A stretch of 44,278 nucleotides of DNA, from the UHGV virus genome UHGV-0261880. One strand, given 5' to 3'. The stretch is from a virus. Both the position numbers and the translations under genes were made by a program. How positions within the stretch are numbered: position 1 is the first letter of the stretch; the number at the start of each line of letters is the position of its first letter. The notes beneath the pieces were generated by a model. It was not told the origin of the DNA. It made no database searches and worked only from the letters and a program-made list of their open reading frames with translations. Below, piece by piece: positions 1-44,278 of this stretch.

Positions 1-2331
1 ATTATGCCTTGCTTCGTTGCCGAATGAAAACTCAGTTTTTAGCGCACTATTCCCCGTGTAGATTGCTTCTTCCGGTGCGGATAGCATAATCACCTCGCGG
101 TCGTGGCTTCCTTTGATAACAGAGATACTCTGCACAGAGCCGTCGCGCTTCTTGAGGATGATGGAGTGGTCATCGCCGGGGGTAAACGTAACCGGCTGTG
201 ACAGTGTCAGCGTAAGCCCATTAACGGCAACAACATAGCCATCCTGCGGCGCGATACGCGAGCCTTTGACCACACTGATTACGCCTCCCGGTGTAGCGAG
301 TGCCCCCTCTTCCGTAGCTTCGAACTCTACGACAACTTTACTTAATGCATTGCGCTGATAGCGACGCCACGCCAGCCAATATGCCTGTTGGTAGTTGCGC
401 ACGCCTTTTGACTCGTATTCCTCAGTGTTTGCGCCGAGTTCTTCCGGGATATAAATCGTTTCCTGTACGTTCGTATCCGGGTCGATGTACGAGAACGACA
501 GGCTATCGTAGGTTGTCGAATCGTTGAATGTGCGCGTCCATTTCTCCGTACCGGTAGTTTTACTGCGGTGGGTGAACACCATCTCAGGCCCAGCAACCGG
601 ACGGTCGAATCGCAGCATAATATCCGCGCCTTTACGATATGCGGTACAGAACACGGCTTCCGCTATAGTCTGAACGATGTCCTGCATCGTGGTGTCGTAG
701 TCGTCGAACGTGTAGCAGAACTGCCCTGCTAACTCGCTACCGAAATAGGACTCAATTTCTTCCTGCACGGCAAGCAACTTATCCATGTTTGCCGTTGTCA
801 GTTCCAGATTACCTACTGCAGGGTCACGAGCCAGTCGGATTAGCGATTGTACGGCTTGCGTGTTCGGGGTCATTACTGTATCGAATACCCCATTGCCTAG
901 ATATTTGTAGCACATCTCGGTTGCAATCATGCGCAGTTCCGGGTTGTCAATACTGGCGGCACGCGGTGTCTGTTTACGGGCGCAATGTACGGTAGTTCGG
1001 TTGCCGTAATGCGGGGTTGTGTCCAGAGACTGCCCGTACAGGTTGATGAATGTTATCTCATCACTTACGGTCCCGTCGTAACCCTTATCGAAATTCGTTA
1101 TACGGCGCATACGGGCGCGGAAACGAGATGCAGTAGGCAACTGCCCATAAATAGACGTGCCGACGTAGTCAGTATTATTGCCGGTAATTGTTGCCCGTAC
1201 CGTGTAGATATCGCTCAACGGGTTACGCCGAGAATCAATCATCTGGTACTGGAGTTCCACCGTTACGCTGGTGCGGTTATAACCGCCGTCGTATTTGTAG
1301 AGGCCGTTCTGCCCTGCGACGTTAACGAGCACCCGGTCAACTTCTCCGCGAACCATGTAATACCAGTCGGTAAGGGATACGTCATAGGTGTTGCTAGGGC
1401 CGATGAACGTATCTGAACGCTCTGTCAGGGCGTAAGTCTGCCCACTATTAAGATTGCCCCAGTTACCTATATTCCCGACGTACAACTGAACTTCGAAGTC
1501 GTCGACATATAAAACCTCAAACGAGCCGTTCAGGTTAGTGACGTCCTTAACGTCAAAATTGCTCAACACTGCGACGTCACCAACACTAAGAAACTCAGAA
1601 AAAGCCGAGTCACCAGACGGGTCATAGAGGTAGCCGGTGGTCGAAATACGTTTGGCGGTCCCACCGGCGCTTGGGTTAGCCCCAATGTCGTTTGGCGCTT
1701 TGAGCACAATACCGTCAACGTCGTCATTGGAGTACGTCACATAGAGCTTCTGGTCAATGACGTCGCCGATTTGTAGTTGTGGCGATGTGGTGTTGTTCGG
1801 TGACGTATACGGCGCATACACGGCAACAGAGGAACCAGTGATATCGCTTATCAGGGTGTCGCCTTCTGTGACACCATTTGCCTCAATATGCAGATGCCCG
1901 CGCCCCGCGTCATAGTACGAATACTCCAGCAAAGCACCAGTGGAGTTGAACGCCTTGTACGTCTGCATCAGGTCATTAGGGATTGTCTGTACAGTCCCAC
2001 AGATGTCATATGAGCGCTCGTAAGGGCGAGGCTTGTTGGATCGGTCTGTGAGGCTATTATTCGGCGACGTTGTCTGGTAGTTAGTCGCCGTGTAGTTGGC
2101 ATTAGGTGTCTTGTTAAGGCCAAATAACTTGGCAATTGGCTTAAGGATAAAACCGAATACACTCCCGATAGCTTTGCCAATGCCACCACCTGACCCCTCA
2201 ATAATGTGGTACACAGCGTCTTCGTCTTTAAGCGCTTCGAAGTCGTCTGTAACATCAGTATCATCGCCGATCTCGCCGAGATAGACGCGCACAGGTACAC
2301 CGTCAGGAATACGGTTAACAACAAACTCCAT
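1..2331 (-). CDS. Tail tip / host-specificity fibre protein (J-like), N-terminal part; 3' end lies beyond the left window edge
   Basis: Minus-strand frame opens at ATG ~2331 (alternative TTG ~2403 preceded by GGAGA) and translates MEFVVNRIPDGVPVRVYLGEIGDD... with no stop for at least ~270 codons; absent from ORF track because its stop is outside the window; sits directly downstream of the K-like gene. Continuity to position 1 was not fully verified. Confidence 0.5.
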   Translation of the reverse strand, partial: MEFVVNRIPDGVPVRVYLGEIGDDTDVTDDFEALKDEDAVYHIIEGSGGGIGKAIGSVFGFILKPIAKLFGLNKTPNANYTATNYQTTSPNNSLTDRSNKPRPYERSYDICGTVQTIPNDLMQTYKAFNSTGALLEYSYYDAGRGHLHIEANGVTEGDTLISDITGSSVAVYAPYTSPNNTTSPQLQIGDVIDQKLYVTYSNDDVDGIVLKAPNDIGANPSAGGTAKRISTTGYLYDPSGDSAFSEFLSVGDVAVLSNFDVKDVTNLNGSFEVLYVDDFEVQLYVGNIGNWGNLNSGQTYALTERSDTFIGPSNTYDVSLTDWYYMVRGEVDRVLVNVAGQNGLYKYDGGYNRTSVTVELQYQMIDSRRNPLSDIYTVRATITGNNTDYVGTSIYGQLPTASRFRARMRRITNFDKGYDGTVSDEITFINLYGQSLDTTPHYGNRTTVHCARKQTPRAASIDNPELRMIATEMCYKYLGNGVFDTVMTPNTQAVQSLIRLARDPAVGNLELTTANMDKLLAVQEEIESYFGSELAGQFCYTFDDYDTTMQDIVQTIAEAVFCTAYRKGADIMLRFDRPVAGPEMVFTHRSKTTGTEKWTRTFNDSTTYDSLSFSYIDPDTNVQETIYIPEELGANTEEYESKGVRNYQQAYWLAWRRYQRNALSKVVVEFEATEEGALATPGGVISVVKGSRIAPQDGYVVAVNGLTLTLSQPVTFTPGDDHSIILKKRDGSVQSISVIKGSHDREVIMLSAPEEAIYTGNSALKTEFSFGNEARHN

Positions 2332-2393
2332 CGGCGTCCCGACGTGTTTTGTACGGTCGAAAGCGCCGTCGGCGTTTCGCGTGTAGTGCAGGA

Positions 2394-2759
2394 TTATCGC
2401 CAAAATTCAATCTCCGTGTACGTGTCTCTGAGGTCCGCCAGCCTGTCAAGCCGTACCTGACGTGACGCAAGCTCGCAATGGCTGACCATCCCGTCGAAGT
2501 AGACTCCTGCGTGCCACACGATACGACCGCCACGGCGATACCCCATAAGCACCGCGCAGAAGTTTTCAGGCTTATCAATTTTCGTAAGCCCCTTCGTGTC
2601 CCGGCGGCCTTCGTCAAACGCTTCGTTAATCGCCGTTGGGCTTGTAACGTCGAACGCCGGTGTTTCTAACCCGGCATCCGCCCGCACAATTCGCACATGA
2701 TGCCAGCAATTGCGCTTGCGAAAGTCGTAAGGTATGCCCGTGTAGTCGTTAATGTTCAT
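2394..2759 (-). CDS. Tail assembly protein, NlpC/P60-type peptidase (lambda K-like)
   Basis: 121 aa; Cys in NCWHH and downstream His in WHAGVY resemble the NlpC/P60 Cys-His pair; position between minor tail proteins and J-like gene. Confidence 0.55.
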   Translation of the reverse strand: MNINDYTGIPYDFRKRNCWHHVRIVRADAGLETPAFDVTSPTAINEAFDEGRRDTKGLTKIDKPENFCAVLMGYRRGGRIVWHAGVYFDGMVSHCELASRQVRLDRLADLRDTYTEIEFWR

Positions 2760-3286
2760 GTGGTCAACAGGCCGCGTAATAACGGTATCTCTTTAGGTGT
2801 CATCAGTATACCAGTGCTTCGTTGGTGCAGCATAGGTGTACCAACATCTGCGGAGAACTCGCCTTTCTCCTGGTTGATAGCCTGCAACTCGTACACGACC
2901 GGGCCGTCAGCCGGATAAGACAGGTCGGTGCTGACGTAACGGCGGAAGACGAACTTAGGCAACTCAGTATTGCTCATCGGGATTTTATCCATCTCATCAT
3001 CCAGTTGATTGAGGATATCCGGTAAAGTAAACGTCGTAGTCTGGTCCATATCACTGTTGTTAGCCGCTCCCGACGCCTCCATCGGGGTTGGCTCGAATGT
3101 TATTGCTTCGCCCGTCTCCAGTGTTGCTGTAAGTTCCTGCAGCCCGCGAACAAGATAGTACGTCTTTGACAGCAACGGGTGGCTGATTTGCAACGTGATG
3201 TAGTCCATCTCGCCGTCGGGGTTTGAGGCCAGTTTACGGCGATAGGCGGCTTCTACTGATTCCTGGCTCATTGCATCGGGTCCCAA
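2756..3286 (-). CDS. Minor tail protein (L-like position)
   Basis: 176 aa ORF overlapping its neighbours by a few nt in the tail module downstream of the tape measure; call by synteny only. Confidence 0.45.
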   Translation of the reverse strand: MGPDAMSQESVEAAYRRKLASNPDGEMDYITLQISHPLLSKTYYLVRGLQELTATLETGEAITFEPTPMEASGAANNSDMDQTTTFTLPDILNQLDDEMDKIPMSNTELPKFVFRRYVSTDLSYPADGPVVYELQAINQEKGEFSADVGTPMLHQRSTGILMTPKEIPLLRGLLTT

Positions 3287-3768
3287 ATTCGTGGAAACGT
3301 TGATTGCGCGGTTCCGTAGGCTTTAAGGAAACACCCCAGCCCGTCACCATAGCAACCATACAAATCGGGCAGATTGTTAACAAGGCACTGATTCTCGAGG
3401 TCCTGGAACGGCGATTTCTCAGCGGTTGCCGTGAAAGTAATTGTCCAGTTAATGCCATCTTCTGTGGACTCTGCGATGGTTGACGTGATAGTTACCTGAT
3501 AATCCTGTATGCCCATGCCGAAGTCGTGCGCCATCCAGAAACTTGACGCACCACCATCGACTTTCTCAAGGAACGACAGAAACGCCTGTCGTCCAAGCGC
3601 TGAGGTAATCAGGGTTACACTTATCGGGAACACGTCGTAATACGTGTCACGGCCCTGACGCACCCCGCCACCTGCTAAATCAACGCTCCAGACGTTGTTG
3701 CGTCTGGTCATTGAGTAGCCTTTCGATACCACCGGCTTAAGTCTACGTGGGAAATATAAGTCGCTCAT
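3268..3768 (-). CDS. Minor tail protein (M-like position)
   Basis: 166 aa ORF immediately downstream of tape measure (start abuts the tape-measure stop); call by synteny. Confidence 0.45.
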   Translation of the reverse strand: MSDLYFPRRLKPVVSKGYSMTRRNNVWSVDLAGGGVRQGRDTYYDVFPISVTLITSALGRQAFLSFLEKVDGGASSFWMAHDFGMGIQDYQVTITSTIAESTEDGINWTITFTATAEKSPFQDLENQCLVNNLPDLYGCYGDGLGCFLKAYGTAQSTFPRIWDPMQ

Positions 3769-6095
3769 TACTTGAACCCCGGCGCGTTTCTTGTGGCCTT
3801 GCGGGCCTTGCTAATCTTGCTGTTGCTGTTCTGCAAAGATGCGGCAACTTGCTCCTCGATGATAATACGCAGACGGCCTTCATCATCTTGCTCAGTGGAT
3901 ACGTTGCCGATTTGAGAACTCGTGTTGTTTACGATAGTAACATTAGATGGCCCGGAAGAAGACCCGTTTTGCCCCATAATTTCTTTCATCTGCTGTGCGG
4001 TGCGAACACGCGACGCACCAGCTGGCATGATAACTTCTGGTTTACCACGTTCTGCGATGGTGGAAGCCTGCCCAGCGGACAACTGACCGCCCTGCTCACG
4101 CGCCGAGCGGATTTTGGCGATATTAGCCAGCCCCGCGGCAACGGCAGTAGCCGCGGCAACCGGCGCCAGGAATGGGCCGACAACAGGGATGGCAGCCGTT
4201 GACTTATATGCCTCGATAGCTGATGTGTACGTGGCGATAGTTGCCTGCGCAATAGCAAACGCTTTATACGCGGTGGACGCCTCGCCAAATGCGGTTTTGG
4301 CATTAGCCGCCATGTCTCCGAAGGCATCTCCGGTGGCTTTGGCGCGCTTCATTGAATACTGCTCATCCAGGGCTAGGAGCGCCATCTGGTACTGTTCGGC
4401 GTTAATTATGCCGTCTGCCATGTATTTTGAGATGATATTCGCTTTTTGGGACTGTTGTATTTCCAGAAGCTCAAGCTCAGTAGCGTTCTGGCCCATAATC
4501 TGCGCCATGAAGTCGTCGCCTTTCTGCTGCTTTTCCTGGGCTTCTTTTCTTTTCTTATCCAGTTCTTCCTGTCGGGCCTGCTCGGCGGTGAGCATAATCT
4601 GCGTTTTGGCGTTTTCGTACTGCTGCTGGCTTATAGTTCCAGCGCGGTTGAACTCTTCAAGTTTCGCCAGTTTCTGCTCTTCTGCCGCTGTAATACGTGA
4701 AATTTCGTCTCCAGTTGTGCGGTCGACAGTAGCGAGGAAATCTTCCGCCGCTTTTTTCTGACGTTGTGCCGCCGTTTCTTCGCGTTTGGCTTGTGCCGCC
4801 AGGCGTTTCTCGTTCGATTTAGCCTCTCGGTCTGCCTTCGCTTTTTCGGTCGCGTCGATGCGAGCGATGTCCTGCTGCGCTTCCGTATCACGGGCGGCGT
4901 TATACGCGGCTATCTGTTCTTTGGTGACAGCTTCACGTTTAGCAAACGCCTGCTTATCCAGTTCAGCTTGCGCCCGGATGCGCTCACGGTCGCTTAAGAT
5001 GGCGATTTGCTGATTCTTGACGATAGCTTCGTTCTGTTCCTGGAACCTCTGCGTGGTTGAGTTAACGTTACGGCCGAGATTCTTTTGGGCCTCCGCCGCC
5101 GCGTTTGCCGACTTCTCCGCGTTCTCCAGTGCCGTGGCGTTCTTGTTGGCGTTGTCCGTCAGGCGGATAAGTTCCGGGTTCAACTGTTTTGTGTTACCGA
5201 GCCAGTCGGTAAACACATCGGCGATGCGACGGGCATTCTCGGCGGTTGGCTCTTTGTTAAACGCGCTCTGCGCCGCTATCATCTCCAGCGCCTGGTCACG
5301 GTTAACCCCGAACTTACTGCTAAGCTCTGCGATATTCTGCGCCAGCATGTTGACGCCTACGATGTTACCCTCGTAAGTGCCGCCGAGTTTTTCTAATGTG
5401 TCGCCTACATCCGCACCCTTAGAGACCAGTGCATCGTACTGGCTGATCGCCGACGCCGTGGAGGCTTTCCACGTTTCCCACGATTCAGCATCTTCACGAA
5501 CAGCTTTAGCGGTTTGCTGCGCGATAAGGTCCGCGTTAGCCTTAGCCAGGGCGAGTTGCGTTTCCGCGGCTTCGCGGCTAATTTGCGTAAGTTGAATAAG
5601 ACCGTCTGTCAGTTCGAGGGAGCCAGATGCCGTTTGCTGGAAAGTATCCTTTAACTGTTTCTGCGCGGCTTCGAGGTCTTTTGAACTACCTTCTGCTTCG
5701 GTTAGCGATTTGTACAGGACCCCGCCAACAGCCGACGCAAGAGCAATTACAGCCCCAAGCACCGCACCACCGGGGCCGAAAGCACCCGCAAGCTGCGAAC
5801 CTTGTTGCCCGATTGCTACGAATGCAGACGTACCGGATTGCAACTGGACTACCATGTCCTGCACCTGGAAGCCAACCTGCCCGGCAGCGTTACGGAACTT
5901 GGCAAAACCGTCGGACGCTGCTTTAGAGGTAGCGGAGTTTACTTTATTAACATCAGGCGTTAGTTTGTTTACTGCGGTATCCGCACGGTCTGCAGACGAT
6001 GCCATAGCGTCAAGCTGTTTGGCAGCTACGTCGGCACCTTCTGTTTTTACTCTGGCAATTAGGGAAGCCGTATCAGCCATCTTCTCTGCCCTCAA
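3768..6095 (-). CDS. Tail tape measure protein
   Basis: 775 aa, long Ala/Gln/Glu/Lys-rich coiled-coil-like middle, hydrophobic Gly/Ala-rich segments, position after G/T chaperones. Confidence 0.85.
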   Translation of the reverse strand: MRAEKMADTASLIARVKTEGADVAAKQLDAMASSADRADTAVNKLTPDVNKVNSATSKAASDGFAKFRNAAGQVGFQVQDMVVQLQSGTSAFVAIGQQGSQLAGAFGPGGAVLGAVIALASAVGGVLYKSLTEAEGSSKDLEAAQKQLKDTFQQTASGSLELTDGLIQLTQISREAAETQLALAKANADLIAQQTAKAVREDAESWETWKASTASAISQYDALVSKGADVGDTLEKLGGTYEGNIVGVNMLAQNIAELSSKFGVNRDQALEMIAAQSAFNKEPTAENARRIADVFTDWLGNTKQLNPELIRLTDNANKNATALENAEKSANAAAEAQKNLGRNVNSTTQRFQEQNEAIVKNQQIAILSDRERIRAQAELDKQAFAKREAVTKEQIAAYNAARDTEAQQDIARIDATEKAKADREAKSNEKRLAAQAKREETAAQRQKKAAEDFLATVDRTTGDEISRITAAEEQKLAKLEEFNRAGTISQQQYENAKTQIMLTAEQARQEELDKKRKEAQEKQQKGDDFMAQIMGQNATELELLEIQQSQKANIISKYMADGIINAEQYQMALLALDEQYSMKRAKATGDAFGDMAANAKTAFGEASTAYKAFAIAQATIATYTSAIEAYKSTAAIPVVGPFLAPVAAATAVAAGLANIAKIRSAREQGGQLSAGQASTIAERGKPEVIMPAGASRVRTAQQMKEIMGQNGSSSGPSNVTIVNNTSSQIGNVSTEQDDEGRLRIIIEEQVAASLQNSNSKISKARKATRNAPGFK

Positions 6096-6345
6096 ATATT
6101 CCGTCTAAGCCCATGATAACCTCGGCTTCGAACAAACTTATGCCGTAACCGGCGACATCACGAAACGCTACCAAATCTTGCCATTTGAGCGCATCGCGCG
6201 GGATTATAACGATAGTATCATCTGTTTCGCGCTGTAGGAATTTAATGGCACGGTATTTCTCGAACACGTCGATAAGAGAAACGGGGCATTCTGGCCCCGT
6301 CGTTTCTTTCATCTGCGGTTCTTTAATCACGCCCATTGCAATCAA
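6073..6345 (-). CDS. Tail assembly chaperone, frameshift-extension segment (T-like)
   Basis: Track ORF starts at a TTG; the same frame is open upstream across the stop of the 6435..6851 gene and is -1 relative to it. Confidence 0.45.
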   Translation of the reverse strand: MIAMGVIKEPQMKETTGPECPVSLIDVFEKYRAIKFLQRETDDTIVIIPRDALKWQDLVAFRDVAGYGISLFEAEVIMGLDGIFEGREDG

Positions 6346-6434
6346 AGCCGCCTGGTGGCCTGCCGCGATGTCGTCGAATTGCTTACGTTTCTGGCGGTCG
6401 ACAAAGCACCATTGCGCAAATTCATACAGCGCTT

Positions 6435-6851
6435 TTACTTTTCCGAGAGTTTCTCGCGGCTATCGGTGTGGTGTTTAACTACGGCTTCTGCCAGTCCGCT
6501 GTACTGGTCTAACAGGTTAGCCAGCGCCTCTTTGCTGAACGGTTCATCAAATGACCAACCGGTGACGATTTCCACAGCAAGCTGCTTGTTCAGGTCCATC
6601 ACCCGCCAGCCCTTCTCATCGTTATAGCGCGCCCAGTTATTCAGCGCCTCGCACTCTTTATCTAATGGCGCAAGTTCTTCCGTAAGGCGTCGAATTGCCG
6701 TTGTGTAGGCGCGGCCCGCACGAACGCCAGCATCACAGTCCGGGCCAATGACCTGCAACCATTCGCCGGAGTCTTTACCACTCGGCAGAAGGATAGGCAT
6801 TTTAGTACCGGCGGCGTGGCGGTCGGCAAAATAGAAATCAGAAAGTTTCAT
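6435..6851 (-). CDS. Tail assembly chaperone (G-like)
   Basis: 138 aa, immediately upstream of tape measure and followed by an overlapping -1 frame ORF, the conserved G/GT arrangement. Confidence 0.55.
   Translation of the reverse strand: MKLSDFYFADRHAAGTKMPILLPSGKDSGEWLQVIGPDCDAGVRAGRAYTTAIRRLTEELAPLDKECEALNNWARYNDEKGWRVMDLNKQLAVEIVTGWSFDEPFSKEALANLLDQYSGLAEAVVKHHTDSREKLSEK
6436..6446 (-). other. Candidate -1 programmed ribosomal frameshift site (CGGAAAAG) at the 3' end of the G-like chaperone gene
   Basis: Zero frame reads ...CTC TCG GAA AAG TAA; -1 frame reads ...GGA AAA GTA AAA... and stays open into the 6073..6345 ORF; heptamer resembles but is not identical to lambda G GGA AAG. Confidence 0.4.
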
Positions 6852-6958
6852 TCTTTAATCCTTTGGTTAAGAGGTTACTGGTTAAGGTTGACGCGCCAGA
6901 CGGGAACCACCCGCTTTTCGTGTGCGACACTAGGCGCAAACTTATTCTAGCACACTAC

Positions 6959-6987
6959 TTGCACACCCCAATATAATAGGGTACTAT
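6959..6987 (+). promoter_or_regulatory. Sigma70-like promoter TTGCAC-N17-TACTAT with embedded palindrome AATAG-ggta-CTATT
   Basis: TTGCACaccccaatataatagggTACTATtca about 30 nt upstream of the 7016 start; near-identical copies at 16871 (+), 29274 (-), 28141 (-). Confidence 0.5.
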
Positions 6988-7015
6988 TCACCCGTAACTT
7001 ATTGAGGAAATAATT

Positions 7016-7342
7016 ATGCGTAAATCAGTATTAGCTCTAGGGTTTATGTCTTTTTCTACCTTTGGGTCCCCGTGCGAACAGGTATTTAGTGAATCTGTTC
7101 TTATTACCTCTGGTGTACTTGAGAAAGCCGACCCTACTATTGTAAAGGCGTTTAAGGACTCTACTGTTCGCGAGTGTGAGGCTGCCGTAGAGGTTGGTAA
7201 ATCGGGCCTGCCTCCGCAAGCCGTAACATACTCTGTAATACGTTCGGTAGAGAAAAACGGAGACGCGTTTTACAGCCTACTGACAGCCACCCGTCTGCAA
7301 ATGGTAATGACTGGATGGGCAATAGGCGCAGAAAGTAAATAG
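7016..7342 (+). CDS. Small secreted/periplasmic protein (signal peptide), opposite-strand insertion in tail module
   Basis: 108 aa; N-terminus MRKSVLALGFMSFSTFGSPCEQ is a signal peptide; own promoter; encoded antisense to the surrounding tail genes. Confidence 0.6.
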   Translation: MRKSVLALGFMSFSTFGSPCEQVFSESVLITSGVLEKADPTIVKAFKDSTVRECEAAVEVGKSGLPPQAVTYSVIRSVEKNGDAFYSLLTATRLQMVMTGWAIGAESK

Positions 7343-7407
7343 TCGCCTTTATTTAAGGGAATTCACTGTGGTTAAATAGGACAAATCTTAAACACGAGGA
7401 AGTAAGC

Positions 7408-8538
7408 ATGGCCAGGAAGAAAATAACTGACGAACAGTTGCAGGAAGAATTGAACGCCGGGATGAAGAACGTAGACATCGCCCGTAAATACGGCATCTCA
7501 GACCGCGTTATTCGTATCCGTAAAGCGAAGCTGGCTAAAAAAGGCGTAGGTCACGGGCGTGACGTTAGTTACCTTGTGCCAGATGGCTACAAGATTAAAG
7601 GAACGTCGTCACTTGTGGATGAGTTCGGCAACACTAAGTTGCAATGGGTTAAGACAGACACCGACGCCGAACGTCAGGTCGAGTTGATGAACGCCGTAAT
7701 CGAAGGCATGAAGTCAGAGATTACCCCCGTTGCGCCTGTTAAAGCCGCCCGCGCTAAACGAGACGATAAACTACTCAATCTTTACACGGTATCTGATTTC
7801 CATCTCGGCATGCTGGCATGGGCCGACGAGAGCGGCGACGACTGGGACATGAAAATCGCGGAAGACCTGTTTTCTCGCTGGTTCGACGCGGCGTTTCAGA
7901 AAGCACCGGATGCAGGAACAGGGGTTATTAATCTGCTTGGCGACCTCGCTCACTTCGATAGCCTGGACGCCGTTACACCGGCAAGCGGTCATGTTCTTGA
8001 CGCAGACACGCGCTATCAGAAACTTGTCCGCTACATGATTCGCATGGTCCGCCGTGTTGTCGATATGGCGCTGGTTAAGCATAAAAATGTTCGCTTGCTT
8101 ATCGTACAAGGGAACCACGACGAGAGTGGCATGATTTGGTTGGCTGAGATGTTCAGTACGCTGTATGACAATGAGCCGCGTGTGTTCGTCGATACGTCGC
8201 CGGATGTTTACAAGATGGTCCAGCACGGCAAAACGACGCTGTTCTTTACGCACGGGCATAAATGCCGGTTTGAGGTGGTCGAACCCATTATGATAGCTAA
8301 GTTCAGAAAAGCATTTGGCGAAAGCGAGTACAGTTACGCACATGTCGGGCATCTCCACCATCAAAAGATTGTAGAAAGTAGGAATATGGTAGTGGAACAA
8401 CATCGCACTCTCGCGGCGAAAGATGCATATGCTTCCCGCGGTGGGTGGATGTCTGGCCGTAGTGCAAATGTAATTACTTATAGCGCCGAATATGGCGAAG
8501 TCGCACGTTTAACTATTTCACCGGAGATGCTGGGATGA
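7408..8538 (+). CDS. Calcineurin-like metallophosphoesterase with N-terminal HTH-like domain (SbcD/Mre11-like or phosphatase)
   Basis: 376 aa; motifs SDFHLG, GDLAHFD, GNHDE, HGH, GHLHH match the metallophosphoesterase signature; N-terminal ~50 aa DIARKYGISDRVIRIRK looks like HTH. Confidence 0.75.
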   Translation: MARKKITDEQLQEELNAGMKNVDIARKYGISDRVIRIRKAKLAKKGVGHGRDVSYLVPDGYKIKGTSSLVDEFGNTKLQWVKTDTDAERQVELMNAVIEGMKSEITPVAPVKAARAKRDDKLLNLYTVSDFHLGMLAWADESGDDWDMKIAEDLFSRWFDAAFQKAPDAGTGVINLLGDLAHFDSLDAVTPASGHVLDADTRYQKLVRYMIRMVRRVVDMALVKHKNVRLLIVQGNHDESGMIWLAEMFSTLYDNEPRVFVDTSPDVYKMVQHGKTTLFFTHGHKCRFEVVEPIMIAKFRKAFGESEYSYAHVGHLHHQKIVESRNMVVEQHRTLAAKDAYASRGGWMSGRSANVITYSAEYGEVARLTISPEMLG

Positions 8539-9023
8539 AAGATATTGTGATTTTCGATTTAGACGGGACATTAGCTGATGGTACACACCGTTTACACCTG
8601 CTGCCGAAAGATAACTACAACGAAACATGGGCGTGGAAGCCTTTTAACATGGCCTGTAAAGATGATGCGCCGATATATGACAACATTCACTTGTGCAACA
8701 CGCTGTGGCATACCGGGATGACCGTAATTATCCTTACCGGGCGCAGTGATGATGCCGAGGGTGAGACTCGTAAATGGTTGCGAGAAAATAACGTTAAGTT
8801 TGACACGCTGATAATGCGCAGCAAACACGACAACAGAAAAGACATCGTAATTAAAGAAGAGGTGTTGCTCGCCATCGGGCTGGAGAGAATCTTGTGTGCG
8901 TTCGATGACTCGCCAGCGGTAATTAAGCATTTCCGCGCCCTCGGTCTGACCACACACGCGGTTACTGAATACGACTGTAACGGGAACTCTACACACTTAA
9001 AATCACACGGGAGCGATAAATAA
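8535..9023 (+). CDS. HAD-superfamily phosphatase, resembling the 3'-phosphatase domain of T4 polynucleotide kinase
   Basis: 162 aa; N-terminal nucleophile motif IFDLDGTLA; ILTGRSD, TRKWL and RKDIVIKEEV segments align by eye with my recollection of T4 Pnk C-terminal domain; start overlaps upstream stop. Confidence 0.7.
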   Translation: MKDIVIFDLDGTLADGTHRLHLLPKDNYNETWAWKPFNMACKDDAPIYDNIHLCNTLWHTGMTVIILTGRSDDAEGETRKWLRENNVKFDTLIMRSKHDNRKDIVIKEEVLLAIGLERILCAFDDSPAVIKHFRALGLTTHAVTEYDCNGNSTHLKSHGSDK

Positions 9024-9577
9024 TGGCTAAGGTAATTATTCTTAATGGCCCTGCGGGTTGCGGGAAAGACACGCTTGCTATGGCGCTGGTAGAAATGGGC
9101 TTTGCGAAAGGAACTACCAGTTTCAAGAATCCAATGTTCAATATTGCTTTGGCAGCGTTAGGCCCGGATGCTTACCACGAATTTCTCGACGGCTACGACG
9201 ACCGGGCGCGGAAAGAAAAGCCAGAGGGTTTTCTCAATGGGTTGTCCCGTCGTCAGTTCATGATTGCCATTTCTGAGCAATTCATTAAACCGGTATTCGG
9301 TGATGATTATTTCGGTAAGTATCTCGCTGAAAACTTGCCTGACGGCGACGAAGTTTTTGTAGTGTCCGACGGTGGATTCGCCAGTGAAGTTGCCCCTATC
9401 GTCGCCGCGGGGCATGACGTGCGAATCGTCCGCCTCCATCGTGACGGCTATACGTTCATCGGCGATAGCCGGGAGTATCTGTACGATGTTAGTGGTGTAA
9501 AAGATTACGACACCTACATCATACAGGGTGACGTTAAATCGAACGTTATAGACATTGCTTTAAAATTAGGTTTGTAA
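9023..9577 (+). CDS. P-loop nucleotide kinase, dNMP-kinase-like (T4 gp1 family)
   Basis: 184 aa; Walker A GPAGCGKDT at residues 9-17; overall pattern resembles T4 gene 1 dNMP kinase from memory; translationally coupled to the HAD gene. Confidence 0.65.
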   Translation: MAKVIILNGPAGCGKDTLAMALVEMGFAKGTTSFKNPMFNIALAALGPDAYHEFLDGYDDRARKEKPEGFLNGLSRRQFMIAISEQFIKPVFGDDYFGKYLAENLPDGDEVFVVSDGGFASEVAPIVAAGHDVRIVRLHRDGYTFIGDSREYLYDVSGVKDYDTYIIQGDVKSNVIDIALKLGL

Positions 9578-9601
9578 GAAAAAGGCCCCGAAAGGGGCCT
9601 T
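9576..9601. terminator. Stem-loop AAGGCCCC-GAAA-GGGGCCTT with flanking A/T run (efficient mainly for minus-strand readthrough)
   Basis: 8-bp GC-rich stem; on the minus strand it is followed by TTTTTC; lies just after the kinase stop. Confidence 0.5.
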
Positions 9602-9614
9602 ATCACAGTAGGAG

Positions 9615-10109
9615 ATGATTATGGATTGGAATGAATTTTTCATATACGATTTAATTTCAGGAAGGATATTTAACAGAGTAACCCGGTCCGGGAGGGCTAA
9701 GGCTGGAGAGGAAGCAGGTACTGTCCAGCGAGACGGATATAGAAGGATATTTTTCCGTGGTAAATGGCATGCGGCGCACCGTATAGCTTGGGACTTAAAC
9801 AATCCTAACGATAAGCTAACCTCGTCAGATCAAATAGACCATCTAGACCATGACCGAATAAACAATAGACCGCTTAACTTAGCTAAAAAGTCCAATGCGG
9901 AAAACCATAAAAATATGTCAAAACAGCGTAATAATAAATCAGGAGTAACCGGAGTTTACTGGAATGCGAAAGAAAGGTTGTGGTACGCACAGATATTCAA
10001 CAATAACGTAAAAACACATATCGGGTGCTTTAAGACGCTACTAGATGCAGTTGCCGCGAGGAGAGTTGCTGAAAGAGATTTGGGGTTCCACGAGAACCAC
10101 GGTAAATAG
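9615..10109 (+). CDS. HNH homing endonuclease with C-terminal AP2-type DNA-binding domain
   Basis: 164 aa; HNH core HAAHRIAW...DHLDHDRINNR; C-terminal SGVTGVYWNAKERLWYAQI...GCFKTLLDAVAARRVAE is AP2-like; AT-rich relative to neighbours. Confidence 0.8.
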   Translation: MIMDWNEFFIYDLISGRIFNRVTRSGRAKAGEEAGTVQRDGYRRIFFRGKWHAAHRIAWDLNNPNDKLTSSDQIDHLDHDRINNRPLNLAKKSNAENHKNMSKQRNNKSGVTGVYWNAKERLWYAQIFNNNVKTHIGCFKTLLDAVAARRVAERDLGFHENHGK

Positions 10110-10110
10110 T

Positions 10111-10137
10111 AAGGCCCCTTTCGGGGCCTTTTCCTTA
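10111..10137 (+). terminator. Rho-independent terminator AAGGCCCC-TTTC-GGGGCCTT + TTTCCTT
   Basis: Exact reverse complement of the 9582 hairpin, placed immediately after the HNH stop; U-tract on plus strand. Confidence 0.55.
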
Positions 10138-11307
10138 CGCGTAGCTAATACGCTGTATTACAATAGAAGATTGATATTGATTGCCTGTGGACTGTCCTTC
10201 TATGCTCTGAGTGATTGACTCAGGTCCGCCAATCTCTGGCGTAACCGCCGTAAGCTCTGCGCGTTTCAAACTGAAAGACATAGCCCCGTTTACCCCCGCC
10301 AGAATAGAGTTAATCTCTACCTGCTGCTCGTTGATAAACTTCTGAATCATCGCCATGTCGTATAGCTTGCCGGAGATGGAGAAGGTGTTTGCCGCGCGGC
10401 TACGTTCCACAAACGCTACGTTAGTGTTGCCGAGTTCGAACTGCGCGGATGCGCTGTTATCGTTGGTGATGGTCAGACTATCACAACGCAACGGCGTAGA
10501 ACCGTCGAACACAGACACATCTACAGACGAGAACGGCTCGTCACCAAACGTGACAGAGGAGAAATCAGAACCAGACGGCGGCTCGGTGAGAATCTCCTGA
10601 CTGCGACCGATGAACGGGAAGCTACCTGTAACCATCGCGTTAACCGCCTGCTCAACGGTAAAACCTGAAACTTCCACGCCTTTAGTCAACGTGTACGCGT
10701 CAGTCCCGCCGCACTGGCCTTTGTACCAGGTAAGAATAGAGAACGTCTTACACTGACTACCAGTCTCCAGCTTATCCCCGGTCTTAGCAGCGGTAGTAAC
10801 AGTCTCTGCGGTCAGAGTGTGCTGGATACCCGTACCAGTGACAACAGTCGCACTTATTTCGGTTACGATAAACGGTTTGGCGTTATCGCCCGTTAAGTCG
10901 GTGAACGCAATCAGGTCGCCTACTTCAACGCCGTCGGTAATAAAGCTACCGGTGGAGCGTGTAAAGGTCTTGCCAGCCGGTGCGACGGTAATCGACAGCC
11001 CTGACAGCGAGACACCTGATTGCCACGTAGAGCCTAAAGCACCTGCCAGCCAGTCATCCTGGCTACGCGAGCTAAGTTCGATAGCGTATTCACCGCTAAC
11101 CTGTTTGTTACCGGTGCGGATGGACGTAGTTTCACGGCTGCCGTCCAGTTCATTGGAGGTCAGCGTGTCTCGGGTAATAGCGGGAACACCGCCAGTGTTA
11201 CGCAACGGCGACCAGACAGGGTTGTCTGGGGTCACGCCCGGGGTAACTTCCGCCACATAGAATTGCGCGGTATTCGCGCCCTTAAAAGGAGTTGTAGCCA
11301 TACTCAC
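10135..11307 (-). CDS. Major tail (tube) protein
   Basis: 390 aa Thr/Ser/Gly-rich beta-type protein, last gene of the head-tail operon before the chaperone pair; call by synteny. Confidence 0.55.
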   Translation of the reverse strand: MSMATTPFKGANTAQFYVAEVTPGVTPDNPVWSPLRNTGGVPAITRDTLTSNELDGSRETTSIRTGNKQVSGEYAIELSSRSQDDWLAGALGSTWQSGVSLSGLSITVAPAGKTFTRSTGSFITDGVEVGDLIAFTDLTGDNAKPFIVTEISATVVTGTGIQHTLTAETVTTAAKTGDKLETGSQCKTFSILTWYKGQCGGTDAYTLTKGVEVSGFTVEQAVNAMVTGSFPFIGRSQEILTEPPSGSDFSSVTFGDEPFSSVDVSVFDGSTPLRCDSLTITNDNSASAQFELGNTNVAFVERSRAANTFSISGKLYDMAMIQKFINEQQVEINSILAGVNGAMSFSLKRAELTAVTPEIGGPESITQSIEGQSTGNQYQSSIVIQRISYA

Positions 11308-11717
11308 AGCCTCTTGGTGAATGCAATAAAGTTAACTGACAATGGTCGTTTGGCCCATCCGTTTTCTACAATCAGCGGCCCCAGGCTAACCGATTGAACC
11401 TCGGCGCAGATGTCGTTACGTGAAAATGACTTACCTGCTTTAAACGCCGTGTTAAGTAAGTCTGCCATTTTATTGATTGGCGCGCTACCTTTCACCGATG
11501 CGTAGTTAATGTCTACCTGGTAAATACCGGAGCGTTGTTCCGTGAAGAACAAATCAGCCTGCTCTGTATCCGCAAGCAACATGTAACTTGCCAGATACGG
11601 GGTATCGGTTGACGTCGGCGCGTCGATATTTTCAAGCGCTACCCTGATGCCGTTGGTGGTTCCGAAGGCTACCAGCGGCACATCGAACGCTTTGGTTAAG
11701 TCCTCAAAGTAGCCCAT
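11304..11717 (-). CDS. Tail completion / neck protein
   Basis: 137 aa, overlapping start/stop with neighbours in head-tail joining block; synteny only. Confidence 0.4.
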   Translation of the reverse strand: MGYFEDLTKAFDVPLVAFGTTNGIRVALENIDAPTSTDTPYLASYMLLADTEQADLFFTEQRSGIYQVDINYASVKGSAPINKMADLLNTAFKAGKSFSRNDICAEVQSVSLGPLIVENGWAKRPLSVNFIAFTKRL

Positions 11718-12112
11718 TATTTCACCTTGTTGGCTTCTTCGTTAATTAGTTGCTGGAAGCGTGACACATTAGTCCTGACCATGCCTTGTGGAGCCTGTTG
11801 CGACCAACCGTACTCCAGCCGTTGCGCATACGGCAGGTTATTAGTCAGCGTGAACTCGCGCCAGTCGGTGGCTTTCAGTACGAAACTTGTAGCGTTTCCG
11901 GTTGCCGTGTTTCCTGATTTATCCGTAGCGTCTGTAGTTCCGAAAGCAGGAGTGCCACCAGATGCCATCCAGTTCATACGAAAGCGACCCGTATCTACTG
12001 GACTCGCATTTATAATAGCGGAAAACAGCTTGATAGACACCTGACGAATCACCTTCTCGGGATTCTTCTTCGCCTTTTCCACGAACTTAGAGACATCAAG
12101 CGCGAAACTCAT
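11717..12112 (-). CDS. Neck / tail-terminator-like protein
   Basis: 131 aa, translationally coupled in the head-tail joining block; synteny only. Confidence 0.4.
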   Translation of the reverse strand: MSFALDVSKFVEKAKKNPEKVIRQVSIKLFSAIINASPVDTGRFRMNWMASGGTPAFGTTDATDKSGNTATGNATSFVLKATDWREFTLTNNLPYAQRLEYGWSQQAPQGMVRTNVSRFQQLINEEANKVK

Positions 12113-12468
12113 TTTCTCACCTGGATAAAGTATGCCACGACATCATCGTTAACCATCTTCTTCTCAATGGCTACGACAGACCATTGTTCGCCGCCGAATT
12201 GTACCTTGTCTTCCATCTTCGGAACGACACTGCAATCCGCTTTAACAATCATGTCACCAGCCTGAATCGTCGTACCGTTTACCCGTTCCGCGTTTACCGG
12301 AACCGGTACAGCATTCAACGGCAACACTTCATCAGCGGACCAGACGTACTCCCCGAGAACTTCATCCCACACTTTCGAGCCAGCGCGAACCAGAGATACC
12401 GTGCTACCGAATTTGGTTAGCAAGCGTGTACCCACGCCTTGCATACGTTTACTGAAAGCGGTGCTCAT
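12109..12468 (-). CDS. Head-tail joining protein
   Basis: Track ORF 12109..12522 trimmed to the internal ATG (MSTAFSKRM...) that overlaps the stop of the upstream gene. Confidence 0.4.
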   Translation of the reverse strand: MSTAFSKRMQGVGTRLLTKFGSTVSLVRAGSKVWDEVLGEYVWSADEVLPLNAVPVPVNAERVNGTTIQAGDMIVKADCSVVPKMEDKVQFGGEQWSVVAIEKKMVNDDVVAYFIQVRK

Positions 12469-13082
12469 CAGGCGGCCTCCAGTCTCGAAATAACCAGTAG
12501 CGCAGATGGCGCTGTGCCCCATGCGGTCACGGTAGCGGCTTGTGGGTACACGCCTCCGAAGTTGCTTCCGGCACTATCTCGCATAATCTGAACGGCAAAC
12601 GTCTGGCCTGCGGTGGGGTTAATAACGACACGGGATTCAATCGGGATTGTGATGTCCGCGCTTACCAGTTTCGTGGCGGCGGGCGAGCCATACTGAGCGC
12701 CGTTAAGGAGAATGCGGGACAACAGGATGGATGTACCGCTTGCCCCCGTACGCCCCGCCTGTAACTTGATGCGGACGGCGTAGTTACCCGCAGTGTTGAA
12801 CGTAACCAGACCCGCTGCATTAATCATTACCGGGTCGGATGCACTTCCCTGAGCGGAGCCGAAAGTTAACTGCAACGCCGTATCTACTGCGGTAGGCGCT
12901 TGTATCACGGTCGACGCCGCCCGGAGAACTTCAACCTCTTTAACCCCCGGAGTGGCATAAATAGGCGAGTCCGCCATCTGCGTCATTACCTCGCGCAACT
13001 TCGCTGGGGTAATAAGTCCGGTCGTGTTATCGGGGATGTTCGCGCCGATAAGGGTGAACATCTCTGATTTAGTCTTTGCCAT
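12468..13082 (-). CDS. Structural protein of head-tail region, unknown function
   Basis: 204 aa ORF in the connector block. Confidence 0.4.
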   Translation of the reverse strand: MAKTKSEMFTLIGANIPDNTTGLITPAKLREVMTQMADSPIYATPGVKEVEVLRAASTVIQAPTAVDTALQLTFGSAQGSASDPVMINAAGLVTFNTAGNYAVRIKLQAGRTGASGTSILLSRILLNGAQYGSPAATKLVSADITIPIESRVVINPTAGQTFAVQIMRDSAGSNFGGVYPQAATVTAWGTAPSALLVISRLEAA

Positions 13083-13084
13083 TT

Positions 13085-13597
13085 TTAACCCCGGTACACG
13101 TTAAATGAGAAGCCATTGTTAAGACCGCCACACAGCAACGGGCGTAAAGCGTCGTCCGCAGCGGTAATCGCGGTTGTAGCGCCACTGCTGCCGTTGTTGA
13201 AGTACGTCACGGTCACCGCACCCTCAACACGCTCAGTCTGCACGGAGCGCCCGTCTGAGTTGGCCCGCACCTCAGTACCCGCACCATATGTGGCGGAGGC
13301 GATTACCTGCGCAAGAATCACCTGTTTCGGGATGGCATTGTTTGCTACAGGGAACCCATTCAACGTTACACCAGTACGAGGATACGCCAGAGACTGTTCA
13401 GCAGATACGCGACGACCGCACATCTGCGGTTCTGCAAGCCCAACATAGGTAGCGCCATTACGCAAGGCTACCTCGGCAGCAGTATCGTCTGCTGGTAACT
13501 CAATACCATAATTAGCCGCTAACGCGCGGGCGTCAGCCAGACTAACGTAACTGTCGGCATTCGGGACGATTTCCCCAGTTTCCACGATTAGCGGCAT
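13085..13597 (-). CDS. Head-tail connector / head completion protein
   Basis: 170 aa; N-terminal SYVSLADARALAANYGIELPADDTAAEVAL resembles connector (gp6-type) N-termini; downstream of capsid. Confidence 0.4.
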   Translation of the reverse strand: MPLIVETGEIVPNADSYVSLADARALAANYGIELPADDTAAEVALRNGATYVGLAEPQMCGRRVSAEQSLAYPRTGVTLNGFPVANNAIPKQVILAQVIASATYGAGTEVRANSDGRSVQTERVEGAVTVTYFNNGSSGATTAITAADDALRPLLCGGLNNGFSFNVYRG

Positions 13598-13600
13598 AAA

Positions 13601-13780
13601 TTATTCCTCTGACTTACGGCGACGACGCTTAGCACCACCGCCGTTGTTGTGCGCTTCTTCGTTGTCCGGTTGGGTTGCAACCAGTTCATCCGCTTCTACA
13701 ACACCGCGGACTGGCATCACCTGACCGTCAACAATGCCAACGTGGGAGTACTTTTCGCGGATTACATAATTATCTGCCAT
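13601..13780 (-). CDS. Small basic-tailed protein (59 aa), below ORF-track cutoff
   Basis: ATG preceded by AGGAAAGG; translates MADNYVIREKYSHVGIVDGQVMPVRGVVEADELVATQPDNEEAHNNGGGAKRRRRKSEE; fills the gap between the Ig-like gene and the connector. Confidence 0.4.
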   Translation of the reverse strand: MADNYVIREKYSHVGIVDGQVMPVRGVVEADELVATQPDNEEAHNNGGGAKRRRRKSEE

Positions 13781-13816
13781 GACCTTTCCTTATTACGGCC
13801 CCGAAGGGCCGTTGTA

Positions 13817-14158
13817 TTAAGACACAGTTGCTACGGTGCTACTGGAGATAATATTACCATATACATCGTGAACAACCACTTTATACGTACCGGAATCGGT
13901 GGTAGTAGTGGACGCCTTCGCATAGGAAGCAGCGTTTGCCCCGGCGATAGCGTTGTTATCTTTGTACCACTGGTAGGAATACGGCCCCAGACCGCCAGTT
14001 ACCGCTACGGTCAGTGTCATGGTTTCGCCCGCGGTGACGGAGGTAGTAGCCGCCAGCGCCGATGAGAAAGACGCAGGAGAAATAGTCGCCATGTCAATCT
14101 TAGCCCCCGGGGCGTCAGCGGAGACGCCGGTGATGCGTCGCTTCAATACGTCTGCCAT
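13817..14158 (-). CDS. Ig-like domain protein (candidate capsid decoration)
   Basis: 113 aa; YSYQWYKDNNAIAGANAASYAK...GTYKVVVHDVYGN is an Ig (I-set/Big)-like pattern; directly after major capsid gene. Confidence 0.55.
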   Translation of the reverse strand: MADVLKRRITGVSADAPGAKIDMATISPASFSSALAATTSVTAGETMTLTVAVTGGLGPYSYQWYKDNNAIAGANAASYAKASTTTTDSGTYKVVVHDVYGNIISSSTVATVS

Positions 14159-14219
14159 TTAGGAATCCTCTTAGTAAATGAAAAGAGGGACCGAAGTCCC
14201 TCTCGATTATAGCTTAACC

Positions 14220-15269
14220 TTAAGCACCGACACCAGTTACCAGGAAGGCAATCGGTACATGCTTACGTTCAACCACACGGTTCCAGTTGGAGGCGTTCGC
14301 CAGGTCCTGCCAGGACGCAGAGCGTGCGACTGTCTCAGTGCCGTTGCCGGTGATTACCGCACTAGTGAAGCTGTAGCCCAGTGGGTGCAGCAGCCAGGTC
14401 TTACGGGTCCACAGGGTTTCAACGCCACCACCGTTACCGCGAGACTCTTCGCGCTCATAGGCCAGCGGGTTGGACGGAGAACCTTCACCGTAACCGATAG
14501 CGCCGTTGCCGAAGATGATGGAGATGAACTTGCGGCTCGTGCCGGTGCCGACTACGGTCATGCTGTCGTCAACAATCACGCGGTAGCCCTGGTAGGTGGC
14601 GAACAAGGTATCGTTGTCAGCGTCTTTGATGAAGTCGATAAGCTGCTGCTTACGGGCCTGTGCATAGACGAAGCTGTGCATCGCAATAGCACCGAGAACC
14701 TCACCGCCGTTGCCCATCAGCGCGTCGCCCATAGTCTGGGTAGCGTCGATGAACGCGCCTGCATCGAAGCCCAGAGTAGAGGACACGTCGATTACCATGT
14801 CGTTCTGCTCGTGGTATGCGTCGGTAGCGGCTACGTTGTCGTTGTACAGACCAAGCGCAGTAGCAATCAGACGGCGTTGTGCCTGGCGCTGCCAGAAGTT
14901 ATCCAGACGGGACGCCACTGATTGCAGCGGGTTCTGGCTGGTCAGTTCTACAGTCAAGTCCGCCTGACCGAAACCTTCGTTCAGGTACGCAACGCGCGCC
15001 ATCATCTCACCGGTCTGAACGTTACGCGGGGTTGCGATGTCCTGGTATACGTCGTTCGAGTAGTTCGGCTCGATAGAGGTATCAATCGCTTTCCAGAACG
15101 GAATATTAGCGATGTTGGACGGGCCGCGGGCAATCTCAGCAGCGTACGGAGTCGGGGTCAAAATACCGGACTGGAAGAACGCGGTTTTTTCTACCGGGTC
15201 CTCGGTCATATAAGACGCCAGGACAGGGATGTTGCCAGTTACGATATCGCCGATAGTGGTAATTGCCAT
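14220..15269 (-). CDS. Major capsid protein (HK97 fold)
   Basis: 349 aa directly downstream of scaffold gene, upstream terminator-like structure, size and composition typical of HK97-type capsid proteins. Confidence 0.85.
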   Translation of the reverse strand: MAITTIGDIVTGNIPVLASYMTEDPVEKTAFFQSGILTPTPYAAEIARGPSNIANIPFWKAIDTSIEPNYSNDVYQDIATPRNVQTGEMMARVAYLNEGFGQADLTVELTSQNPLQSVASRLDNFWQRQAQRRLIATALGLYNDNVAATDAYHEQNDMVIDVSSTLGFDAGAFIDATQTMGDALMGNGGEVLGAIAMHSFVYAQARKQQLIDFIKDADNDTLFATYQGYRVIVDDSMTVVGTGTSRKFISIIFGNGAIGYGEGSPSNPLAYEREESRGNGGGVETLWTRKTWLLHPLGYSFTSAVITGNGTETVARSASWQDLANASNWNRVVERKHVPIAFLVTGVGA

Positions 15270-15271
15270 TA

Positions 15272-15973
15272 TTATTTCCTCAGGGCTTTAAGTTGCCGTT
15301 CAAATTCGGCAGGGTTCGATTTGTACAGAGCTAAACGCTCCGCTTCACTCATGTCTTTAAACGCTGGTGCGGCCCCGCCGCCTTTGCTACCGGAAGCCCC
15401 GCCGCCGGAAGCTGCATTTGCTTTAATCAAATGCGAAAACGCTTTGTGTTCGCGCAGGTATTTGCGGAACTGTTCCGGGTCAGTCGTGATCACGTTGCCG
15501 TCTGCGCCGACAAACTTAGTAACCACATCATCACCTTCGAACTCAGTCTTAACGAACGGTGCAAGGATGTCCACTGCTTCCGGAGTAATAAAGTCACCCG
15601 CGAAAGAGCCTAACACCGCTTTACGTTCGCTGCCGAGGATGCGCTCTGCCATCTTGGAGATGCGACCATCTTTCTCGGCTAACACCGGGTCATACTGGCT
15701 ACGAATCGTCTTTTCGAACTCGTCCATCTTACCAGCGGCTTTTAACGCCTCCTGGTGCGCGCGCTGCCGTTCTTCTTCAGCCTCTTTTGCTTTACGGGCG
15801 GCTTCTTTCTTCTCCGCCAGCAATGCTTCCTGATTAGCCTTAAGCCCGGCAACTTCTTTTTCAATCAGCGCCTGAACTTCTTCGGCAGTGAACATTTTAG
15901 GCGCATCTCCGCCACCGGATTTATCTTCTGCCCCAGCTTCTTCCTGGAACGGATAACGTAAAAAACGATTCAT
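15272..15973 (-). CDS. Scaffolding protein
   Basis: Track ORF 15272..16027 trimmed to ATG ~15973 (MNRFLRYPFQEE...) with GGGGA RBS; Ala/Glu/Lys-rich coiled coil; precedes major capsid gene. Confidence 0.6.
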   Translation of the reverse strand: MNRFLRYPFQEEAGAEDKSGGGDAPKMFTAEEVQALIEKEVAGLKANQEALLAEKKEAARKAKEAEEERQRAHQEALKAAGKMDEFEKTIRSQYDPVLAEKDGRISKMAERILGSERKAVLGSFAGDFITPEAVDILAPFVKTEFEGDDVVTKFVGADGNVITTDPEQFRKYLREHKAFSHLIKANAASGGGASGSKGGGAAPAFKDMSEAERLALYKSNPAEFERQLKALRK

Positions 15974-16055
15974 AGTCAGTATGTCCCCTGGACGTTGGAA
16001 CCCGGGCCGCCCGGATTTACATGTCAAGAATAAATTATTCCAACATGCAAGGCAA

Positions 16056-16319
16056 CTATTCCAGAATATTCCTCACGTAATCCTGCAACATGAACACTTT
16101 CAGCCTCAGTTGCCGTACACATTCGGCGTTCTGGACGTCGATAGCCAAATCCTCATCCGCGTCGCTACTTGGCGCTGCCAGTTTGCACGGCGGCTGCATC
16201 ATCGTCGTATCCGGGGATGGAATTGGCGTTGGTGACGGCGCGGGACTTGAGCTGCACGCGCTCAGGGTCAAAAGTGCACACGCTGCGACCAGGCGTTTTA
16301 ATGTACTTAACGACTTCAC
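16056..16319 (-). CDS. Outer-membrane spanin (Rz1-like lipoprotein), overlapped with i-spanin gene
   Basis: 87 aa; signal peptide with lipobox LTLSAC; Pro-rich segment PAPSPTPIPSPDTTMMQPP; starts inside and extends past the 16165..16551 gene in another frame. Confidence 0.55.
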   Translation of the reverse strand: MKSLSTLKRLVAACALLTLSACSSSPAPSPTPIPSPDTTMMQPPCKLAAPSSDADEDLAIDVQNAECVRQLRLKVFMLQDYVRNILE

Positions 16320-16551
16320 GGGTAATTACCTCTGATTTCGTCTTGCCTTCGTTGTCGGCGGCTGCGGCCTTTGATTCGTCCTGCTGCTGCCGTTGTGTTT
16401 TCTTCGCCAGCTCAGCCTGTGCTTTCTGCTGTTGCTGCGAAACGAGATTCGCCCGGCCTTCGTTCCAGCCGCTGCGATACTGATAAATGCCGTGGGCGTA
16501 GACCAGGATGATGAAACAAGCTCCCGCTACGACAGTTGCTTTAAGATTCAT
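16165..16551 (-). CDS. Inner-membrane spanin (Rz-like)
   Basis: 128 aa; N-terminal TM segment VVAGACFIILVYAHGIY followed by Gln/Ala/Lys-rich predicted coiled coil; overlapped by lipoprotein ORF. Confidence 0.5.
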   Translation of the reverse strand: MNLKATVVAGACFIILVYAHGIYQYRSGWNEGRANLVSQQQQKAQAELAKKTQRQQQDESKAAAADNEGKTKSEVITREVVKYIKTPGRSVCTFDPERVQLKSRAVTNANSIPGYDDDAAAVQTGSAK

Positions 16552-16802
16552 GTTTCCCCTTTCTCGATAAGTAAAGCCCCGCCTTAAAGCGGGGCGCTAG
16601 TCCTTATCATTTAAACATAAAAACAGCGTAATCTCAGTAAACCCGTTACTTTTTACACAAGCAATAGAGTATGGCCCTTCCGAACGCGTCAGCGTAACTA
16701 CACTCAGGACTTACGTCCCGCTCCGTTACCTGCCCGCGCCGCGGTCGCTTGTTCATACTTCACAAGCTCAGGTGGAGCTTAGCACATTTTCAGTGAAAAG
16801 TC

Positions 16803-16818
16803 AACTATTCGAATAGTT
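16803..16818. promoter_or_regulatory. Perfect 16-bp palindrome AACTATTCGAATAGTT
   Basis: Contains the same AATAG/CTATT half-sites as the promoter-associated element but in everted arrangement; lies ~55 nt upstream of the 16871 promoter. Confidence 0.4.
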
Positions 16819-16870
16819 TATTCCAACATTTACAATTCGATGGAATAACTGTAATACATAATCAAATAGT

Positions 16871-16899
16871 TTGCACACACCGATATAATAGGGTACTAT
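16871..16899 (+). promoter_or_regulatory. Sigma70-like promoter TTGCAC-N17-TACTAT with embedded palindrome
   Basis: TTGCACacaccgatataatagggTACTATtca, 30 of 32 nt identical to the 6959 element; ~30 nt upstream of the 16932 GTG start. Confidence 0.5.
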
Positions 16900-16931
16900 T
16901 CATTGCATCGAAACGAGAGGAGGGGTATAAA

Positions 16932-17246
16932 GTGAAAGATGAATTTAAAGGTACGAAAGGACCGTGGGAGTTCAAGAAAGAAAAAGGAGAGCAGGAATGG
17001 TTCGTGTTCCAGAAAGGCTCATTAAAGAAAATGTACGGCTGTACTATACGGACGCCAGTAGCCGAAGAAATTAATGATAAACATGACGCCGAACTTATTT
17101 CCTCGGCTCCGGAGTTACTTGAAGCTCTTCGCCAGCTTCGCGATTATGTTGAGGATGTTTGCGCGGTATCTTCTGATGATTGCCATGAAGACCATCCATT
17201 AAATCTAGCCAACAGAGCAATCAAGAAAGCATTAGGAAAGAAATAA
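16932..17246 (+). CDS. Hypothetical protein, opposite-strand insertion in head module
   Basis: 104 aa, GTG start with GAGGAGGGG RBS; own promoter and terminator; antisense to flanking head genes; ~42% GC. Confidence 0.6.
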   Translation: MKDEFKGTKGPWEFKKEKGEQEWFVFQKGSLKKMYGCTIRTPVAEEINDKHDAELISSAPELLEALRQLRDYVEDVCAVSSDDCHEDHPLNLANRAIKKALGKK

Positions 17247-17250
17247 AACT

Positions 17251-17275
17251 AAGGCCCCATAACGGGGCCTTTTAT
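17251..17275. terminator. Bidirectional terminator AAGGCCCC-ATAAC-GGGGCCTT
   Basis: 8-bp GC stem followed by TTTATC on plus and preceded by AAATAAAA (T-run on minus); between convergent genes. Confidence 0.55.
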
Positions 17276-17736
17276 CATTCTGGCTTCGTAACCTTCGCCG
17301 CTTTGCTTACTGCCTCTACACCACCGGCATCAGTAACTTTAACGAAATATTCACCAACTGCGTTAACCGTCAGAGACAAAGCCTCTTCCGGGGCGTTTAC
17401 TACTTCCTTACCGTCTTTGTACCAGGTCATCACATATGGCGATTTACCGGCTTTAACTTCGACAGTGATGGTGGCGCTGCCGTTCGCCAGTTCAGTTTCT
17501 TTTGGCTGCACAGAGAAATACACATCGCCAGCGTCCGCCAGATACGGAATCTCGTAAAGCATCCCAGCCGCGGGTAGTGCAATACCGGTTTTATCTGCAA
17601 ACGGCATATCGTCTACAGGTGTACCCAGTACGCTTTCATCTTCAATAAACACCACGTTCTCACCGGAGCCAGACACGCGGGCGTACTGGACAACACGGCG
17701 CGACGGCACATCAGTTACTTTGAAAAAGCCCATCAT
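17275..17736 (-). CDS. Ig-like (Big_2-type) domain protein, candidate head decoration/accessory structural protein
   Basis: 153 aa; C-terminal ATITVEVKAGKSPYVMTWYKDGKEV...GEYFVKVTDAGG is Ig-like. Confidence 0.5.
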   Translation of the reverse strand: MMGFFKVTDVPSRRVVQYARVSGSGENVVFIEDESVLGTPVDDMPFADKTGIALPAAGMLYEIPYLADAGDVYFSVQPKETELANGSATITVEVKAGKSPYVMTWYKDGKEVVNAPEEALSLTVNAVGEYFVKVTDAGGVEAVSKAAKVTKPE

Positions 17737-18812
17737 TATTCCCCTTTCAGATAGTCAGCGACACGTTTATCGAGTTCCGCCATCTGCTTAAGCGTGAGCG
17801 GATTCCCGAAACCATCTACAGATATTACGCGAAACTCTTCCGGTGATATACCGCTGTTGCGGAAAATCTTACCCCGCACCGGGCCGAGAGCCTGGTCCTG
17901 AAACCATGCCGGTTGTTGTTTCAGGAACTCGTAGTACGTGGTGTCTGCGCTTACCTGAGTACCACCATCTGCGCCTTTAGCAGCACGTTTTGCGCCTTTA
18001 TCCAGGAAGTCGAACTCCGAGCTAATTACCGGCGCAGTGGTGCTTCTGCACCCAAAATGGGCGGGGGGCATTGGCCCTTTACCTATTTCCCACGTCATCC
18101 CGTCTCTGGCCCTGCAAATCGTACTGGTACGGCTGTCCAGCGTTGACACCCACTCGTATTTCTCTATGATATCGTCGTTCTGGCGGTACGTCTCGTTGCG
18201 TGCTTCGTTGGACACATGGGACAACGCAGTGCGGATTACGGTAGCTGCGTTTCGTTCTGAGATATCCGCCAGCCCACCAGCGCCCACGACATTCTTAACA
18301 ATCTGCCGTGTGGTTTGGCCTTGTACAAAGCCCATCTTAACGCCGGTTACCAGGCGCGCGACCTCCGCTTCGCCCCAACCTGACATCAGTTTAGCGAAGT
18401 CAACCGGCTTGTAACTTAACGATAATGGCTGAAACTCAGCAGCGGCCCACACCTGCTCGGCGGTAGGTGTAACAAATTCCGCGTTAACGTTAGCCGTCAG
18501 TGTCTTAGCATTCCACTCAGCCTCATATGCAGCCAGTTCTTTAAGGTCTTCTGTCAGTTTTGTTTGCCAGTCACCTGTAAGTCCGGTCAGTGCTTCTTCG
18601 AGGTCGCGTAACAGTTTATTCAGTCGCCGTGTGGAGCGACCGTCGTCGCCGAATAGCAACACCTGCCGTTTGATTTCATCCCGCATTTCCTGAATGAACG
18701 GTGCAAGGTCTTTCACTTCTCCGGAAGCGGTTCGTTGCAGCCATATCTGGTGGCTGATTAGAGATGTAAGTAAGCTCATAGATACACCCTGTGGCGCTAA
18801 AGTTAATAGCAT
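17736..18812 (-). CDS. Head morphogenesis protein (Mu F / SPP1 gp7-like minor head protein)
   Basis: 358 aa directly after portal; size and position typical of this family. Confidence 0.65.
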   Translation of the reverse strand: MLLTLAPQGVSMSLLTSLISHQIWLQRTASGEVKDLAPFIQEMRDEIKRQVLLFGDDGRSTRRLNKLLRDLEEALTGLTGDWQTKLTEDLKELAAYEAEWNAKTLTANVNAEFVTPTAEQVWAAAEFQPLSLSYKPVDFAKLMSGWGEAEVARLVTGVKMGFVQGQTTRQIVKNVVGAGGLADISERNAATVIRTALSHVSNEARNETYRQNDDIIEKYEWVSTLDSRTSTICRARDGMTWEIGKGPMPPAHFGCRSTTAPVISSEFDFLDKGAKRAAKGADGGTQVSADTTYYEFLKQQPAWFQDQALGPVRGKIFRNSGISPEEFRVISVDGFGNPLTLKQMAELDKRVADYLKGE

Positions 18813-18848
18813 ACTATAAGAAAGCCCCTTTCGGGGCTATATGTGAAC

Positions 18849-20348
18849 TTACTGCTTAGCGGTGTCTTGTTGCTTAGCGGTGTCTTGTTGCTGCGCCGAC
18901 TGCGGAATTTCTCCGGATACTTGGGTAACAGCACCCAACGGCAGAGGTGCGTCCTCAATAGCGTTCTGAATGTCCTCGTCCGTCCAGTCAGTTACACCTG
19001 CCTTGCGCAACGCAGCATAATAAGCGGTAGCCGGTAACAGGCCCGCGTTAATATCCGCCATCCACTGAGTACGGTCCTGAGCGGTCATCGGTTGCAGGAA
19101 GAACTCCATATTCAGCTTGAACTCAATCTCGGTGCCTTCACGCAATCCAAGCATCGCAGCTACCCAGCGCAACGCATCGGTATACGCCATACTTACGTTA
19201 CGTGCGATTGTTGCCATGACGGACGTATCGGCGCCGCGTTGCAGACGGGCCGATTCAGCGGTGATTTGCTGCGTCGGGGTGATAAGCTGTGCGCCAATCT
19301 GGACAGCCTGATTTTCTTTATCCAGCATGTTCTGCTTAGCGAGGTTGTTCTCCCCAGCCTGAACCAGAAACGCATTGCCGCCGTAGCCGATGTTATGGCC
19401 TGAGCGCGACCCCATGCGCACGCCGTGGGGATTGGCTTCTTTCCACTGCTCCATGCTCATGTTCTCGCCAGGGGCGATGAACAGAGTGGGCTGGCCCACA
19501 ACGAAGCTTGATTCCTCATTGTCCGCGCTGTTGCGGAAATGTCCGATATTAAGTTCAGCCAACGGCAACAAAGGGGCATCGTCGATGGTTGCGTCGTTGT
19601 TGCTCGCTCCAATGAACGTGAAGGGGATTTTGCCGCGTAACTGTTCGCCAAGTTCCGGGAAGATTTCGATTACTTCACCCTGTGCACCACCTTCTGCATC
19701 GAAGCGATAGATTCGCTGGCGGTAGTGACCGTCAATAAGGTCAAGGACGCGGTATTGCTCACCGAACTTTGTCTCAAATTCCGCGCCGGGTTCTGAGTAT
19801 TCCCATACTTCTCGCAACACAACCATTGTCACACGGTTAACTGAACCTACGCGAGTCAGTCGCCAGTTGATGATGTTCTCTGCGGTATAGAATGCGATGA
19901 CCGGGTTTAATAATCCCGCATTCTGTTCTGCCGCCGTCGCCGCGGCTGTCTCCGGGGCGTCCACCAGCAACCCGCCACGGCCTACTGAGTCAATCTCCAT
20001 CAGCGTATCCTGCGCGTGCTGCCACAGCCCGACACCAGAACCGTCGGCGTTACGTAATAGGTACTCAAGCTCAGGCGGGATAATCTGCTCGGGGTCTTTG
20101 CGCATCACGGACCCGACCATCCCCACCAGCGTTCTCTTGGTGAAGTTGTAGCAGATAGCGCCGTTCTCGTATTCTTCCTGGCGCTGTGCTGCATATTTAG
20201 GGTCCGGCTCGTTCTTCCCGACGTTGCGCAGATAGCGAATAAGGTCGCCTTCCAGCGCGTGGCGTACCTTCTGCCATTTATCGAAGTGATGCAGCCATTC
20301 CCGGTGTTTTGTCTTAACACCCTGATTCTGACCGTTCATAGTTAACAT
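18849..20348 (-). CDS. Portal protein
   Basis: 499 aa immediately downstream of large terminase; size and position. Confidence 0.85.
   Translation of the reverse strand: MLTMNGQNQGVKTKHREWLHHFDKWQKVRHALEGDLIRYLRNVGKNEPDPKYAAQRQEEYENGAICYNFTKRTLVGMVGSVMRKDPEQIIPPELEYLLRNADGSGVGLWQHAQDTLMEIDSVGRGGLLVDAPETAAATAAEQNAGLLNPVIAFYTAENIINWRLTRVGSVNRVTMVVLREVWEYSEPGAEFETKFGEQYRVLDLIDGHYRQRIYRFDAEGGAQGEVIEIFPELGEQLRGKIPFTFIGASNNDATIDDAPLLPLAELNIGHFRNSADNEESSFVVGQPTLFIAPGENMSMEQWKEANPHGVRMGSRSGHNIGYGGNAFLVQAGENNLAKQNMLDKENQAVQIGAQLITPTQQITAESARLQRGADTSVMATIARNVSMAYTDALRWVAAMLGLREGTEIEFKLNMEFFLQPMTAQDRTQWMADINAGLLPATAYYAALRKAGVTDWTDEDIQNAIEDAPLPLGAVTQVSGEIPQSAQQQDTAKQQDTAKQ
18853..18888. repeat. Perfect tandem duplication of an 18-bp unit (TGCTTAGCGGTGTCTTGT x2) at the 3' end of the portal gene
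   Basis: Encodes duplicated C-terminal peptide ...QQDTAKQQDTAKQ of the portal protein. Confidence 0.8.
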
Positions 20349-20360
20349 TGAATAATCCTC

Positions 20361-21611
20361 TTAAAGTGCGAAAGTCACCGGGATGTTGATTACGGGTTTA
20401 ACCACCGGCATCTCGTAAACTACAGGATAGCCGAGAGCATCTGCCATATGGTCAATGATGCCGTCTTTAGCGGGCTCTCCGTTATCGTCGTATGCCTGCT
20501 GCTCCAGCGTCTTCGCTATCTCAGGGCATAAGTGGTCGTTAACCCACAGCTTACCTTTTTCCAGCGCGGTATTCACCGCTAAAACACGGTCTTTAACCGG
20601 GGGGTTGGCTGATTTAGCGCGAACATCAAAACCGGCCTGCTGGAGTAACGCGATATCTGAGATTGATGCTGAGTTGGTCTTGCGGTTCTTACCGCTGGCG
20701 TCGGGGTAAACGACAATGCGGTGGCCTTGCGACTTCCACTTCTCGGTAATTACGCGCACAGTATCTGGCGTATCGAACAAGCCTTTCAGTTCAGCCACCG
20801 CGTGCCATCCGTCTTTACGCTGCACATACACTGCGCTTGCGTTCTTCGTAACGTTGAAGTCCTGCCCGATGTACAGTGTGTCGCCGGGTTGAATTGTCTC
20901 TTTGCTGCGGTGCTTATGACGGTCGTATGCGTAATACACGCTGCCGGACGTCAGGTTTACGAACTCACCATTCAGATACGCGTTAATCAGTTGCGCCGGG
21001 TAAGTCTCTGTCAGCGAGCTAATGTAATCCGAGGGAAGGAATCGCGCATTCTCGTGAGTTGATGCCTGCACCATTGAGTAACTCGGTGTGGGGTTCTCTT
21101 TGAACTTGGCGTAGACGAACTTGAACCCTTCCGGCGTCGTGGTGACGGAGATGTGGTTGGTTACACCAGGAATAACAAGTCGCATACGGGCTACGATTTT
21201 ATTCCACGCCAGCTCAGCTTTCTCGCGGCTCAGTACGTCCAACTCATCCACGACCGCCGCGGCGATTTTGAAACCCACAATCGAGCCGGGGTTATCCATC
21301 GAACGGCAGATAACAGTTCCGAGCACTGTCTTACCGCGAGTGACAACGACTTCTTTGTCGCCGGATTTAACCAGCACATCAAGGCTGAGTAGATTAGCCG
21401 CTTCCTCGAACGTCGGGTAGAAGATGTCACGTATAGCGGGGTATGTGGGGCCAAAGTAGCCCAGGCGCGTACCGGGGTGCTTGAGCATAAATGTGAGCAG
21501 GTCCAGACAGCCGACAAATGTCTTGCCACTTCCGAAGCCGCCGACGTAGGCTTTGTATTTGTTATCGCAATTCAGGAACAGCGCCTGAGGGGCGGATAGC
21601 TGAATACTCAT
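20361..21611 (-). CDS. Terminase large subunit
   Basis: 416 aa; Walker A GGFGSGKT near N-terminus; nuclease-like C-terminal half; overlaps small-subunit stop. Confidence 0.9.
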   Translation of the reverse strand: MSIQLSAPQALFLNCDNKYKAYVGGFGSGKTFVGCLDLLTFMLKHPGTRLGYFGPTYPAIRDIFYPTFEEAANLLSLDVLVKSGDKEVVVTRGKTVLGTVICRSMDNPGSIVGFKIAAAVVDELDVLSREKAELAWNKIVARMRLVIPGVTNHISVTTTPEGFKFVYAKFKENPTPSYSMVQASTHENARFLPSDYISSLTETYPAQLINAYLNGEFVNLTSGSVYYAYDRHKHRSKETIQPGDTLYIGQDFNVTKNASAVYVQRKDGWHAVAELKGLFDTPDTVRVITEKWKSQGHRIVVYPDASGKNRKTNSASISDIALLQQAGFDVRAKSANPPVKDRVLAVNTALEKGKLWVNDHLCPEIAKTLEQQAYDDNGEPAKDGIIDHMADALGYPVVYEMPVVKPVINIPVTFAL

Positions 21612-22153
21612 TCCTCTACCTCGCCCATGTTCGTGGTAACGATTTTACCTACAGGCTCTGCAACACTGAAAATAATCTCAGTCGGTGCAGTTTCTTCGGT
21701 GGATTCAACCGGTTTCTCTTTACCAAGACCCAGCTTAGCGGCAGCAAACGTCGCCGAGATGCCCGCGGCCCCTGTCTCAGTGAAGTACGCCTCTTCCAGT
21801 GCCTGTGCTGTTTCCCAGGCTTCTGCAAATGCGGGAATCTCGCGCAACCACAGCTTAATAATCGGTATAGTGACGCCGATGTGTAAGGCGAAGCGGGCCA
21901 GTGATGGTGGCTTATCCTGAATCAGCGGGCGTTCGTCGCCCTTAGACGTAGGCACAAGTTCCCACGACGTGCGGTCGAAGAACTCGATTAACGCGTCGCA
22001 ATAGTCCGGGTCCCACAACGCGGCGGAATTACGGGATGATTGATAAAGGCTCTGTTTACCGCGCGGTCGTTTACGGCGACGGTTTGCGCTAACAGCTTCT
22101 TCATGTGCAGCTTGCACCACCTCTGGCGATGGCTGCTTGAGTTTCAGCTTCAT
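21608..22153 (-). CDS. Terminase small subunit
   Basis: Track ORF trimmed to ATG ~22153 (MKLKLKQPSPE...) with AAGGGGA RBS; HTH-like PSLARFALHIGVTIPIIKLWLRE segment; immediately upstream of large terminase. Confidence 0.6.
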   Translation of the reverse strand: MKLKLKQPSPEVVQAAHEEAVSANRRRKRPRGKQSLYQSSRNSAALWDPDYCDALIEFFDRTSWELVPTSKGDERPLIQDKPPSLARFALHIGVTIPIIKLWLREIPAFAEAWETAQALEEAYFTETGAAGISATFAAAKLGLGKEKPVESTEETAPTEIIFSVAEPVGKIVTTNMGEVEE

Positions 22154-22371
22154 AGAATCCCCTTGCATATGCGTCTGACCATCAGAGCGCACCAGACGCG
22201 CCCTACGCGTCTAAAGGGATTATATAAGGGGATTGGGCGGGATGTACAGAAAACCCTCCGTAGAGGGCTTGCATCAGTTGTATAGGCCGTGTCGTGAGGC
22301 TCTTTTACCATCGCCGCCGTAATGGTCGTTAGCTACGGCAATAACCCAGGCGTTAGGGACGATTAGTAGTC

Positions 22372-22554
22372 TCATTTGAAAAACCACAAAAGGATGCCTG
22401 CCACGCCTGATACACCCATGCCTAAAAACATAGGCCACCACAGGTAACGAGGGAGACTGTTAAACAGAGTCGGTTGTTTTATCAGCACACCGAGAAAGGC
22501 CAGCCAAAACACCAGGTCACCAGCAACATTCGTAGCCCTCAAAATCTCAATCAT
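22372..22554 (-). CDS. Small membrane protein
   Basis: 60 aa with two hydrophobic segments. Confidence 0.35.
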   Translation of the reverse strand: MIEILRATNVAGDLVFWLAFLGVLIKQPTLFNSLPRYLWWPMFLGMGVSGVAGILLWFFK

Positions 22555-22811
22555 TCCCTGCTCTCCTCTTTAGCAATGCGTTGCTCTGTTTTAGTGATAC
22601 CGCGGCGCGTGAATAACACCGGGCTTGTCTTAACGTGCGTCATCAGACGGTTGTTATAAATTACGTGGCGTTCGCAATCAACGTCTTTGCTGTACTTCGC
22701 AATCGTCATTTCGTTGATGCCGGTTTGTCTGCAAGTCTCCGCCATCGTGCCAAATTCTTTAATCAGGTTCGGAATGCTGGTAATCATCCTACGAAATTCC
22801 TCGTTGTCCAC
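22551..22811 (-). CDS. Hypothetical protein, possible HTH
   Basis: 86 aa ORF in coupled early-gene array. Confidence 0.4.
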   Translation of the reverse strand: MDNEEFRRMITSIPNLIKEFGTMAETCRQTGINEMTIAKYSKDVDCERHVIYNNRLMTHVKTSPVLFTRRGITKTEQRIAKEESRE

Positions 22812-22954
22812 ATCGCATTCGGATATTTGTTATCGCGGTCCTGCACTACGGCAATCATGTTACCCCGTTGCACCAGGCAGAAGTGCCGTTGTTGCTCGCC
22901 GTTGTAACGACGCCATATTGCTTCTTCGATTGCTGCGTTGATGTCACTGAACAT
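22784..22954 (-). CDS. Hypothetical small protein (56 aa), below ORF-track cutoff
   Basis: ATG 3 nt after the upstream stop; translates MFSDINAAIEEAIWRRYNGEQQRHFCLVQRGNMIAVVQDRDNKYPNAMWTTRNFVG; stop overlaps next gene. Confidence 0.3.
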   Translation of the reverse strand: MFSDINAAIEEAIWRRYNGEQQRHFCLVQRGNMIAVVQDRDNKYPNAMWTTRNFVG

Positions 22955-22956
22955 AA

Positions 22957-23148
22957 TTACCTCACTATCTCATCACCCAGCCACGCAGTTTCTCGTATAT
23001 CATCGACCACACAAGCGGCGTGCTCGCGGCTAATTGCAAAAATGTAGAAGCTGAACTTCTTCCCGTCGGCGTCGATGTGGTTAACTGAGTAGGGTTTCCA
23101 CAGGACGCCATCGATAACTACTGGCTCAGGCGCTTTCATCGGAGTCAC
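22957..23148 (-). CDS. Hypothetical protein
   Basis: 63 aa coupled ORF. Confidence 0.4.
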   Translation of the reverse strand: MTPMKAPEPVVIDGVLWKPYSVNHIDADGKKFSFYIFAISREHAACVVDDIRETAWLGDEIVR

Positions 23149-23441
23149 TCTACGCTAATGCGGCGTATCTGGTACGTAGCTCCGAGTTCGTTTCGCAAGA
23201 GAAACGCTTTATACTCCTGTGCGTCCGATTCTTTCAAAAACGCTCTCCCTATAGTCTGTACGCCGTTTTTGGTGCGGGTTACTATACTTACACCGTTTTC
23301 ATTCTTCATGCGTTCAAGTAACATCTTAAACGCCTCCAGTTGAAACTCACCGTTAATTGACAGTTGCCCACCTAACGTCTGTTTCTCTGACTCAAGCACC
23401 AGAATACGGCGCTCAAGTGATGCTATCGTGATTTTAGGCAT
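23145..23441 (-). CDS. Hypothetical protein
   Basis: 98 aa coupled ORF. Confidence 0.45.
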   Translation of the reverse strand: MPKITIASLERRILVLESEKQTLGGQLSINGEFQLEAFKMLLERMKNENGVSIVTRTKNGVQTIGRAFLKESDAQEYKAFLLRNELGATYQIRRISVE

Positions 23442-23677
23442 TATTCGGCCCCCTCATAAAAATCTCCATTTCGGTAATCCCCGTCGAAATCGTCGGAAAT
23501 AGCGCACCCCTTGTTCAGGTTGAAGCGGTTAATCAGTTCACGACGCGTCTCGTAAAGCGACTCAACCATTTGCTCGGCTACAGCGATTTTGGTATTCAGG
23601 ACGTGCATCACGTGTCCAATATCTACGCCGCTGTTAACTGCCTCTACCATCATCTTTTCGTACTCACGGTCAGTCAT
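23441..23677 (-). CDS. Hypothetical protein
   Basis: 78 aa coupled ORF. Confidence 0.45.
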   Translation of the reverse strand: MTDREYEKMMVEAVNSGVDIGHVMHVLNTKIAVAEQMVESLYETRRELINRFNLNKGCAISDDFDGDYRNGDFYEGAE

Positions 23678-23831
23678 TTTTACGCTCTCCCCACATGCGA
23701 TTTAGATACTTGTTCTTGTCCGGCCCCGGGAAACTGTTACGTTTCATCAGTTCCTCGCGTGTCGGGAACGGGGTGTGACTTACTTTACGGCCGACTCGTA
23801 ATGGTTGACTGACTGGACCTTGTTCGCTCAT
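23674..23831 (-). CDS. Hypothetical small protein (~52 aa), below cutoff
   Basis: ATGA overlaps with both neighbours; translates MSEQGPVSQPLRVGRKVSHTPFPTREELMKRNSFPGPDKNKYLNRMWGERKND. Confidence 0.3.
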
Positions 23832-24025
23832 TCTACAACCTCCCATTTAACGCCGTGGAAACCATCGCCTTCATCGTTGCCAAAGTCTATGAAAATATCG
23901 CAGTCGTCGTCGGCGACTATATAACCGAAACCAGTAGCTGTCGGGTTGCATACATCATACACTTTGCCCTCTGTCACATAGTCAAGGGCGGGTAACCAGA
24001 GAATTTTAACGGCTTTAACTTTCAT
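23828..24025 (-). CDS. Hypothetical protein
   Basis: 65 aa coupled ORF. Confidence 0.4.
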   Translation of the reverse strand: MKVKAVKILWLPALDYVTEGKVYDVCNPTATGFGYIVADDDCDIFIDFGNDEGDGFHGVKWEVVE

Positions 24026-24171
24026 TTCTTCTCTCCTGCATAAGCTGCTTTCAGTGCCTTCATCGCCGCAGCCCAGAACGAGTCCGCAGGAATGCTTCCA
24101 CCAAGGTTGCTAACGGCGATACGTGCCATCAGTTGTGCGTCTTCGAATGCTTCTGTATCTGTGATTTTCAT
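24022..24171 (-). CDS. Hypothetical small protein (49 aa), below cutoff
   Basis: ATG preceded by AAGGGGTG; translates [49 protein letters not shown]; stop overlaps next start. Confidence 0.35.
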
Positions 24172-24270
24172 TTTCCAAACACCCCTTTAGTTTTCAGATT
24201 ATGGCGGTAGAACTGCATCACATGTTCGTTATGGAAGTTACTTGATGGATATTCTTTCATGGTGCCGCCC

Positions 24271-24438
24271 TTACCAGGCGGTACGAATCATGTTGGCAAT
24301 ATAACGGGGCGTTTCATCTTTATTCCCGTTAGCGATAACCTCAAACCATTTAGCCATCATCAAATCTACGTCCTGTTCGTTGTTGCCCCATTTTATTAAT
24401 AATGCTTTAACTTTCTGCTCTGTAGTTTGCTTAGCCAT
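24271..24438 (-). CDS. Hypothetical small protein (55 aa), below cutoff; first gene after promoter
   Basis: ATG preceded by GGAG; translates [55 protein letters not shown]. Confidence 0.35.
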
Positions 24439-24472
24439 TTCTGTTTACTCCGTTCTCGTTGTCGATGGAGTA

Positions 24473-24501
24473 AATATAATTGGTGTAAGAGTAATAGTCA
24501 A
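24473..24501 (-). promoter_or_regulatory. Sigma70-like promoter TTGACT-N17-TATATT (minus strand)
   Basis: Near-consensus hexamers with 17-bp spacer, immediately downstream of a strong terminator and ~35 nt upstream of the 24438 start. Confidence 0.5.
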
Positions 24502-24523
24502 CTAGTCATTGCAGAAAATAGAT

Positions 24524-24555
24524 AAAAAAAATCCCGGCTGGGTCAGGGCCGGGAT
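24524..24555 (-). terminator. Rho-independent terminator ATCCCGGC-loop-GCCGGGAT followed by T8 (minus strand)
   Basis: 8-bp stem, 9-nt loop, A8 on plus strand = U-tract for minus transcripts; downstream of endolysin. Confidence 0.6.
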
Positions 24556-24767
24556 AAAACTGGAGAGTAGAGGGATGAAGCAGGAGGTGATTTAAGTATC
24601 GTCGGATTAGTCTTATGTGTCAACCTTCGCCGTAACCAATAGACTCGTCGATATCGTCACGAGATTTAACTGGGTTGGTGAACTCTTGTAGTGCCATAAC
24701 GGCCCCCATTAGCAAATACGAAAAAACTTGGCCTAACCAGAATACTAAACGCCTTCGTATTCGTCCA

Positions 24768-25271
24768 TCATTTAACAGCCCTCCCAATAGCCTCTGCCTC
24801 CTGCCACGGTTTACCGTCGAACAGTGCCAGGCGACCTGCAACACGTCGGCGTAGACCTAACACAGGCTCGAGTTTACCTGTTTTCGGGTTGCGTTGGTTA
24901 ATGAACTGGCTCATCTTGTGCCGTAAGGTAGGGGTGTCACCCTGCCGCAGCGCCTTACCGGTTCCGGTAGTAGCCGCGATAACGCCGGTTCCTGCGTTAA
25001 ACACCAGGTCAACAACGGCATCGAACTGAGCCTGGGTCAGAGACGGATGGGCTACTTCATCGACTGCTTTCACCGCCCACTGCATATCGCGGTTCAGTAA
25101 CAGCAACCCCTGGCCTTCGGTAATCTTCTGCCCTTCATACACATCCGGACCGGTATGACCCCAACCTATAGTCCAGTATTTTTCGTTCTTTGTTGCTTTG
25201 TATGCAGTTCCGCGAAACTTCTCCCACGCTTTCTTGAACTGCAATCCATTATCTGAAATATTTCGAGACAC
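24768..25271 (-). CDS. Endolysin, phage lysozyme (GH24-like)
   Basis: Track ORF trimmed to GTG ~25271 with GGAGG RBS; NISDNGLQFKKAWEKF...YWTIGWGHTG matches phage lysozyme N-terminal pattern. Confidence 0.8.
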   Translation of the reverse strand: MSRNISDNGLQFKKAWEKFRGTAYKATKNEKYWTIGWGHTGPDVYEGQKITEGQGLLLLNRDMQWAVKAVDEVAHPSLTQAQFDAVVDLVFNAGTGVIAATTGTGKALRQGDTPTLRHKMSQFINQRNPKTGKLEPVLGLRRRVAGRLALFDGKPWQEAEAIGRAVK

Positions 25272-25521
25272 GCTTATGTCCTCCGTACGACAGCCACGCC
25301 TGACGAATCTGACGCAGCGCAACTAATGTGATTAACGTCTCGGGCAACGTAGGCGACATGCTGCCCTGTAACAGGTGGATACATCCGGCGGCGCAGACTA
25401 TAGCGGTCAGGATATAGAGCACCCGGCCAAATAGCCCGTCGTCAACGCTGGGATGGTACACATTAAACAGCGATGTGCCCCCGATTGCCAGCATACCGCC
25501 GAACCAGAATAACTCATTCAT
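25249..25521 (-). CDS. Small two-TM membrane protein (second holin / antiholin candidate)
   Basis: Track ORF trimmed to ATG ~25521 (MNELFWFGGMLAIGG...); two hydrophobic helices; overlaps holin stop and endolysin start. Confidence 0.45.
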   Translation of the reverse strand: MNELFWFGGMLAIGGTSLFNVYHPSVDDGLFGRVLYILTAIVCAAGCIHLLQGSMSPTLPETLITLVALRQIRQAWLSYGGHKRVSKYFR

Positions 25522-25822
25522 CTGGGCCTCCTCGACGTGCGATGTATTCTCCGGCGACGATGCTGGAGAGACGGGAATAGATAGGCATCCAGAGAACAGC
25601 GATAATGAAGCCCAGGCCTGCGATTTCACGGTCGCCCGTGATACCGAACCATTGAGCCGCGAGAGGTGCACCGAATACGGCGCAGGTGAAGCCAGTTGCA
25701 ATAAAGCAGAAGCCGTCGATAGGGCCAGAAATAACGGACTTATGTTGTCGTAGGCCGATTACCCCTCCTGCTAGTGCGGCAGCCAGAAGCCACCCCGTCA
25801 CTGTTTCAGTAAATTTATCCAA
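25514..25822 (-). CDS. Holin (three predicted TM segments)
   Basis: 102 aa; TM-like segments VTGWLLAAALAGGVIGL, GFCFIATGFTCAVFGAPLAAQWF, IAGLGFIIAVLWMPIY; charged C-terminus; upstream of endolysin. Confidence 0.55.
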   Translation of the reverse strand: MDKFTETVTGWLLAAALAGGVIGLRQHKSVISGPIDGFCFIATGFTCAVFGAPLAAQWFGITGDREIAGLGFIIAVLWMPIYSRLSSIVAGEYIARRGGPDE

Positions 25823-25881
25823 GATGAATCCTCCAGGTGCGTATTAAGTATGCAGTAACTGGAGGATAGCACGGTTAGGAT

Positions 25882-26322
25882 TTATCCTAATAGTTGTTTG
25901 GTAATAATCTTGCCACCGGTGTTAACGTCGAACTTCGATGCAACGGCTACGCCACCATGTGCCGAATACCCGCATTCCATAGCCGCTAACGCATATGGCG
26001 AGCCAGACCCCACGGCGGCAAAGCTATCGGCAACTGGAATAACAGAACTTAGTGCACAATCCCATGATTTATAAAACGCGACTTTATACACCTTTTCTGT
26101 GTCTTTCACGAACACCAGGGCTTCGAAATCGAAGTCATAGTGCTTAGGCACTAAAATTCCTCTGTCCCCAACGAGAATATCCCCGACTCCCGCGTCACCG
26201 GCCACACCGATAACGGCAAAGTCATTCTCGTATATCTTTGTGTCTGTGTTGTAGCAGTTACTTCCGCACACAACACGGGTATCACAAGCCATTGTCTTTC
26301 CGTCGAACGCGATAGTAGTCAT
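25882..26322 (-). CDS. HslV/proteasome beta-subunit-like N-terminal nucleophile hydrolase
   Basis: 146 aa; begins MTTIAFDG (Thr right after Met, as in HslV); Lys ~28 residues in; AVGSGSPYALAAM matches HslV GSGGPYA block. Confidence 0.65.
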   Translation of the reverse strand: MTTIAFDGKTMACDTRVVCGSNCYNTDTKIYENDFAVIGVAGDAGVGDILVGDRGILVPKHYDFDFEALVFVKDTEKVYKVAFYKSWDCALSSVIPVADSFAAVGSGSPYALAAMECGYSAHGGVAVASKFDVNTGGKIITKQLLG

Positions 26323-26612
26323 TTGTGTCTCCAGATGTATTGTCGTCTCTGTGGTTTCGTCGGAATATCTTCATATCCGAGCGATTTCCAGTAATTAAAT
26401 AACCGATTAGCGATTGCTGCGCGTTCCTTTGTCTTAAACTCACCGAGATTCACGGCCTTCCCGTTCTGGAACCCACAGGCGCGGACAGCTTTGCGTCTGG
26501 CCTGAATCTCTGGGTACAGCGCGTTACGGCGGCGCTTGTATATCTGTATTTTAGCTCTCGGCGACAGCGGCGCAAGGCCGCTTCGTTTCAGGATGTCAGT
26601 TGCGAGGGTCAT
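26319..26612 (-). CDS. Hypothetical basic protein with possible AP2-like DNA-binding segment
   Basis: Track ORF trimmed to internal ATG overlapping upstream stop; C-terminal GKAVNLGEFKTKERAAIANRLF resembles AP2 pattern weakly. Confidence 0.35.
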   Translation of the reverse strand: MTLATDILKRSGLAPLSPRAKIQIYKRRRNALYPEIQARRKAVRACGFQNGKAVNLGEFKTKERAAIANRLFNYWKSLGYEDIPTKPQRRQYIWRHK

Positions 26613-26803
26613 ATACCGAGAATCTCGCAGGCCATTTCTTCGGTAACTTTCGAACAAGGTGAGTACAGTACCTGGGCGGCGAAGTTACACAGTTTTCGCT
26701 CCAGCTCCGCGTAATCTTCGTACTCTACGTAACCACCTTCATCACACGGCTCCATCTCTCCACCATTGCAATGGTATAGTTCTAATTCATATCTCTGTAC
26801 CAT
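26609..26803 (-). CDS. Hypothetical small acidic Cys-containing protein
   Basis: Track ORF trimmed to internal ATG (MVQRYELELYHCNGGEMEPCDEGG...) overlapping upstream stop. Confidence 0.4.
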   Translation of the reverse strand: MVQRYELELYHCNGGEMEPCDEGGYVEYEDYAELERKLCNFAAQVLYSPCSKVTEEMACEILGI

Positions 26804-27075
26804 CACTCCACCCCTTCTACATGTGTAACTGACCCACAGTTCGCGCACTCGACGTAATCCGGGAACTGGTCTTTGTATTTCTGTAACTCAGCGTTTACTT
26901 CTGCCAATCTTGCCACAAGCCCCTCTATTTCCATGTCTGTAGTTGTTATGTAGTCCTGGAAACTGTCGTCCAGTTCCTTGTAGTCTTCATACCGAACCAC
27001 CTCCACCCAATCCTCGTAGAAGGCGTCGCCCCCTAATTCAGTACCTCGTGCTTCATATTTCCGAACCATAATCAC
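26803..27075 (-). CDS. Hypothetical protein with C-terminal CxxC
   Basis: 90 aa coupled ORF. Confidence 0.45.
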   Translation of the reverse strand: MIMVRKYEARGTELGGDAFYEDWVEVVRYEDYKELDDSFQDYITTTDMEIEGLVARLAEVNAELQKYKDQFPDYVECANCGSVTHVEGVE

Positions 27076-27290
27076 TTCTCCTGTTTACCGAGTCGCTTAG
27101 GTGAGCAGATAGCGCGTACCTCTGAATCGTTGGGCTTGTCGCCCTGAAACAGGAAGTGCGCGTTCTCTGCGGCGCGTGCTGCAGACTGGCACGCCTCCAT
27201 CGAATAAAACGTTTCTGCTGCCGCGAGTTGCATCTGGCCTGCGGACAGTACCCAGATAAATAAGATGCTGGTCATTTCTTTAACCCGCAT
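27072..27290 (-). CDS. Small secreted protein (signal peptide)
   Basis: 72 aa; N-terminus MTSILFIWVLSAGQMQLAAAE signal-peptide-like. Confidence 0.45.
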   Translation of the reverse strand: MRVKEMTSILFIWVLSAGQMQLAAAETFYSMEACQSAARAAENAHFLFQGDKPNDSEVRAICSPKRLGKQEK

Positions 27291-27685
27291 TTAAGGCACA
27301 TACATGGAAACCCTACTCCGTAAAATTGCCATTCGTGCTCGCATTCTTCAGGTTTAGCCACACCACATTTACGGCAATACGGGGTCCCAAGTCTATTCCC
27401 AAAAACTACCACACATCGCCACTCATGCTCGCATTCCTGGGTATCGTCCTTACGGCACCCGGATTGCTCAGGCACGTACCCACCTTTGCGTATAAGTTTG
27501 TACGCCTCCACGTCACCAGCAGCGGTAGCCAATGCCATATGTAACTCCTTAATCTGCGCTGACGCATCACGTAACTGATTCTTAAGTGACTGCACCTCGT
27601 GCGCCAGGTCTTCGCACTGGTTGTTATTTACCTGCTGCCGTAGCTGTTCAATCAGGTACTCGAATACTTCGTTTTTGTTACTCAT
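27272..27685 (-). CDS. Cys-rich protein with duplicated ECEHEW...C..C motif (zinc-ribbon-like) and N-terminal coiled coil
   Basis: 137 aa; ...TQECEHEWRCVVVFGNRLGTPYCRKCGVAKPEECEHEWQFYGVGFPCMCLKCG. Confidence 0.5.
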   Translation of the reverse strand: MSNKNEVFEYLIEQLRQQVNNNQCEDLAHEVQSLKNQLRDASAQIKELHMALATAAGDVEAYKLIRKGGYVPEQSGCRKDDTQECEHEWRCVVVFGNRLGTPYCRKCGVAKPEECEHEWQFYGVGFPCMCLKCGLKK

Positions 27686-27870
27686 AATACGTCTCCTACT
27701 AACCCAACCTTCATGATGCCGCGTTCACCTTTCTTGCCGGCGCGAAGCCACTCACGCGCAACTTTCTCATCAGTGAACACGAATTTCGGTACGTGCTTTC
27801 CGTCAGGGGCGATAACCCATGACGACCATACCGGGGTAACTTTAATCAAATGCTCGTTTTTGTTACTCAT
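27682..27870 (-). CDS. Hypothetical protein
   Basis: Track ORF trimmed to internal ATG MSNKNEHLIK...; shares first 17 nt with the 27685 gene. Confidence 0.4.
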   Translation of the reverse strand: MSNKNEHLIKVTPVWSSWVIAPDGKHVPKFVFTDEKVAREWLRAGKKGERGIMKVGLVGDVL

Positions 27871-28081
27871 CTTCTGGCTCCTCCCCGTTATATTCTTCGA
27901 ACACAAAGTCGTCGTCCGCAGATAGCGCCCACCAACCATACCCGGTGTAATAGACGTCAAGTTCAGTGCCGTTGTCGTCTATTATGTAGCATCGGCTCTC
28001 GTCGCCGTCTTCTTTGAGGTGGTACAAGTCATTTTTAGTCAGCGCCCAATAACCATCGTAGGATTTGCATTCCAGGAACAT
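27863..28081 (-). CDS. Hypothetical acidic protein
   Basis: 72 aa; first gene after the 28141 promoter. Confidence 0.4.
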   Translation of the reverse strand: MFLECKSYDGYWALTKNDLYHLKEDGDESRCYIIDDNGTELDVYYTGYGWWALSADDDFVFEEYNGEEPEDE

Positions 28082-28112
28082 CTTCCTTCTCTCCTCTCGT
28101 TTGTGTAAATGA

Positions 28113-28141
28113 ATAGTAGCCTATTCTATCTTAGTGTGCAA
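28113..28141 (-). promoter_or_regulatory. Sigma70-like promoter TTGCAC-N17-TACTAT with embedded palindrome (minus strand)
   Basis: Minus-strand reading TTGCACactaagatagaataggcTACTATtca; same family as 6959/16871/29274. Confidence 0.45.
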
Positions 28142-28218
28142 GTAAATTTTATTGGTGTTTGTATTGTTGCGTATCCTGCAATTGTCGCTTCGATTGTTGC
28201 GTTTGGTGAAATAGAACA

Positions 28219-28255
28219 AAAATGAGAAAAATGATACGCTGCTGTGTAGCAGCGT
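28219..28255 (-). terminator. Hairpin ACGCTGCT-GTGT-AGCAGCGT followed by T-rich tract (minus strand)
   Basis: 8-bp stem; plus-strand AAAAATGAGAAAAATGAT upstream gives U-rich tract for minus transcripts. Confidence 0.45.
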
Positions 28256-28289
28256 AAGACACAAAGCCAAATAATAACCTATTGACCTG

Positions 28290-28478
28290 TTACACCGGCG
28301 CCGGTAGCTCAGGTAAGGGCATCCAGTGGGAGATATCACCGTGGTATAAACTCTTCGCTGGCCCCCAGTAGCCATCTGAATTAACACGCATAACCTCACA
28401 ACCGACAAAACCATCAGTTACAAGAACGTATTCATAAGGCTCCGGCATCTGCTCACTACACTTAATCCACTCACCCAT
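28290..28478 (-). CDS. Hypothetical protein (DUF551-like pattern)
   Basis: 62 aa; W/P-rich pattern ...HWMPLPELP. Confidence 0.4.
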   Translation of the reverse strand: MGEWIKCSEQMPEPYEYVLVTDGFVGCEVMRVNSDGYWGPAKSLYHGDISHWMPLPELPAPV

Positions 28479-28628
28479 ATCTCACCTCGGATTTGCAACA
28501 GACAACACACCAGCTTTCCACGCCCGCCACGCTAGACGCGTCTTAACGTTCAGGTACTCTTTCTTTGAACCCTTGTTAACCGGCAGACCCTCGACGACGG
28601 CCCACCGTTCGAATGCTTCTCTCATAGC

Positions 28629-28829
28629 CTAGTCCTCCAGAATTTCACATTCACGGTCGCGTATTAACAGTTCCTCGCCACGGTGTTCAACTAGGTGACC
28701 ATAAACATTACTGAATGTGACCTCGAACTCATCTCCGACTGAGATACCGAAGTCACGTAACGAAGGGTCGCCATAATCCGGCGGCGGAACATAATCAACA
28801 TCAGTTATACGAATTCTCATTAACGGCAA
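28629..28829 (-). CDS. Hypothetical protein
   Basis: 66 aa coupled ORF. Confidence 0.4.
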   Translation of the reverse strand: MPLMRIRITDVDYVPPPDYGDPSLRDFGISVGDEFEVTFSNVYGHLVEHRGEELLIRDRECEILED

Positions 28830-29023
28830 CCTCCCTCAGAGTCGTCAGCACGAGCATCATGATTCGATGCCGTTCGGAGCGCACGTAAAACTTTTAACAA
28901 GAGCTCACATGTCCCGGAAGAAATAGTCGGGCCGTCTAGCAAAACAACCTCGTATCTGTTTACCTGGAAATGCACCTTCTCTAGTCTATGATGTTTCAGT
29001 TCTTCAAATAATTCTTCCATCAC
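28820..29023 (-). CDS. Hypothetical protein
   Basis: 67 aa coupled ORF. Confidence 0.4.
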   Translation of the reverse strand: MMEELFEELKHHRLEKVHFQVNRYEVVLLDGPTISSGTCELLLKVLRALRTASNHDARADDSEGGCR

Positions 29024-29217
29024 TTCACCCCTTTGAATTTAAAATTGTTGCCGATGAGTTCTAAATTATCGCGTAAGGCGAACCCAGTTTTCTTTCTTAC
29101 CAGGCCCCATACGTCAACCAGATTATCCTGGTCATACTCGTTCTCGTCCTGCAACACTAATACATATTGCCCTCCACGTTTAGTTTTAGCCAATTGACCC
29201 TTCTTAAACATAACCAT
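29020..29217 (-). CDS. Hypothetical protein, first gene of leftward early operon
   Basis: 65 aa; ~30 nt downstream of the 29274 promoter. Confidence 0.4.
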   Translation of the reverse strand: MVMFKKGQLAKTKRGGQYVLVLQDENEYDQDNLVDVWGLVRKKTGFALRDNLELIGNNFKFKGVK

Positions 29218-29245
29218 CGCTCCTCGGTTTCGTTTTGATAAGTGA

Positions 29246-29274
29246 ATAGTATCCTATTATATTGGGGTGTGCAA
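29246..29274 (-). promoter_or_regulatory. Sigma70-like promoter TTGCAC-N17-TACTAT with embedded palindrome (minus strand), leftward early promoter
   Basis: Minus-strand reading TTGCACaccccaatataataggaTACTATtca, 31 of 32 nt identical to the 6959 plus-strand copy. Confidence 0.5.
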
Positions 29275-29708
29275 GAGAATAGTTACGTTGCCGTTGTGAT
29301 TCTTCAGGTAGGGTTGTGCCTTTATTCTTATTACTTGGTAACTAAAGGGCAGGCCCTAAGCCTGCCCAATAATCGTTACATTTTTACGGTTGCGAATCTA
29401 CGGCACTTTAAGAAAATCAGATACTTAAGATATATTCCGCCGATGGGAATAGAGCTTGCCCAGGGCAACCGGAGATACTTAGGAAGGAAAGTTACGATAA
29501 TTCGAATGTTCAGTAAACTGCCGCCTAACACTTCGCGTTGGGCGCTCGTTTTCGGCGGGTTTTACAAGGTGAACAGGAATCAAAGTAACTAAGATATAGA
29601 AGCACCTTAAACGAAGATTTTCTTAATGTCAATAGGTGCGATTATGTTTGATTTCCCATTATTCGCAATGTATACTTGGTTTCGTTAACTGATAATGGGG
29701 GTTTGAGA

Positions 29709-29879
29709 ATGACACAGAATGAAGTAGCCGAGCGTATTGGGGTTACCCGTCGCACGCTGAATAACTGGTTAAAGAGTGGGAAGTTCCCGGATTGTTGTAT
29801 CCGTATTATGGGCCGCCGGCAGCCGGGTACTTTCGACCCGGAGAAAGTGGAAGCGTGGATTAAGGAGAATGTAAAATGA
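29709..29879 (+). CDS. AlpA/excisionase-like HTH DNA-binding protein
   Basis: Track ORF trimmed to ATG (MTQNEVAERIGVTRRTLNNWLKSGKFP...); MerR/AlpA-type HTH pattern. Confidence 0.55.
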   Translation: MTQNEVAERIGVTRRTLNNWLKSGKFPDCCIRIMGRRQPGTFDPEKVEAWIKENVK

Positions 29880-30109
29880 CCGAGTTCCAGTCCCGCGTAT
29901 TTACGGCAGTCGTTTCATTAACCTGTAAAAAAGGGTCGTGCAGCGTTATGGACTTGCGCCGTAGTTATTTTAGGTACTATAGTTCCGCCATTATTGAAGG
30001 GTCGTTGAAGGTACTGGTTAAATCTGGTGTCGTGAAAAATGTTGGCGGGAAATATAGTGCTGTTGCCGAAGTTCGCGGAATGACCGCTACTTTAGAAGAC
30101 CTGGAATAA
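29876..30109 (+). CDS. Hypothetical protein
   Basis: 77 aa, start overlaps upstream stop. Confidence 0.4.
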   Translation: MTEFQSRVFTAVVSLTCKKGSCSVMDLRRSYFRYYSSAIIEGSLKVLVKSGVVKNVGGKYSAVAEVRGMTATLEDLE

Positions 30110-30167
30110 AAGAAAGCCCCGACGCGGTGAACGCCGAGGCTAAATTACTTGCTGAAGGAAATATAAC

Positions 30168-32435
30168 ATGTCCGATGTAATTTTATCCTACTCGTGGTCT
30201 CGTCGCAACGCGCGGGCGGAGAAAAAGGATATAAACGTCAGAACCACACACACGGCAACGCTGGGCGACCTGAAAGATTTAATCCAGCCGCTTGATGCTG
30301 TCCGTGACGGAATTAACCCGAAGACCGCACCCGGTTATATCACCGCCGCGTGCGACTCCACACACAGCACCGTAAAAGACCCGGAAACAGGCGACTTTAA
30401 GCAGGCGCGTAAAGGCTTCTTCTATCGCTGCGATGCGTCTGTAAGCAAATCGTCGCTGGCGTACCTGGACTTCGACAGCACAACGCCGGAAGAGTATCAG
30501 GAAGCGGTGCGCCTGGTTAAGCGCAGCCGCCAGGCGATGTGTCTCTACACCACGGCATCACATACCGACGAGTCGCCGCGCTTTCGCGTCGTCATGCCGC
30601 TGGCCCGCCCGGTTGAAGGTGGCGACATCATCCGTGTTCGCCATGGATTACTGGAGCACTTCTTCAAAGGCATGGGCGCGGACCGCAGCGGGTTCACTCT
30701 GTCGCAGCCGATGTATCTGCCGCCGGTTGGCTCTCAGGTTATCTGGTCGCGTCGCAATGACCTGATTGACCCGGACGAGTTACTGGAAGGTATCCCCGCC
30801 GTTGATGTTAGCAGCGCATCGGATTACCAGATACCAGAAGAACTGCGCACCGCGTTTACAGACGCGTTCGAAGCACTGGCGTTTGAGTATGGCGGTATCA
30901 TGACGCCGCGCGGCCTTAAGATGCCAGCTACACCGGAACATGCAGAGAACTACAGCGACCCGACGCCGCGGCCGGATGACTTCCTGCTGTGCTTCCCACG
31001 CGAGGGATATGAAGCGCCTAACGTAACCATGATTCACGACACTGACATCACGGCAACCGAAGGCATGTCACCGAAAGAGGTGTGGAAATATGCGTGCGAT
31101 GCGACCGGGCTGCCGTTCAGTGAGGTCGCTGAGGCCATCGGTTGGGGTGCGCGTGAATCAGTTTCATGCAGTCTCGACGACCTGGAAGACGATGAGGACT
31201 CAGAGGAGGACGAGTTACCGGAGCCGGTAAAGGCTGATTTCGTCGTAGAAGGGTACATGCCGTCGGATTGCATATGGGATATTGTTGGGGAATCCGGTAC
31301 GTATAAATCATTCTATACGCTGGGGATGATGTACCTCAGCGCCGCCGGATACCGGTTTGCAGGGGCGGATACCCAGCGTTGCCACCATTTCTATATTGAC
31401 GGTGAGGGCGGCGCGGCCACACGCACACGTATCGATGCGCTCGCGGCTAAATACGGCGAGGAAGGTAAAGATTATGTACATGTTATCGACATGGGTGAAG
31501 TCGGAAAACTTAAAAGCCTGATTAAGTTAATGCGCGAAACTGCTGGCGACGAGCCAATCGGTATGGTCGCGTTCGACACCCTTAACCAGACGCTGGCCCT
31601 GACGATTGATAAGTTCGACGAGAACAGTTCATCAACGGCGATTGGCATGGGTAAAGTTATTGCCATCCTGAAAGAGGTACGCGACGCAACTAAAGCCGCT
31701 GTGGGTGTTGTCCACCATACGCCTAAGGGTGGAAAGAAAGCCCGTGGTAGCGGGGCGCTGTATGCCGGTGTTGATGTGGAGCTTACAATTGAGCGCGCAA
31801 CCGACCGTCAGATAAACGTATACCACTCGAAATTTAAGCACGGGCCACAACAGAAGACGGTTGGTATGGTGCTGGAGTCTGTACAGTTCCGTGAAGCGCC
31901 ACCGCCGAAAGAGTACCGCGCGGTTGAGTTCCTCGGTAGCACAGAGGAGTACGGCACAATCGTAAACCTCGACCTGCCAGAGCCGCACAAAGCGCTTGTG
32001 CTGATGCCGTGGGGTTTCGAGCCGTTCAAAACTGACGAGGAGAAAGAGCGGGAAGAAGGGCTGACAAAGGAAGGTAAAGAAAATGTGCGTAAAACCGTAG
32101 AGAACGCCGTCAACAGTTCGGAGGCCACGATACTGGCAGCGTTTGAACTGGCGGAGGGGACCTACAACGGCAACGAAGGTATCACGGTAGCTGCAGCGAA
32201 TAAGCTGGCACAGTCCGACCCCAACGCGAAGGCGTTTAACTCCAAAGAAGCCATAGAACGCGGGAAGATCAAGAAAATGGTTGAGGCCGGGTATCTTGTT
32301 CCAGGTACTGACGAAAACAATCAGATAATTCCAGGACGTTACAGGCTGAACACCCGAATAACGGATAACAAGATTCCGAAGACGATATACGAACCAAATG
32401 AAATGCTGACAGTGACAGAGGAGGATTTGGAATAG
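30168..32435 (+). CDS. Primase-helicase fusion (N-terminal primase-polymerase-like domain + RecA-fold/RepA-like ATPase)
   Basis: 755 aa; acidic LAYLDFD and RFRVVMPL in N-terminal half; Walker A GESGTYKS then HFYIDGEGG and VVHHTPKGG typical of RepA-like helicases. Confidence 0.65.
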   Translation: MSDVILSYSWSRRNARAEKKDINVRTTHTATLGDLKDLIQPLDAVRDGINPKTAPGYITAACDSTHSTVKDPETGDFKQARKGFFYRCDASVSKSSLAYLDFDSTTPEEYQEAVRLVKRSRQAMCLYTTASHTDESPRFRVVMPLARPVEGGDIIRVRHGLLEHFFKGMGADRSGFTLSQPMYLPPVGSQVIWSRRNDLIDPDELLEGIPAVDVSSASDYQIPEELRTAFTDAFEALAFEYGGIMTPRGLKMPATPEHAENYSDPTPRPDDFLLCFPREGYEAPNVTMIHDTDITATEGMSPKEVWKYACDATGLPFSEVAEAIGWGARESVSCSLDDLEDDEDSEEDELPEPVKADFVVEGYMPSDCIWDIVGESGTYKSFYTLGMMYLSAAGYRFAGADTQRCHHFYIDGEGGAATRTRIDALAAKYGEEGKDYVHVIDMGEVGKLKSLIKLMRETAGDEPIGMVAFDTLNQTLALTIDKFDENSSSTAIGMGKVIAILKEVRDATKAAVGVVHHTPKGGKKARGSGALYAGVDVELTIERATDRQINVYHSKFKHGPQQKTVGMVLESVQFREAPPPKEYRAVEFLGSTEEYGTIVNLDLPEPHKALVLMPWGFEPFKTDEEKEREEGLTKEGKENVRKTVENAVNSSEATILAAFELAEGTYNGNEGITVAAANKLAQSDPNAKAFNSKEAIERGKIKKMVEAGYLVPGTDENNQIIPGRYRLNTRITDNKIPKTIYEPNEMLTVTEEDLE

Positions 32436-32463
32436 GTAAAAAGAAAGGGGCATTAAGCCCCTT
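32436..32463 (-). terminator. Terminator hairpin AAGGGGC-ATTAA-GCCCCTT with U-tract on minus strand
   Basis: Overlaps the stop of the XRE gene; plus-strand A-run 32436-32444 gives U-tract for minus transcripts. Confidence 0.5.
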
Positions 32464-32668
32464 CACCTAACGCCAGCCACTTGGCGTCTACTTCCAGCAC
32501 TTCCGCCAGTTTAAACAGCGTTGCCGGGCGGACGTCCTGAGTTACTCCGAGTGCAAGCTGATTAATTGCGCCCTGAGAAACTCCCGTCAGGACAGCCAGA
32601 CGGCGCTGGGAGATGCCGAGTTCTTTACGGCGCTGTTCTACACGGATGCCTAGTTCAGATGGTTGCAT
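32453..32668 (-). CDS. XRE-family (Cro/CI-type) HTH transcriptional regulator
   Basis: 71 aa; LGISQRRLAVLTGVSQGAINQLALG is a canonical HTH_3 pattern; TAAGGAG RBS. Confidence 0.7.
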   Translation of the reverse strand: MQPSELGIRVEQRRKELGISQRRLAVLTGVSQGAINQLALGVTQDVRPATLFKLAEVLEVDAKWLALGEGA

Positions 32669-32696
32669 GTCAATTACTCCTTAGTCAGTTGATATG

Positions 32697-32712
32697 TGAA
32701 TAGTACCATATT
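32697..32712 (-). promoter_or_regulatory. Operator-like palindrome copy overlapping the -10 (TACTAT) of the predicted XRE promoter
   Basis: TGAATAGTACCATATT on plus = ...TACTATTCA on minus, ~20 nt upstream of the XRE RBS; weak -35. Confidence 0.4.
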
Positions 32713-32732
32713 AATTATTTTAGAAAAGCCCA

Positions 32733-32761
32733 TTGACAAGTGAATAGTTGGCTATTATAGT
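32733..32761 (+). promoter_or_regulatory. Sigma70-like promoter TTGACA-N17-TATAGT with embedded palindrome AATAG-ttgg-CTATT
   Basis: Consensus -35, 17-bp spacer; 32 nt upstream of the 32793 start. Confidence 0.55.
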
Positions 32762-32792
32762 TAGCCCATACCAAACGAGAGGAGAGAAACAA

Positions 32793-33302
32793 ATGTTAGA
32801 GAAATTCTTAGTATTACTGGAACGTTTCGTAGTTGCACATGAACTGATTGCTGCAAATAGTGTGAAACGCCCGGTGCCGCCGGTTGAGCGTGCAGGTGAA
32901 ATGCTTGTAGACGTGTCGGTTACGGGAGAGGTACTTGAAGTCGACCCAGGCACTGGCGTAGGTAAAGAAATCCCGGTCGAAGGTGAAGACATCGTTGACT
33001 CTAAACCGGCGGAAGAAGAGAAGCCAAAACGCAAGCCGCGTAAAGCTAAAGTAGAGGAACCTACGCCAGAGCCGGAAGAAGAGAAAGAAGAGGTTGATTA
33101 TAAGTCTCTTCGTGACCAGATTCAGGCTATCGACGACGCAATTAACGAAGGTCCGAGCGATGCTGCGTGCGACGATTCCGATGAACTGCTGGAAGAGTTC
33201 ACCGGTAAGAAGATGAAGATTGCCGCGATTAAAGATGAAGACCTGGCTGAATATCTGGAACGCCTGACGGCAATCAAGAACAAGTATTTCGAAGAAGAAT
33301 AA
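32793..33302 (+). CDS. Highly acidic protein, first gene of rightward operon
   Basis: Track ORF trimmed to ATG with GAGAGGAGA RBS; central Glu/Pro/Lys-rich low-complexity region and acidic C-terminus. Confidence 0.5.
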   Translation: MLEKFLVLLERFVVAHELIAANSVKRPVPPVERAGEMLVDVSVTGEVLEVDPGTGVGKEIPVEGEDIVDSKPAEEEKPKRKPRKAKVEEPTPEPEEEKEEVDYKSLRDQIQAIDDAINEGPSDAACDDSDELLEEFTGKKMKIAAIKDEDLAEYLERLTAIKNKYFEEE

Positions 33303-33309
33303 CTATCCC

Positions 33310-33329
33310 GCGGCCTTCGGGCCGCTTTA
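33310..33329 (+). terminator. Hairpin GCGGCC-TTCG-GGCCGC + TTTAA (weak/partial terminator)
   Basis: GC stem with short U-tract just after the 33302 stop. Confidence 0.4.
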
Positions 33330-33345
33330 ACTGAGGGTCGGAATT

Positions 33346-33735
33346 ATGAAATACGAAGATATGAGTGATTTTGAAATTAATTGTGCAGTGGCAGTCGCAT
33401 TAGATTTGAATGAACATTTGTTCTTTCCATCTGGCGTCGATGACTTTGATAGTGATACTAATGATTCAGATATGGGGCCGGTGTGGCAAACACGAATGCC
33501 GTTTGTTAAAGGTTTTAGACCATCTAATGGTAATTTATTCAGCCCGTGCAACAACCTAGATATTACGTGGCAAATTATGACTCAAAATCATATATCGATT
33601 GAATGCGTTACGGTTAACCGACATACGTTTACGTATAAGGCGTATCACTCGGAATCGTTCACCGAAAGTACGCACGAAAACCCTCTCCGCGCAGCTATGA
33701 TTGTCTTCCTTAAAATGCAGGAGACAAAGAAATGA
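33346..33735 (+). CDS. Hypothetical protein, AT-rich gene
   Basis: 129 aa; visibly lower GC (~38-40%) than flanking genes. Confidence 0.5.
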   Translation: MKYEDMSDFEINCAVAVALDLNEHLFFPSGVDDFDSDTNDSDMGPVWQTRMPFVKGFRPSNGNLFSPCNNLDITWQIMTQNHISIECVTVNRHTFTYKAYHSESFTESTHENPLRAAMIVFLKMQETKK

Positions 33736-34004
33736 TTTATCAACTCTACCTTGCCGTGGACAGGCGGGATAACACAGAGGCTCTGTGGCTGTTGCGTGCG
33801 CCGTCGGGTGCGCACCAGATGGAAGAGATGGCGTACTTAGGCAAAGTACCGCGGCCTAAAGATATAGGCCGTCACGTGTCGCAGATTAAGCGCACGACAT
33901 TCGCCAAACCTGACTTTTATGTCTTCGAGTCGATGTATGGGTGGGCTATGCACTGCGACCATAAGACCAGACATTTAATTGACCAGTGGGAGAACAGGGT
34001 ATGA
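33732..34004 (+). CDS. Hypothetical protein
   Basis: 90 aa, coupled to neighbours. Confidence 0.45.
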   Translation: MIYQLYLAVDRRDNTEALWLLRAPSGAHQMEEMAYLGKVPRPKDIGRHVSQIKRTTFAKPDFYVFESMYGWAMHCDHKTRHLIDQWENRV

Positions 34005-35242
34005 TTCTAAAAGAACGCGGCGGTAATAACGATGTGCACTCCCTGTTGTCGCCGTCTGGGGCTAAAAAGTGGCTGGCGTGCAGTGCGTCACTGGCCTGTG
34101 AAAAAGATATCCCTAACACGTCCGGTAAAGCTGCTGTTACGGGGACCGCGTGCCACACTATAGCAGAGGTCCATCTAAACCAGTACATCAAAGGCACTGC
34201 ATTGCCGTTAGAGCGCGAAGTAGGTGCTTACGTGCTGGAAGAAGGCAAAGGTCAGATTAAGGCGCTAATCAGCCCGATGAAAGGCGCGGTACTGATTACG
34301 GCTGATATGATTGAGCAGGTTCGCAAGTACACCGACTACTGCAAAGCAATTATCGACGTCGCGACTTACGCCAAGCTGGAAATGCGCGTCAATCTTACTG
34401 AGGTATTGCATCCAGGCTATGAAGGCGTTGAGACGTTCGGGACTGCTGACCTTGTTGCCGTCCAGGAACTGGCTAACACCGACGAGCACATGCTAATCAT
34501 CGGCGACCTGAAAACAGGACGACATCGTGTCGAAGCGAAAGAAAACAAGCAGCTTATGCTTTACGCTCTCGGTGTCTATCGCCGACTCAAGAGACGTTAC
34601 AACATCACCGTGGTTCGCCTGGGCATCTTCCAGCCGTACGCCGGGGGCGCGTCGGAGTGGGACATCTCGGTTGAAGGTCTGGAACTGTTCGCTAAGTTCG
34701 CACAGAAACGCGCGCTGTTAGCTCTCGATGCGTATTTCCGTGGCAAGAAGAACCTGAAAGCGTCGGACTTCAGGCCGTCGGTCGATGGTTGTCAGTGGTG
34801 TCGGTTCTCAGAGCAGTGCGCCGCGCGTACAAAAACCGTTAATTCCGTACTGGCGGAAGAACTGGAAGACGACTTTGCGCTGGAACTGACGCCAGAGCAA
34901 CTCGTCGCTGAGTATGAGAAGTTGCCGTTGTTGCGCCAGCACATCGACAAGGTTGAGAAAGCGATGGCTGCTGCTTTGCATTCTGGTAAGAAAGTGCCGG
35001 GGTACAAGTTGGTTGAGGGCCGCCCTGGTAATCGTGCGTGGAAAGACGCAGAGAAAGTAGCAGAACTCTACGGCGACAAGCTGACTAAAGAAGTGCTTAT
35101 GGCGCCGACCGAGGCCGTTAAAGTTATACCGGAAGAAGAACTGAAAGGCTTCATTACCCGTAAGCCCGGTGCGCCATGCGTCGCAACGGCAGACGACAAA
35201 CGACCAGAGTGGAATCAGGTTAGTGAAGAAGATTTAGAATAA
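34001..35242 (+). CDS. PD-(D/E)XK exonuclease, Cas4-like (DUF2800-type) with Cys cluster
   Basis: Track ORF trimmed to ATG (MILKERGG...) overlapping upstream stop; GTADLV...IGDLKTG...QLMLYALG nuclease motifs; N-terminal Cys in LACSAS and C-terminal CQWCRFSEQC. Confidence 0.75.
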   Translation: MILKERGGNNDVHSLLSPSGAKKWLACSASLACEKDIPNTSGKAAVTGTACHTIAEVHLNQYIKGTALPLEREVGAYVLEEGKGQIKALISPMKGAVLITADMIEQVRKYTDYCKAIIDVATYAKLEMRVNLTEVLHPGYEGVETFGTADLVAVQELANTDEHMLIIGDLKTGRHRVEAKENKQLMLYALGVYRRLKRRYNITVVRLGIFQPYAGGASEWDISVEGLELFAKFAQKRALLALDAYFRGKKNLKASDFRPSVDGCQWCRFSEQCAARTKTVNSVLAEELEDDFALELTPEQLVAEYEKLPLLRQHIDKVEKAMAAALHSGKKVPGYKLVEGRPGNRAWKDAEKVAELYGDKLTKEVLMAPTEAVKVIPEEELKGFITRKPGAPCVATADDKRPEWNQVSEEDLE

Positions 35243-35246
35243 AGTC

Positions 35247-35275
35247 TTGACACCTGAATAGTTAGCTATTATAGT
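35247..35275 (+). promoter_or_regulatory. Sigma70-like promoter TTGACA-N17-TATAGT with embedded palindrome AATAG-ttag-CTATT
   Basis: Near-identical to the 32733 promoter; ~55 nt upstream of the 35331 start. Confidence 0.55.
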
Positions 35276-35330
35276 TCTAATCACTGGCCGGGCAGTTCCC
35301 GGAGTAAACTGAAAACTGAGGAATCGAGAT

Positions 35331-35954
35331 ATGGGACTGAAATTAAATCTGCGTAAAGTAAACACTGCTTGGGTTAACGTATTCGAACGCGAAAAAGACC
35401 GTGAAAACGATGATGGCTCAATCACTAAAGGCCAGTACAGCGCAACTATTATCCTGCCGTCTGACCATGCTCAAATCGATGCGCTATACGACACTGTTTA
35501 CGCTGTGGTTGAAGAAGCGTTAGGCGCAGCCGCCGCCGAGAAATGGATGAAGTCCAACTACGGCGAGGGTAAGCACATGGATAAATGCGCGATTAAAGAC
35601 ATTGCCGAGCGCGACAATCCGTTTGAAGACTTCCCGGAAGGCTTCTACTTCAAAGCGAAGGCACAGAAACAGCCGCTGATTGTAACCTCTAAAAAAGGCG
35701 AGACTCAGGTAGAGCAGGACTTCAACGTAGACGGCGAACAGATTGAAGGTGAACAGGTTTACAGCGGCTGCGTCGCTAACGTAAGCGTCGAAATCTGGTT
35801 CAGCCAGAAATACAAAGTCCTCGGCGTTAACCTGTTGGCGATTAAATACGTGGGTGAAGGTAAAGCGTTCGGCGGTTCTAAAGTCGCTGCTAGCGTCAAT
35901 GACCTGGAAGATGACGAAGAAGACGCACCGCGTCGCGAACGTCGCCGCCGTTAA
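35331..35954 (+). CDS. SSB-like protein (DUF2815-type) with acidic C-terminal tail
   Basis: 207 aa; C-terminus ...NDLEDDEEDAPRRERRRR; position between Cas4-like nuclease and DNA polymerase. Confidence 0.5.
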   Translation: MGLKLNLRKVNTAWVNVFEREKDRENDDGSITKGQYSATIILPSDHAQIDALYDTVYAVVEEALGAAAAEKWMKSNYGEGKHMDKCAIKDIAERDNPFEDFPEGFYFKAKAQKQPLIVTSKKGETQVEQDFNVDGEQIEGEQVYSGCVANVSVEIWFSQKYKVLGVNLLAIKYVGEGKAFGGSKVAASVNDLEDDEEDAPRRERRRR

Positions 35955-35973
35955 TTTCTGAATCAATTTAACT

Positions 35974-35998
35974 AAGGCCCTTCATTGGGCCTTTTTAC
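35974..35998 (+). terminator. Rho-independent terminator AAGGCCC-TTCATT-GGGCCTT + TTT
   Basis: 7-bp GC stem followed by TTTTTAC just after the 35954 stop. Confidence 0.55.
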
Positions 35999-36013
35999 TA
36001 AGGGTCGAAAATA

Positions 36014-36292
36014 ATGGCAGCGGAACTTAAGAGATACAGACGCATCACATACTGCAAATTTTGTAAGGCAGAAGGTAAAAAAGTTAGAGCAATTTGGATG
36101 ACTAAATACCCTCCAGCTTACGGTGTACGAGACTGGTATAAACACTATGCATGCGAGGAGCATAAACATTTAATAGAAGACACAGACCCAGACCGGACTT
36201 GGGCAGAAATCATAGAACGCGGTAAAAACAAGAAACAAGATCGCGACGACCATCTCACAGAAGCAGACTATCAGACGTGGTACAGACTATGA
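36014..36292 (+). CDS. Small zinc-ribbon-like protein
   Basis: 92 aa; CKFCK...YACEEHKH; lower GC than the polymerase gene it overlaps. Confidence 0.45.
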   Translation: MAAELKRYRRITYCKFCKAEGKKVRAIWMTKYPPAYGVRDWYKHYACEEHKHLIEDTDPDRTWAEIIERGKNKKQDRDDHLTEADYQTWYRL

Positions 36293-38541
36293 ACACATTG
36301 CTTTACTTAGACTTTGAAACCTACAGCGACATCGGTTTGAAGAAAGTCGGTTCCTACGCTTACGCTGAACACCCGTCAACCGAAGTGCTTATCTGTACCT
36401 ATGCTTTTGACGAAGAGCCTGTGCAGGTATGGGATTGCACCGACGGCAGCGACATGCCAGGTGATTTACACCGCGCGCTACGCCGTCTGGTTAAACCGAA
36501 CAGCCGCATCAAGATGGTATGGCACAACGGCTCAATGTTCGATAGGTTAATCATGAAGCACTGCTGGGGTTTTGACATCCCGGTAAGCAACACCATTGAT
36601 ACGATGATTTGGGCGTTTCGCCACGCGCTGCCGGGTTCACTTGATGCATTGTGCGAAGTGCTGGGTGTATCTGCGGACAATGCAAAAGATAAACGCGGCA
36701 AGGCGCTGATTCAGCGTTTTTCTAAACCGACACCGAAGAACTACAAAATTCGCCGCTATACCGCCGAAACGCACCCGGACGAGTGGGCGCTGTTCATCAA
36801 GTACGCCGTCAGCGACATCACCGCAATGCGTGAAGTCTTCCATAAGCTACCACGTTGGGGTAACTCCGAGTTCGAGGACCGGGTACTGGAACTGGACCAG
36901 TTAATCAACGACCGAGGGTTTAAGGTTGACGTCGCACTGGCGGAAGCCGCGATTGAAGCCGTTGAGAAACACAAAGCGCAGTTACAGGAAGAAGCCCAAC
37001 GCAAATACGGCGGCTCGCTTACGGGTAAAGACTTTCTGCCAATTCTACGTGAACTGGCTCCTGCGCACCGCATCCACAACGCGCAGAAGTCTACGCTTAA
37101 CGACCTGTTGGCGGACGATGATTTACCGGACGACGCACGCACGATTATCGAAATGCGCCTCGGGGCCGCGTCCACAGCGTCAACGAAATATAACCCGCTA
37201 CTGTTGGGCCGCTCTTCTGACGACCGCCGTCGCGGTTGCATCCAGTATGGTGGCGCTAAGCGTACGTTACGGTTCGCAGGTAAAGGCTTCCAGCCACAGA
37301 ACCTGGCGCGCGGGTACTATCATGATGACCCGAAGAATAAAAAGAAGAAAGTACGTTATGACTGGATGTCAGAGAAGGACTGGTGGAGAGTAACACACCC
37401 ATTGTCCTACGGAATCGACCTGTTGTTTAAAGGCCGCGCGCATCGCCGTTTCGATGTAGCCAAGCTAACGGCATCGACGGTGCGTAGCTGCATCATACCG
37501 GAAGCCGGGCATAAGTTTGTCGTAGCTGATTACTCTAACGTTGAAGGTCGCGGGTTGGCATGGCTGGCGGGGGAAGAAACCGCTCTCGATACCTTCCGTG
37601 CGGGATTGGATATTTACTGTGTAACCGCGGGTAAGATGTTCGGCATGGACCCTGATTACATTCTCGAAAGCCGTAGTGACCTACGCCAGATAGGTAAAGC
37701 ATGTGAATTGGGCCTTGGCTACGCTGGTGGTGTCGGTGCTTTCGTTCAGTTTGCTAAGAACCTCGGCTTAAACCTGGTTGATATGGCTAAAACAATGGAC
37801 GGTACTTTCCCGGACCACATATGGGCGGCTACTGCACGGGGCTATGAGTGGGCGCGTATACAGGAGGCAAAGCGACCGCCGCGGCCTGGTGAAAAGGATG
37901 ATCGACCCTCGTATATTCTTGATAAGAAAGTGTGGCGTACCTGTGACGCTATCAAGCGTATGTGGCGAGAGTCACACCCTGAAACAGTAGCTTTCTGGCG
38001 AGATATTGAAGACGCAGCTATGGCGGCTATCCGCAATCCTGGCAAAGAGTTCACCGCTGGGCCGCGAGGCGTTAAGTTTTCGCGTAACGTAGAGACAGAC
38101 AACAACGGCAACAAAGTCGCCGGTTGGTGGTTGCGCATGACGCTGCCGTCGGGTCGTGTTATGTCTTACCCGGGCGTCGGATTAAGCGTGTCGAAAGAGA
38201 CAGACGAAGATGGAAAGGTGTCTACTAACGTACGCATCAAGTACCAGGGAGAAAACCAGTTAACCAGACAGTGGGGGTTCCAGTACACCTACTCCGGTAA
38301 ACTGGTGGAAAACTGTACTCAGGCGCTGTGCCGTGATTTGCTGGCTAATGCCCTACTGAACGTCGAAGCAAACGGCTACCCGATTGTACTTCATGTTCAC
38401 GATGAGATTATCTGCGAGACACCAGATTTACCGGAATACAATGTTGCAGAGCTAGAGCGATTGATGTGCGAATTACCGGAATGGGCTGAGGGATTCCCTC
38501 TTGTAGCGGAAGGTGCGGAGATGAAGCGTTATGCCAAGTAA
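36277..38541 (+). CDS. DNA polymerase, family A, with 3'-5' exonuclease domain
   Basis: 754 aa; exo motif LYLDFETYS; polymerase motif A VVADYSNVEGRGLAWLAGE and motif C LHVHDEIICE. Confidence 0.9.
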   Translation: MVQTMNTLLYLDFETYSDIGLKKVGSYAYAEHPSTEVLICTYAFDEEPVQVWDCTDGSDMPGDLHRALRRLVKPNSRIKMVWHNGSMFDRLIMKHCWGFDIPVSNTIDTMIWAFRHALPGSLDALCEVLGVSADNAKDKRGKALIQRFSKPTPKNYKIRRYTAETHPDEWALFIKYAVSDITAMREVFHKLPRWGNSEFEDRVLELDQLINDRGFKVDVALAEAAIEAVEKHKAQLQEEAQRKYGGSLTGKDFLPILRELAPAHRIHNAQKSTLNDLLADDDLPDDARTIIEMRLGAASTASTKYNPLLLGRSSDDRRRGCIQYGGAKRTLRFAGKGFQPQNLARGYYHDDPKNKKKKVRYDWMSEKDWWRVTHPLSYGIDLLFKGRAHRRFDVAKLTASTVRSCIIPEAGHKFVVADYSNVEGRGLAWLAGEETALDTFRAGLDIYCVTAGKMFGMDPDYILESRSDLRQIGKACELGLGYAGGVGAFVQFAKNLGLNLVDMAKTMDGTFPDHIWAATARGYEWARIQEAKRPPRPGEKDDRPSYILDKKVWRTCDAIKRMWRESHPETVAFWRDIEDAAMAAIRNPGKEFTAGPRGVKFSRNVETDNNGNKVAGWWLRMTLPSGRVMSYPGVGLSVSKETDEDGKVSTNVRIKYQGENQLTRQWGFQYTYSGKLVENCTQALCRDLLANALLNVEANGYPIVLHVHDEIICETPDLPEYNVAELERLMCELPEWAEGFPLVAEGAEMKRYAK

Positions 38542-38662
38542 ACTGATTATCGCGGTACTGGCGGGATTTGCCGCTGGGGTCTACTGTCACGAGGGGCAAT
38601 ATGGCATGATTGTCGCTGTATTGGGTATGTTCATCGCAATTTATCTGTGGGTGCTGGAATGA
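38531..38662 (+). CDS. Tiny membrane protein (43 aa), below cutoff
   Basis: ATG overlaps the polymerase stop; MPSKLIIAVLAGFAAGVYCHEGQYGMIVAVLGMFIAIYLWVLE. Confidence 0.35.
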   Translation: MPSKLIIAVLAGFAAGVYCHEGQYGMIVAVLGMFIAIYLWVLE

Positions 38663-38748
38663 AAATTTACTGGTTCTATGAAGAAGACTGCCGAATCTGT
38701 CCGCGCTGCGGGATTGAACATACGAGACGGGAGGGGTGCGTGTTATGA
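38659..38748 (+). CDS. Tiny CxxC...C zinc-ribbon peptide (29 aa), below cutoff
   Basis: ATGA overlap with both neighbours; MKIYWFYEEDCRICPRCGIEHTRREGCVL. Confidence 0.3.
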   Translation: MKIYWFYEEDCRICPRCGIEHTRREGCVL

Positions 38749-38897
38749 CAATGTTTGTATTTTGGATGATAGTAACCATGCTTGCACTGCTACTCGGTGC
38801 GGGAATAGCTGCGATGTTCTGTTATGGTCTGTTATTTAAGTTTGTTGGCGTTGCCGTTCTAGGCGGGGCTTTCCTTACCTGGATTCTGCGGTCATGA
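38745..38897 (+). CDS. Tiny membrane protein (50 aa), below cutoff
   Basis: ATGA overlap with both neighbours; MTMFVFWMIVTMLALLLGAGIAAMFCYGLLFKFVGVAVLGGAFLTWILRS. Confidence 0.35.
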   Translation: MTMFVFWMIVTMLALLLGAGIAAMFCYGLLFKFVGVAVLGGAFLTWILRS

Positions 38898-39196
38898 CCC
38901 CGGAAGGCAAGATTCAGAAATACTCAAAAGAGCGATTCGAGGCCCTGGGCGGCCTCGTACGCAAATTGTCGTACGAAAATAGAGTGGGCGCTCCTGACCT
39001 GCTGGTAATCCTCCCCGGCGGCATCGTATGGTTCGTTGAGGTTAAGAAAGACGAAAACACGAAGCCAGACCCGCACCAGTTACGGGAGCACGATAGGATG
39101 CGTAAACGTGGCGCGAATGTTTTTGTCGTCGGTTCGTTCAAACAGGTTGACGACCTAATAGCGAACTATTATAGTAGCCATACACCAACAATATAA
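38894..39196 (+). CDS. VRR-NUC domain nuclease (PD-(D/E)XK)
   Basis: 100 aa; GAPDLLVILPGGIVWFVEVKKDE gives the D...EVK catalytic pattern. Confidence 0.65.
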   Translation: MTPEGKIQKYSKERFEALGGLVRKLSYENRVGAPDLLVILPGGIVWFVEVKKDENTKPDPHQLREHDRMRKRGANVFVVGSFKQVDDLIANYYSSHTPTI

Positions 39197-39207
39197 GGAA
39201 TTGAGAA

Positions 39208-39399
39208 ATGAAACACGAATATGACCGCAAACCAGCACGTGACATCGTACCAGGCGACATGATTTTCAACGTTAAAACCCGACAGCCGGTTGCCGTTGAT
39301 ACGGTGTACGTCGAGTCGAACGGTAAACTGGTTATCGAAGACGTAACTGGAAACGTTACGGCGTTCGGGCGTAAAGAGTTAGTTCTGGTGCTGAAATGA
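39208..39399 (+). CDS. Hypothetical protein
   Basis: 63 aa ORF between VRR-NUC and HNH genes. Confidence 0.4.
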   Translation: MKHEYDRKPARDIVPGDMIFNVKTRQPVAVDTVYVESNGKLVIEDVTGNVTAFGRKELVLVLK

Positions 39400-39893
39400 G
39401 TAAATTCAATAGAAGACCCGATATTGAGGAGGCGAAACGTCTTCTTAACTATGACCCCGAAACAGGTATATTTACACGAAAAGTAAGCATAAAAGGGAGA
39501 AATGCTGGGGAGGTAGCCGGAGGGCCAAACGACAAAGGATGCATAGTTATTACAGTCTCCGGTGTAAGAATAAAAGCCCACCATCTGGCATGGGCTTTCG
39601 TCTACGGGGAATATCACAATGGTGAGCTTGACCATAAAGACCGTAACAGGGCCAATAACGCCATAAATAATATAAGGCCCGCAACAAGGAGCCAGCAGAT
39701 TCAGAACCGCGACTGCACCTCGCATAACACCAGCGGCGCGATAGGGGTTTACCAAATACCATCGGGCAGGTGGCGCGCCAGAATAGGCGTCAATAACAGA
39801 TACATCCACCTTGGCTATTTTGACACTATAGAAGAAGCGTCGCGCGTATACCAAAGAGCCGCAGAAATATACTTCGGGGAGTTCAAGGCATGA
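39396..39893 (+). CDS. HNH homing endonuclease with AP2-type domain (second copy of this architecture)
   Basis: 165 aa; KAHHLAWAFVYGEY...DHKDRNRANN; C-terminal IGVYQIPSGRWRARIGVNNRYIHLGYFDTIEEASRVYQRAA is AP2-like. Confidence 0.75.
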   Translation: MSKFNRRPDIEEAKRLLNYDPETGIFTRKVSIKGRNAGEVAGGPNDKGCIVITVSGVRIKAHHLAWAFVYGEYHNGELDHKDRNRANNAINNIRPATRSQQIQNRDCTSHNTSGAIGVYQIPSGRWRARIGVNNRYIHLGYFDTIEEASRVYQRAAEIYFGEFKA

Positions 39894-41314
39894 GTAAGTT
39901 TAGGCGCAGGGAATATCAGAAAATAATGACGTCGTTTATGCTACAGCACCCACGTTGCAATATCTGGTGCGGTATGGGCGGCGGCAAGACCTCGTCAACG
40001 TTGTGGGTTCTCAATCGACTGTTCCGTAATGGGCAACTTAATGACGACGACCGAGTGTTAATTCTGGCTCCTTTACGTGTTGCGTCAGGTACGTGGCCCG
40101 CGGAACAGGCACGTTGGAACTTCCCTTGTCTGCGCGTCGTAGATGCGACTGGTTCAGAGAAGCGACGCATCGCGGCACTGGAATCAGACGCTAACGTGGT
40201 GTGCACGAACTACGAAGTTATCGAATGGCTTATCGACTACTACGGCAAAGACGACTGGCCTTTTACCGTTATCGTTGCCGACGAGAGCACGAAACTGAAA
40301 TCGTTCCGCAGCCGTTCAGGTGGAAGCAAGCGAGCAAAGGCGCTTAGCAAGGTTGCGTTCGGTAAGGTTAAGCGTTTCATCAACCTAACGGGTACGCCGT
40401 CCCCAAACGGACTCAAGGACTTGTGGGGGCAGAACTGGTTTATTGACGCTGGCGAGCGACTTGGGTCTTCATACACGGCGTTCACCGACCGCTGGTTTAA
40501 CTCGGTACAGAAGGGCAAATCGGCTATGGCGCGTGAGTACCACGCACGCCCTGGTGCGGATAATGAAATTCACCAGAAGATGAAGGACATCAGTCTCACG
40601 ATTGACGCTGCCGAGTGGTTCGGTTGCGAAGCGCCGATTATTGTACCGGTTGAAATAGACCTGCCGAAGAAAGCGCGTCAGGCTTACATAGATATGGAGG
40701 AGAAGTTATTCGCAGAGCTGGAAAGCGGAGAAGTTGAGGCGGCTAACGCTGCGGCGAAGACGTCGAAGTGTTTGCAGATTGCTTCCGGTGCCGTGTATGT
40801 TTCAGGCCCGGACGGCGAAGCAACCAAAGACTGGGAGAAAGTGCACGACACGAAACTGGATGCGCTGGAGTCCATTGTTGAGGAGTTACAGGGCGCTCCA
40901 CTGCTTGTGGCCTATCAGTTCAAGCACGAACTGGAGCGCATCCTTAAGCGATTCCCCCAAGCACAGGCGTTTGCGAAAGGCGCTAAGGGTAATAAGCAGA
41001 TGGAAGCGTGGAATCGTGGTGAAATCGAGATTTTATGTGTACACCCTGCATCAGCCGGGCATGGTTTGAATTTACAAGACGGCGGTCATCATCTGGCGTT
41101 CATCTCACAAGGCTGGAACCTTGAGCACTATTTGCAGGTTGTTGAGCGCATAGGTCCGGTCCGTCAGAAACAGGCGGGCCACGAGCGCCCGGTGTTCCTG
41201 TATCACATCGTCGCTAAAGACACGCTGGACGAGGTTGTCGCCGCGCGTACAGACGAAAAGAAATCGGTGCAGGAAGAGTTGCTTAATTATATGAAGAGAC
41301 GAGGTAAGAAATGA
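39890..41314 (+). CDS. SNF2/DEAD-like superfamily-2 helicase
   Basis: 474 aa; Walker A GMGGGKT; motif II VIVADESTKLK; C-terminal helicase-domain-like region. Confidence 0.8.
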   Translation: MSKFRRREYQKIMTSFMLQHPRCNIWCGMGGGKTSSTLWVLNRLFRNGQLNDDDRVLILAPLRVASGTWPAEQARWNFPCLRVVDATGSEKRRIAALESDANVVCTNYEVIEWLIDYYGKDDWPFTVIVADESTKLKSFRSRSGGSKRAKALSKVAFGKVKRFINLTGTPSPNGLKDLWGQNWFIDAGERLGSSYTAFTDRWFNSVQKGKSAMAREYHARPGADNEIHQKMKDISLTIDAAEWFGCEAPIIVPVEIDLPKKARQAYIDMEEKLFAELESGEVEAANAAAKTSKCLQIASGAVYVSGPDGEATKDWEKVHDTKLDALESIVEELQGAPLLVAYQFKHELERILKRFPQAQAFAKGAKGNKQMEAWNRGEIEILCVHPASAGHGLNLQDGGHHLAFISQGWNLEHYLQVVERIGPVRQKQAGHERPVFLYHIVAKDTLDEVVAARTDEKKSVQEELLNYMKRRGKK

Positions 41315-41826
41315 TGGATTGCGAGGAGTTACTACTTAAGGCGCATCTGCTGGCGCGTGGGTTTGACGCCGACCGTCTCCGGGTAGTCTTAGCCCCTGGC
41401 GTTGCCACATTCTACTTGTGGGGGTTTGACGGTAGGCTACGCGGATACCAGCATTACAAGCCACATGCTGAAAAGAACTGCAAGAATCCAAAGGATGCGC
41501 GGTATTTTACCAGAACAACAAGACCGTGTTTATGGGGGCTTGAGTATTTGCCGCGTAGCGGGACCGTATTTGTTACCGAAAGCATATTCAAAGCCGTAGC
41601 TTTGATGAATTGCGGGTTCAATGCAGTAAGCGCACTAGGGTCGAATATACCAGCTGACTTACGGCAGCAAATGTCACTTTTGCCGCATGAATGGGTGTGC
41701 GCCGGTGACAATGATAAAGCGGGCTTAAAGTTCAGCAAAACATTCACCAGAGGATTTGTATCTAACGACCTCGATGAACTTTGTGAAGAAGAAATAACGT
41801 ATCTTGCGAGGAAATTTACCAGATGA
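41311..41826 (+). CDS. Toprim-domain protein (primase-like catalytic core without obvious zinc-binding domain)
   Basis: 171 aa; VFVTESIFKAVAL (Glu) and VCAGDNDKAG (DxD) match the Toprim signature. Confidence 0.5.
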   Translation: MMDCEELLLKAHLLARGFDADRLRVVLAPGVATFYLWGFDGRLRGYQHYKPHAEKNCKNPKDARYFTRTTRPCLWGLEYLPRSGTVFVTESIFKAVALMNCGFNAVSALGSNIPADLRQQMSLLPHEWVCAGDNDKAGLKFSKTFTRGFVSNDLDELCEEEITYLARKFTR

Positions 41827-41960
41827 ACATCATAGCCCCAATTCCAGCATTGCAAAAACGTATCAAGGAACTTGAGGAAGAGGTTCTACGACTACGGCAA
41901 CAGAGAGATGCCGCTAATGCGCAACTGGCGTTTGTGCTGGAGAAGCTATCAGAAGAGTAG
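41823..41960 (+). CDS. Small coiled-coil peptide (45 aa), below cutoff
   Basis: ATGA overlap with Toprim gene; MNIIAPIPALQKRIKELEEEVLRLRQQRDAANAQLAFVLEKLSEE; followed by terminator. Confidence 0.35.
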   Translation: MNIIAPIPALQKRIKELEEEVLRLRQQRDAANAQLAFVLEKLSEE

Positions 41961-41964
41961 CGAA

Positions 41965-41984
41965 AAGGCCCCTAAAGGGGCCTT
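41965..41984. terminator. Terminator hairpin AAGGCCCC-TAAA-GGGGCCTT + AGTTTTATTT between convergent genes
   Basis: 8-bp GC stem; U-tract on plus strand; same stem sequence as hairpins at 9582, 10111 and 17251. Confidence 0.55.
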
Positions 41985-41992
41985 AGTTTTAT

Positions 41993-44113
41993 TTACCCAA
42001 TAACAGTCCCATCAGTAAGGCTTGTTGGCGGGGAACCAAATTTACGCACTAACTGATTTGATGAGTTTTTAAACAAATAGAATTTGCTACCAAATTCCAT
42101 GCATGGAATACCTGTTCCTGTGGTTGTAGCCAATCCGAGATTTGTTGCAATGAATGCCTTTCCATCGAAATTAATAATATTATTTACGTTATTTACCCCG
42201 TGGTAGTTTGAAATCGAACTAACCCAGTCTACAGCTGTAGTTTTTGGATTAGTAATGTTCAATGCATTTGCAGCTGCCGTCAGCGTGTCTATGCGCAGAT
42301 TGTCGATAGTTACTTTTCCGTAATTATCGATTATCCATGAAGTAGCTGGATTGCGTATATCGATGTTACGTCCTACAAACTCGCTAATGTTCTTTATTCT
42401 CGGAGCGGTTTTAATTCCGGTCAAGGTGCAAGTATAGTTCTCGACTTTGACGACCCCAAAGGTATCTCCTCCGTTAGTCGTGTTTATACTGAGAGCATTC
42501 TGCACGTTTTCACTTGTTACATTTAAAATTTTAGCATCAATTGCGCCAGAGTTCTCAATATTAACGTCAGTGTTAGCACCGTTTATGTACACACCATCGA
42601 GTGTAGCTTTACGAGTAAGTGGAGAGTTGCTCGGATACATGCTAATGATAAACCCCATCGTATTATGACGAACTGATGGGTCATCTTCATCCTCTACCGT
42701 ATTCTGGTGATAGATTCTTGTACCTTGCCCTATGTACACGTCATAGCTTCCAGATAGACGCATACCCCACTTGCCTTTCTTACTCCCGATATTGTTGCAA
42801 TATGCACCGAGAACAACCCCAGACGATATCTGGAATACAGGGCTGCCGTCAGAATTGTCTTCAGAGGTCATCAATATTGGCTCTCTCCAGCGGGATACCT
42901 GATATGACCCGCCAATTACCTTGAAGTTAGCGGTACTGTGGAAGGCCATGCCGTTACGGTCAGTGTCATAAGTGCGACAACGCGTCACCTGCACATCAGT
43001 ACAGAACTTAAACATTATCCCAGGTTGACCGCCACGAGAGCCATAAGCATTAACAACCGAGCAGTCAGTTAATTTAATGCGAGTGGCCTGGTGGAACCAG
43101 AAACCATTAAATGTTGACGTATCTACTGTTGTGTCCCACGTCACATTAGACTTATTACCATCAATAACAAGTCCATTTACGGTGATGTCATAATGCTCAG
43201 GGATACCTGCGTCATAAGTATACGCCTTACGGTTGGTTATCCCGGTGGAAATGCTTGGGTAGTGACCGGGTTTTAATTTCAGCGTACATCCGTAAGCATT
43301 AATTGTTGTACCGGGCTTAACAATTAAAGGTGTCCCGTCCCAATAAATTGTTCGTGCGGGGAAAGCAATCGTCGAGGCTCCTGAATTTAGCGCGGCCTTA
43401 ATGGCTGCCGTATGATCCCCAGCAGTTTCCATTGCTGGAGTAATGAAGCTCTCTACGCTGACGTGTGCACCATACCCACGATGCCCATTGCCCTGTGAAT
43501 ACCAGTTACTATCTGGCGCGCTACCCGGTGCGATGCTAACTGGGAATGTGGACGCCCCCTTATATGCATACCAATTCCCATCAGCAGCCTGGGCCAGGTC
43601 GTTCGGGCCTGACACTGAACCACCGGCAGCAAAAGTAACACGTCTGGTAGTAGCAGTTTTGGCGTAGTCACTGTAGACGGTACCGCCAAAACTGCTACCG
43701 ACTATCTTATCGCCGTTGCTTTCTAAATCGTTTCTCAAATCAGGGTCCGTCTGAGGTTTCCAATCCGCATTACCCACAGGGTTAAAACCTGCTGGAACCG
43801 TAACAGGCAGAGCACCGGCGTACGAGTACCACGTCTTGCTTACAGGGTCATACACCACTTTGTCACGGTCATTAACTGTTAACGTACCGCCGGTAGAAAA
43901 GTCCCACGACACAGGAGAAAATCCAGCGTCACGCAACACGGCGGGGAGCGTTTTTTGGGTCTGGCCTGTAACAGGGTTGGTCGCGTAATCGATATTGGTA
44001 CCCCCAGCAACCCCGCCGGATTTGCCGGTGATAACCTCGGCCTCGAAAATCTGGTGCTTCTTGGCGGTTTGTAAATCCGCCAGGCTTAAAACGTCACCAC
44101 ATCCGCTTGACAT
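41993..44113 (-). CDS. Tailspike / tail fibre with right-handed beta-helix (pectate-lyase-like) central region
   Basis: 706 aa; central segment rich in short repeated Asn/Gly/Thr/Val turns (VIDGNKSNVTWDTTVDTS...VQVTRCRTYDTDRNGMAFHS...) typical of beta-helix depolymerases; AAAGAGGA RBS. Confidence 0.7.
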   Translation of the reverse strand: MSSGCGDVLSLADLQTAKKHQIFEAEVITGKSGGVAGGTNIDYATNPVTGQTQKTLPAVLRDAGFSPVSWDFSTGGTLTVNDRDKVVYDPVSKTWYSYAGALPVTVPAGFNPVGNADWKPQTDPDLRNDLESNGDKIVGSSFGGTVYSDYAKTATTRRVTFAAGGSVSGPNDLAQAADGNWYAYKGASTFPVSIAPGSAPDSNWYSQGNGHRGYGAHVSVESFITPAMETAGDHTAAIKAALNSGASTIAFPARTIYWDGTPLIVKPGTTINAYGCTLKLKPGHYPSISTGITNRKAYTYDAGIPEHYDITVNGLVIDGNKSNVTWDTTVDTSTFNGFWFHQATRIKLTDCSVVNAYGSRGGQPGIMFKFCTDVQVTRCRTYDTDRNGMAFHSTANFKVIGGSYQVSRWREPILMTSEDNSDGSPVFQISSGVVLGAYCNNIGSKKGKWGMRLSGSYDVYIGQGTRIYHQNTVEDEDDPSVRHNTMGFIISMYPSNSPLTRKATLDGVYINGANTDVNIENSGAIDAKILNVTSENVQNALSINTTNGGDTFGVVKVENYTCTLTGIKTAPRIKNISEFVGRNIDIRNPATSWIIDNYGKVTIDNLRIDTLTAAANALNITNPKTTAVDWVSSISNYHGVNNVNNIINFDGKAFIATNLGLATTTGTGIPCMEFGSKFYLFKNSSNQLVRKFGSPPTSLTDGTVIG

Positions 44114-44125
44114 ATAGAGTCCTCT

Positions 44126-44278
44126 TTAATTAAAGCCATTGCTGAATCCGTCGGAGAAACCGCTGCCGTATGGCGCGACGCCGTCGTATTTGTAGAATCC
44201 GTCGTCATAGTTGTAACCAGTAATCCTGACCGTGCGGTCGTCGCCCGGGTCGATTGAAGAAACAACTATCTTCTGAGC
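44126..44278 (-). CDS. 3' end of a minus-strand gene that starts beyond the right window edge (tail-fibre-like Gly/Tyr/Asp-rich C-terminus)
   Basis: Open minus frame ending in TAA just upstream of the tailspike RBS; translates ...VRITGYNYDDGFYKYDGVAPYGSGFSDGFSNGFN. Confidence 0.4.
   Translation of the reverse strand, partial: AQKIVVSSIDPGDDRTVRITGYNYDDGFYKYDGVAPYGSGFSDGFSNGFN

Follow-up and report, generated by a model that had tools for sequence, protein, structure and literature searches.

What is a single short gene doing on the plus strand, in the middle of a phage head operon that is read from the minus strand? The question is raised by the DNA studied here, a virus genome of 44,278 nucleotides (UHGV-0261880; "the window" below). 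A reading made from the letters alone had picked out a self-contained promoter-gene-terminator unit lying antisense between an Ig-like head protein gene and the spanin genes, and had proposed that such a unit might carry anti-defense or host-modulating cargo.

The window is a Kagunavirus (Guernseyvirinae) genome, that is, the genome of a siphovirus of ~44 kb, and the region around the locus matches 193 phage records at 80 to 99% identity, nearly all of them Escherichia, Salmonella, or Kagunavirus phages of the Guernseyvirinae. Kagunaviruses are likely virulent, since EM1, a relative, has no annotated integrase. The minus-strand neighbors of the unit are a Hoc-like gene for an Ig-domain head decoration protein (its Ig_3 match is weak, under the Pfam gathering score) and Rz- and Rz1-like spanin genes (Table 1), in agreement with the sequence-only reading, and the palindrome, promoter hexamers, ribosome-binding site, GTG-started open reading frame (ORF), and terminator that it listed were all located as described. 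We give a probability of roughly 0.6 to our overall interpretation, in which the unit, inserted antisense between the Hoc-like and spanin genes of the Kagunavirus head operon, is a moron-type accessory cassette with the expression and exchange proposed below.

Table 1. Features of the antisense unit, its surroundings, and related positions in the window
Feature	Positions	Strand	Basis
Whole cassette (promoter, 5' UTR, ORF, terminator)	16857..17275	+	Insert relative to empty-site relatives
Conserved 31-nt promoter motif, TTGCACAC..ATAATAGGnTACTATTC	16871..16901	+	Recurrence; putative activity
Promoter copies of the 31-nt motif	6959-6989 (+), 16871-16901 (+), 28141-28111 (-), 29274-29244 (-)		
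5' UTR with Shine-Dalgarno AGGAGG (16918-16923)	16902..16931	+	Sequence
GTG-started ORF, 104 aa, member of PF27050 Phage_P22_Y8K6/phrog_1273	16932..17246	+	
Bidirectional intrinsic terminator, AAGGCCCC-N5-GGGGCCTT	17251..17271	.	Scores on both strands
Perfect 16-bp palindrome, AACTATTCGAATAGTT	16803..16818	.	Backbone; present in empty-site relatives
Conserved backbone intergenic region, 305 bp; left border of unit	16552..16856	-	Alignment
Hoc-like Ig-domain head decoration gene, right flank	17275..17736	-	phrog_3945, E = 2e-84
Rz-like i-spanin gene, left flank	16165..16551	-	phrog_2536, E = 4e-57
Rz1-like o-spanin gene, embedded in Rz	16056-16319	-	phrog_5672, E = 3e-30
Second slot, head-morphogenesis/portal junction	18780..18848	.	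Empty in window, hairpin only
Third swappable position (promoter copy 6959-6989, ORF 7016-7342)	6959..7375	+	Comparison with EM1

An insert at a site that is empty in close relatives

The comparison set consisted of 48 viral-contig loci fetched through the Rz protein and 3 GenBank loci, in which the gap between the Hoc-like and Rz genes (slot 1) was measured. Slot 1 was empty in 19 of the 50 related loci having both flanking genes (10 Jersey-like and 9 Kagunavirus loci), with a gap of 317 to 343 bp; occupied gaps spanned 507 to 1,131 bp, and the window's own gap is 723 bp. The backbone is common to all aligned loci as far as window position 16856; at empty sites, a hairpin follows directly and then the Hoc stop codon. 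Kagunavirus PDP21P8 aligns to window positions 15499 to 16856 and then passes straight to 17277 to 18780, and the insert in the window is therefore 16857 to 17275. Occupied sites contain, in order, a conserved promoter block of ~50 bp, one of two 5' UTR types, a variable ORF, and a conserved hairpin (..ATAAAACTAAGGCCCC-N4/5-GGGGCCTTTT). The flanks are ~95% and ~90% identical to the window regardless of cargo, and the distribution of the cassettes is patchy and does not track the backbone.

The GC content of the cassette is 42.0%, compared to 50.8% for the window. The ORF itself has 42.5% GC, below the window and, as had been remarked from the sequence, below the neighboring genes (50.6 to 55.6%). 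The empty-slot relatives, the varied cargos, and a second slot of the same design (described below) bear out the self-contained antisense architecture that had been proposed, and we consider it very probable that the locus holds a dispensable accessory cassette for early expression.

One element of the original description does not belong to this insert. The palindrome that had been counted as part of the unit is indeed perfect, but it sits in the shared backbone and is kept in nearly all aligned Kagunavirus relatives, including those in which the slot is empty; thus, we rejected it as a part of the cassette. A palindrome of at least 16 bp was present in 45% of shuffles of the window, so that the palindrome on its own is not beyond chance.

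The backbone element that adjoins the unit has features of its own, all directed toward the spanin genes. A candidate leftward promoter consists of TTGACT (16804-16799, overlapping the palindrome), a 17-nt spacer, and TGnTAAGCT (hexamer at 16781-16776), in which the TG is conserved and the n variable; its equivalent in Jersey-like phages is TAGACT-17-TGTTACGCT. The predicted leader that follows is ~195 nt long and structured on the minus strand, and it carries a strong hairpin terminator (16593-16574; -17.2 kcal/mol), with the Rz start codon ~20 nt further on. Within the leader, a long three-helix hairpin at ~16744-16678 shows compensatory changes: 93.5% of cells were paired, compared to 26 to 43% in slid controls, and eight pairs were changed on both sides, giving a covariation score of 0.161 versus 0.070 in shuffles. 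The G-U pairs favor the minus strand, and the minimum free energy of the element is -73.5 kcal/mol on the minus strand (z = -2.8) versus -52.6 kcal/mol on the plus strand. A scan of positions 16000 to 17800 against Rfam, with E values up to 1, gave no match. We rejected as a gene a 36-aa minus-strand ORF in this region (16646-16756; annotated in fBC-Eco01), because its ATG lies within an 11-nt stretch that is deleted in Jersey-like phages and because paired compensatory changes occur there. In lambda and P22, the late promoter, leader RNA, and lysis genes are under antitermination control. The backbone element resembles that late region in that a promoter is followed by a short, terminated leader RNA and then by lysis genes, and a similar antitermination layout may be taken as a lead only; no Q-like gene was identified.

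A recurrent candidate promoter, interchangeable UTRs, and a predicted bidirectional terminator

The promoter proposed for the unit was found in place, with a -35-like hexamer, TTGCAC (16871-16876), a 17-nt spacer, and a -10-like hexamer, TACTAT (16894-16899). Its candidacy is supported by recurrence: the full TTGCA-N18-TACTAT pattern occurs four times in the window (Table 1), the 17-nt core has seven matches at three or fewer mismatches where 0.07 would be expected, and the 31-nt motif is present in all cargo-bearing loci, whatever the cargo. As a canonical promoter it fared less well: agreement with the consensus is limited to 7 of 12 positions, and a generic sigma-70 scan did not flag it. 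The motif also contains a second candidate -10 element, a perfect TATAAT at 16884-16889; thus, the start site is ambiguous by ~10 nt and would lie near either 16896 or 16906.

Other copies of the promoter head nonstructural operons. One such operon has genes for exonuclease, polynucleotide kinase, dNMP kinase, and HNH endonuclease, and there are also copies ahead of runs of small ORFs where a long minus-strand unit begins. Two of the copies head this long unit, which contains late genes too. It is the genes preceded by these other copies, and nothing else, that point to early timing of the cassette. No RNA polymerase gene is annotated in EM1, and the host RNA polymerase therefore presumably uses these sites, early in infection.

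The 5' UTR places AGGAGG 8 nt ahead of the GTG at 16932, consistent with the strong ribosome-binding site and GTG start originally assigned to the gene, and homologues that start with ATG share the same N terminus. The UTR type found in the window (..CATCGAAACGAGGAGG..; ..CGAAACGAGAGGAGG..) resembles the UTRs that follow the promoter copies at 28110 and 29243, while a second type (..GTTAACTTAAACAGGAG..) accompanies the same cargos in other phages. The two types combine freely with cargos.

At the other end of the unit, the bidirectional terminator that had been placed at 17251-17275 scored on both strands, with predicted hairpins of -15.4 and -17.7 kcal/mol, a GC-rich stem, and a T-run that overlaps the stop codon of the Hoc-like gene. 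The cassette-type hairpin (TAAGGCCCC..GGGGCCTTT) goes with the examined Kagunavirus cassettes in both slots; empty Kagunavirus sites have a different hairpin, AAAGCCCCTTTCGGGGCT, and empty Jersey-like sites have a cassette-like one.

One expression frame, many cargos, and more than one slot

The gene family of the window is one of several cargos that occupy slot 1. It was found in the window and in three other loci (L018, L021, and L029), and the same frame holds at least 11 other cargo types. These include a D12/Dam-type DNA methyltransferase in phage EM1, an N6_N4 DNA methyltransferase (PF01555; E = 6e-30), an endonuclease VII/HNH-like protein of 179 aa, a sliding-clamp-like protein of 173 aa (phrog_3007, phrog_947), a 33-aa ORF together with a 114-aa lipoprotein, and small proteins of 57, 67, 70, 81, and 83 aa.

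A second slot lies at the junction of the head-morphogenesis and portal genes. In the window it contains a hairpin (AAAGCCCCTTTCGGGGCT; 18822-18839) of the type seen at empty Kagunavirus Hoc-Rz sites, and in other loci (L055, L009, L010, L034, L022, L050, L030, and L012) it is filled by the same promoter-cargo-terminator design, in which the promoter (TTGCAGACACCAATATAATAGGGTACTAT) and UTR are those of slot 1 and are followed by a variable ORF and the cassette-type hairpin. In one phage, PDP21P8 (L055), the second-slot cargo belongs to the window's own gene family, and its last 182 nt, including the terminator, match the window at 92% identity; L030 carries here the clamp-like gene that is seen in slot 1 of other loci. 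At a third position, an ORF in the window encodes 108 aa beginning with a signal-peptide-like N terminus, and EM1 has a 64-aa superinfection-immunity gene there between conserved flanks.

Replacements in slots 1 and 2 begin just after the promoter or the UTR and end at the hairpin, and the promoter and stem-loop motifs are repeated and flank unrelated ORFs at the points of replacement. Since a given cargo can be found in more than one slot and behind either UTR type, we infer from the comparison that exchange probably takes place at these motifs. The repeated promoter and terminator would then serve as portable homology through which co-infecting phages recombine and swap cargo, and cassettes may move among at least two or three slots by way of these repeats.

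The cargo protein belongs to the P22 orf78 family

The ORF encodes a hydrophilic protein of 11.9 kDa (pI 5.9) without a membrane segment or signal peptide. A homologue outside the cassette setting is gp32 of Sf11, a phage of the unrelated genus Cedarrivervirus, which is 84% identical in nucleotides and 89% identical in protein over the full length and lacks the cassette flanks. Between the two genes, 36 of 50 differences fall at third codon positions, and there are 30 synonymous and 13 nonsynonymous codon changes; in one variant, the C-terminal module is 96% identical in protein while third positions are only 57% identical. Judged by these substitution patterns, the ORF is a real coding gene under purifying selection.

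The sequence-only reading had found no feature in the protein that it recognized. A family can nevertheless be assigned: the protein matches phrog_1273 (E = 4e-23; function label, unknown), a precomputed PF27050 match is on record for a 99% identical protein (P0001) and for nearly all of the 120 homologues listed, and a profile of 147 family members matches P22 orf78 with an E value of 2e-11. That the protein brings no known function with it still holds, as the family is uncharacterized. In a profile search of the full library, the family comprised 49,042 representative clusters (50% identity clusters) at an E value of ≤0.001 and 811 at an E value of ≤1e-10, and it is spread over phages of many phyla, nearly always as a standalone protein of ~90 to 120 aa. 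The window holds no second copy.

Family members share a conserved scaffold of an N-terminal M-x-x-FKGTxGPW segment, a helix, (A)NAxLIAAAPELLEAL, and a C-terminal AxxAIxKALG. The 35 to 55 residues between FKGTxGPW and the helix are highly variable, as is the stretch between the helix and AIxKALG, and the variation is mosaic; Skate, for example, matches the window ORF over no more than its first 39 nt and its last 141 nt, at 88% identity. The protein resembles P22 orf78 and other PF27050/PHROG 1273 members both in sequence and in being a small standalone protein of ~100 aa from early operons. It differs from P22 orf78, annotated as 78 aa, which is without the N-terminal FKGTxGPW segment, and its subfamily has a C-x6-CH-x2-H motif (C77, C84, H85, and H88) that is not conserved in the wider family. 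From its residues, this motif could be a metal site.

We followed the suggestion, made with the original reading, of remote homology searches and structure prediction. The homology searches placed the protein in the family described above, and the AlphaFold model built on a deep alignment was confident (pLDDT 86; pTM 0.71), with five short β-strands followed by three helices. A fold search with this model found no known fold and no relative among solved structures. Local searches of the protein against Pfam, NCBIfam, and PADLOC gave no match, a Pfam scan of the 147 family members gave scattered chance matches only, and PDB sequence searches with the single protein and the profile returned noise (best E values, 0.19 for Apyc1 and 0.34). 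We found no literature of relevance to PF27050, phrog_1273, the family motifs, or P22 orf78.

Two other identities were considered and rejected. The family is not the Ead/Ea22-like family (PF13935): its profile scores 0.3 bits against lambda Ea22, the hint came from a single weak fold match in BFVD (E = 0.43), and in locus L063 PF13935 marks another gene in the operon of a family member. Nor is the protein a convincing DNA mimic, being only mildly acidic (pI 5.9; family median, 5.0).

In other phages, the family occupies a recurrent kind of neighborhood. In the early-left operon of P22, orf78 has ral on one side and orf87/gene 17 on the other. Members in mEp213, Dewey, and several prophages are found in the interval from N to kil, gam, erf, or recT, and two copies are present in one Klebsiella prophage. 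A short operon in Skate, Sf11, and ZCKp20p opens with the family member and continues with a ParB/KorB-like DNA-binding protein, two small ORFs, and a beta-clamp-like protein. Across these contexts the gene is consistently early and nonstructural and often lies in accessory neighborhoods with known counter-defense genes, which is an association and not a proof of function.

Proposed expression and possible roles of the cargo

We propose that host sigma-70 RNA polymerase would fire the cassette promoter soon after infection, producing a monocistronic mRNA of ~370 to 380 nt that ends at the bidirectional hairpin; the hairpin may also insulate the unit from the converging late Hoc transcript. From the strong ribosome-binding site and GTG start, the message would be translated into a soluble, cytoplasmic 11.9-kDa protein of the P22 orf78 family.

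What this protein does is a separate matter, on which our view is tentative. Our working proposal, to which we would give less than even odds, is that it is an early factor, dispensable to the phage, whose binding partner is a component of the host or of a defense system and which acts in counter-defense or host takeover. In this proposal, the conserved scaffold (FKGTxGPW, LIxxAPELLEAL, and AIxKALG) would carry a highly variable β-sheet module that specifies the target. An anti-defense or host-modulating role, as originally suggested, is plausible in view of the context: methyltransferases occur as alternative cargos, and ral and gene 17 flank orf78 in P22. Orphan DNA methyltransferases are likewise represented in slot 1 by the Dam-type and N6/N4 enzymes, and Ral by its adjacency to P22 orf78. 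However, the cargo protein has no sequence or fold similarity to these anti-restriction proteins, and the link to them is positional only; searches of PADLOC, NCBIfam, and the PDB also revealed no sequence or fold similarity to characterized anti-defense proteins (Ocr, ArdA, Ral, Gam, nucleotide sponges, and others). Weak constraint alone might account for the variable middle, without any role in recognition, and the breadth of the family (49,042 clusters) could equally fit a phage-internal function.

Such an internal function, in which the protein would be an accessory factor in DNA replication, partition, or early regulation that works with ParB-like and sliding-clamp-like proteins, is in our view unlikely, though the most probable of the alternatives. 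The short operon of Skate, Sf11, and ZCKp20p joins PF27050 with just such genes, the Kagunavirus slots carry the clamp-like 173-aa gene as one of their alternative cargos, and a very broad distribution would fit a target common to all phages or hosts. Yet the gene is dispensable, as the 9 Kagunavirus and 10 Jersey-like loci with an empty slot attest; the window has no adjacent ParB-like partner and only a single family copy, and the copies in lambdoid prophages lie in the accessory part of the pL operon and not in the replication module.

Competition between phages, by superinfection exclusion or by interference with co-infecting or resident phages, seems a good deal less probable. A lipoprotein is among the alternative cargos, the promoter copy at 6959 precedes the signal-peptide protein in the window and the superinfection-immunity gene in EM1, and P22 orf78 lies near sieB/esc and gene 17. 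The cargo protein, however, is predicted to be a soluble protein of the cytoplasm that lacks both a membrane segment and a signal peptide, unlike classical exclusion proteins, and Kagunaviruses appear to be virulent, so that long-term exclusion from a prophage would not apply.

We give little credence to the idea that the gene is a neutral or selfish passenger that persists only through easy transfer by the promoter and terminator repeats. The patchy distribution, a cassette design that favors exchange, and the endonuclease-like nature of some cargos would all suit a passenger, but they have to be set against clear purifying selection on the protein, the retention of the gene at 84% nucleotide identity in Sf11 without any cassette flanks, and membership in a huge conserved family with no nuclease or recombinase motif in the cargo protein. 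A virion or head-assembly component can be dismissed almost entirely: nothing but the position between head genes speaks for it, while the gene is on the opposite strand with its own candidate promoter and terminator, is missing in close relatives whose head genes are the same, has homologues in early operons of other phages, and has no match to a structural PHROG or Pfam family, homology to a virion component being what the sequence-only reading had named as evidence against itself.

The proposal of an early counter-defense or host-takeover factor can be extended to the whole system, and here we are more doubtful. In the extended form, the Guernseyvirinae would possess a "plug-and-play" platform, with one 31-nt early promoter and one hairpin type framing interchangeable accessory genes at three docking sites or more and no dedicated recombinase, and PF27050, which ranks among the most widespread early phage families without a characterized member, would represent a new class of counter-defense protein in which a conserved scaffold of three pieces displays a hypervariable, recombining β-sheet target module.

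Relation to known mobile cassettes and significance

The moron is a concept of Juhala and Hendrix for lambdoid phages. Like lambdoid morons, the unit adds one gene, here behind a candidate promoter of its own and ahead of its own predicted terminator, between two late structural genes; it is present in some close relatives and absent from others at the same position, and deviating in base composition from the genes around it. It differs in three respects. The present phage seems to be virulent, which leaves no place for expression from a repressed prophage; the cassette promoter is not idiosyncratic but a copy of the phage's recurrent 31-nt promoter; and the Kagunavirus frame is reused at two or three slots.

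A second parallel is offered by PeSLs (promoter-early stem-loops), the mobile regulatory cassettes of T4-type phages, whose short, repeated promoter and stem-loop motifs flank unrelated variable ORFs and have been proposed as points of homologous exchange (PMC2839356, PMC4122927). In the Kagunavirus genomes, too, unrelated ORFs at several sites are framed by a single promoter and a single type of hairpin. However, the host of these cassettes is a ~44-kb siphovirus and not a T4-type myovirus, the slots are single-gene sites inside, and antisense to, the head operon whereas PeSLs form arrays in hyperplastic regions, and each unit has its promoter at the 5' end and its terminator at the 3' end whereas a PeSL is a composite terminator/promoter junction.

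We found no description of a Guernseyvirinae cassette system, of morons in this group, or of Kagunavirus promoters in the searchable literature. What is new is this Kagunavirus cassette; morons and PeSLs as kinds of element were already known, and PF27050 had been cataloged but not characterized. Near-isogenic phages with flanks 90 to 95% identical carry different cargos in one expression frame and thus constitute a natural test bench, in which the functions of cargos are comparable by simple swaps. A role for PF27050 would annotate tens of thousands of phage genes, and short repeated regulatory motifs like those of PeSLs may drive the shuffling of accessory genes in small siphoviruses as well.

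A candidate leftward control region adjoins the cassette

The conserved backbone beside the cassette (the plus-strand promoter, PF27050 gene, and terminator inserted in slot 1, the Hoc-like/Rz gap) looks, from its sequence, like a leftward promoter, a structured leader, and a terminator. The candidate promoter consists of TTGACT, a 17-nt spacer, and TGnTAAGCT; 3' of it, a structured leader of ~195 nt and then a terminator are predicted on the minus strand, and the Rz/Rz1, scaffold, and major capsid genes lie directly downstream. We found compensatory changes in a three-helix hairpin (~16678-16744) across Kagunavirus and Jersey-like phages, and the leader region had no Rfam match in a scan of 16000-17800. 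In layout only, the region is similar to the lambda pR'-tR' late control region.

The left junction of the cassette abuts an inverted repeat, and both divergent candidate promoters lie downstream of this repeat. Both Kagunavirus and Jersey-like phages retain it, and its inner position shows some paired changes; it may be a protein-binding site. The CTGTAATA that follows it reads CTGGAATA in relatives. Where the window has a near-palindrome, Jersey-like phages carry another inverted repeat (ACGCT..AGCGT). The half-site of the perfect palindrome at 16803-16818, the octamer AACTATTC, accompanies two of the weaker copies of the promoter core; it also occurs a short distance 5' of the -35 in the 31-nt promoter copy at 29274.

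Features of the window and clamp-like genes of related loci (L-numbers)
Feature	Position or locus	Strand	Remark
Candidate leftward promoter, leader, and terminator	16568-16856	minus	Conserved backbone adjoining cassette
Near-palindrome AAGCTC-CACCT-GAGCTT	16776-16792		Overlaps -10 region of candidate leftward promoter
Inverted repeat TTATTCCA-N15-TGGAATAA, then CTGTAATA	16819-16856		
Weaker promoter-core copies	32698-32758 and 35256-35272	minus	2-3 mismatches
Promoter copy and swappable first gene	6959-7375		
Second cassette slot	18780-18848		Between head-morphogenesis and portal genes; empty in window, hairpin only
18-nt tandem duplication (cttagcggtgtcttgttg, twice)	18853-18888		3' end of portal gene
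173-aa clamp-like cargo, slot 1	L039, L009, L010, L023, L034, L022, L025, L026		
173-aa clamp-like cargo, slot 2	L030		
Clamp-like genes	L058:3437-3973; L053:4000-4536; L057:3741-4277		

Other sites also hold swappable genes

The first gene 3' of the 31-nt promoter copy at 6959 is also swappable: the window encodes a 108-aa protein with a signal-peptide-like N terminus (phrog_14165), whereas its counterpart in the relative phage EM1 is a 64-aa superinfection-immunity protein, and both flanks are conserved around these alternatives. A second cassette slot, at the head-morphogenesis/portal junction, is filled in Kagunavirus PDP21P8 (L055, 2890-3330) and in L009, L010, L034, L022, L050, L030, and L012. 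Its occupants have the promoter/UTR/hairpin frame of slot 1, which encloses either three ORFs or a cargo of 59-173 aa. In L032, L036, and the Jersey-like phages, this junction instead holds a KilA-N-domain gene (~190-220 aa), beside which the scanned promoter pattern was absent. In the neighboring portal gene, the 18-nt duplication repeats QQDTAK at the protein's C terminus; L004 and L055 have a single copy of the unit.

A sliding-clamp-like protein is a frequent alternative cargo

The Kagunavirus slots often carry, as an alternative cargo, a 173-aa sliding-clamp-like protein (phrog_3007/phrog_947) that contains TDGHRLF. Separately, one early-left operon of a Klebsiella oxytoca prophage contains two PF27050 paralogues (L062:5001-5297 and 7578-7877). 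In the phages Skate, Sf11, and ZCKp20p, a PF27050 gene and a clamp-like gene share one short operon. This shared operon, together with the role of the clamp-like protein as alternative cargo, hints that the clamp-like and PF27050 proteins are functionally linked.

Follow-up and report, generated by a model that had tools for sequence, protein, structure and literature searches.

A short open reading frame in the viral genome UHGV-0261880 (44,278 nucleotides, analysed over its full length and hereafter called the window) raises the question of what a small phage protein could be doing with two Cys-rich motifs carried behind a helical N-terminus. The initial annotation, made from the sequence, described a coiled-coil-like region followed by two near-identical copies of one motif, and read them as a tandem zinc-ribbon pair of an unrecognised type. 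The window belongs to a Kagunavirus-like (Guernseyvirinae) siphophage of E. coli, its top nucleotide matches being Escherichia phages SZH-1, CR01 and their relatives (approximately 88-91%, with patchy coverage). The reading frame (27272..27685, minus strand, ATG start, stop codon included) encodes 137 aa and contains both motifs exactly as annotated, TQECEHEWRCV...CRKCG at residues 82-108 and PEECEHEWQFYG...CLKCG at residues 112-134. The ORF list, the translation and the homologues all indicate a complete gene, and a GGAG ribosome-binding site can be read from the sequence 7 nt 5' of the ATG (27693..27696, minus strand). No Pfam or NCBIfam model matched the protein above noise, in agreement with the annotation that the type was not a recognised one, and the family to which it belongs is phrog_6094 (E=2.8e-56, 190 bits, residues 1-119 against profile positions 1-118 of 142), a sequence cluster of PHROGs v4 with unassigned function. 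The literature searched contained neither a mention of phrog_6094 nor a description of a population-level cassette organisation, such as the one reported below, for a protein of this type.

The gene lies within a long array of small genes, most of them unannotated, which runs leftward, diverges from a helicase-primase/replication block and is located upstream of an HslV-like peptidase, holins and an endolysin. It comes third behind a terminator-like hairpin (28235..28256, minus strand, read from 28256 to 28235) and, just downstream of this hairpin, a promoter-like motif TTGCAC-N17-TACTAT (28113..28141, minus strand) which heads its transcription unit. This motif, contained in a 51-nt repeat, occurs four times in exact form in the window, where chance would give 0.17 occurrences, and the promoter-like region at 28113-28141 is 88-98% conserved among related loci. 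The four copies (6959-6987 and 16871-16899 on the plus strand, 28113-28141 and 29246-29274 on the minus strand) have similar spacers and are all upstream of a gene start, two of them being preceded by terminator-like hairpins (28256-28235 and 29367-29347). On these sequence features they probably represent a family of phage promoters. No terminator-like site was found between the gene and the lysis genes, and the early timing given in the initial annotation is an assumption. The peptidase gene downstream in the same array (25882-26322, minus strand) encodes an HslV/proteasome-beta-like product which gave weak NCBIfam matches only, and its relatives are annotated as 'peptidase HslV family'.

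Translational coupling is present on both sides of the gene through ATGA overlaps. Upstream, the TGA of a 62-aa gene (MSNKNEHLIK..., 27682..27870, minus strand) overlaps the ATG of the gene under study, and downstream its own TGA overlaps the ATG of a 67-aa gene (MTSILFIWVLSAGQMQLAAAE..., 27072..27275, minus strand), whose product is signal-peptide-like and has two Cys. The upstream gene has its first 17 nt in common with the gene under study (ATGAGTAACAAAAACGA, MSNKNE), is bracketed by a 29-nt repeat covering ribosome-binding site and start (27669-27697 and 27854-27882), and was directly upstream in just 2 of 41 related loci; it looks like an insertion through recombination at the common start sequence.

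The N-terminal part of the protein (residues 1-68, 27482..27685, minus strand) is a conserved helical stalk with heptad repeats. AlphaFold places helices at residues 4-21, 24-56 and 59-68, and hydrophobic residues follow a clean 3-4 spacing (L27, V31, L34, L38, A41, I45, L48 and L52), which supports the coiled-coil-like N-terminus of the initial annotation. Pfam returned only sub-threshold coiled-coil noise on the stalk; matches to HisK-N-like, TPR and Phage_scaffold models, all below their cut-offs, were rejected as compositional. A weak match to the T7 gp5.9 RecBCD inhibitor (E about 0.8), obtained in the PDB search with the whole-protein profile and located in the helical region, was set aside. 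The stalk is followed by a hinge (residues 69-84, 27434..27481, minus strand) which includes EQSGCRKDDTQE with Cys77 and is predicted to be disordered, pLDDT falling below 50 at residues 68-82. The hinge is acidic, with the consensus EQSGCRK[ED]DTQE and an almost invariant Cys. In a 50-sequence alignment, Q74 is invariant and E73, S75, G76, C77, R78, K79 and D81 are at least 90% conserved, a level also reached by C24 in the stalk. Since synonymous sites vary, the hinge (EQSGCRKEDTQEC) is constrained as protein and not as DNA, and its interpretation as a DNA-level recombination site was rejected for the same reason. A lipoprotein reading of 'QSGC' was likewise discarded from inspection of the sequence, as there is no signal peptide and a Q at position -3 does not fit. 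The product is small, soluble and probably cytoplasmic.

Behind the hinge, alignments and a motif scan delineated two modules: module 1 at residues 85-108 (CEHEWRCVVVFGNRLGTPYCRKCG, 27362..27433, minus strand), with the putative ligands C85/H87/C104/C107, and module 2 at residues 115-134 (CEHEWQFYGVGFPCMCLKCG, 27284..27343, minus strand), with the putative ligands C115/H117/C130/C133. A scan of the window for C-x-H-x-[WFY]...C-x2-C, covering ORF segments of 40 aa or more in all six frames, found the pattern in these two places and nowhere else. The likeness of the two modules exceeds chance: aligned globally with BLOSUM62 they score 66, against -5.3 +/- 8.7 for shuffled sequences, none of 2000 reaching 66. 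The internal duplication described by the initial annotation therefore stands as a repeat, but not as a near-identical one: the modules are two distinct cassette types, with identity confined to E-C-E-H-E-W and C-x-K-C-G, loops of different sequence between the His and the next ligand Cys (16 residues in module 1, 12 in module 2), and a single intragenic DNA repeat of 22 nt with 86% identity, detected by a repeat search at 27415..27436 in module 1 and at 27325..27346 in module 2, where it encodes ECEHEW.

The motif is conserved in related phages. H87, C104, C107, G108, C115, H117, C130 and C133 are invariant in the 50-sequence alignment and C85 is at least 90% conserved, while the two other Cys of this part, C91 and C128, are not conserved. 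Across 37 divergent modules, only the C, H, C and C are invariant; a G is conserved at 90% or more, an aromatic residue (W, F or Y) is found two positions past the His in most of them, and loop lengths range from 11 to 22 residues. This C/H/C/C set of putative ligands suggests zinc binding.

Structure prediction, proposed in the initial annotation as a check, gave helices for the stalk and short beta-strands adjoining each knuckle of the modules, but the models are of low confidence (pLDDT 65 in the run on the whole protein, 60 in that on the C-terminal 61 aa alone, hence 60-65 for these strands) and led to no fold assignment. Foldseek against the PDB found nothing below E=1, the best E-values being 1.4 and 3.1, although the weak matches above this value were all zinc ribbons. 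A sequence search of the PDB with the whole-protein profile gave nothing significant. The module profile matched only CxxCG knuckles of zinc ribbons (uS14/eS29, eS27, Elf1, Rpb12, L32 and L40e), by partial matches with a best E-value of 0.0095. The annotated tandem zinc-ribbon pair thus has indirect support, from the invariant C/H/C/C set with its variable loops, from the predicted strands flanking the knuckles and from the knuckle matches in the PDB.

A search of about 5.8 billion proteins retrieved 1315 homologues, and tblastn found the family in 247 phage records, all of Escherichia, Salmonella or related Guernseyvirinae phages of Kagunavirus or Jerseyvirus type. The number of modules varies among 161 unique homologues: two are present in 114 of them, one in 32, three in eight and four in one, the remaining six having none. 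Homologues with a single module, or with three or four, indicate that the modules are autonomous and not halves of one cross-braced domain. They fall into at least 15 types, of which the window protein carries type 2 (CEHEWRCVVVFGNRLGTPYCRKC) followed by type 0 (CEHEWQFYGVGFPCMCLKC). Both types recur independently in other phages, type 0 nearly always in terminal position. A crude motif parse, which over-counts, gave 110 different module orders among 179 sequences; at this resolution it implies dozens of real architectures. Optional inserts are found in both halves of homologues, among them a W-rich domain of about 55 aa, GQRYVVGEH...NCRC, WPYxFYY, a C-x-C...C-x2-C module and several coiled-coil segments.

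The type-1 module, C-x-HNWRFVNGKAPAVC-x-NCG, present for example in P0008-P0120 and in the loci L003, L006, L010 and L036, is otherwise nearly invariant and has a single hypervariable position, the one separating its first Cys from the His, where H, Y, F, N, R, D, S, P, L and C all occur (entropy of 2.4 bits over 97 instances). This variability at the tip of the knuckle may reflect diversifying selection.

The C-terminal 66 aa, compared by phmmer with 1.84 billion representative proteins, yielded 22 clusters at E<=1e-3, almost all of this family. A tandem-module profile detected C-x-H-x-W...C-x-K-C-G pairs in a few unrelated small proteins (P0188, P0210, P0223, P0224 and P0232, E from 3e-6 to 5e-3), which have different and often helical N-termini; the one whose context was looked up, P0210, sits in an array of small genes on the same strand. 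The metagenomic protein P0128 is a direct fusion of a DUF551 domain with a type-2 CHCC module, so this module moves between otherwise unrelated small phage proteins. The window has a DUF551 gene of its own (28290-28478, minus strand, E=3e-13). Repeats of PEECEHEWRDATCTSPMTCTKCG in P0136, a metagenomic surface-type protein of 2327 aa with a signal peptide, match the knuckles of the modules (E=2.6e-5), which could be a convergence or point to a wider class of mini-domains.

The two ends of the gene have contrasted patterns of conservation. In the 32 loci that have every part, pairwise identity has a median of 83% for the first 18 residues, 23% for the region after the hinge and 97% for the downstream 67-aa protein, whose gene bounds the variable region as a conserved flank on the 3' side. 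In nucleotide comparisons, similarity of related loci to the window extends over about the first 145-210 nt of the gene, is then lost or patchy, and returns at 85-97% directly past the stop codon. Such a similarity, stopping at the hinge and resuming past the stop, argues for replacement by recombination and against gradual divergence. Among 42 loci, no two combined near-identical flanks with different cassettes, the pattern expected from a recent swap. The window itself contains no silent cassettes, no other C-x-H...C-x2-C segments and no template repeat of a diversity-generating retroelement (DGR), and the variation thus lies between genomes; with the 22-nt intragenic repeat as the only one in the gene, within-genome diversification by shufflon or invertase cassettes or by a DGR was ruled out for the window.

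Neighbouring small genes are also mosaic, and the exchange of cassettes may be part of a general turnover of the accessory region instead of an arms race specific to this gene. The downstream 67-aa gene is found in 475 phage records, against 247 for the family, and in some phages a homologue is fused in frame to the C-terminus of its product (locus L028; phiSD1, under the name 'tolA-binding protein'). In the window, a 90-aa ORF at 26803-27075 (minus strand) ends in ...YVECANCGSVTHVEGVE, a tail which also terminates the family member of locus L035 (...VCDNCGSVTHVEGVE); fragments of the cassette pool are therefore also present in, or fused to, neighbouring genes.

What, then, could be the role of a protein with a constant stalk and such a replaceable end? 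A host-takeover or anti-defence role appears plausible. The reading we favour, with a probability of roughly 40%, is that an oligomeric stalk presents interchangeable zinc-stabilised heads to host targets which vary between strains, antiviral defence proteins being the most plausible of these. The heptad repeats would most likely oligomerise, providing a multivalent scaffold, and each Cys-x-His...Cys-x2-Cys mini-domain would most likely bind one zinc ion in a zinc-ribbon-like pair of knuckles round a beta-hairpin. The loops stabilised in this way could serve as interchangeable binding heads for host factors differing from strain to strain, and recombination would exchange the cassettes, with the conserved 5' half of the gene on one side and the conserved gene downstream on the other. 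The argument for a strain-variable target, in preference to conserved host machinery or DNA sites of the phage, is that the putative binding half is replaced wholesale among phages infecting the same species, while stalk, hinge and neighbour are constant. Kagunavirus isolates are unequally sensitive to Old and to the immunity conferred by K-12 cryptic prophages (PMC11990801). Those of the BASEL collection are highly sensitive to restriction-modification systems (PMC11990801), which argues that the protein is not a general anti-restriction factor.

The alternative that fares best, although we consider it unlikely, is a nucleic-acid-binding regulator, whose dimeric stalk would set the zinc modules on DNA or mRNA and which would control phage gene expression as do Ogr/Delta, zinc-finger activators of late genes, or Com, an activator of translation. 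The modules are indeed mildly basic (median net charge +2 and pI 8.6, with a pI of 8.9 for module 1), they have a weak structural and sequence likeness to zinc ribbons of ribosomal proteins and transcription factors, and JGI names one homologue, P0109, a 'predicted nucleic acid-binding Zn-ribbon protein', a name without a supporting domain match. The whole protein is however near neutral or acidic (pI 6.1, family median 6.7), and no HMM match to Ogr_Delta, Com or a DNA-binding family was obtained at E<=10. Moreover, conserved targets on the phage should not allow the cassettes to be replaced or lost, yet the promoter-like region is as strongly conserved among related loci as reported above.

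The same reasoning bears on a second alternative, a host-takeover factor directed against conserved machinery, either the secondary channel of RNA polymerase, as with DksA/TraR, or the divisome. In outline, the combination of a coiled coil and a C-terminal zinc module recalls DksA/TraR and COG1579/HP0958, the gene belongs to an operon of small genes behind a host-type promoter-like motif, and two GenBank records carry the label 'cell division protein' under or next to a homologue. This label is given without a stated basis and probably originates from a resemblance between coiled coils. Neither zf-dskA_traR nor zf-RING_7 gave an HMM match at E<=10, the ligand pattern is C-x-H...C-x2-C rather than C4, and a conserved target predicts a conserved inhibitor, but the half expected to bind is hypervariable; we regard this alternative as quite improbable. 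Least probable is that the Cys/His motifs hold no metal or that the protein has no selected function, being an accessory ORF scrambled by recombination between conserved neighbours: the low AlphaFold confidence, and the members which lack modules or are fused to downstream genes (L028 and L035), would fit with it, but the four ligand positions are invariant over at least 15 module types whose loops are otherwise unalignable, the hinge is kept as protein despite synonymous change, essentially every Escherichia-phage record with the downstream gene has this gene too, and it is translationally coupled on both sides.

The reading of a stalk with exchangeable heads can be carried further, to a speculative form which we consider doubtful as a whole: a cassette system operating at the level of the phage population, in which each CHCC head on the constant stalk and hinge would neutralise or evade a different strain-specific immunity protein, the repertoire, the copy number and the residues at the knuckle tips being under diversifying selection. 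The hypervariable x of C-x-H in the CxHNWRFVNGKAPAVC module is the example of such a tip. If this were true, the protein would represent a new structural class of anti-defence proteins, modular and multi-specific, and a wider class would be hinted at by the tandem CxHxW...CxKCG modules in small phage proteins unrelated to it.

Should phages indeed exchange these modules as zinc-stabilised recognition heads, the family would provide a compact natural example of combinatorial evolution at the level of domains in an accessory protein of phages. It would also give a tractable entry point to what Kagunavirus and Jerseyvirus phages, both in use for biocontrol and therapy, target in the host. The isolates of Kagunavirus in the BASEL collection, with their varying sensitivity to cryptic-prophage immunity and Old, constitute a ready experimental system. 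If no phenotype is associated with it, the protein would be one more uncharacterised small zinc protein of a mosaic accessory region.

Several known systems can be compared with the phage protein. The existing cluster phrog_6094 covers the same Guernseyvirinae phages, but a single profile misses the modular organisation in cassettes. DksA/TraR (PF01258) and proteins of the COG1579/HP0958 type (PF02591) are alike in being small proteins with a coiled coil and a C-terminal zinc module. They differ in having a single conserved C4 finger built of C-x2-C knuckles, C-x2-C-x17-C-x2-C after a coiled-coil hairpin in PF01258 and a C4 ribbon after a long coiled coil in zf-RING_7 (PF02591), whereas the phage protein has the pattern C-x-H-x16/12-C-x2-C and its family zero to four CHCC modules of many types. 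Ogr/Delta of P2/P4 (PF04606) are small phage zinc proteins as well, and the copy number of their zinc module varies within the family, the Delta protein of P4 being a tandem duplication of it. Their ligand pattern, C-x2-C-x22-C-x4-C, is different from that of the phage modules, they have no coiled-coil stalk, and a diversity of cassettes is not reported for them.

The DnaG-type zf-CHC2 domain (PF01807) has its ligands in the same order, Cys, His, Cys and Cys; it belongs to replication enzymes and its first knuckle is C-x2-H (C-x2-H-x17-C-x2-C), while the phage modules have C-x-H and are part of a small stand-alone protein without a Pfam match to zf-CHC2. The C2H2 zinc finger (C-x2-4-C-x12-H-x3-5-H, beta-beta-alpha) was rejected, as the only match was to zf-C2H2_11 over 10 residues (E=5.3) and its ligand order is not that of the phage modules (C, H, C, C). 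A functional precedent for anti-defence is offered by Enki, a 52-aa predicted zinc-ribbon protein from Vibrio phage 1.080.O, an inhibitor of AbiH and of a retron (bioRxiv 10.1101/2024.06.14.598830). It is similar in being a very small phage protein with a predicted zinc ribbon and differs by its single module, its other virus group and the lack of a stalk.

Another parallel is the generic zinc ribbon of the TFIIB N-terminus, Rpb12, eS27, uS14 and L32, with two zinc knuckles round a beta-hairpin. The phage modules likewise have four conserved putative ligands in two short knuckles, separated by a variable loop which may form a beta-hairpin, and their second knuckle, x-C-[KR]-x-C-G, matches those of solved zinc ribbons. 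The phage modules differ by a first knuckle formed of C-x-His and an aromatic residue instead of C-x2-C, by their shuffled arrays on a coiled-coil stalk, and by having no significant full-length match in sequence or fold. The phage protein would be described as an uncharacterised variation on the zinc-ribbon theme, in which the first knuckle is C-x-His and the modules stand in arrays on a coiled-coil stalk.

Follow-up and report, generated by a model that had tools for sequence, protein, structure and literature searches.

Mycobacteriophage Island3 carries an inserted gene, gene 68, the final 18 codons of which (~50 bp) are a copy of the end of the neighboring gene 67 (Pope et al. 2011, PMC3029335). 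The PeSLs of T4-type phages are cassettes that combine a promoter with a terminator stem-loop, span tens of base pairs and occur in many copies (Arbiol et al. 2010, PMC2839356; PMC4122927). The internal proteins of T4 are otherwise unrelated to one another and have a common N-terminal capsid targeting sequence (PMC3012670). We compare these systems with a pair of adjacent genes, here called A and B, in the window, that is, the whole stretch of 44,278 nucleotides analyzed (virus genome UHGV-0261880). The concept of short boundary sequences reportedly traces to Susskind and Botstein and to the lambdoid phage literature, and in phage T7, in work associated with Studier and with Pierce and Masker, deletion between short direct repeats is said to become more frequent as the repeat lengthens.

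The window is a Kagunavirus-like siphophage (Guernseyvirinae). With the annotated relative Bas72 as a guide to gene context, we place A and B inside a block of small genes flanked by the holin/endolysin genes on one side and a divergent regulatory region on the other, in an operon that lies upstream of the lysis genes and runs in the order 72-aa gene, A, B and another 72-aa gene. The operon stands behind a promoter-like element, TTGCAC-N17-TACTAT (28113-28141, minus strand), which belongs to a family repeated in this genome. At its head is a 15-nt leader/Shine-Dalgarno element, AAACGAGAGGAGAGA (28088-28102, minus strand), which recurs identically on the plus strand at 32773-32787, and a terminator-like hairpin upstream of the promoter-like element (28235-28256, minus strand) marks off the transcription unit. 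Matches to the region come from 291 phage records, chiefly of Escherichia Kagunavirus and Salmonella Jerseyvirus; they are always fragmented into 3-6 pieces, and in none of the 291 do they cover 80% of a 1.5-kb query.

The locus resembles that of Island3 gene 68 in that an optional small gene, carried by some relatives and missing from others, is edged by a short direct repeat lying in the coding sequence of its neighbor, in that the arrangement is read as recombination at a short shared sequence, and in that the direction, insertion or deletion, is undecidable. It differs in that the repeat occupies the 5′ end (start codon and five further codons) and measures 17 nt instead of ~50 bp, in that the same 17 nt also form a stop/start overlap, and in that one cassette boundary recurs in three upstream contexts, with a second locus besides. 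Phage mosaic joints of this kind are known, and the locus is a clean new case of one, adding a hybrid start, the stop/start overlap and the second insertion locus.

An identical start on two adjacent genes

The 17-mer ATGAGTAACAAAAACGA occurs exactly twice in the window, both times on the minus strand and 185 nt apart. Copy 1 (27854-27870) is the start of gene A (27682-27870, minus strand), an accessory cassette that encodes 62 residues beginning MSNKNEHLIKV; copy 2 (27669-27685) is the start of gene B (27272-27685, minus strand), which encodes 137 residues beginning MSNKNEVFEYL (MSNKNEVFEYLIEQLRQQ). The flanks of the two copies are unrelated. At 27870 the minus strand reads GGGGAGGAGCCAGAAG ATGAGTAACAAAAACGA GCATTTG and at 27685 it reads GTAGGAGACGTATT ATGAGTAACAAAAACGA AGTATTC, all 17 of 17 bases being shared and base 18 being the first to differ (codon GAG in A, GAA in B, E either way). 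By BLASTP the two proteins have only MSNKNE in common, as expected from the sequence-only reading of this DNA, which had noticed two adjacent genes that share an identical 17-nt start and then diverge. A third copy is absent from the window even with up to two mismatches allowed, and 100 dinucleotide-preserving shuffles searched at the same tolerance contained none. The 17-nt prefix of A and B (ATG plus 14 nt) is the sole repeated one among the 1,271 ATGs of the window, in which all other pairs of ORF starts share 10 nt or fewer. The shuffles and the prefix statistics together exclude a chance origin of the identity.

Among the 12 bases 5′ of the ATG, 7 match between A and B, mainly in the Shine-Dalgarno sequence. 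That of gene A, GGGGAGGAG (27878-27886, minus strand), lies within the 3′ end of the upstream 72-aa gene, and that of gene B, AGGAG (27693-27697, minus strand), within the 3′ end of gene A. Because the only match upstream of the ATG is Shine-Dalgarno-like, the repeat corresponds to a coding start and not to the entire initiation region. The earlier suggestion that a translation-initiation region had been duplicated or recombined is supported for the coding start by the filled and empty sites and the shared alleles described below, and does not extend to the Shine-Dalgarno sequences, which fall outside the repeat. We found no promoter or terminator match overlapping the 17-mer, and at the starts of A and B neither an Rfam match nor significant RNA folding. 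On the latter two grounds we rejected an RNA element or riboswitch at the gene starts.

Gene A is rare, being present in 18 GenBank records (~11 Kagunavirus phages) and in 11 clusters among 5.8 billion proteins. Its conserved length of 62 codons and its dN/dS of 0.07-0.34 indicate that it is a real gene under purifying selection. Searches of Pfam, PHROGs and PADLOC with A gave no match, and Foldseek comparison of its AlphaFold model (pLDDT 63) with the PDB returned nothing with an E value below 1. A transposon with a target-site duplication was likewise rejected, in that no inverted repeats were reported within 27669-27870 and the sole ORF, of 62 aa, has no match to a mobility gene.

The position of A beside B and their common start would also fit an origin of A as a diverged or frameshifted partial tandem duplicate of B, and MAFFT does extend a weak similarity ~13 nt past the 17-mer if a 1-nt gap is allowed. 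However, BLASTP finds nothing past MSNKNE, the local alignment scores of the A body against 28 variants of B fall within the shuffle null, a positional alignment gives p = 0.13, and gene A also occurs at another locus without B. Such a duplication is therefore extremely unlikely, and we set aside the idea that A and B are tandem paralogues, the BLASTP and shuffle results revealing no homology along the gene bodies.

Filled and empty sites and mosaic junctions

We compared 9 GenBank loci that carry gene A, 34 from IMG/VR that carry gene B and a further 5, from metagenomes, that carry gene A. A unit of 185 nt on the minus strand, consisting of one 17-mer and the A body (27686-27870 or, equivalently, 27669-27853), is present in some of these loci and absent from others (L064, L078, L079, L065 and L066), and the filled and empty forms occur in three upstream contexts with edges exactly at the repeat. 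Where the 72-aa gene lies upstream, A is present in the window and in SZH-1 and absent from L064 and L078. In the promoter/leader context, A is present in fFiEco02, fFiEco03, K1G and L096-L098 and absent from L079; the promoter-like element lies directly 5′ of gene A in fFiEco02, fFiEco03 and K1G and directly 5′ of gene B in L079. Downstream of a 42-aa ORF, A is present in NTEC3, phiEc4, 590B and K-01 and absent from L065 and L066. In L064, L078 and L088, a lone 17-mer aligns to both copies of the window, which is the signature of a 185-nt indel with direct-repeat edges; the polymorphism is bounded by the repeat, and one copy is left in the empty site. The double exact 17-mer is also present in fFiEco02 and fFiEco03, so that the search for the 17-mer in related phages that the sequence-only reading had called for yields further genomes of the same kind.

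Similarity also breaks at the repeat. Gene B has at least nine unrelated upstream neighbors, in all of which the loci are collinear up to its ATG. Gene A and the 72-aa gene are two of them; the others comprise a 90-aa gene with the leader, the promoter/leader on its own, a DUF551-like gene of 103 aa, three ORFs (75, 51 and 55 aa) and the divergent 'VCDGD' proteins of 39-58 aa. Between 24.5 and 30.7 kb, the ends of BLAST segments pile up at practically all boundaries between genes, irrespective of shared sequence. Bin 27680-27699 holds the most ends (31), and ~25 loci stop exactly at 27685, although this prominence is partly an ascertainment effect of having retrieved the loci by way of gene A or gene B. 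The start of B is the sharpest and commonest similarity breakpoint in the region, yet it is one joint among many. Identities on the two sides of the 17-mer are discordant as well. The A body of the window is closest to the NTEC3 type (95.8%) and then to fFiEco03 (94%), both of which have other upstream genes. SZH-1 has the same 72-aa gene as the window (91%), and its A body is farther off (88.6%). The three contexts, the breakpoint bin and the discordant identities agree with the earlier proposal of a recombination point for cassette swapping, and the contrary outcome that it had envisaged, an identity confined to this genome with no junctions in relatives, is the opposite of what the relatives contain.

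These patterns could in principle be the aftermath of one ancient illegitimate event that made the duplicate start, with later reshuffling carried out by longer homologies or by random joins filtered at gene borders, and with the 17-mer as no preferred substrate. The breakpoints at almost all gene boundaries, whether or not sequence is shared there, speak for such an account, and gene B contains an indel of a 41-codon module that lacks a flanking repeat. The chimeric proteins P0011 and P0003 point to joins at arbitrary places, and the literature favors illegitimate recombination for most phage mosaic joints (PMC3029335). The 41-codon module rules out that every indel here is repeat-bounded and, together with the breakpoints that lack shared sequence, indicates that homology is not required for mosaic joints in this region. 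What speaks against a mere relic is that the clean boundary recurs in three upstream contexts, that three different start alleles are common to A and B, and that each of three upstream sequences (72-aa gene, 42-aa ORF, leader) can precede both A and B, which needs a joint inside the shared start. We consider a relic of this kind unlikely, and think it probable that A has been inserted or removed at the start of B by recombination at the 17-mer, with the start module acting as a portable stop/start joint.

Gene A is not restricted to the neighborhood of B. In L094 and L095, a homolog of A lies at a second locus between two copies of the leader AAACGAGAGGAGAGA, and the gene A that encodes P0006 is the first gene of this other operon, beside an HTH regulator and a helicase-primase. 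The window holds the corresponding empty site (32719-32800, plus strand), which consists of a promoter, the leader AAACGAGAGGAGAGA and ATGTTAGAG. The presence of gene A at this locus with a leader on both sides would show the same cassette moving by way of repeated initiation sequences. It also recalls the PeSLs, where small non-essential genes of variable regions lie between repeated expression signals that mediate their shuffling; here it is the promoter-like element and the 15-nt leader/Shine-Dalgarno element that flank A. These repeats are closer to PeSLs than the 17-mer is and partly fit the feature of dispersed copies. The 17-mer lies in coding sequence and, with no overlapping promoter or terminator, no hairpin or other RNA structure and only two copies, was rejected as a PeSL.

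Start alleles and the stop/start overlap

The 5′ end of gene B is a conserved module, MSNKNEVFEYLI(D/E)QLRQQV (27629-27685, minus strand), with 90-98% DNA identity in relatives from the ATG on. Beyond it, the protein has a coiled-coil segment and, at the C terminus, two zinc-ribbon-like repeats of the CxxC type. Searches of Pfam, PHROGs and PADLOC with B found nothing beyond phrog_6094, which has no assigned function, and coiled-coil noise. The family is large and mosaic, with 1,315 protein clusters of 86-237 aa. MSNKNE opens 71 of the 120 best clusters, with MNSKNE, MNTKNE, MNNKNE, MSSKNE, MSDKNE and MSTKNE as minor starts. In 122 GenBank phage records, the opening ~60 nt of B match the window at 95-98% identity, and in phages without gene A the match opens at the ATG of B (query position 15-16 in ~22 of 25 listed non-A matches). 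In IMG/VR the exact 17-mer has 49 matches, never two in one locus, and those in Kaguna/Jersey-like contigs are all starts of gene B homologs, MSNKNE[VI]FE[YW]L…, most of which continue IDQLRQQ. The start module is thus probably native to gene B, which is widespread in Kagunavirus/Jerseyvirus phages. Third codon positions of the module looked invariant, but the idea that its nucleotide conservation is unusual was discarded, its 90-97.5% identity not exceeding that of neighboring modules (85-97%).

Divergent homologs of A, from K1G and metagenomes, keep another start, ATGnnTAATTCAARCGAR. In K1G it reads ATGTTTAATTCAAACGAG (MFNSNE), in P0006/L094 it reads ATGGGTAATTCAAGCGAA (MGNSSE), and P0007 begins MVNSNE. 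Since this different start is retained in divergent homologs, including the P0006/L094 gene, whose locus does not adjoin gene B, gene A probably has an older N terminus of its own. The window-type start of A, ATGAGTAACAA|AAACGA|GCATTTG, matches gene B through base 17 and the K1G-type A from base 12 on, and so looks like a hybrid in which positions 1-11 of B are joined to A at a 6-nt crossover interval, the microhomology AAACGA. The effective crossover interval, perhaps 6-9 nt, may amount to a microhomology only. A 'conversion patch' between K1G and fFiEco03, with 6 of 9 differences in codons 2-4, is suggestive by a rough binomial estimate when taken alone, and becomes convincing only in combination with the A start at the second locus.

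The alleles AGT AAC, AAY ACT and AAC AGT of codons 2-3 are each found on A and on B in different phages, and that three alleles are common to the two genes points to repeated exchange. The allele tracks the upstream gene because the upstream ORF overlaps the module. In the window, the upstream 72-aa gene (27863-28081, minus strand; product ending EEYNGEEPEDE) overlaps copy 1 with its last codons, its stop codon being bases 6-8 of the 17-mer (TAA, 27865-27863), and gene A in turn ends on the TGA at bases 2-4 of copy 2 (27684-27682). The upstream stop therefore lies in or near the downstream start at both copies. Of 33 junction contexts, 26 have the upstream stop within the module, at bases 6-8 in 15 contexts, at bases 2-4 in 6 and at bases 9-11 in 5. 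Such overlaps may couple translation of the downstream gene to that of the upstream one.

A-rich codons after the ATG favor expression in E. coli, and the A-rich AGT AAC AAA AAC GA might have evolved twice for efficient, unstructured initiation, with no recombination involved. In keeping with this, the initiation region of gene B is less structured than shuffles (z = +1.43), and the 17-mer also opens unrelated genes on unrelated viral contigs, namely those of a marine family of 309-aa proteins (~26 contigs) and of about six singletons. Convergence would nevertheless have to produce identity at every synonymous position of codons 2-5 in adjacent genes, which is improbable (a synonymously recoded form of copy 1 is, for example, ATGTCTAATAAGAATGAG). 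Nor does it fit well with the covariation of the codon 2-3 alleles between A, B and the upstream gene, with the retention of another start by divergent A genes, or with a presence/absence unit that ends exactly at the repeat. We regard convergence as very unlikely.

Selection could instead have held the peptide identical, were MSNKNE a tag for targeting or processing that A and B both carry. As in the T4 internal proteins, neighboring unrelated proteins have nothing in common except an identical N-terminal leader (PMC3012670), and the hexapeptide is conserved in most of the 120 gene B clusters. A and B differ from the T4 proteins in that the shared peptide is only 6 aa long and varies at positions that go with the 3′ end of the upstream gene. 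Positions 2-3 of this very short peptide vary freely (S/N, N/T/S/D), divergent A proteins begin MFNSNE, MGNSSE or MVNSNE, and the relative Bas72 has no annotated prohead protease. A constraint on the peptide, moreover, would leave the identity of synonymous sites unexplained. In the structure model of A, residues 1-4 are disordered (pLDDT <50), and the model carries no information on this reading. In our estimation, a tag selected in this way is highly improbable.

Probable recombination at the shared start

The reading that we favor, recombination at the shared start, rests on comparison of extant sequences and can be set out as follows. The 17-mer would be the 5′ edge of a short portable stop/start junction made up of the ATG and the first five codons of the downstream gene, with TGA (bases 2-4) and TAA (bases 6-8) in the other two frames able to end any upstream gene. 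Gene A, small and optional, would have had an older start of its own, ATGnnTAATTCAARCGAR. In the lineage of the window, an unequal crossover guided by microhomology would have joined the B start of one genome to the A start of another within AAACGA (bases 12-17), placing the first ~11 bases of B, together with the upstream neighbor of B, in front of the A body. The outcome would be the two identical 17-nt starts 185 nt apart, which then form a direct repeat at which exchange or slippage could gain or lose A and swap upstream genes. Both directions fit the comparisons, whether A was inserted or was repeatedly deleted and whichever of its starts is ancestral.

The catalysts would probably be the Gp2.5-like annealing protein of the phage and an exonuclease, or else host RecA-independent slippage. 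The window encodes a Gp2.5-like ssDNA annealing protein (35331-35897), two exonucleases (one of them at 34001-35239) and a Holliday-junction resolvase (38897-39175), and Gp2.5 is a recognized phage recombinase family (PMC2896510). A Gp2.5-type annealing protein and an exonuclease, together with a 17-nt direct repeat whose copies are 185 nt apart, make the situation like that of T7, and precise deletions are to be expected; the T7 data, by contrast, are experimental, and the Kagunavirus case is drawn from natural variants. A shared length of 17 nt, or an interval of 6-9 nt, is below the usual minimum for efficient homologous recombination, so the events may be rare illegitimate joins kept by selection.

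A more far-reaching possibility is that ATGAGTAAC, with its start codon, A-rich ramp and stops in both other frames, forms with the repeated promoter/leader a maintained 'universal joint' that would allow small accessory genes of Guernseyvirinae phages to enter and leave operons in any frame with translational coupling preserved, or that MSNKNE is after all a functional N-terminal tag. We hold this to be doubtful; a 'universal joint', if true, would be a coding-sequence analogue of the T4 PeSLs or of integron attachment sites.

The locus reveals no new mechanism or function and belongs to the ordinary cassette swapping of phage genomes. It bears on the old question of whether mosaic joints lie at short conserved sequences or at random, in that both are found here side by side. 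In stocks that are engineered or propagated, gene A will probably prove unstable, through precise deletion of 185 bp. The same 62-codon gene appears in four contexts and at two loci, each time edged by a repeated piece of translation-initiation sequence, and so provides a nucleotide-resolved case of the gain, loss and movement of a small accessory gene in coliphages that are candidates for therapy.

Modular composition of gene B

Gene B, the 137-aa gene that opens with the shared 17-mer, is built of modules: its N-module and its coiled-coil module (CEDLAHEVQSLKNQLRDAS...) are conserved, a 41-codon module (LPVVDVMGEIERW...) is optional, and the C-termini are of several unrelated kinds. In the window, the C-terminus (27272-27440, minus strand) carries a zinc-ribbon-like motif, ECEHEW...C-x2-CG, twice in tandem, and similar DNA (gaatgcgagcatgagtgg and gaatgcgagcacgaatgg) underlies the two repeats. 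This module is rare among the relatives that we fetched; one database source labels a relative, P0120, as a "predicted nucleic acid-binding Zn-ribbon protein". Gene B is a mosaic in its own right, as seen at 27540-27629 (minus strand) of the window and at 2243-2377 of locus L050. No repeat flanks the internal indel of the gene.

Neighbors of gene B in related phages

In NTEC3 and SCS92, an annotated homing endonuclease gene (in NTEC3, locus L053, 2650-3123) lies directly 3′ of gene B; the window lacks this gene. This endonuclease gene is a further mobile element of the same variable block. Upstream of the start module, the 5′ end of gene B, a family of "...LGEL...VCDGD..." proteins is encoded in nine loci (L053, L060, L061, L065, L068, L071, L072, L080 and L088). 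These proteins are 39-58 aa long and highly divergent (33-50% identity), and one of them is usually encoded ahead of gene B. In such loci, the nucleotide similarity jumps at the gene B ATG, from unalignable before it to ~95% after it, which suggests either diversifying selection on the small "...VCDGD..." gene or its repeated replacement. The window has a DUF551 protein gene (28290-28478, minus strand) immediately 5′ of the terminator and promoter of the gene A/B operon, and DUF551-like genes also adjoin the start module in L059 and L096-L098.

Chimeras and a second site of gene A

Metagenomes yielded natural chimeras of the 62-aa gene A as well as a copy with a frameshift (proteins P0011, P0003 and P0010; locus L096, 1501-1659). 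P0011 joins the N-terminal part of the downstream 72-aa gene, which follows gene B in the operon, to the gene A C-terminus. In P0003, gene A is joined to an out-of-frame piece of that same 72-aa gene, an arrangement in which, judging from the protein sequence, gene B has apparently been lost. P0010 is gene A with a frameshift. Together, the three show that illegitimate joins and decay are frequent in the gene A/B block.

Gene A has a second insertion site, which corresponds to 32719-32800 (plus strand) of the window, where the site is empty of any gene A homolog, and to 1440-1720 of L094. In the metagenomic contigs L094 and L095, the promoter and leader are followed by a gene A homolog, bracketed by two copies of AAACGAGAGGAGAGA, and then by a 143-aa gene (MLEKFL...).

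The 17-mer and repeated elements elsewhere

The exact 17-mer also starts the gene of an unrelated 309-aa protein (MSNKNEEGRQEAEANPYNRKKSWHTDD...), preceded by a strong SD, in ~26 environmental viral contigs (IMG/VR loci L001, L002, L006 and ~23 others), and it begins single unrelated genes in ~6 other viral contigs. Its presence on unrelated genes is probably due to coincidence together with an A-rich start preference.

Repeated GC-rich hairpins (AAAAGGCCCCnnAAGGGGCCTT) occur on both strands at 9574-9602, 10105-10138, 17241-17272, 18812-18837 and 41957-41994, and are likely bidirectional intrinsic terminators common to the whole genome. Families of promoter-like elements, TTGCAC...TACTATTCA and TTGACA...GCTATTATAGTT, also recur on both strands of the window (6959-6990, 16871-16902, 29242-29275, 28113-28141, 32719-32762 and 35233-35276), often with the leader AAACGAGAGGAG after them. 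It is probably these promoter-like elements that mark out the transcription units in this phage group, and they may also serve as recombination joints.

Follow-up and report, generated by a model that had tools for sequence, protein, structure and literature searches.

The stretch of DNA that we analysed, referred to here as the window, is the whole 44,278-nt sequence of the UHGV virus genome UHGV-0261880. Within it, two divergent gene blocks are separated by a gap of ~430 bp (29275-29708). The left neighbour of the gap is the first leftward gene, on the minus strand (29217..29020). On the plus strand, the rightward block opens with the gene of a 56-aa protein (29709-29879), identified in a Pfam scan as an HTH_17 protein, and continues with genes for a protein of 77 aa and for a helicase-primase (755 aa) that has an AAA_25 domain. 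A Megablast search with positions 29100-29900 matched 258 phage records, all of them relatives of Escherichia Kagunavirus or Salmonella Jerseyvirus in the subfamily Guernseyvirinae; by its sequence, the source appears to be a Kagunavirus-like phage of E. coli. The segment 29290-29650 had matches in 361 phage records from both Kagunavirus and Jerseyvirus, and the comparison across related phages that the preliminary description had suggested as a check therefore places the region in two genera. Phages of these two genera rank among those most frequently isolated for therapy or biocontrol of E. coli and Salmonella, yet the genome papers give only predicted promoters and terminators. We found no paper in the literature describing the intergenic region. 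The one RNA-seq study of a Kagunavirus that we found, on K1B4 (PMC12645636), presents gene-level classes only, with an HTH-domain gene as one of four early genes, and is silent on non-coding RNA.

The gap between the divergent operons is non-coding. Our alignment of the region comprised 44 loci from IMG/VR, 16 from metagenomes and 14 phages from GenBank; the matches in the 17-mer scan of metagenomes arose mostly by chance, leaving 16 loci that were usable. The open reading frame at 29242..29592, already dismissed in the preliminary description for its lack of an RBS and its junk-like composition, is indeed interrupted or frame-shifted in relatives of ~90% identity and is absent from other variants. 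Many variants hold no frame of at least 50 codons on either strand, and frame-shifting indels of 1 nt occur inside the most conserved blocks of the alignment. GenBank annotators have been inconsistent, leaving the stretch empty or filling it with differing small ORFs, and at the same position Jerseyviruses have 590-1000 bp devoid of annotated genes. Because frames are thus broken or missing in relatives, a protein-coding ORF was ruled out on both strands.

Alignment of the variants showed the region to be a mosaic of exchangeable modules whose total length is conserved. From left to right, these are a conserved block (29240-29305), a module that forms a hairpin (B), a linker, a middle module (M), a stem (T), the sequence ACAAG, a module (R) that holds the distal leftward promoter P_L2, and the rightward promoter P_R. 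Module B occurs in four unrelated versions: B1, which the window carries, B2, B3 and B4, the last from Jerseyvirus. There are three versions of M (M1, shared by the window and Jerseyvirus, M2 and M3) and at least six sequence versions of T. Every version of B and of T forms a hairpin at the corresponding place. The linker, CGGCA...TCAGnnACTTAAG, is conserved universally among the variants; its motif TCAGATACTTAAG (AAGUAUCUGA in RNA; 29417..29429) is kept in all of them and marks the junction at which B and M recombine.

Three sigma-70-like promoters (P_R, P_L and P_L2) emerged from a position-weight-matrix scan over 35 distinct sequence variants and are kept in essentially all of them. P_R (plus strand, 29648-29676; TTGATT-17-TATACT) is the predicted promoter of the HTH_17 gene and the replication genes. 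It is present in 35/35 variants, in which the -35 hexamer reads TTGATT or TTGCTT ahead of the 17-nt spacer and TATACT; the preliminary description had argued that a rightward promoter must lie in the gap without being able to place it, and P_R fills that vacancy. P_L, the proximal leftward promoter, combines a -35 hexamer TTGCAC (29274-29269) with a -10 hexamer TACTAT (29251-29246) across a 17-nt spacer on the minus strand, and is predicted to serve the gene at 29217..29020. Its retention in 34 of the 35 variants bears out the leftward promoter that had been proposed at 29274. P_L2, the distal leftward promoter, has its -35 hexamer at 29632-29627 and its -10 hexamer at 29609-29604 (minus strand; TTGACA-17-TAAGGT), and transcription from it would start near 29597. 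Its score of 13.2 bits is comparable to that of P_R. The pattern is TTGACA-17-TAAGKT or TTGACT-17-TAAGCT in 33/35 variants, even though flanking sequence cannot be aligned from one variant type to another; the one type left over has a leftward TTGAAA-18-TATAAT in its stead. A simple consensus scan had not listed P_L2 because its -10 hexamer matches the consensus at only 3/6 positions. P_L2 and P_R stand back-to-back, an arrangement absent from the preliminary description, which had missed P_L2. The same simple scan proposed another minus-strand promoter (TTGCGA-16-CATAAT, 29668-29641), which we discarded, as it is not conserved beyond the window's own group.

The core of P_L is a palindrome, AATAGTATCCTATTAT (29245..29260), that holds the -10 hexamer. 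P_L lies just downstream of the B1 hairpin described below, and the leftward genes thereby also have a palindrome-bearing promoter of their own. The opposite face of the palindrome forms a weaker rightward promoter (TTGATA-17-TATATT, 29235-29263). About nine copies of the palindrome motif are found in the 44-kb window, vs. 0.22 expected. The PHIRE motif of Kagunavirus fBC-Eco01, tgAATAGTa-ccTATTat-T (PMC9825357), is the same palindrome motif, and in that report it was ascribed to a phage RNA polymerase. The contexts in the window, by contrast, resemble sigma-70 promoters and divide the copies into two promoter classes, with the palindrome in or beside the spacer. The known motif covers only the left border of the intergenic region.

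The B1 hairpin (29337..29379) consists of an upper stem, which is a perfect 8-bp inverted repeat (GGGCAGGC/GCCTGCCC; 29347-29354 and 29360-29367), and a lower stem (GTAAC/GTTAC; 29338-29342 and 29375-29379). The upper stem-loop is the GC-rich one first remarked at about 29345..29365; its limits are 29347-29367, and relatives retain it. The stem is followed, on the minus strand, by UUUAGUUACC (29346-29337), and a terminator scan called the hairpin terminator-like on that strand only, reading GGGCAGGCTTAGGGCCTGCCC and then TTTAGTTACC. The tail is only moderately rich in U, which occupies 5 of its first 7 positions. On the minus strand, B1 would thus present the GC-rich stem-loop and U-rich tract of an intrinsic terminator. 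When the region was shuffled 2000 times with dinucleotides preserved, a perfect 8-bp hairpin with a loop of 3-8 nt also appeared in 77 of the shuffles, making it only mildly unusual when taken alone; its conservation therefore counts for more than the hairpin itself. The B1 module is nearly invariant between Kagunavirus and Jerseyvirus, and the tail (CCCUUUAGUUACC) is invariant in 16/16 distinct sequences. Three of these 16 carry a compensatory C-G to U-A change in the stem (GGGCAGGU/ACCUGCCC). Another two, one of Kagunavirus type and one from Jerseyvirus, have an A-to-G change (GGGCGGGC) that can pair with GCCUGCCC only as minus-strand RNA, through a G·U pair. From these features, we conclude that B1 is probably the terminator of a leftward transcript and not an isolated element. 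In three of the four hairpin modules found among relatives (B2, B3 and B4), the U-tract is weak or displaced, and the hairpin may therefore not always terminate. We rejected the notion that the hairpins are plain bidirectional terminators, as plus-strand U-tracts are absent from most variants.

Between the terminator-like hairpin and P_L lies a conserved block, AGAGAATAGTTACGTTGCCGTTGTGATTC (29275..29305), which is evident in the alignment and participates in the fold. Within this block, TGCCGT is complementary to ACGGCA (29399-29404) and GATTC to GAATC (29392-29396), and these pairings could close the B1 module; at the corresponding places, TGCC/GGCA and ATTCTT/AAGAAT are found in the B4 variant of Jerseyvirus. 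Three further structural candidates were abandoned. An attenuator switch in which GGCGG would pair with CCGCCGA (29439-29445) is not kept in relatives; a hammerhead-like sequence, CCGAUGAG, misfits the hammerhead core and has no Rfam match; and a mimic of CRISPR repeats was set aside because no likeness to the I-E or I-F repeats of E. coli was apparent.

An RNA that begins near 29597 and ends at the B1 hairpin would be strongly folded. The minus-strand fold from 29597 to 29338 has a predicted energy of -76 kcal/mol, vs. -60.2 ± 4.6 for shuffles (z = -3.46). It features a long 5' hairpin domain (29490..29590) whose outer helices are AGUUAC/GUAACU, UGAUUC/GAAUUA and UGUUCA/UGAACA; within these sits the T hairpin (29513-29565), with stems GUAAA/UUUAC and CCGCC/GGCGG. 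A relative with a different T core (L139) gave z = -3.40 and has the same architecture, including the long 5' hairpin. The plus strand of the same span folds nearly as well (z = -2.56), and thermodynamics alone therefore cannot settle which strand is transcribed.

Covariation offered a more discriminating view of the structure, and had been named in the preliminary description as a means of checking for one. In an alignment of 23 leaders of the window's type, the T hairpin and a small hairpin (29456..29468) were assessed against 500 shuffles: 98.2% of the cells were paired, and cells with changes on both sides numbered 31, against 9.1 in the shuffles, none of which (0/500) reached so high a count. 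The covariation score was 0.243, compared to 0.02-0.09 in slid controls, and one pair of the T hairpin was seen as AU, GC and UA. The small hairpin had previously been drawn as TTGCCC-A-GGGCAA. A hairpin does exist at this site, but a loop of 1 nt makes the 6-bp stem impossible; the structure is better read as TTGCC-CAG-GGCAA, with 5 bp and a 3-nt loop, and it is 100% paired in relatives. Just two changes are seen in it; read as minus-strand RNA, they leave U·G or G·U pairs, whereas plus-strand RNA would have A·C mismatches. Over the leader hairpins read in the minus orientation, there were nine G·U cells and one A·C cell (column pair 84-131, which is no real pair, was dropped). Both the compensatory changes and the G·U pairs support the view that these hairpins act as folded RNA; those G·U pairs that fall inside the predicted bounds favour a transcript on the minus strand.

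Might the RNA instead run rightward? A plus-strand non-coding RNA could start near 29270, from the other face of the palindrome, and end at a stem followed by GUUUUAC (29521-29565), lying antisense to the leftward leader. The promoter for such an RNA, TTGATA-17-TATATT, matches the consensus at 10/12 positions, and most variants have a comparable -10 hexamer; the stem at its end was called terminator-like in the plus-strand scan; and G·U pairs in a hairpin at 29310-29322 and in the B4 and B3 stems favour the plus strand. However, most relatives have a decayed -35 hexamer (TCGATA or CCGATA, with none at all in Jerseyvirus), the U-run is lost in several variants (UUCUUAC, GUAUUAC, CUCUCAC), and the changes that can discriminate between the strands, in the T hairpin, the M hairpins and the stem of B1, mostly agree with the minus strand. 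We give this reading very little credence. We consider it highly improbable, too, that the region is a mere promoter-bearing spacer with functionless hairpins. Such a view would accommodate the free exchange of modules and the unremarkable folding of arbitrary windows of the region (z = -1.1 to -1.6), the folding signal being clear only with the predicted transcript bounds. It would not accommodate the significant covariation, the near-invariance of B1 across two genera, the hairpins at matching places in every variant or the distance from the palindrome to the ATG, which is held at ~445-470 bp across unrelated variants.

In the whole 44-kb window, there are just two instances of the P_L2 pattern TTGACW-N17-TAAGNT (0.02 expected), each on the minus strand. 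The second copy belongs to a cassette at 16552..16818 (minus strand) that stands in front of the late operon. Its elements are a 16-bp palindrome (AACTATTCGAATAGTT, 16803-16818), the promoter (TTGACT-17-TAAGCT, 16804-16776), a leader of ~200 nt with a fold z of -3.09, and a terminator-like hairpin (GCCCCGC-TTTAAG-GCGGGGC plus TTTACTTATC, 16595-16576). The ATG of the i-spanin gene, at 16551, follows 24 nt after the hairpin unit, with no other promoter between the hairpin and the genes; according to the annotation of phage Snoke, these genes encode the i-spanin, the o-spanin, the scaffolding protein and the major capsid protein. Conservation of this cassette among Kagunavirus and Jerseyvirus phages is 92-97%. 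In both cassettes, the terminator-like call falls on the minus strand, and the tails are alike (UUUAGUUACC in the intergenic region, UUUACUUAUC in the late cassette). Both also share one order of elements: promoter, CUUGURA, UCUAUU, ACUGA, GC hairpin and UUUAnUUAnC.

The relationship between the two loci is most apparent in sister phages. In Kagunaviruses with the M2/R2 modules, the early intergenic stretch is 77-88% identical over ~143 nt to the late leader, promoter included, and the phages L183 and L199 carry both copies. By its sequence, the early locus of these phages is a clear paralogue of the late promoter-leader, and the window holds the allelic M1/R1 version. In an alignment of 18 late and M2 leaders, a long-range helix contains one pair that is CG in 8 sequences, UA in 6 and AU in 4; the two G·U pairs that flank it are invariant in 18/18 and would be C·A on the opposite strand. 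A covariance model built from the late and M2 leaders found the M1 leader of the window (29549-29638) only at E = 9, which is not significant. Homology of the window's own leader to the late/M2 leader is thus not demonstrable by sequence; the two are linked by their position, their promoter pattern and the order of their motifs, and through the allelic M2 variant.

The preliminary description had offered the region as an origin of replication or a regulatory RNA locus. The second of these suggestions has fared well, given covarying hairpins bracketed by a promoter and a terminator-like hairpin. The first, in which the helicase-primase or an accessory protein would bind the hairpins or short direct repeats, perhaps with activation by the flanking promoters, gained no positive support. 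The region does adjoin the replication module, and the minimum of the global cumulative GC skew falls near 29 kb; the minimum, however, coincides with the switch in gene orientation and so provides no independent evidence. The sequence RGWWACT(T)AR, a pattern defined post hoc, occurs four times on the plus strand, always within the region, but at irregular spacings (82, 54 and 111 bp), and one copy only is kept in all variants. No regular array of iterons was detected in the region, the only repeats being short and in two copies, and a search of 29200-29720 yielded no DnaA boxes (allowing at most one mismatch), IHF consensus or GATC. The most AT-rich 30-mer of that same interval is in the linker, at 29407 (83% A+T). 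The B3 module and a distinct type of replicase coincide in exactly the same 20/20 phage records. On the other hand, the unrelated modules B1 and B2 both accompany replicases that are 96-99% identical, and B1 occurs with three replicase types. Because B1 and B2 share a replicase, linkage within one lineage explains the B3 association equally well. Two additional points argue against an origin: it is pairing rather than sequence that is conserved, including long-range and G·U pairs, which is the signature of a folded RNA and not of double-stranded binding sites; and a homologous cassette precedes the capsid genes, at a great distance from the genes for replication. Taken together, these considerations make an origin quite improbable.

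We are moderately confident that the region is a promoter-leader-terminator control cassette, operating by attenuation or antitermination, rather than an origin; this interpretation is built from the sequence comparisons above. The region would be the control region of two divergent operons, with P_R and P_L2 as the divergent promoter pair, and most of it, from ~29632 to 29337 on the minus strand, would form a single transcription unit. Polymerase starting from P_L2 would produce an untranslated, strongly folded leader RNA of ~255 nt, which would then meet the GC hairpin and U-tract at 29367-29337. There, the polymerase may stop, with release of a short non-coding RNA, or may read on past P_L into the leftward genes. 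In this manner, the leader and the hairpin could set the amount of leftward transcription that passes, by attenuation or antitermination. That they would gate read-through is proposed by analogy with the late cassette, in which no other promoter follows the hairpin.

The same leftward transcript (~29597 to 29340) could alternatively be a free-standing small RNA that acts in trans on host or phage targets. It would have its own promoter, a terminator-like end and a strong fold; its 3' module, B1, is almost invariant between two genera; its pyrimidine-rich CUUUCCUUCCUAAG could, judging from its sequence, pair with ribosome-binding sites; and P_L, lying between the hairpin and the first gene, means that leftward expression needs no read-through. 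Several observations speak for a different role, however. The paralogous cassette abuts the late operon with no later promoter, which points to a function in cis, and whole modules are swapped for unrelated sequence in sister phages, which ill fits a fixed antisense target. Nor did the region match any Rfam 15 family at its gathering score (the sole match was to sbrA, at 19.3 bits vs. a cut-off of 45, with E = 0.79); the late cassette likewise returned no Rfam match. We thus view a trans-acting RNA as unlikely.

If the control-cassette interpretation is true, it furnishes a concrete map of an early control region with three conserved promoters and explains the 450-1000 bp of "empty" sequence in hundreds of genomes. 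The shared promoter-leader-terminator unit would tie this stretch to the switch that governs the lysis and capsid genes, late-gene control in the family would become directly testable, and spurious ORF calls at this position would end.

How do the cassettes compare with known control systems? In the late unit of lambdoid phages, the promoter PR' is followed by a qut site, the 194-nt 6S RNA and the terminator tR', and Q is the antiterminator. The cassettes resemble PR'-tR' in having a sigma-70 promoter, an untranslated leader of ~200-255 nt and a GC hairpin with a U-rich tail. The lambda-type layout, i.e. a sigma-70 promoter and a short terminated leader before the late operon, is recognizable from sequence at 16552-16804, and the late cassette, like PR', is placed immediately upstream of the lysis genes and then the head genes. 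Unlike the lambda leader, those studied here are much more structured and have covarying helices. The intergenic cassette also differs from lambda in pointing into a leftward operon of small genes and in having a hairpin that precedes another promoter. No antiterminator, of the Q family or otherwise, was identified among the proteins checked (5 against Pfam and 16 against PHROGs); those of the right operon that were checked are replication and recombination enzymes.

The put RNAs of phage HK022 are cis-acting antiterminators located downstream of the two early promoters; each is ~70 nt long and has two stem-loops. As with put, the genomes considered here have two structured RNA elements that are promoter-proximal and upstream of a terminator, and as in the related put pair, the two copies are similar (77-88% identical) in many Kagunaviruses. 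In contrast to put, the folded domains span 100-200 nt, and one copy heads the late operon, whereas put sits in two early operons. By these analogies, membership of the cassettes in either the lambda PR'-Q family or the HK022 put family is not established.

Another point of comparison is the AlpA system of Pseudomonas aeruginosa, in which PalpB is followed by the intrinsic terminator tB ahead of lysis genes (PMC7969949, PMC9371919). AlpA has eight helices, with an N-terminal ring that inserts into the channel through which RNA exits (PMC9371919). In the window, a small HTH-type gene of the "excisionase/AlpA-like" kind likewise adjoins the intergenic element. However, the 56-residue HTH_17 protein can hardly form a ring in the exit channel, and no AlpA-binding element was identified in the region; we therefore rejected an AlpA- or Q-like role for this neighbour as incompatible with its small size.

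A broader proposition is that late and leftward transcription in Guernseyvirinae is timed by an undescribed system of processive antitermination, with the two cassettes as the sites at which it loads or acts. We advance it tentatively, as a doubtful extension of the control-cassette interpretation. Such a system could be RNA-based, like HK022 put but with exchangeable modules, or could depend on an unrecognised phage protein.

A last similarity lies at the starts of the two leaders, where a -10-like hexamer occurs just after the -10 element of each promoter: TATCTT after that of P_L2 and TGAGCT after that of the late promoter. Hexamers of this kind are common in AT-rich DNA, and their likeness to the sigma-dependent pause elements of the lambdoid unit is a mere resemblance.

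Repeated sequences were observed within the non-coding region that separates the divergent operons (29275–29708). All four plus-strand copies of RGWWACT(T)AR in the whole genome fall inside it (at 29337, 29419, 29473 and 29584); the pattern was built from these same four copies, rendering the enrichment post hoc. Within the long 5′ hairpin, a predicted domain of the leader RNA (29490–29590, minus strand), two of these copies each pair with sequence next to the other. To the right, a perfect 8-nt inverted repeat, CCCATTAT/ATAATGGG (29655–29662 and 29692–29699), flanks the −10 element and the start of the rightward promoter P_R; its right arm is not conserved in most relatives.

Among the exchangeable modules of this region in related phages, the B3 version of the hairpin module, carried by loci L022, L025, L026, L031, L034, L043 and L125 and by 20 GenBank phage records, co-occurs perfectly with a distinct type of helicase-primase (28% identical in the helicase domain): both are found in the same 20 records. 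Inside B3 lies a (GAGT)n microsatellite (equivalent to about 29370 in the window), whose copy number varies between L022 and the other B3 loci; L022 has three additional GAGT units, and the opposite side shows no compensating change. The 77-aa gene that follows the HTH gene in the window (29876–30109) is always present when the M1/R1 variant of the leader is, and another small gene replaces it in phages with M2 or M3. One compared genome, L002 (OR594180.1), is Kagunavirus-like and is placed by GenBank in Autographiviridae/Kayfunavirus under the name "vB_EcoM"; this classification looks like a taxonomy error.

Across the window, the palindrome AATAGTAnnCTATTAT marks approximately nine promoter-like sites (6973, 16885, 18803, 28112, 29245, 32699, 32743, 35257 and 39155/39157), which comprise two classes. 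Class I sites have TTGCAC-17-TACTAT on the opposite strand and precede the genes at 7016, 16932, 28081 and 29217; in class II sites (32743, 35257 and 39157), the palindrome is located inside the spacer of TTGACA-17-TATAGT. A symmetric AGTAG..CTACT change in the palindrome of one relative (L035) is a hint of a dimeric DNA-binding regulator. Two of the motifs (32699 and 32743) lie in the intergenic stretch directly after the helicase-primase gene (32436–32747); this stretch, too, is a candidate for a control region or an origin.

The window contains only nine GATC sites in 44,278 bp. Because this number is far below chance expectation, avoidance of Dam or of GATC-specific restriction is suggested.

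Immediately upstream of the i-spanin/o-spanin/scaffold/capsid operon, we predict a minus-strand cassette (16552–16818) composed of a promoter (TTGACT-17-TAAGCT), a structured leader of about 200 nt and a terminator-like hairpin. A perfect 16-bp palindrome, AACTATTCGAATAGTT (16803–16818), overlaps the −35 element of this promoter, and its centre is positioned near −41.5. Class II activators bind near −41.5.

Follow-up and report, generated by a model that had tools for sequence, protein, structure and literature searches.

A Cro-like XRE protein as a candidate global repressor of host-polymerase promoters in Kagunavirus phages

What a small helix-turn-helix (HTH) gene controls when it stands back to back with a replication operon, and through which sites it might do so, was the question raised by positions 32669 to 32792 of the virus genome UHGV-0261880 (44,278 nucleotides; this whole stretch is referred to as the window). 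The gene, which encodes the proposed repressor, is a minus-strand open reading frame (32453..32668) for a single-domain XRE protein of 71 aa, and a gap of 124 bp separates it from the plus-strand reading frame starting at 32793. Direct reading of this gap confirmed the two copies of AATAG-N4-(C/A)TATT reported there, and the sequence together with a promoter scan supported the arrangement described with them: back-to-back promoters, an operator-like dyad over each, and an adjoining gene of the XRE/Cro repressor type.

The copy next to the XRE gene, here called O_xre (AATAGTACCATATT, 32699..32712), is one mismatch away from a perfect palindrome and, as had been proposed, overlaps the -10 hexamer TACTAT of the leftward XRE promoter (32705..32700, minus strand). 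No -35 hexamer is recognisable for this promoter, whose predicted core (32700..32708, minus strand) includes a TG placed two bases before TACTAT as an extended -10 (32708..32707); the base that breaks the palindrome is the T of that TG. The mismatch and the TG were unchanged in 37 of 37 Kagunavirus sequences, and the Shine-Dalgarno sequence TAAGGAG of the XRE gene, identified by direct reading (32677..32683, minus strand), was conserved in the 37 Kagunavirus control regions. The other copy, O_R (AATAGTTGGCTATT, 32743..32756), is perfect and lies at about -25..-12 of the rightward promoter TTGACA-17 bp-TATAGT (32733..32761, plus strand); the scan scored this promoter at 11/12 consensus matches, in agreement with its earlier description as near-consensus, and it was the joint-best promoter-like site in the region from 28 to 40 kb. 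Across the 37 control regions, the ten arm positions of O_R were invariant, three of its four central bases varied, and the linker between O_R and the -35 hexamer also varied, including by insertion or deletion. The AT-rich linker between the two promoters (32713..32732) was nearly invariant across the Kagunaviruses and may possibly serve as an UP element for the rightward promoter. The centres of O_xre and O_R are 44 bp apart, with one site per promoter. Jerseyviruses have TTGCAC-17-TACTAT at the position of the XRE promoter instead, and both of their XRE-adjacent copies are imperfect, identically so in 10 of 10 sequences. Autoregulation thus appears weaker than had been implied: a copy is indeed present at the XRE promoter, but it is imperfect in every Kagunavirus and reduced to one good half-site in Jerseyvirus.

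A megablast search placed the surrounding 31.5–34.5 kb at approximately 90% nucleotide identity to E. coli Kagunavirus siphophages of the subfamily Guernseyvirinae, including fFiEco02, K1H and K1ind, with Salmonella Jerseyviruses as more distant matches. Jerseyviruses are described as strictly virulent (PMC9409062). No CI-type repressor, peptidase-domain CI or integrase is annotated in the phages Ivi (Kagunavirus) and FSL SP-101 (Jerseyvirus). The window contains two clear HTH genes, namely the XRE gene and an Xis/TorI-like HTH_17 gene (29676..29879, with a probable true start at 29710). The first gene of the rightward replication operon (32793..33302, plus strand) encodes an acidic protein of 169 aa that belongs to PHROG family phrog_3127, of unknown function; it exhibited no Pfam match and no DNA-binding domain, and it is not a regulator. 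On the opposite side, a terminator scan found a hairpin terminator (32444..32464) where the XRE gene meets the convergent primase-helicase gene. Comparison of the phages PSDA-2 (L003), Tsm2 (L004) and Scapp (L005) with the window revealed that the primase block is inverted in Kagunavirus and Jerseyvirus so that it converges on the XRE gene, and that the inverted block has gained a promoter region of its own at 29245. Elsewhere in the window, two HNH endonuclease genes (39396..39893 and 9615..10109), one with a fused AP2 DNA-binding domain, are probably homing endonucleases inserted into early operons. The window also contains a near-identical family of GC-rich hairpins, AAGGCCCC-N4-GGGGCCTT, at gene-cluster boundaries (9582, 10111, 17252, 18821, 35974 and 41965), which look like a reused and often bidirectional terminator cassette.

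The dyad is not confined to the control region. AATAG-N4-MTATT gave 15 strand-matches in the window, corresponding to eight distinct sites, against a mean of 0.12 and a maximum of 2 in 100 dinucleotide-preserving shuffles. In an unbiased scan of all palindromes with 5-bp arms, AATAG-N4-CTATT ranked first, with seven perfect copies compared with at most four for any other, and the dyad family also ranked first in a scan for repeated 20-mers. All eight sites are located in promoter-like contexts in a fixed register, with a predicted distance from transcript start to downstream start codon of about 22–26 nt (about 49 nt at 35257), and consensus promoter scans over 1–40 kb gave eight hits of 10/12 or better, five of which carry the dyad.

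The promoters fall into two classes. Class A was defined as TTGCAC-17-TACTAT with the dyad at about -19..-6, overlapping the -10, and comprises the sites at 6975 (+), 16887 (+), 28112 (-) and 29245 (-) as well as the XRE promoter; class B was defined as TTGACR-17-TATAGT with the dyad in the spacer at about -25..-12, and comprises those at 32743, 35257 and 39157. Among the class A promoters, the one with the copy at 6975..6988 (plus strand) is predicted to drive an operon starting at 7016, that at 16887..16900 (plus strand) the gene 16932..17246, and that at 28112..28125 (minus strand) the leftward genes starting at 28081. At 29245..29258, a single dyad is common to two overlapping divergent promoters, a leftward class A promoter (TTGCAC-17-TACTAT) and a rightward class B promoter (TTGATA-17-TATATT). 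Besides the replication operon, class B copies lie upstream of the genes for the ssDNA-binding protein and DNA polymerase (35257..35270, plus strand, TTGACA-17-TATAGT) and upstream of a helicase operon (39157..39170, plus strand, TTGACG-17-TATAGT). Two further minus-strand copies with one mismatch, both conserved in Kagunavirus and Jerseyvirus, cover -35 hexamers: 24493..24506, over the -35 of the promoter TTGACT-17-TATATT, which precedes small ORFs and the terminase genes, and 16796..16809, over the TTGACT of a promoter read by eye as TTGACT-17-TAAGCT, which precedes the operon for spanin, scaffold and capsid. At the terminase-proximal site (24473..24506), the mismatch lies on opposite arms in the two groups (ACTAG..CTATT in Kagunavirus, AATAG..CTAGT in Jerseyvirus), and the centre of the dyad, TTGA, is identical in both.

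The sites therefore exist, are placed inside promoters and evolve under constraint. Relative to the -35, the dyad is displaced by 6 bp in class B compared with class A, and class B promoters have a disabled -10 on the opposite strand (AACTAT or CGCTAT) although the left arm is still invariant. Since this arm is kept where sigma-70 reads no bases, and since the registers differ, the dyad does not appear to be itself a promoter element. Invariant arms around a varying N4 are what would be expected where an HTH dimer binds and leaves the central bases uncontacted, and it is very probable that the dyad is a protein-binding operator.

The promoters also have in common a leader and ribosome-binding site, (C)AAACGAGAGGAG, found at 16910-16925, 28085-28100, 32770-32790 and similar positions; on account of this conserved leader, promoter, operator and leader appear to have spread as one cassette. 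The bidirectional promoter at 29245 (29235-29283) is followed by a non-coding gap of about 440 bp (29264..29709) that extends to the Xis-like gene, which probably starts with the ATG at 29710, and the equivalent region of Ivi is unannotated. Terminator-like hairpins occur within the gap at 29347-29367 (minus strand) and 29522-29544 (plus strand), so that the rightward promoter could yield a non-coding RNA of about 270 nt; alternatively, the gap could be a replication origin. An Rfam search of the window returned no matches.

The properties of the XRE protein fit a small repressor of the Cro type. It matched the Pfam family HTH_3 with an E-value of 2.3e-12 and 47.2 bits (curated cut-off 23), and its best solved homologues were 434 Cro and the N-terminal domain of the 434 repressor (E-values of 6e-6 to 1.5e-5, full-length alignment). 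The alignment to 434 Cro spans residues 6–68, and a C-terminal oligomerisation or peptidase domain is absent. An AlphaFold2 model (pLDDT 85) exhibited a five-helix fold (residues 5–17, 21–28, 32–39, 48–57 and 62–66) with helices 2 and 3 as the helix-turn-helix, and Foldseek matched this model to 2cro and 3cro at TM scores of 0.77–0.79 with 36–40% identity, and to 434 Cro, P22 C2, SinR and the C proteins at 0.73–0.81. As modelled, the XRE protein has the fold of 434 Cro, and its closest solved relative is 434 Cro. The 434 repressor contacts bases through Gln28, Gln29 and Gln33 at the start of its recognition helix; Gln32 and Gln37 of XRE align with Gln28 and Gln33, and Gly33 replaces Gln29. The 434 and the Kagunavirus dyads share an A at operator positions 1 and 4 and differ at positions 2–3. 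These partial correspondences are suggestive only.

Taken together, these features point to the XRE protein as a global, Cro-like repressor that acts on the promoters of the host polymerase and whose own promoter has a weakened copy of the operator, a reading to which we assign a probability of roughly 60%. A dimer of the protein would occupy AATAG-N4-CTATT, the 14-bp dyad inside the core of each host RNA polymerase (sigma-70) promoter, where it overlaps the -10, lies in the spacer or overlaps the -35; with this placement, a bound dimer would exclude RNA polymerase. At the perfect O_R, it would close the strong promoter from which the replication operon is read rightward. The XRE promoter, which has an extended -10 and no -35, is covered by the one-mismatch O_xre; the XRE gene would therefore be the last to be repressed, a form of negative autoregulation whose set-point is high. 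Over the whole genome, early and replication transcription would be turned down as XRE accumulates, like the action of Cro in lytic growth, and operator quality would set the timing with which each promoter is shut off. We infer that these promoters are used, that XRE binds the sites, that binding represses, and that shut-off follows such an order. The suggestion that the XRE protein is a plausible master regulator of the early genes is strengthened by the occurrence of the same dyad in all eight to ten strong promoters.

To relate the protein to the motif, their distributions were compared across phage lineages. AATAG-N4-CTATT was present in 38 of 38 Kagunavirus and 11 of 11 Jerseyvirus sequences examined, in nearly all of which it was the top or joint-top palindrome, and the Jerseyvirus dyad is extended to TAATAG..CTATTA. 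The XRE gene was found in about 354 of about 359 Salmonella-phage records, and the number of Kagunavirus-type records containing it (119) was approximately the number with a close DNA polymerase; it is also the sole HTH gene common to all motif-bearing lineages. Speaking against XRE as the binder, the XRE proteins of Kagunavirus and Jerseyvirus exhibited only 48% identity despite the same dyad, and their recognition helices differ at four of seven positions (SQGAINQ versus SQSLITH). The related lineage L072/L077 encodes XRE proteins 48–49% identical and contains a variant dyad, TTAGC-N2-GCTAA, within TTGAC-17-TAAAGT promoters (L072: 6831, 14523 and 16413; L077: 7319, 14545 and 16485). This variant has the same 14-bp frame as the dyad of the window, with TAG at positions 3–5, and resembles the SlyA/MarR-type consensus TTAGCAAGCTAA. 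In the Dhillonvirus Sloth (L205), the order of the replication genes is the same as in the window and the polymerase is 65% identical, but Sloth contains no XRE gene and no site within one mismatch of the dyad. The XRE position in Sloth is occupied by a different protein of 109 aa with a C-terminal HTH, and a palindrome TTGGT-N5-ACCAA occurs in three intergenic regions (L205: 1796, 4933 and 36758), as if regulator and operator had been exchanged in parallel. At the level of sequence, the XRE gene and the motif co-occur across lineages; this co-occurrence is partly circular, since the comparison loci were mostly retrieved through XRE homology and Sloth is the sole independent control.

A further point against XRE is that relatives of the PSDA-2 type keep the XRE gene (about 40% identity) but have almost no clear sites. 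The repeated-20-mer scan of PSDA-2 revealed no dyad family, but a one-mismatch search found degenerate copies; a true absence of sites was therefore rejected, and the result of the 20-mer scan reflects its limit of sensitivity. Comparison of recognition-helix residues with half-sites in seven lineages gave no clean covariation and no residue-to-base rule, which also counts against XRE. Many of the distant XRE matches were CI/LexA-type repressors of unrelated temperate phages and were set aside. When viral contigs were scanned with TGAATAGNNNNCTATTAT, the matches listed were mostly single chance matches, and the multi-copy stretches among them were all Kagunavirus-sized contigs of 41–45 kb plus one 5.2-kb Kagunavirus fragment.

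If the dyad is an operator, a protein other than XRE might occupy it. A host transcription factor conserved in Enterobacterales would explain why the dyad is identical in E. coli and Salmonella phages despite the divergence of their XRE proteins, and why it is also found in a Serratia phage; XRE would then have other targets. We consider this improbable. The half-site varies by lineage, as in L072 and L077, and this favours a binder evolving with the phage over a fixed host factor; moreover, Dhillonvirus, which also infects E. coli, has no such dyad, and the multi-copy stretches among the matches listed all came from Kagunavirus contigs. We know of no E. coli regulator with the consensus AATAG-N4-CTATT, and OxyR sites have ATAG/CTAT arms but an N7 spacing. 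Binding by another phage protein, either the early Xis/TorI-like HTH_17 protein as the lead candidate or else some small protein of unknown function, seems quite unlikely. The distribution of the Xis-like gene was attractive at first: its product is about 81% identical between Kagunavirus and Jerseyvirus, matching the unchanged motif, and it is absent from the PSDA-2-like phages, which have few sites. However, the gene is missing from the Kagunaviruses L013 and L027, which keep three to six perfect sites, and from the Serratia phage Tsm2, which has the dyad in at least three promoters, and it was rejected as the binder on these grounds; the 77-aa gene beside it occurs in only about a third of the Kagunaviruses. 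Proteins of the Xis/TorI type usually bind direct repeats as monomers. In L013 (3624-4209) and L027 (12559-13144), the Xis-like and 77-aa genes are replaced by genes for a 47-aa CxxC...CxxC (zinc-ribbon) protein and a 149-aa protein, which indicates that the slot upstream of the primase gene is variable. The available expression data accommodate either XRE or the Xis-like protein. In RNA-seq of the Kagunavirus vB_Eco_K1B4, a 216-bp gene located 17 bp from the convergent primase gene, which matches the XRE gene by layout, was classed as middle, and a 183-bp Xis-like gene, the apparent counterpart of that in the window, was one of only four early genes (PMC12645636). The classes taken by themselves tell against XRE and for the Xis-like protein, but the timing would also suit a repressor that builds up before it closes promoters, and it does not discriminate between the candidates. 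A literature search for transcript starts of this phage group found none, the only RNA-seq paper giving coarse timing classes (PMC12645636).

A different view dispenses with a separate binder and takes the conserved 20-mer as the promoter itself, either for a phage RNA polymerase or as a symmetric -10 core read in two directions. In the Kagunavirus fBC-Eco01, the 20-mer consensus tgAATAGTa-ccTATTat-T is listed among "phage RNAP promoters" predicted by PHIRE, and this list includes the exact XRE-promoter copy TGAATAGTACCATATTAATT (PMC9825357); for the Kagunavirus VB_EcoS-Golestan, seven PHIRE promoters are given (PMC7203180). The statement that the element was not recognised from a described system holds in that none of its copies is described as an operator, a term search of these two papers giving no mention of the palindrome, an operator or a link to XRE (PMC9825357, PMC7203180); it does not hold for the sequence as such, which was already in the fBC-Eco01 list. 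Two features of the window would suit a promoter without a binder, since GTGAATAGTAnCCTATTATAkT holds both the leftward TACTAT and the rightward TATAKT, and -35 hexamers occur in both directions at 29245. Yet no phage RNA polymerase is annotated among the 80 genes of Ivi or the 57 genes of FSL SP-101, and sigma-70 hexamers of the usual kind (-35 and -10, 17 bp apart) are found at the sites, for which reasons promoters of a phage RNA polymerase were rejected. A symmetric core is difficult to reconcile with the class B sites, where the left arm lies in the spacer and stays invariant next to a disabled leftward -10, and with the shift of register between the classes. A purely promoter role for the 20-mer is accordingly to be strongly doubted, and XRE remains the favoured binder.

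The repression proposed for XRE is a known kind of mechanism, uncharacterised in this phage group, and 434 Cro provides the closest comparison. Like XRE, 434 Cro is a single HTH_3 domain of the same length, and the identity of 36–40% extends over the whole 71-aa protein. Each natural 434 operator is a dyad of 14 bp in which the outer bases are conserved and the centre, untouched by the protein, is variable. The dyad of the window, judged by its sequence, is likewise 14 bp long with four to five conserved outer bp and four variable central bp, and in both systems the operator overlaps the core promoter. AATAG-N4-CTATT agrees with the ACAAG-N4-CTTGT-like 434 sequence at positions 1, 4 and 5 and differs at positions 2–3. 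In contrast to 434, the window has no partner CI repressor and no lysogeny, has Gly as the equivalent of Gln29, and has one operator per promoter instead of three adjacent ones, with operators spread over eight to ten promoters genome-wide. Lambda Cro resembles the proposed repressor as a small protein that is made from an early promoter, lowers early transcription as it accumulates, and is encoded at a divergent control region; it differs in its fold of helices plus beta-sheet, its 17-bp operators and its part in the bistable CI/Cro switch.

These comparisons bear on the lambda OR-like switch seen in the original prediction, which was not upheld. The locus contains only one regulator, the first rightward gene encoding no DNA-binding domain, and each promoter has one operator rather than a share in a tripartite array. 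A bistable immunity switch of the lambda or 434 kind was ruled out by the lack of a second regulator, by the presence of two sites and not three, and by the lack of an annotated integrase, as of any CI-type repressor, in Ivi and FSL SP-101. Further parallels are P1 C1 and mycobacteriophage L5 gp71 with its 'stoperators', in which, as here, one repressor acts on many scattered operators at or near promoters. The window contains eight perfect or near-perfect and two degenerate copies, all in promoter contexts. P1 C1 and L5 gp71 differ in being repressors of temperate lysogeny with asymmetric sites, those of L5 also acting within transcribed regions, whereas the sites of the window are symmetric, lie strictly inside core promoters and belong to a virulent phage. 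The controller (C) proteins of restriction-modification systems, such as C.AhdI and C.BclI, share the XRE fold and a similar size, are among the top fold matches, and resemble the proposed XRE repressor as autoregulators that act with graded affinity on palindromic boxes in their own promoter. However, they activate and then repress through two adjacent boxes and control only their own operon, and no restriction-modification genes adjoin the XRE gene.

A broader form of the proposal can be put forward tentatively, and we regard it as doubtful: a single Cro-like protein might run the whole host-polymerase transcription programme of the strictly virulent Guernseyvirinae, using a 14-bp operator set in a reversible cassette in three registers, with graded shut-off and no activator, sigma factor or second repressor. 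In that case the cassette would carry -10 hexamers for both directions, and shut-off would proceed from the perfect copies at the replication and early operons to the one-mismatch copies at the terminase, capsid and XRE promoters.

Therapy and food biocontrol are common reasons for isolating Kagunaviruses and Jerseyviruses, and the routine annotation of a 'transcriptional repressor' in these phages can suggest a temperate lifestyle; if the protein is shown to be a Cro-type lytic regulator with defined target promoters, this concern would be settled. For synthetic biology, the XRE protein and its operator, together with the compact two-way promoter cassette, could provide an independent repressor–operator pair. 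The regulatory logic is familiar to specialists, so the finding would be useful and unsurprising. If true, it would correct the published label of 'phage RNA polymerase promoters' and would explain the timing of gene expression in a large, otherwise unstudied phage subfamily.

Follow-up and report, generated by a model that had tools for sequence, protein, structure and literature searches.

The product of the open reading frame (ORF) at positions 32,793 to 33,302 is a local member of a widespread and uncharacterised family of phage proteins, and its gene is linked, across bacterial phyla, to that of a DUF2800 nuclease. The window, that is, the whole stretch of 44,278 nucleotides that was analysed (UHGV-0261880), is that of a Kagunavirus-like (Guernseyvirinae) siphophage. 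We propose, with confidence about evenly balanced between belief and doubt, that the family is a fourth, accessory component of the replication-recombination module made up of the DUF2800 nuclease, a gp2.5-like SSB/annealase (SSB, a protein that binds single-stranded DNA) and the polymerase PolA. The features discussed are collected in Table 1.

Table 1. Features in and around the acidic-protein gene, in window positions
Feature	Position	Strand	Remarks
71-aa HTH_3 (Cro/CI-type) regulator, divergent	32453..32668	-	PF01381, E 2.3e-12; repressor PHROGs
Second, weaker promoter/operator copy	32689..32718	+	44 bp upstream of main promoter
Sigma-70-type promoter-like site	32733..32761	+	TTGACA-17-TATAGT; 11/12 positions match
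Putative operator palindrome AATAG/CTATT	32743-32747 / 32752-32756		within spacer of the 32733..32761 promoter
Ribosome-binding site GAGAGGAGAG	32777..32786	+	read from sequence; ends 6 nt 5' of ATG
CDS, acidic protein, phrog_3127 member	32793..33302	+	ATG 32793, stop ends 33302, 169 aa
N-terminal amphipathic helix LEKFLVLLERFVVAHELIAAN	32796..32858	+	residues 2-22; predicted helix
Disordered, indel-rich linker with opposite-charge blocks	32859..33092	+	residues 23-100; predicted; pLDDT <50 at residues 30-92
Basic patch KPKRKPRKAK	33021..33050	+	residues 77-86; acidic runs on both sides
Acidic three-helix-bundle C-terminal domain	33093..33299	+	residues 101-169; pI 4.2; ends KYFEEE
GC hairpin GCGGCC-UUCG-GGCCGC, then UUUA	33310..33325	+	8 nt past stop; MFE -16 kcal/mol
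DUF2800 / PD-(D/E)XK (phrog_69) nuclease	33986..35242	+	the family's constant gene partner
gp2.5-like ssDNA-binding and annealing protein	35331..35954	+	PF10991
Family A DNA polymerase (PolA)	36277..38541	+	last core gene of the duf2800-gp2.5-polA module

The acidic protein and its family

The ORF is real, has the boundaries given to it in the initial annotation and encodes 169 amino acids. Where does translation begin? Every orthologue opens with MLEKF or MLDKF, and a ribosome-binding site lies in front of ATG 32793, so we take this codon to be the true start; an upstream TTG at 32748, taken from a mechanical ORF list, was rejected since the orthologues all begin in the same way. The description of the product as strongly acidic and of low complexity holds. 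The pI is 4.45, with 45 Asp and Glu residues against 24 Lys and Arg, a net charge of -21 and 41% charged residues, and in net negative charge per residue the protein tops all ORFs of at least 100 amino acids in the window. Complexity is lowest at residues 73-97 (entropy 2.4 bits), and charge is segregated along the chain (kappa 0.27 versus 0.19 in shuffles, a value reached by 1.8% of shuffles). The peptides quoted in the initial annotation are all found in the protein, and the disorder prediction that it had called for, along with the isoelectric point, gives pLDDT below 50 over residues 30-92.

The protein has three parts: an N-terminal amphipathic helix, a disordered linker and an acidic three-helix C-terminal domain (C-domain). 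The helix is hydrophobic over about 60% of its surface; its charged stripe is narrow and heptad-spaced, its mean hydropathy 1.02 and its hydrophobic moment 0.67. The helix is the best-conserved region of the protein and is near-invariant across genera. One might ask whether an overlapping DNA or RNA element lies behind this conservation. The codons of the helix carry many synonymous changes between genera, which rules out such an element and argues for selection on the peptide; Rfam gave no match either. At one locus, L080, the helix of this family is joined to an unrelated C-terminus. By prediction, about 45% to half of the chain is disordered. The linker is 45% charged (kappa 0.31 versus 0.19 in shuffles), and insertions and deletions in it are numerous among relatives; its basic patch is nevertheless retained, as KPKRKPR, KRGRP or KRTR variants, in relatives just 30-40% identical overall. 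The C-domain model has a pLDDT of 88.8 and a pTM of 0.75.

The basic patch raises the question of a DNA-binding factor that initiates or organises replication, in which an AT-hook-like patch would bind an AT-rich origin or promoter while the acidic domain recruits the helicase-primase or polymerase. The patch is conserved across Guernseyvirinae lineages, canonical AT-hook cores occur in some relatives (KRGRPAK at L066, KRGRKP in Tsm2), and the gene heads the replication operon and adjoins the helicase-primase gene. The patch of the window protein, however, has no GRP core and does not conform to an AT-hook, which has the core R-G-R-P with basic flanks. Moreover, the Staphylococcus and Streptococcus homologues have a weak patch or none, the protein as a whole is strongly net negative, and a swap of the helicase-primase (33% identity) leaves the acidic protein unchanged. 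We find such a factor improbable.

The initial annotation saw no specific homology, and in this it was wrong. The protein has 2,322 homologues and gives a full-length match to phrog_3127 of PHROGs v4 (E 6.6e-67, 226 bits, residues 1-169 against positions 1-177 of the 178 in the profile), and the profile is matched by all 39 diverse members of our family alignment, A4, too. The window protein is an ordinary member of phrog_3127, with no difference to set it apart, and the family has no assigned function. In BFVD the best match, by structure and by sequence, is UniProt Q9T1Z8, the '13.88 kDa late protein' of Salmonella phage MB78 (71% identity). That name is a label copied between records, going back to the MB78 entry, and in the accessible literature we traced no expression data behind it. 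In Kagunavirus K1B4 the orthologue is gene 003, as mapped from the coordinates, the size and the neighbouring genes that a transcriptome study tabulates in its supplement; the accessible text and supplements of that study state no expression class for gene 003. The family is found in 486 phage records, a nuclease of 60% identity or more in 449, and the gene is a core gene. From bacterial genomes it is essentially absent, with one match in 185,579 that is probably contamination. The distant members P0260, P0256 and P0231 had no matches among isolated phages, and P0221 had none in IMG/VR.

The control region and the nuclease module

The initial annotation had the protein made directly from an operator-controlled promoter at 32733, as the first product of a rightward operon. 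The promoter is borne out at the sequence level, by its match to the consensus and the palindrome in its spacer. An extended 16-nt motif, TTGAYANGTGAATAGT, occurs in four copies in the window, versus 0.13 expected; the palindrome AATAGnnnnCTATT is present in the spacer of all four, and the common pattern of the four promoter/operator copies is TTGAyAnnTGAATAGTnnnCTATTAtA. The presumed binder of the putative operator is the divergent 71-aa regulator, which adjoins the acidic-protein gene in almost all loci compared. First place in the operon holds for this window but not for several relatives, in which a small extra ORF follows the promoter, and in distant phages the homologue is located mid-operon. 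The hairpin beyond the stop codon may stabilise the RNA or act as a weak terminator; its z-score of only -1.02 is statistically not distinctive, and a terminator scan made no call on it.

Might the protein be a transcriptional switch, an antirepressor or Cro-like early regulator that opposes the divergent HTH repressor? Its gene is the first ORF past the promoter/operator and lies opposite the repressor gene, an arrangement kept in Guernseyvirinae and Dhillonvirus. The protein, however, has no HTH or other DNA-binding domain, and another small ORF takes the promoter-proximal slot in many relatives. L007 and the Staphylococcus, Streptococcus and Paenibacillus phages have the homologue in the middle of an operon, coupled to the nuclease and distant from any repressor. 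A switch function seems to us quite improbable.

The constant neighbour of the gene is the nuclease. The genes duf2800-gp2.5-polA have been described as a three-gene module, with the acidic-protein gene unmentioned (PMC8093625). In about 75 of the 81 loci, the order is the repressor (on the minus strand), the acidic-protein gene, variable small ORFs, the DUF2800 nuclease, the gp2.5-like SSB and PolA; these loci include relatives just 30-43% identical, and Dhillonvirus has this order also. In the window, two small ORFs lie between the end of the acidic-protein gene and the start of the nuclease. Where the module is rearranged, the acidic-protein gene stays with the nuclease: in L007 the homologue lies between a methyltransferase and the nuclease-polymerase genes, and in L080, where the opposite strand encodes the polymerase and helicase, the protein bearing the N-terminal helix is still encoded directly 5' of the nuclease and SSB. 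A replication accessory factor was the second option of the initial annotation, and this conserved gene context favours it.

How far does the linkage extend? The DUF2800 nuclease is present in 1,428 of 50,697 phage records. Ten other DUF2800 phages were sampled, and eight (Staphylococcus, Paenibacillus, Streptococcus, Bacillus, Phocaeicola and Vibrio phages, E. coli 606R2 and Chivirus NSP) have, at or next to the 5' end of the nuclease gene, a gene in the PHROG network phrog_408, 18562, 3127 and 5053. In the NSP record the family gene is masked by a wrong-strand annotation. Caulobacter phage Jess A, also among the ten, has no detectable homologue upstream of its nuclease, which counts against an accessory role. 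In several of the sampled phages the gene runs into, or directly up to, the start codon of the nuclease, suggesting that the two genes are translationally coupled there.

The C-domain ties these upstream proteins together. When A4 is compared by hhalign with A7, an alignment of nuclease-upstream proteins of Firmicutes, Bacteroidota and Vibrio phages, target residues 101-163 align with a probability of 96.3% and an E of 1.9e-9. With A4 as the sole source of an HMM, the proteins of Bacillus (6.7e-10), Paenibacillus (8.4e-10), Streptococcus (3.9e-6) and also Vibrio are detected; direct comparison with a low-diversity, Staphylococcus-only alignment was not significant (E 0.18). C-domain homology and gene position together place the window protein in a superfamily of small nuclease-upstream proteins (phrog_408/18562/5053/3127). 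The pI of the homologues ranges from 4.6 to 7.8 (Paenibacillus 5.5, Vibrio 7.8), and several are not acidic.

Two looked-for correlations failed, and both failures count against an accessory role. Co-variation of the N-helix allele (RFVVAHE or RGVVALE) with the mosaic C-terminal cassette of the nuclease was hinted at by L001 and Dhillonvirus and then rejected, as L017, L035, L037 and L075 pair the other nuclease cassette with RFVVAHE. Co-variation with the helicase-primase was rejected also: with a helicase-primase only 33% identical, the acidic protein is still 73-81% identical. The helicase-primase and nuclease have a common C-terminal tail, [ST][DE][DE]DL, and in the SSB tail an acidic block precedes an Arg-rich end.

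How might an accessory component work? We suppose that the protein would be a flexible protein-protein adaptor or regulator, neither an enzyme nor a DNA mimic. Its N-terminal helix, which is very hydrophobic, would self-associate or insert into a conserved partner, the disordered charge-block linker would supply reach, and the basic patch might touch DNA or else acidic tails on other proteins of the replisome. The acidic C-domain would dock on a protein of the module, most plausibly the nuclease or the SSB/annealase, and may thereby affect nuclease or annealase activity. One can also imagine a hub, in which the charged tails of the helicase-primase, nuclease and SSB, together with the charge blocks of the linker, would drive a charge-dependent replication/recombination assembly.

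In Dhillonvirus, the DUF2800 protein has nuclease activity, with no role in the phage assigned to it; it triggers retron defence and is dispensable for plaque formation (preprint 10.64898/2026.07.14.737667). An accessory dedicated to the nuclease might therefore be dispensable too. If there is indeed a conserved, co-translated small partner, it would be a missing piece for the nuclease that triggers retron defence. Such a partner could help explain how the module resects and anneals DNA, could aid recombineering tools built from the module, and could clarify which phage components are sensed by defence systems. Among the phages bearing the DUF2800 nuclease are candidates for therapy against Salmonella, E. 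coli, Klebsiella and Staphylococcus.

Restriction and host end-processing nucleases

The initial annotation favoured a DNA mimic of the Ocr/ArdA type, acting against type I restriction-modification or against other defence proteins that bind DNA, and high acidity, early expression and a promoter-proximal gene agree with that idea. Pfam, PDB sequences and fold comparison, however, gave no match to Ocr, ArdA, Arn, Gam or another mimic. For Ocr, Pfam gave no match at E up to 0.1, and a profile search against every PDB sequence, with E allowed up to 10, did not return it; Pfam and the three-domain elongated fold (PDB 2W82) gave no match to ArdA, and Gam (PDB 5MBV) and gp5.9 were not matched in sequence or fold. 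A chain predicted to be about 45% disordered, with a conserved and strongly basic patch inside it, also speaks against mimicry, as does a wider family that is not uniformly acidic. The acidity of the window protein is a feature of its lineage, and it gives no evidence of anti-restriction DNA mimicry.

Are carriers of the family protected from restriction? The BASEL phage Bas70 has an orthologue that is 80% identical overall, with the N-terminal helix, basic patch and C-domain identical. The efficiencies of plating (EOP), which are those of Bas70 as carrier of an orthologue and neither of the window phage itself nor of the isolated protein, are 1.3e-5 and 5e-6 on EcoKI, 1e-3 on EcoCFT_I, and 1e-5 to 1e-6 on EcoRI, EcoRV and EcoP1 (PMC11990801 S1 Data). 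Kagunavirus phages are rated highly sensitive to restriction-modification in BASEL. The restriction assay on EcoKI-type hosts suggested in the initial annotation has thus in effect been done on a relative, which was restricted about 10^5-fold. The initial annotation would have given up mimicry for a protein with no anti-restriction phenotype that proved to be a conserved replication accessory protein, and matters essentially stand so, with a carrier restricted and the gene a conserved one of a replication module. The acidic protein is probably not a DNA-mimicking anti-restriction factor, and an Ocr/ArdA-type mimic in particular strikes us as very improbable indeed; as regards the restriction-modification systems assayed, the idea is largely refuted. 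Identity with the anti-Tmn protein of Dhillonvirus was considered also and rejected, as the latter is alpha+beta in fold and confined to Dhillonvirus.

Another host-directed role was considered. The gene linkage also fits a protector of recombination intermediates, such as a Gam- or gp5.9-like inhibitor of RecBCD/AddAB that guards linear replication and recombination intermediates, with the acidic C-domain as the blocking surface. Known RecBCD inhibitors are encoded directly upstream of phage exonuclease genes, in lambda (gam-bet-exo) and T7 (5.9-6), and the position of the acidic-protein gene matches theirs; the C-domain, moreover, is small and very acidic, and the Bas70 genome has no annotated Gam-like gene elsewhere. 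Dhillonvirus, with the family in the equivalent position, is robustly restricted by P2 OLD, a system set off by RecBCD inhibitors, and recombination loci have been termed a reservoir of undiscovered RecBCD inhibitors (preprint 10.64898/2026.07.10.737580). The same preprint reports, however, that OLD can also be set off by replication intermediates without RecBCD inhibition, and Old barely affects Bas70 (EOP 1.2 and ~0.2; PMC11990801 S1 Data). Neither in sequence nor in fold does the protein resemble Gam, gp5.9 or Abc2, and the Vibrio and Paenibacillus homologues are among those that are not acidic. Finally, the C-domain is kept in phages of RecBCD hosts, AddAB hosts and Bacteroidota, which argues for a conserved phage partner and not a divergent host target. 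Inhibition of RecBCD/AddAB is in our view unlikely, a minor rival to the accessory role.

Comparison with known systems

Ocr (T7 gp0.3) and ArdA are, like the window protein, acidic and expressed early, but they are rigid, fully folded mimics, whereas the window protein is predicted to be half disordered and has a basic patch. Ocr is a rigid elongated dimer with carboxylates that mimic bent B-DNA, and the window protein does not answer to that description. Carriers of the Ocr/ArdA class escape type I restriction, whereas phages with the present family meet strong restriction from systems of types I, II and III. Lambda Gam and T7 gp5.9 share with the window protein the character of small acidic helical proteins encoded directly upstream of a phage exonuclease; they have no sequence or fold likeness to the family, however, and the family reaches phages of hosts without RecBCD.

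The C-terminal domain of lambda Red-beta is a three-helix adaptor that binds lambda Exo and the C-terminal tail of SSB (PDB 6m9k, 8tfu). It is tempting to extend the accessory proposal along these lines, though we do so tentatively and with more doubt than conviction: the family would be an undescribed, near-universal fourth subunit of duf2800-gp2.5-polA, in which the N-terminal helix would oligomerise and the C-domain would couple the end-resection nuclease to the SSB/annealase, as a trans-acting counterpart of the Red-beta C-terminal domain.

The proteins of phrog_408, 18562 and 5053, all functionally uncharacterised, come from Staphylococcus (Triavirus gp16), Streptococcus, Bacillus, Paenibacillus, Bacteroidota, Vibrio and Chi-like phages. 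Their N-terminal helices cannot be aligned with the LLERFVVAHE helix of the window protein, the linkers are unrelated, and some members have two C-domains or extra N-terminal domains. Like the window protein, nonetheless, they consist of an N-terminal helix and a charged linker, with a helical domain of some 55 amino acids at the C-terminus; the C-domains are homologous, with the common motif 'lL..fGvkklsdl..e.y.eF', and the genes occupy the equivalent place upstream of the DUF2800 nuclease.

Promoter, reading frame and family

The reading frame described in the initial annotation as a strongly acidic, low-complexity protein behind a promoter at 32733 is indeed in the sequence, as are the peptides quoted from it. 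The product, of 169 aa, has a pI of 4.45, with 45 acidic and 24 basic residues (41% charged); complexity bottoms out at residues 73-97, shuffling the sequence leaves opposite charges less segregated than they are here, and no other ORF of 100 aa or more in the window has as high a net negative charge per residue. Ahead of the ATG stands a strong ribosome-binding site, and the promoter-like site, TTGACA-17-TATAGT at 32733-32761, has 11 of 12 positions matched. The + strand holds four copies of a 16-nt extended motif, TTGAYANGTGAATAGT, where 0.13 would be expected, and common to all four copies is TTGAyAnnTGAATAGTnnnCTATTAtA, which places the palindrome AATAG/CTATT between the -35 and -10 hexamers. 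Because the palindrome lies within the spacer, "operator-controlled promoter" is a reasonable reading of the sequence, and the four copies look like a small regulon of promoters with one common palindromic operator. A GC hairpin lies 8 nt past the stop codon, with UUCG as its tetraloop and UUUA behind it; it folds no more stably than shuffled sequences do (z -1.02).

Features around the acidic-protein gene
Feature	Coordinates	Strand	Position
Promoter/operator motif	29235-29262	+	ahead of helicase-primase operon
Helicase-primase	30168-32435	+	
Helicase-primase end, TEEDLE	32412-32435		
71-aa HTH_3 regulator	32453-32668	-	
Promoter/operator motif	32689-32718	+	before acidic-protein gene
Promoter/operator motif	32733-32762	+	before acidic-protein gene
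Acidic protein	32793-33302	+	
UUCG hairpin	33310-33325	+	
NinX-like ORF	33346-33735	+	between acidic-protein and nuclease genes
phrog_4965 ORF	33732-34004	+	between acidic-protein and nuclease genes
DUF2800 / PD-(D/E)XK nuclease	33986-35242	+	
Nuclease mosaic cassette	34900-35200		C-terminal third
Nuclease end, SEEDLE	35219-35242		
Promoter/operator motif	35247-35276	+	right after nuclease stop, before SSB-PolA genes
gp2.5-like ssDNA-binding and annealing protein (SSB)	35331-35954	+	
SSB acidic and Arg-rich end	35892-35954		
92-aa ORF			between gp2.5-like gene and DNA polymerase
Family A DNA polymerase (PolA)	36277-38541	+	

The statement that the protein has no specific homology was wrong: it matches phrog_3127, a catalogued PHROG family annotated as of unknown function, over its full length (E 6.6e-67). 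With an E cut-off of 1e-3, a 5.8-billion-protein collection yields 2,322 homologues, and tblastn finds the protein in 486 phage records, against 449 with a nuclease at least 60% identical. The surrounding DNA is 89-94% identical to that of many Escherichia Kagunavirus phages, the Salmonella Jerseyvirus phages of the same subfamily, Guernseyvirinae, being more distant. Within this well-sampled group the gene belongs to the ordinary core set. Records label it hypothetical or "13.88 kDa late protein", a name originating in Salmonella phage MB78 entry Q9T1Z8; Pfam, NCBIfam and PDB sequences gave no match. The family is compact and phage-restricted: an HMM searched exhaustively against 1.84 billion cluster representatives found only 96 clusters, and the sole copy among 185,579 bacterial and archaeal genomes is probably contamination. 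On a 19-kb scaffold of one Bacteroidota assembly (Taishania pollutisoli NZ_JACVEL010000022.1) sits a Guernseyvirinae-like replication module (acidic protein 73% identical; nuclease, SSB and polymerase 76-79%), most likely phage contamination.

Gene neighbourhood and distant relatives

What company does the acidic protein keep? No other evidence on it tells as much as its gene neighbourhood. The order repressor (- strand), acidic protein, variable small ORFs, DUF2800 nuclease, gp2.5-like SSB and PolA is found in about 75 of 81 related loci, including relatives with only 30-43% identity, and Dhillonvirus phages (HK578-like, e.g. BASEL KarlBarth) share the arrangement. L007, a distant uncultured phage, has its homologue mid-operon, between a methyltransferase and the nuclease and polymerase; in another locus (L080) polymerase and helicase are now encoded on the other strand, and a protein with the same N-terminal helix and a different linker and C-terminus lies directly upstream of nuclease and SSB. 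From these rearrangements, the nuclease emerges as the constant neighbour. Spacing between the two genes varies because the NinX-like and phrog_4965 ORFs come and go, the former present in a minority of related loci, the latter common in Kagunavirus and missing from many Jerseyvirus-like loci.

The slot between promoter and acidic-protein gene, empty of accessory ORFs in the window, is a hotspot for small ones elsewhere (L001 3393-3572; L006 1879-2106; L003 3681-3941; L004 3817-3972, all related phage loci). Phage GZMU_E2010 has there an ORF annotated "putative restriction alleviation Ral protein", and Bas70, a BASEL Kagunavirus phage, a Cys-rich 75-aa ORF. In KarlBarth (MZ501088.1) CDS bas17_0049 (5803-6429, 208 aa) begins 66 codons ahead of the conserved MFEQIVNL start of its homologues; its start codon was probably called too early.

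We inspected the gene at the 5' side of the nuclease in 10 unrelated DUF2800-nuclease phages. Seven of the proteins belong to one PHROG network, which members of the target family also match: those of Staphylococcus JS02 (gp16; phrog_408; with its stop codon overlapping the start of the nuclease), Paenibacillus (phrog_18562, phrog_3127, phrog_408), Streptococcus Javan135 (phrog_5053, phrog_408, phrog_18562), Bacillus LY1 (two C-domains; phrog_408, E 3.5e-23), Phocaeicola (Bacteroidota), Vibrio (one gene further upstream) and E. coli phage 606R2. Salmonella Chivirus NSP (PQ569626.1) has a 141-aa ORF of the same N-helix, linker and C-domain build upstream of its nuclease (2664-3089, +); the record, probably mis-annotated here, instead carries a Phe-rich, implausible - strand ORF (CDS0009). 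No relative was detectable at the nuclease 5' side in Caulobacter phage Jess A, and an HMM search of the ORFs of Pectobacterium MA12, which has no annotation upstream of its nuclease, found no family member. Profile-profile comparison of the target family with the C-domains of seven of these proteins gave a probability of 96.3% (E 1.9e-9) over target residues 101-163, and an HMM of the target family only picks up the Bacillus, Paenibacillus, Streptococcus and Vibrio proteins. Against a low-diversity Staphylococcus-only alignment the match was not significant, so that the phrog_408 link leans partly on intermediates. The pI of the distant homologues runs from 4.6 to 7.8; acidity is thus not the conserved property.

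Anatomy and the DNA-mimic question

Cross-genus alignments and AlphaFold models divide the protein into three parts. Residues 2-22 form a helix, LEKFLVLLERFVVAHELIAAN, near-invariant where the rest of the protein is just 30-40% identical (in Klebsiella phage 37P2, 84% against 37% across the whole protein); since the codons differ synonymously, conservation acts on the peptide. Some 60% of this helix is hydrophobic and a narrow stripe of charge runs along it at heptad spacing, so that it must be buried, in an oligomer or a partner. Residues 23-100 are predicted to be disordered, rich in insertions and deletions and built of charge blocks, with a conserved basic patch (KPKRKPRKAK in the window, KRGRP- or KRTR-type in relatives). 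Residues 101-169, of pI 4.2 and ending in KYFEEE, are confidently modelled as a three-helix bundle (pLDDT 88.8, pTM 0.75), duplicated in some family members. Through the basic patch the protein might act as an origin- or DNA-binding organiser, a reading we consider improbable; a role as a transcriptional switch factor is more doubtful still, and both are less likely than the Gam-like inhibitor discussed below.

The initial annotation favoured an Ocr- or ArdA-like DNA mimic, an interpretation the evidence does not support. Neither sequence nor fold resembles Ocr, ArdA, Gam or any other mimic, disorder is predicted for half of the chain, and a basic patch is present. For close relatives, the restriction assay suggested in the initial annotation has already been published. 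Kagunavirus isolates Bas70-76 are said in the BASEL extension paper to be very sensitive to RM systems, and Bas70 plates with efficiencies of 1.3e-5 and 5e-6 on EcoKI, 1e-3 on EcoCFT_I, 1.5e-5 on EcoRI, 8e-6 on EcoRV and 5e-5 on EcoP1 (PMC11990801, including raw data). Its orthologue is 80% identical overall, and identical in N-helix, basic patch and the entire C-domain. Since Bas70 is restricted though it carries this orthologue, Ocr/ArdA-like function against these five systems is very unlikely.

A probable companion of the DUF2800 nuclease

We give roughly an even chance that the protein serves the nuclease-SSB/annealase-polymerase machinery as a non-enzymatic accessory; its partner, and its effect on that machinery, we infer. 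This reading draws on linkage of the gene to the nuclease across phyla, on the probable, frequent translational coupling of the two, on core status in Guernseyvirinae, and on a build, buried helix, flexible linker and small docking domain, that is typical of an adaptor. The DUF2800 protein of one Dhillonvirus is an active PD-(D/E)XK nuclease that resembles the AdnA and RecB resection nucleases, and is non-essential for plaque formation (preprint 10.64898/2026.07.14.737667).

Co-variation that might betray a partner was sought, without success. The C-terminal third of the nuclease is mosaic: phages that are otherwise nearly identical have swapped at least five distinct alleles of this cassette. 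In L001 the N-helix is of Dhillonvirus type (RGVVALE) and the nuclease cassette Dhillonvirus-like, but co-variation fails, four other loci pairing that cassette with the common RFVVAHE helix. Co-variation with the helicase-primase fails as well; its allele varies independently, and alleles only about 33% identical occur where the neighbouring genes of the phages share more than 90% identity. Helicase-primase and nuclease, though unrelated, both end in [ST][DE][DE]DL[EASN], kept across Guernseyvirinae and Dhillonvirus (L003, L004, L005, L008 and most of L009-L081), which suggests that both dock at one site on a common partner. SSB tails are normally purely acidic, so the end of the gp2.5-like SSB, where an acidic block gives way to an arginine-rich tail (DLEDDEEDAPRRERRRR), is unusual; relatives (66 loci) show two or three blocks, acidic and Arg in alternation, and the unrelated SSB of L007 also has an Arg-rich end.

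How does this arrangement compare with known systems? The strongest competing reading is inhibition of host RecBCD/AddAB by a Gam- or gp5.9-like protein; the position of the gene mirrors gam-bet-exo and T7 5.9-6. RecBCD inhibitors trigger P2 OLD, which robustly restricts Dhillonvirus phages (preprint 10.64898/2026.07.10.737580), yet Bas70 is barely Old-sensitive (PMC11990801), some homologues are not acidic, and the C-domain is conserved across phages whose hosts differ in end-processing enzymes; we regard such an inhibitor as unlikely. As to an accessory component of the replication machinery, a review devoted to annealing proteins of Firmicutes sets out duf2800-gp2.5-polA as a module of three genes, found in phages of Gram-negative hosts too, and mentions no fourth gene (PMC8093625). 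The acidic protein's family and its remote homologues appear to accompany the nuclease as a conserved and so far undescribed companion in this very common module, and it is that companionship, rather than acidity, that is worth following.
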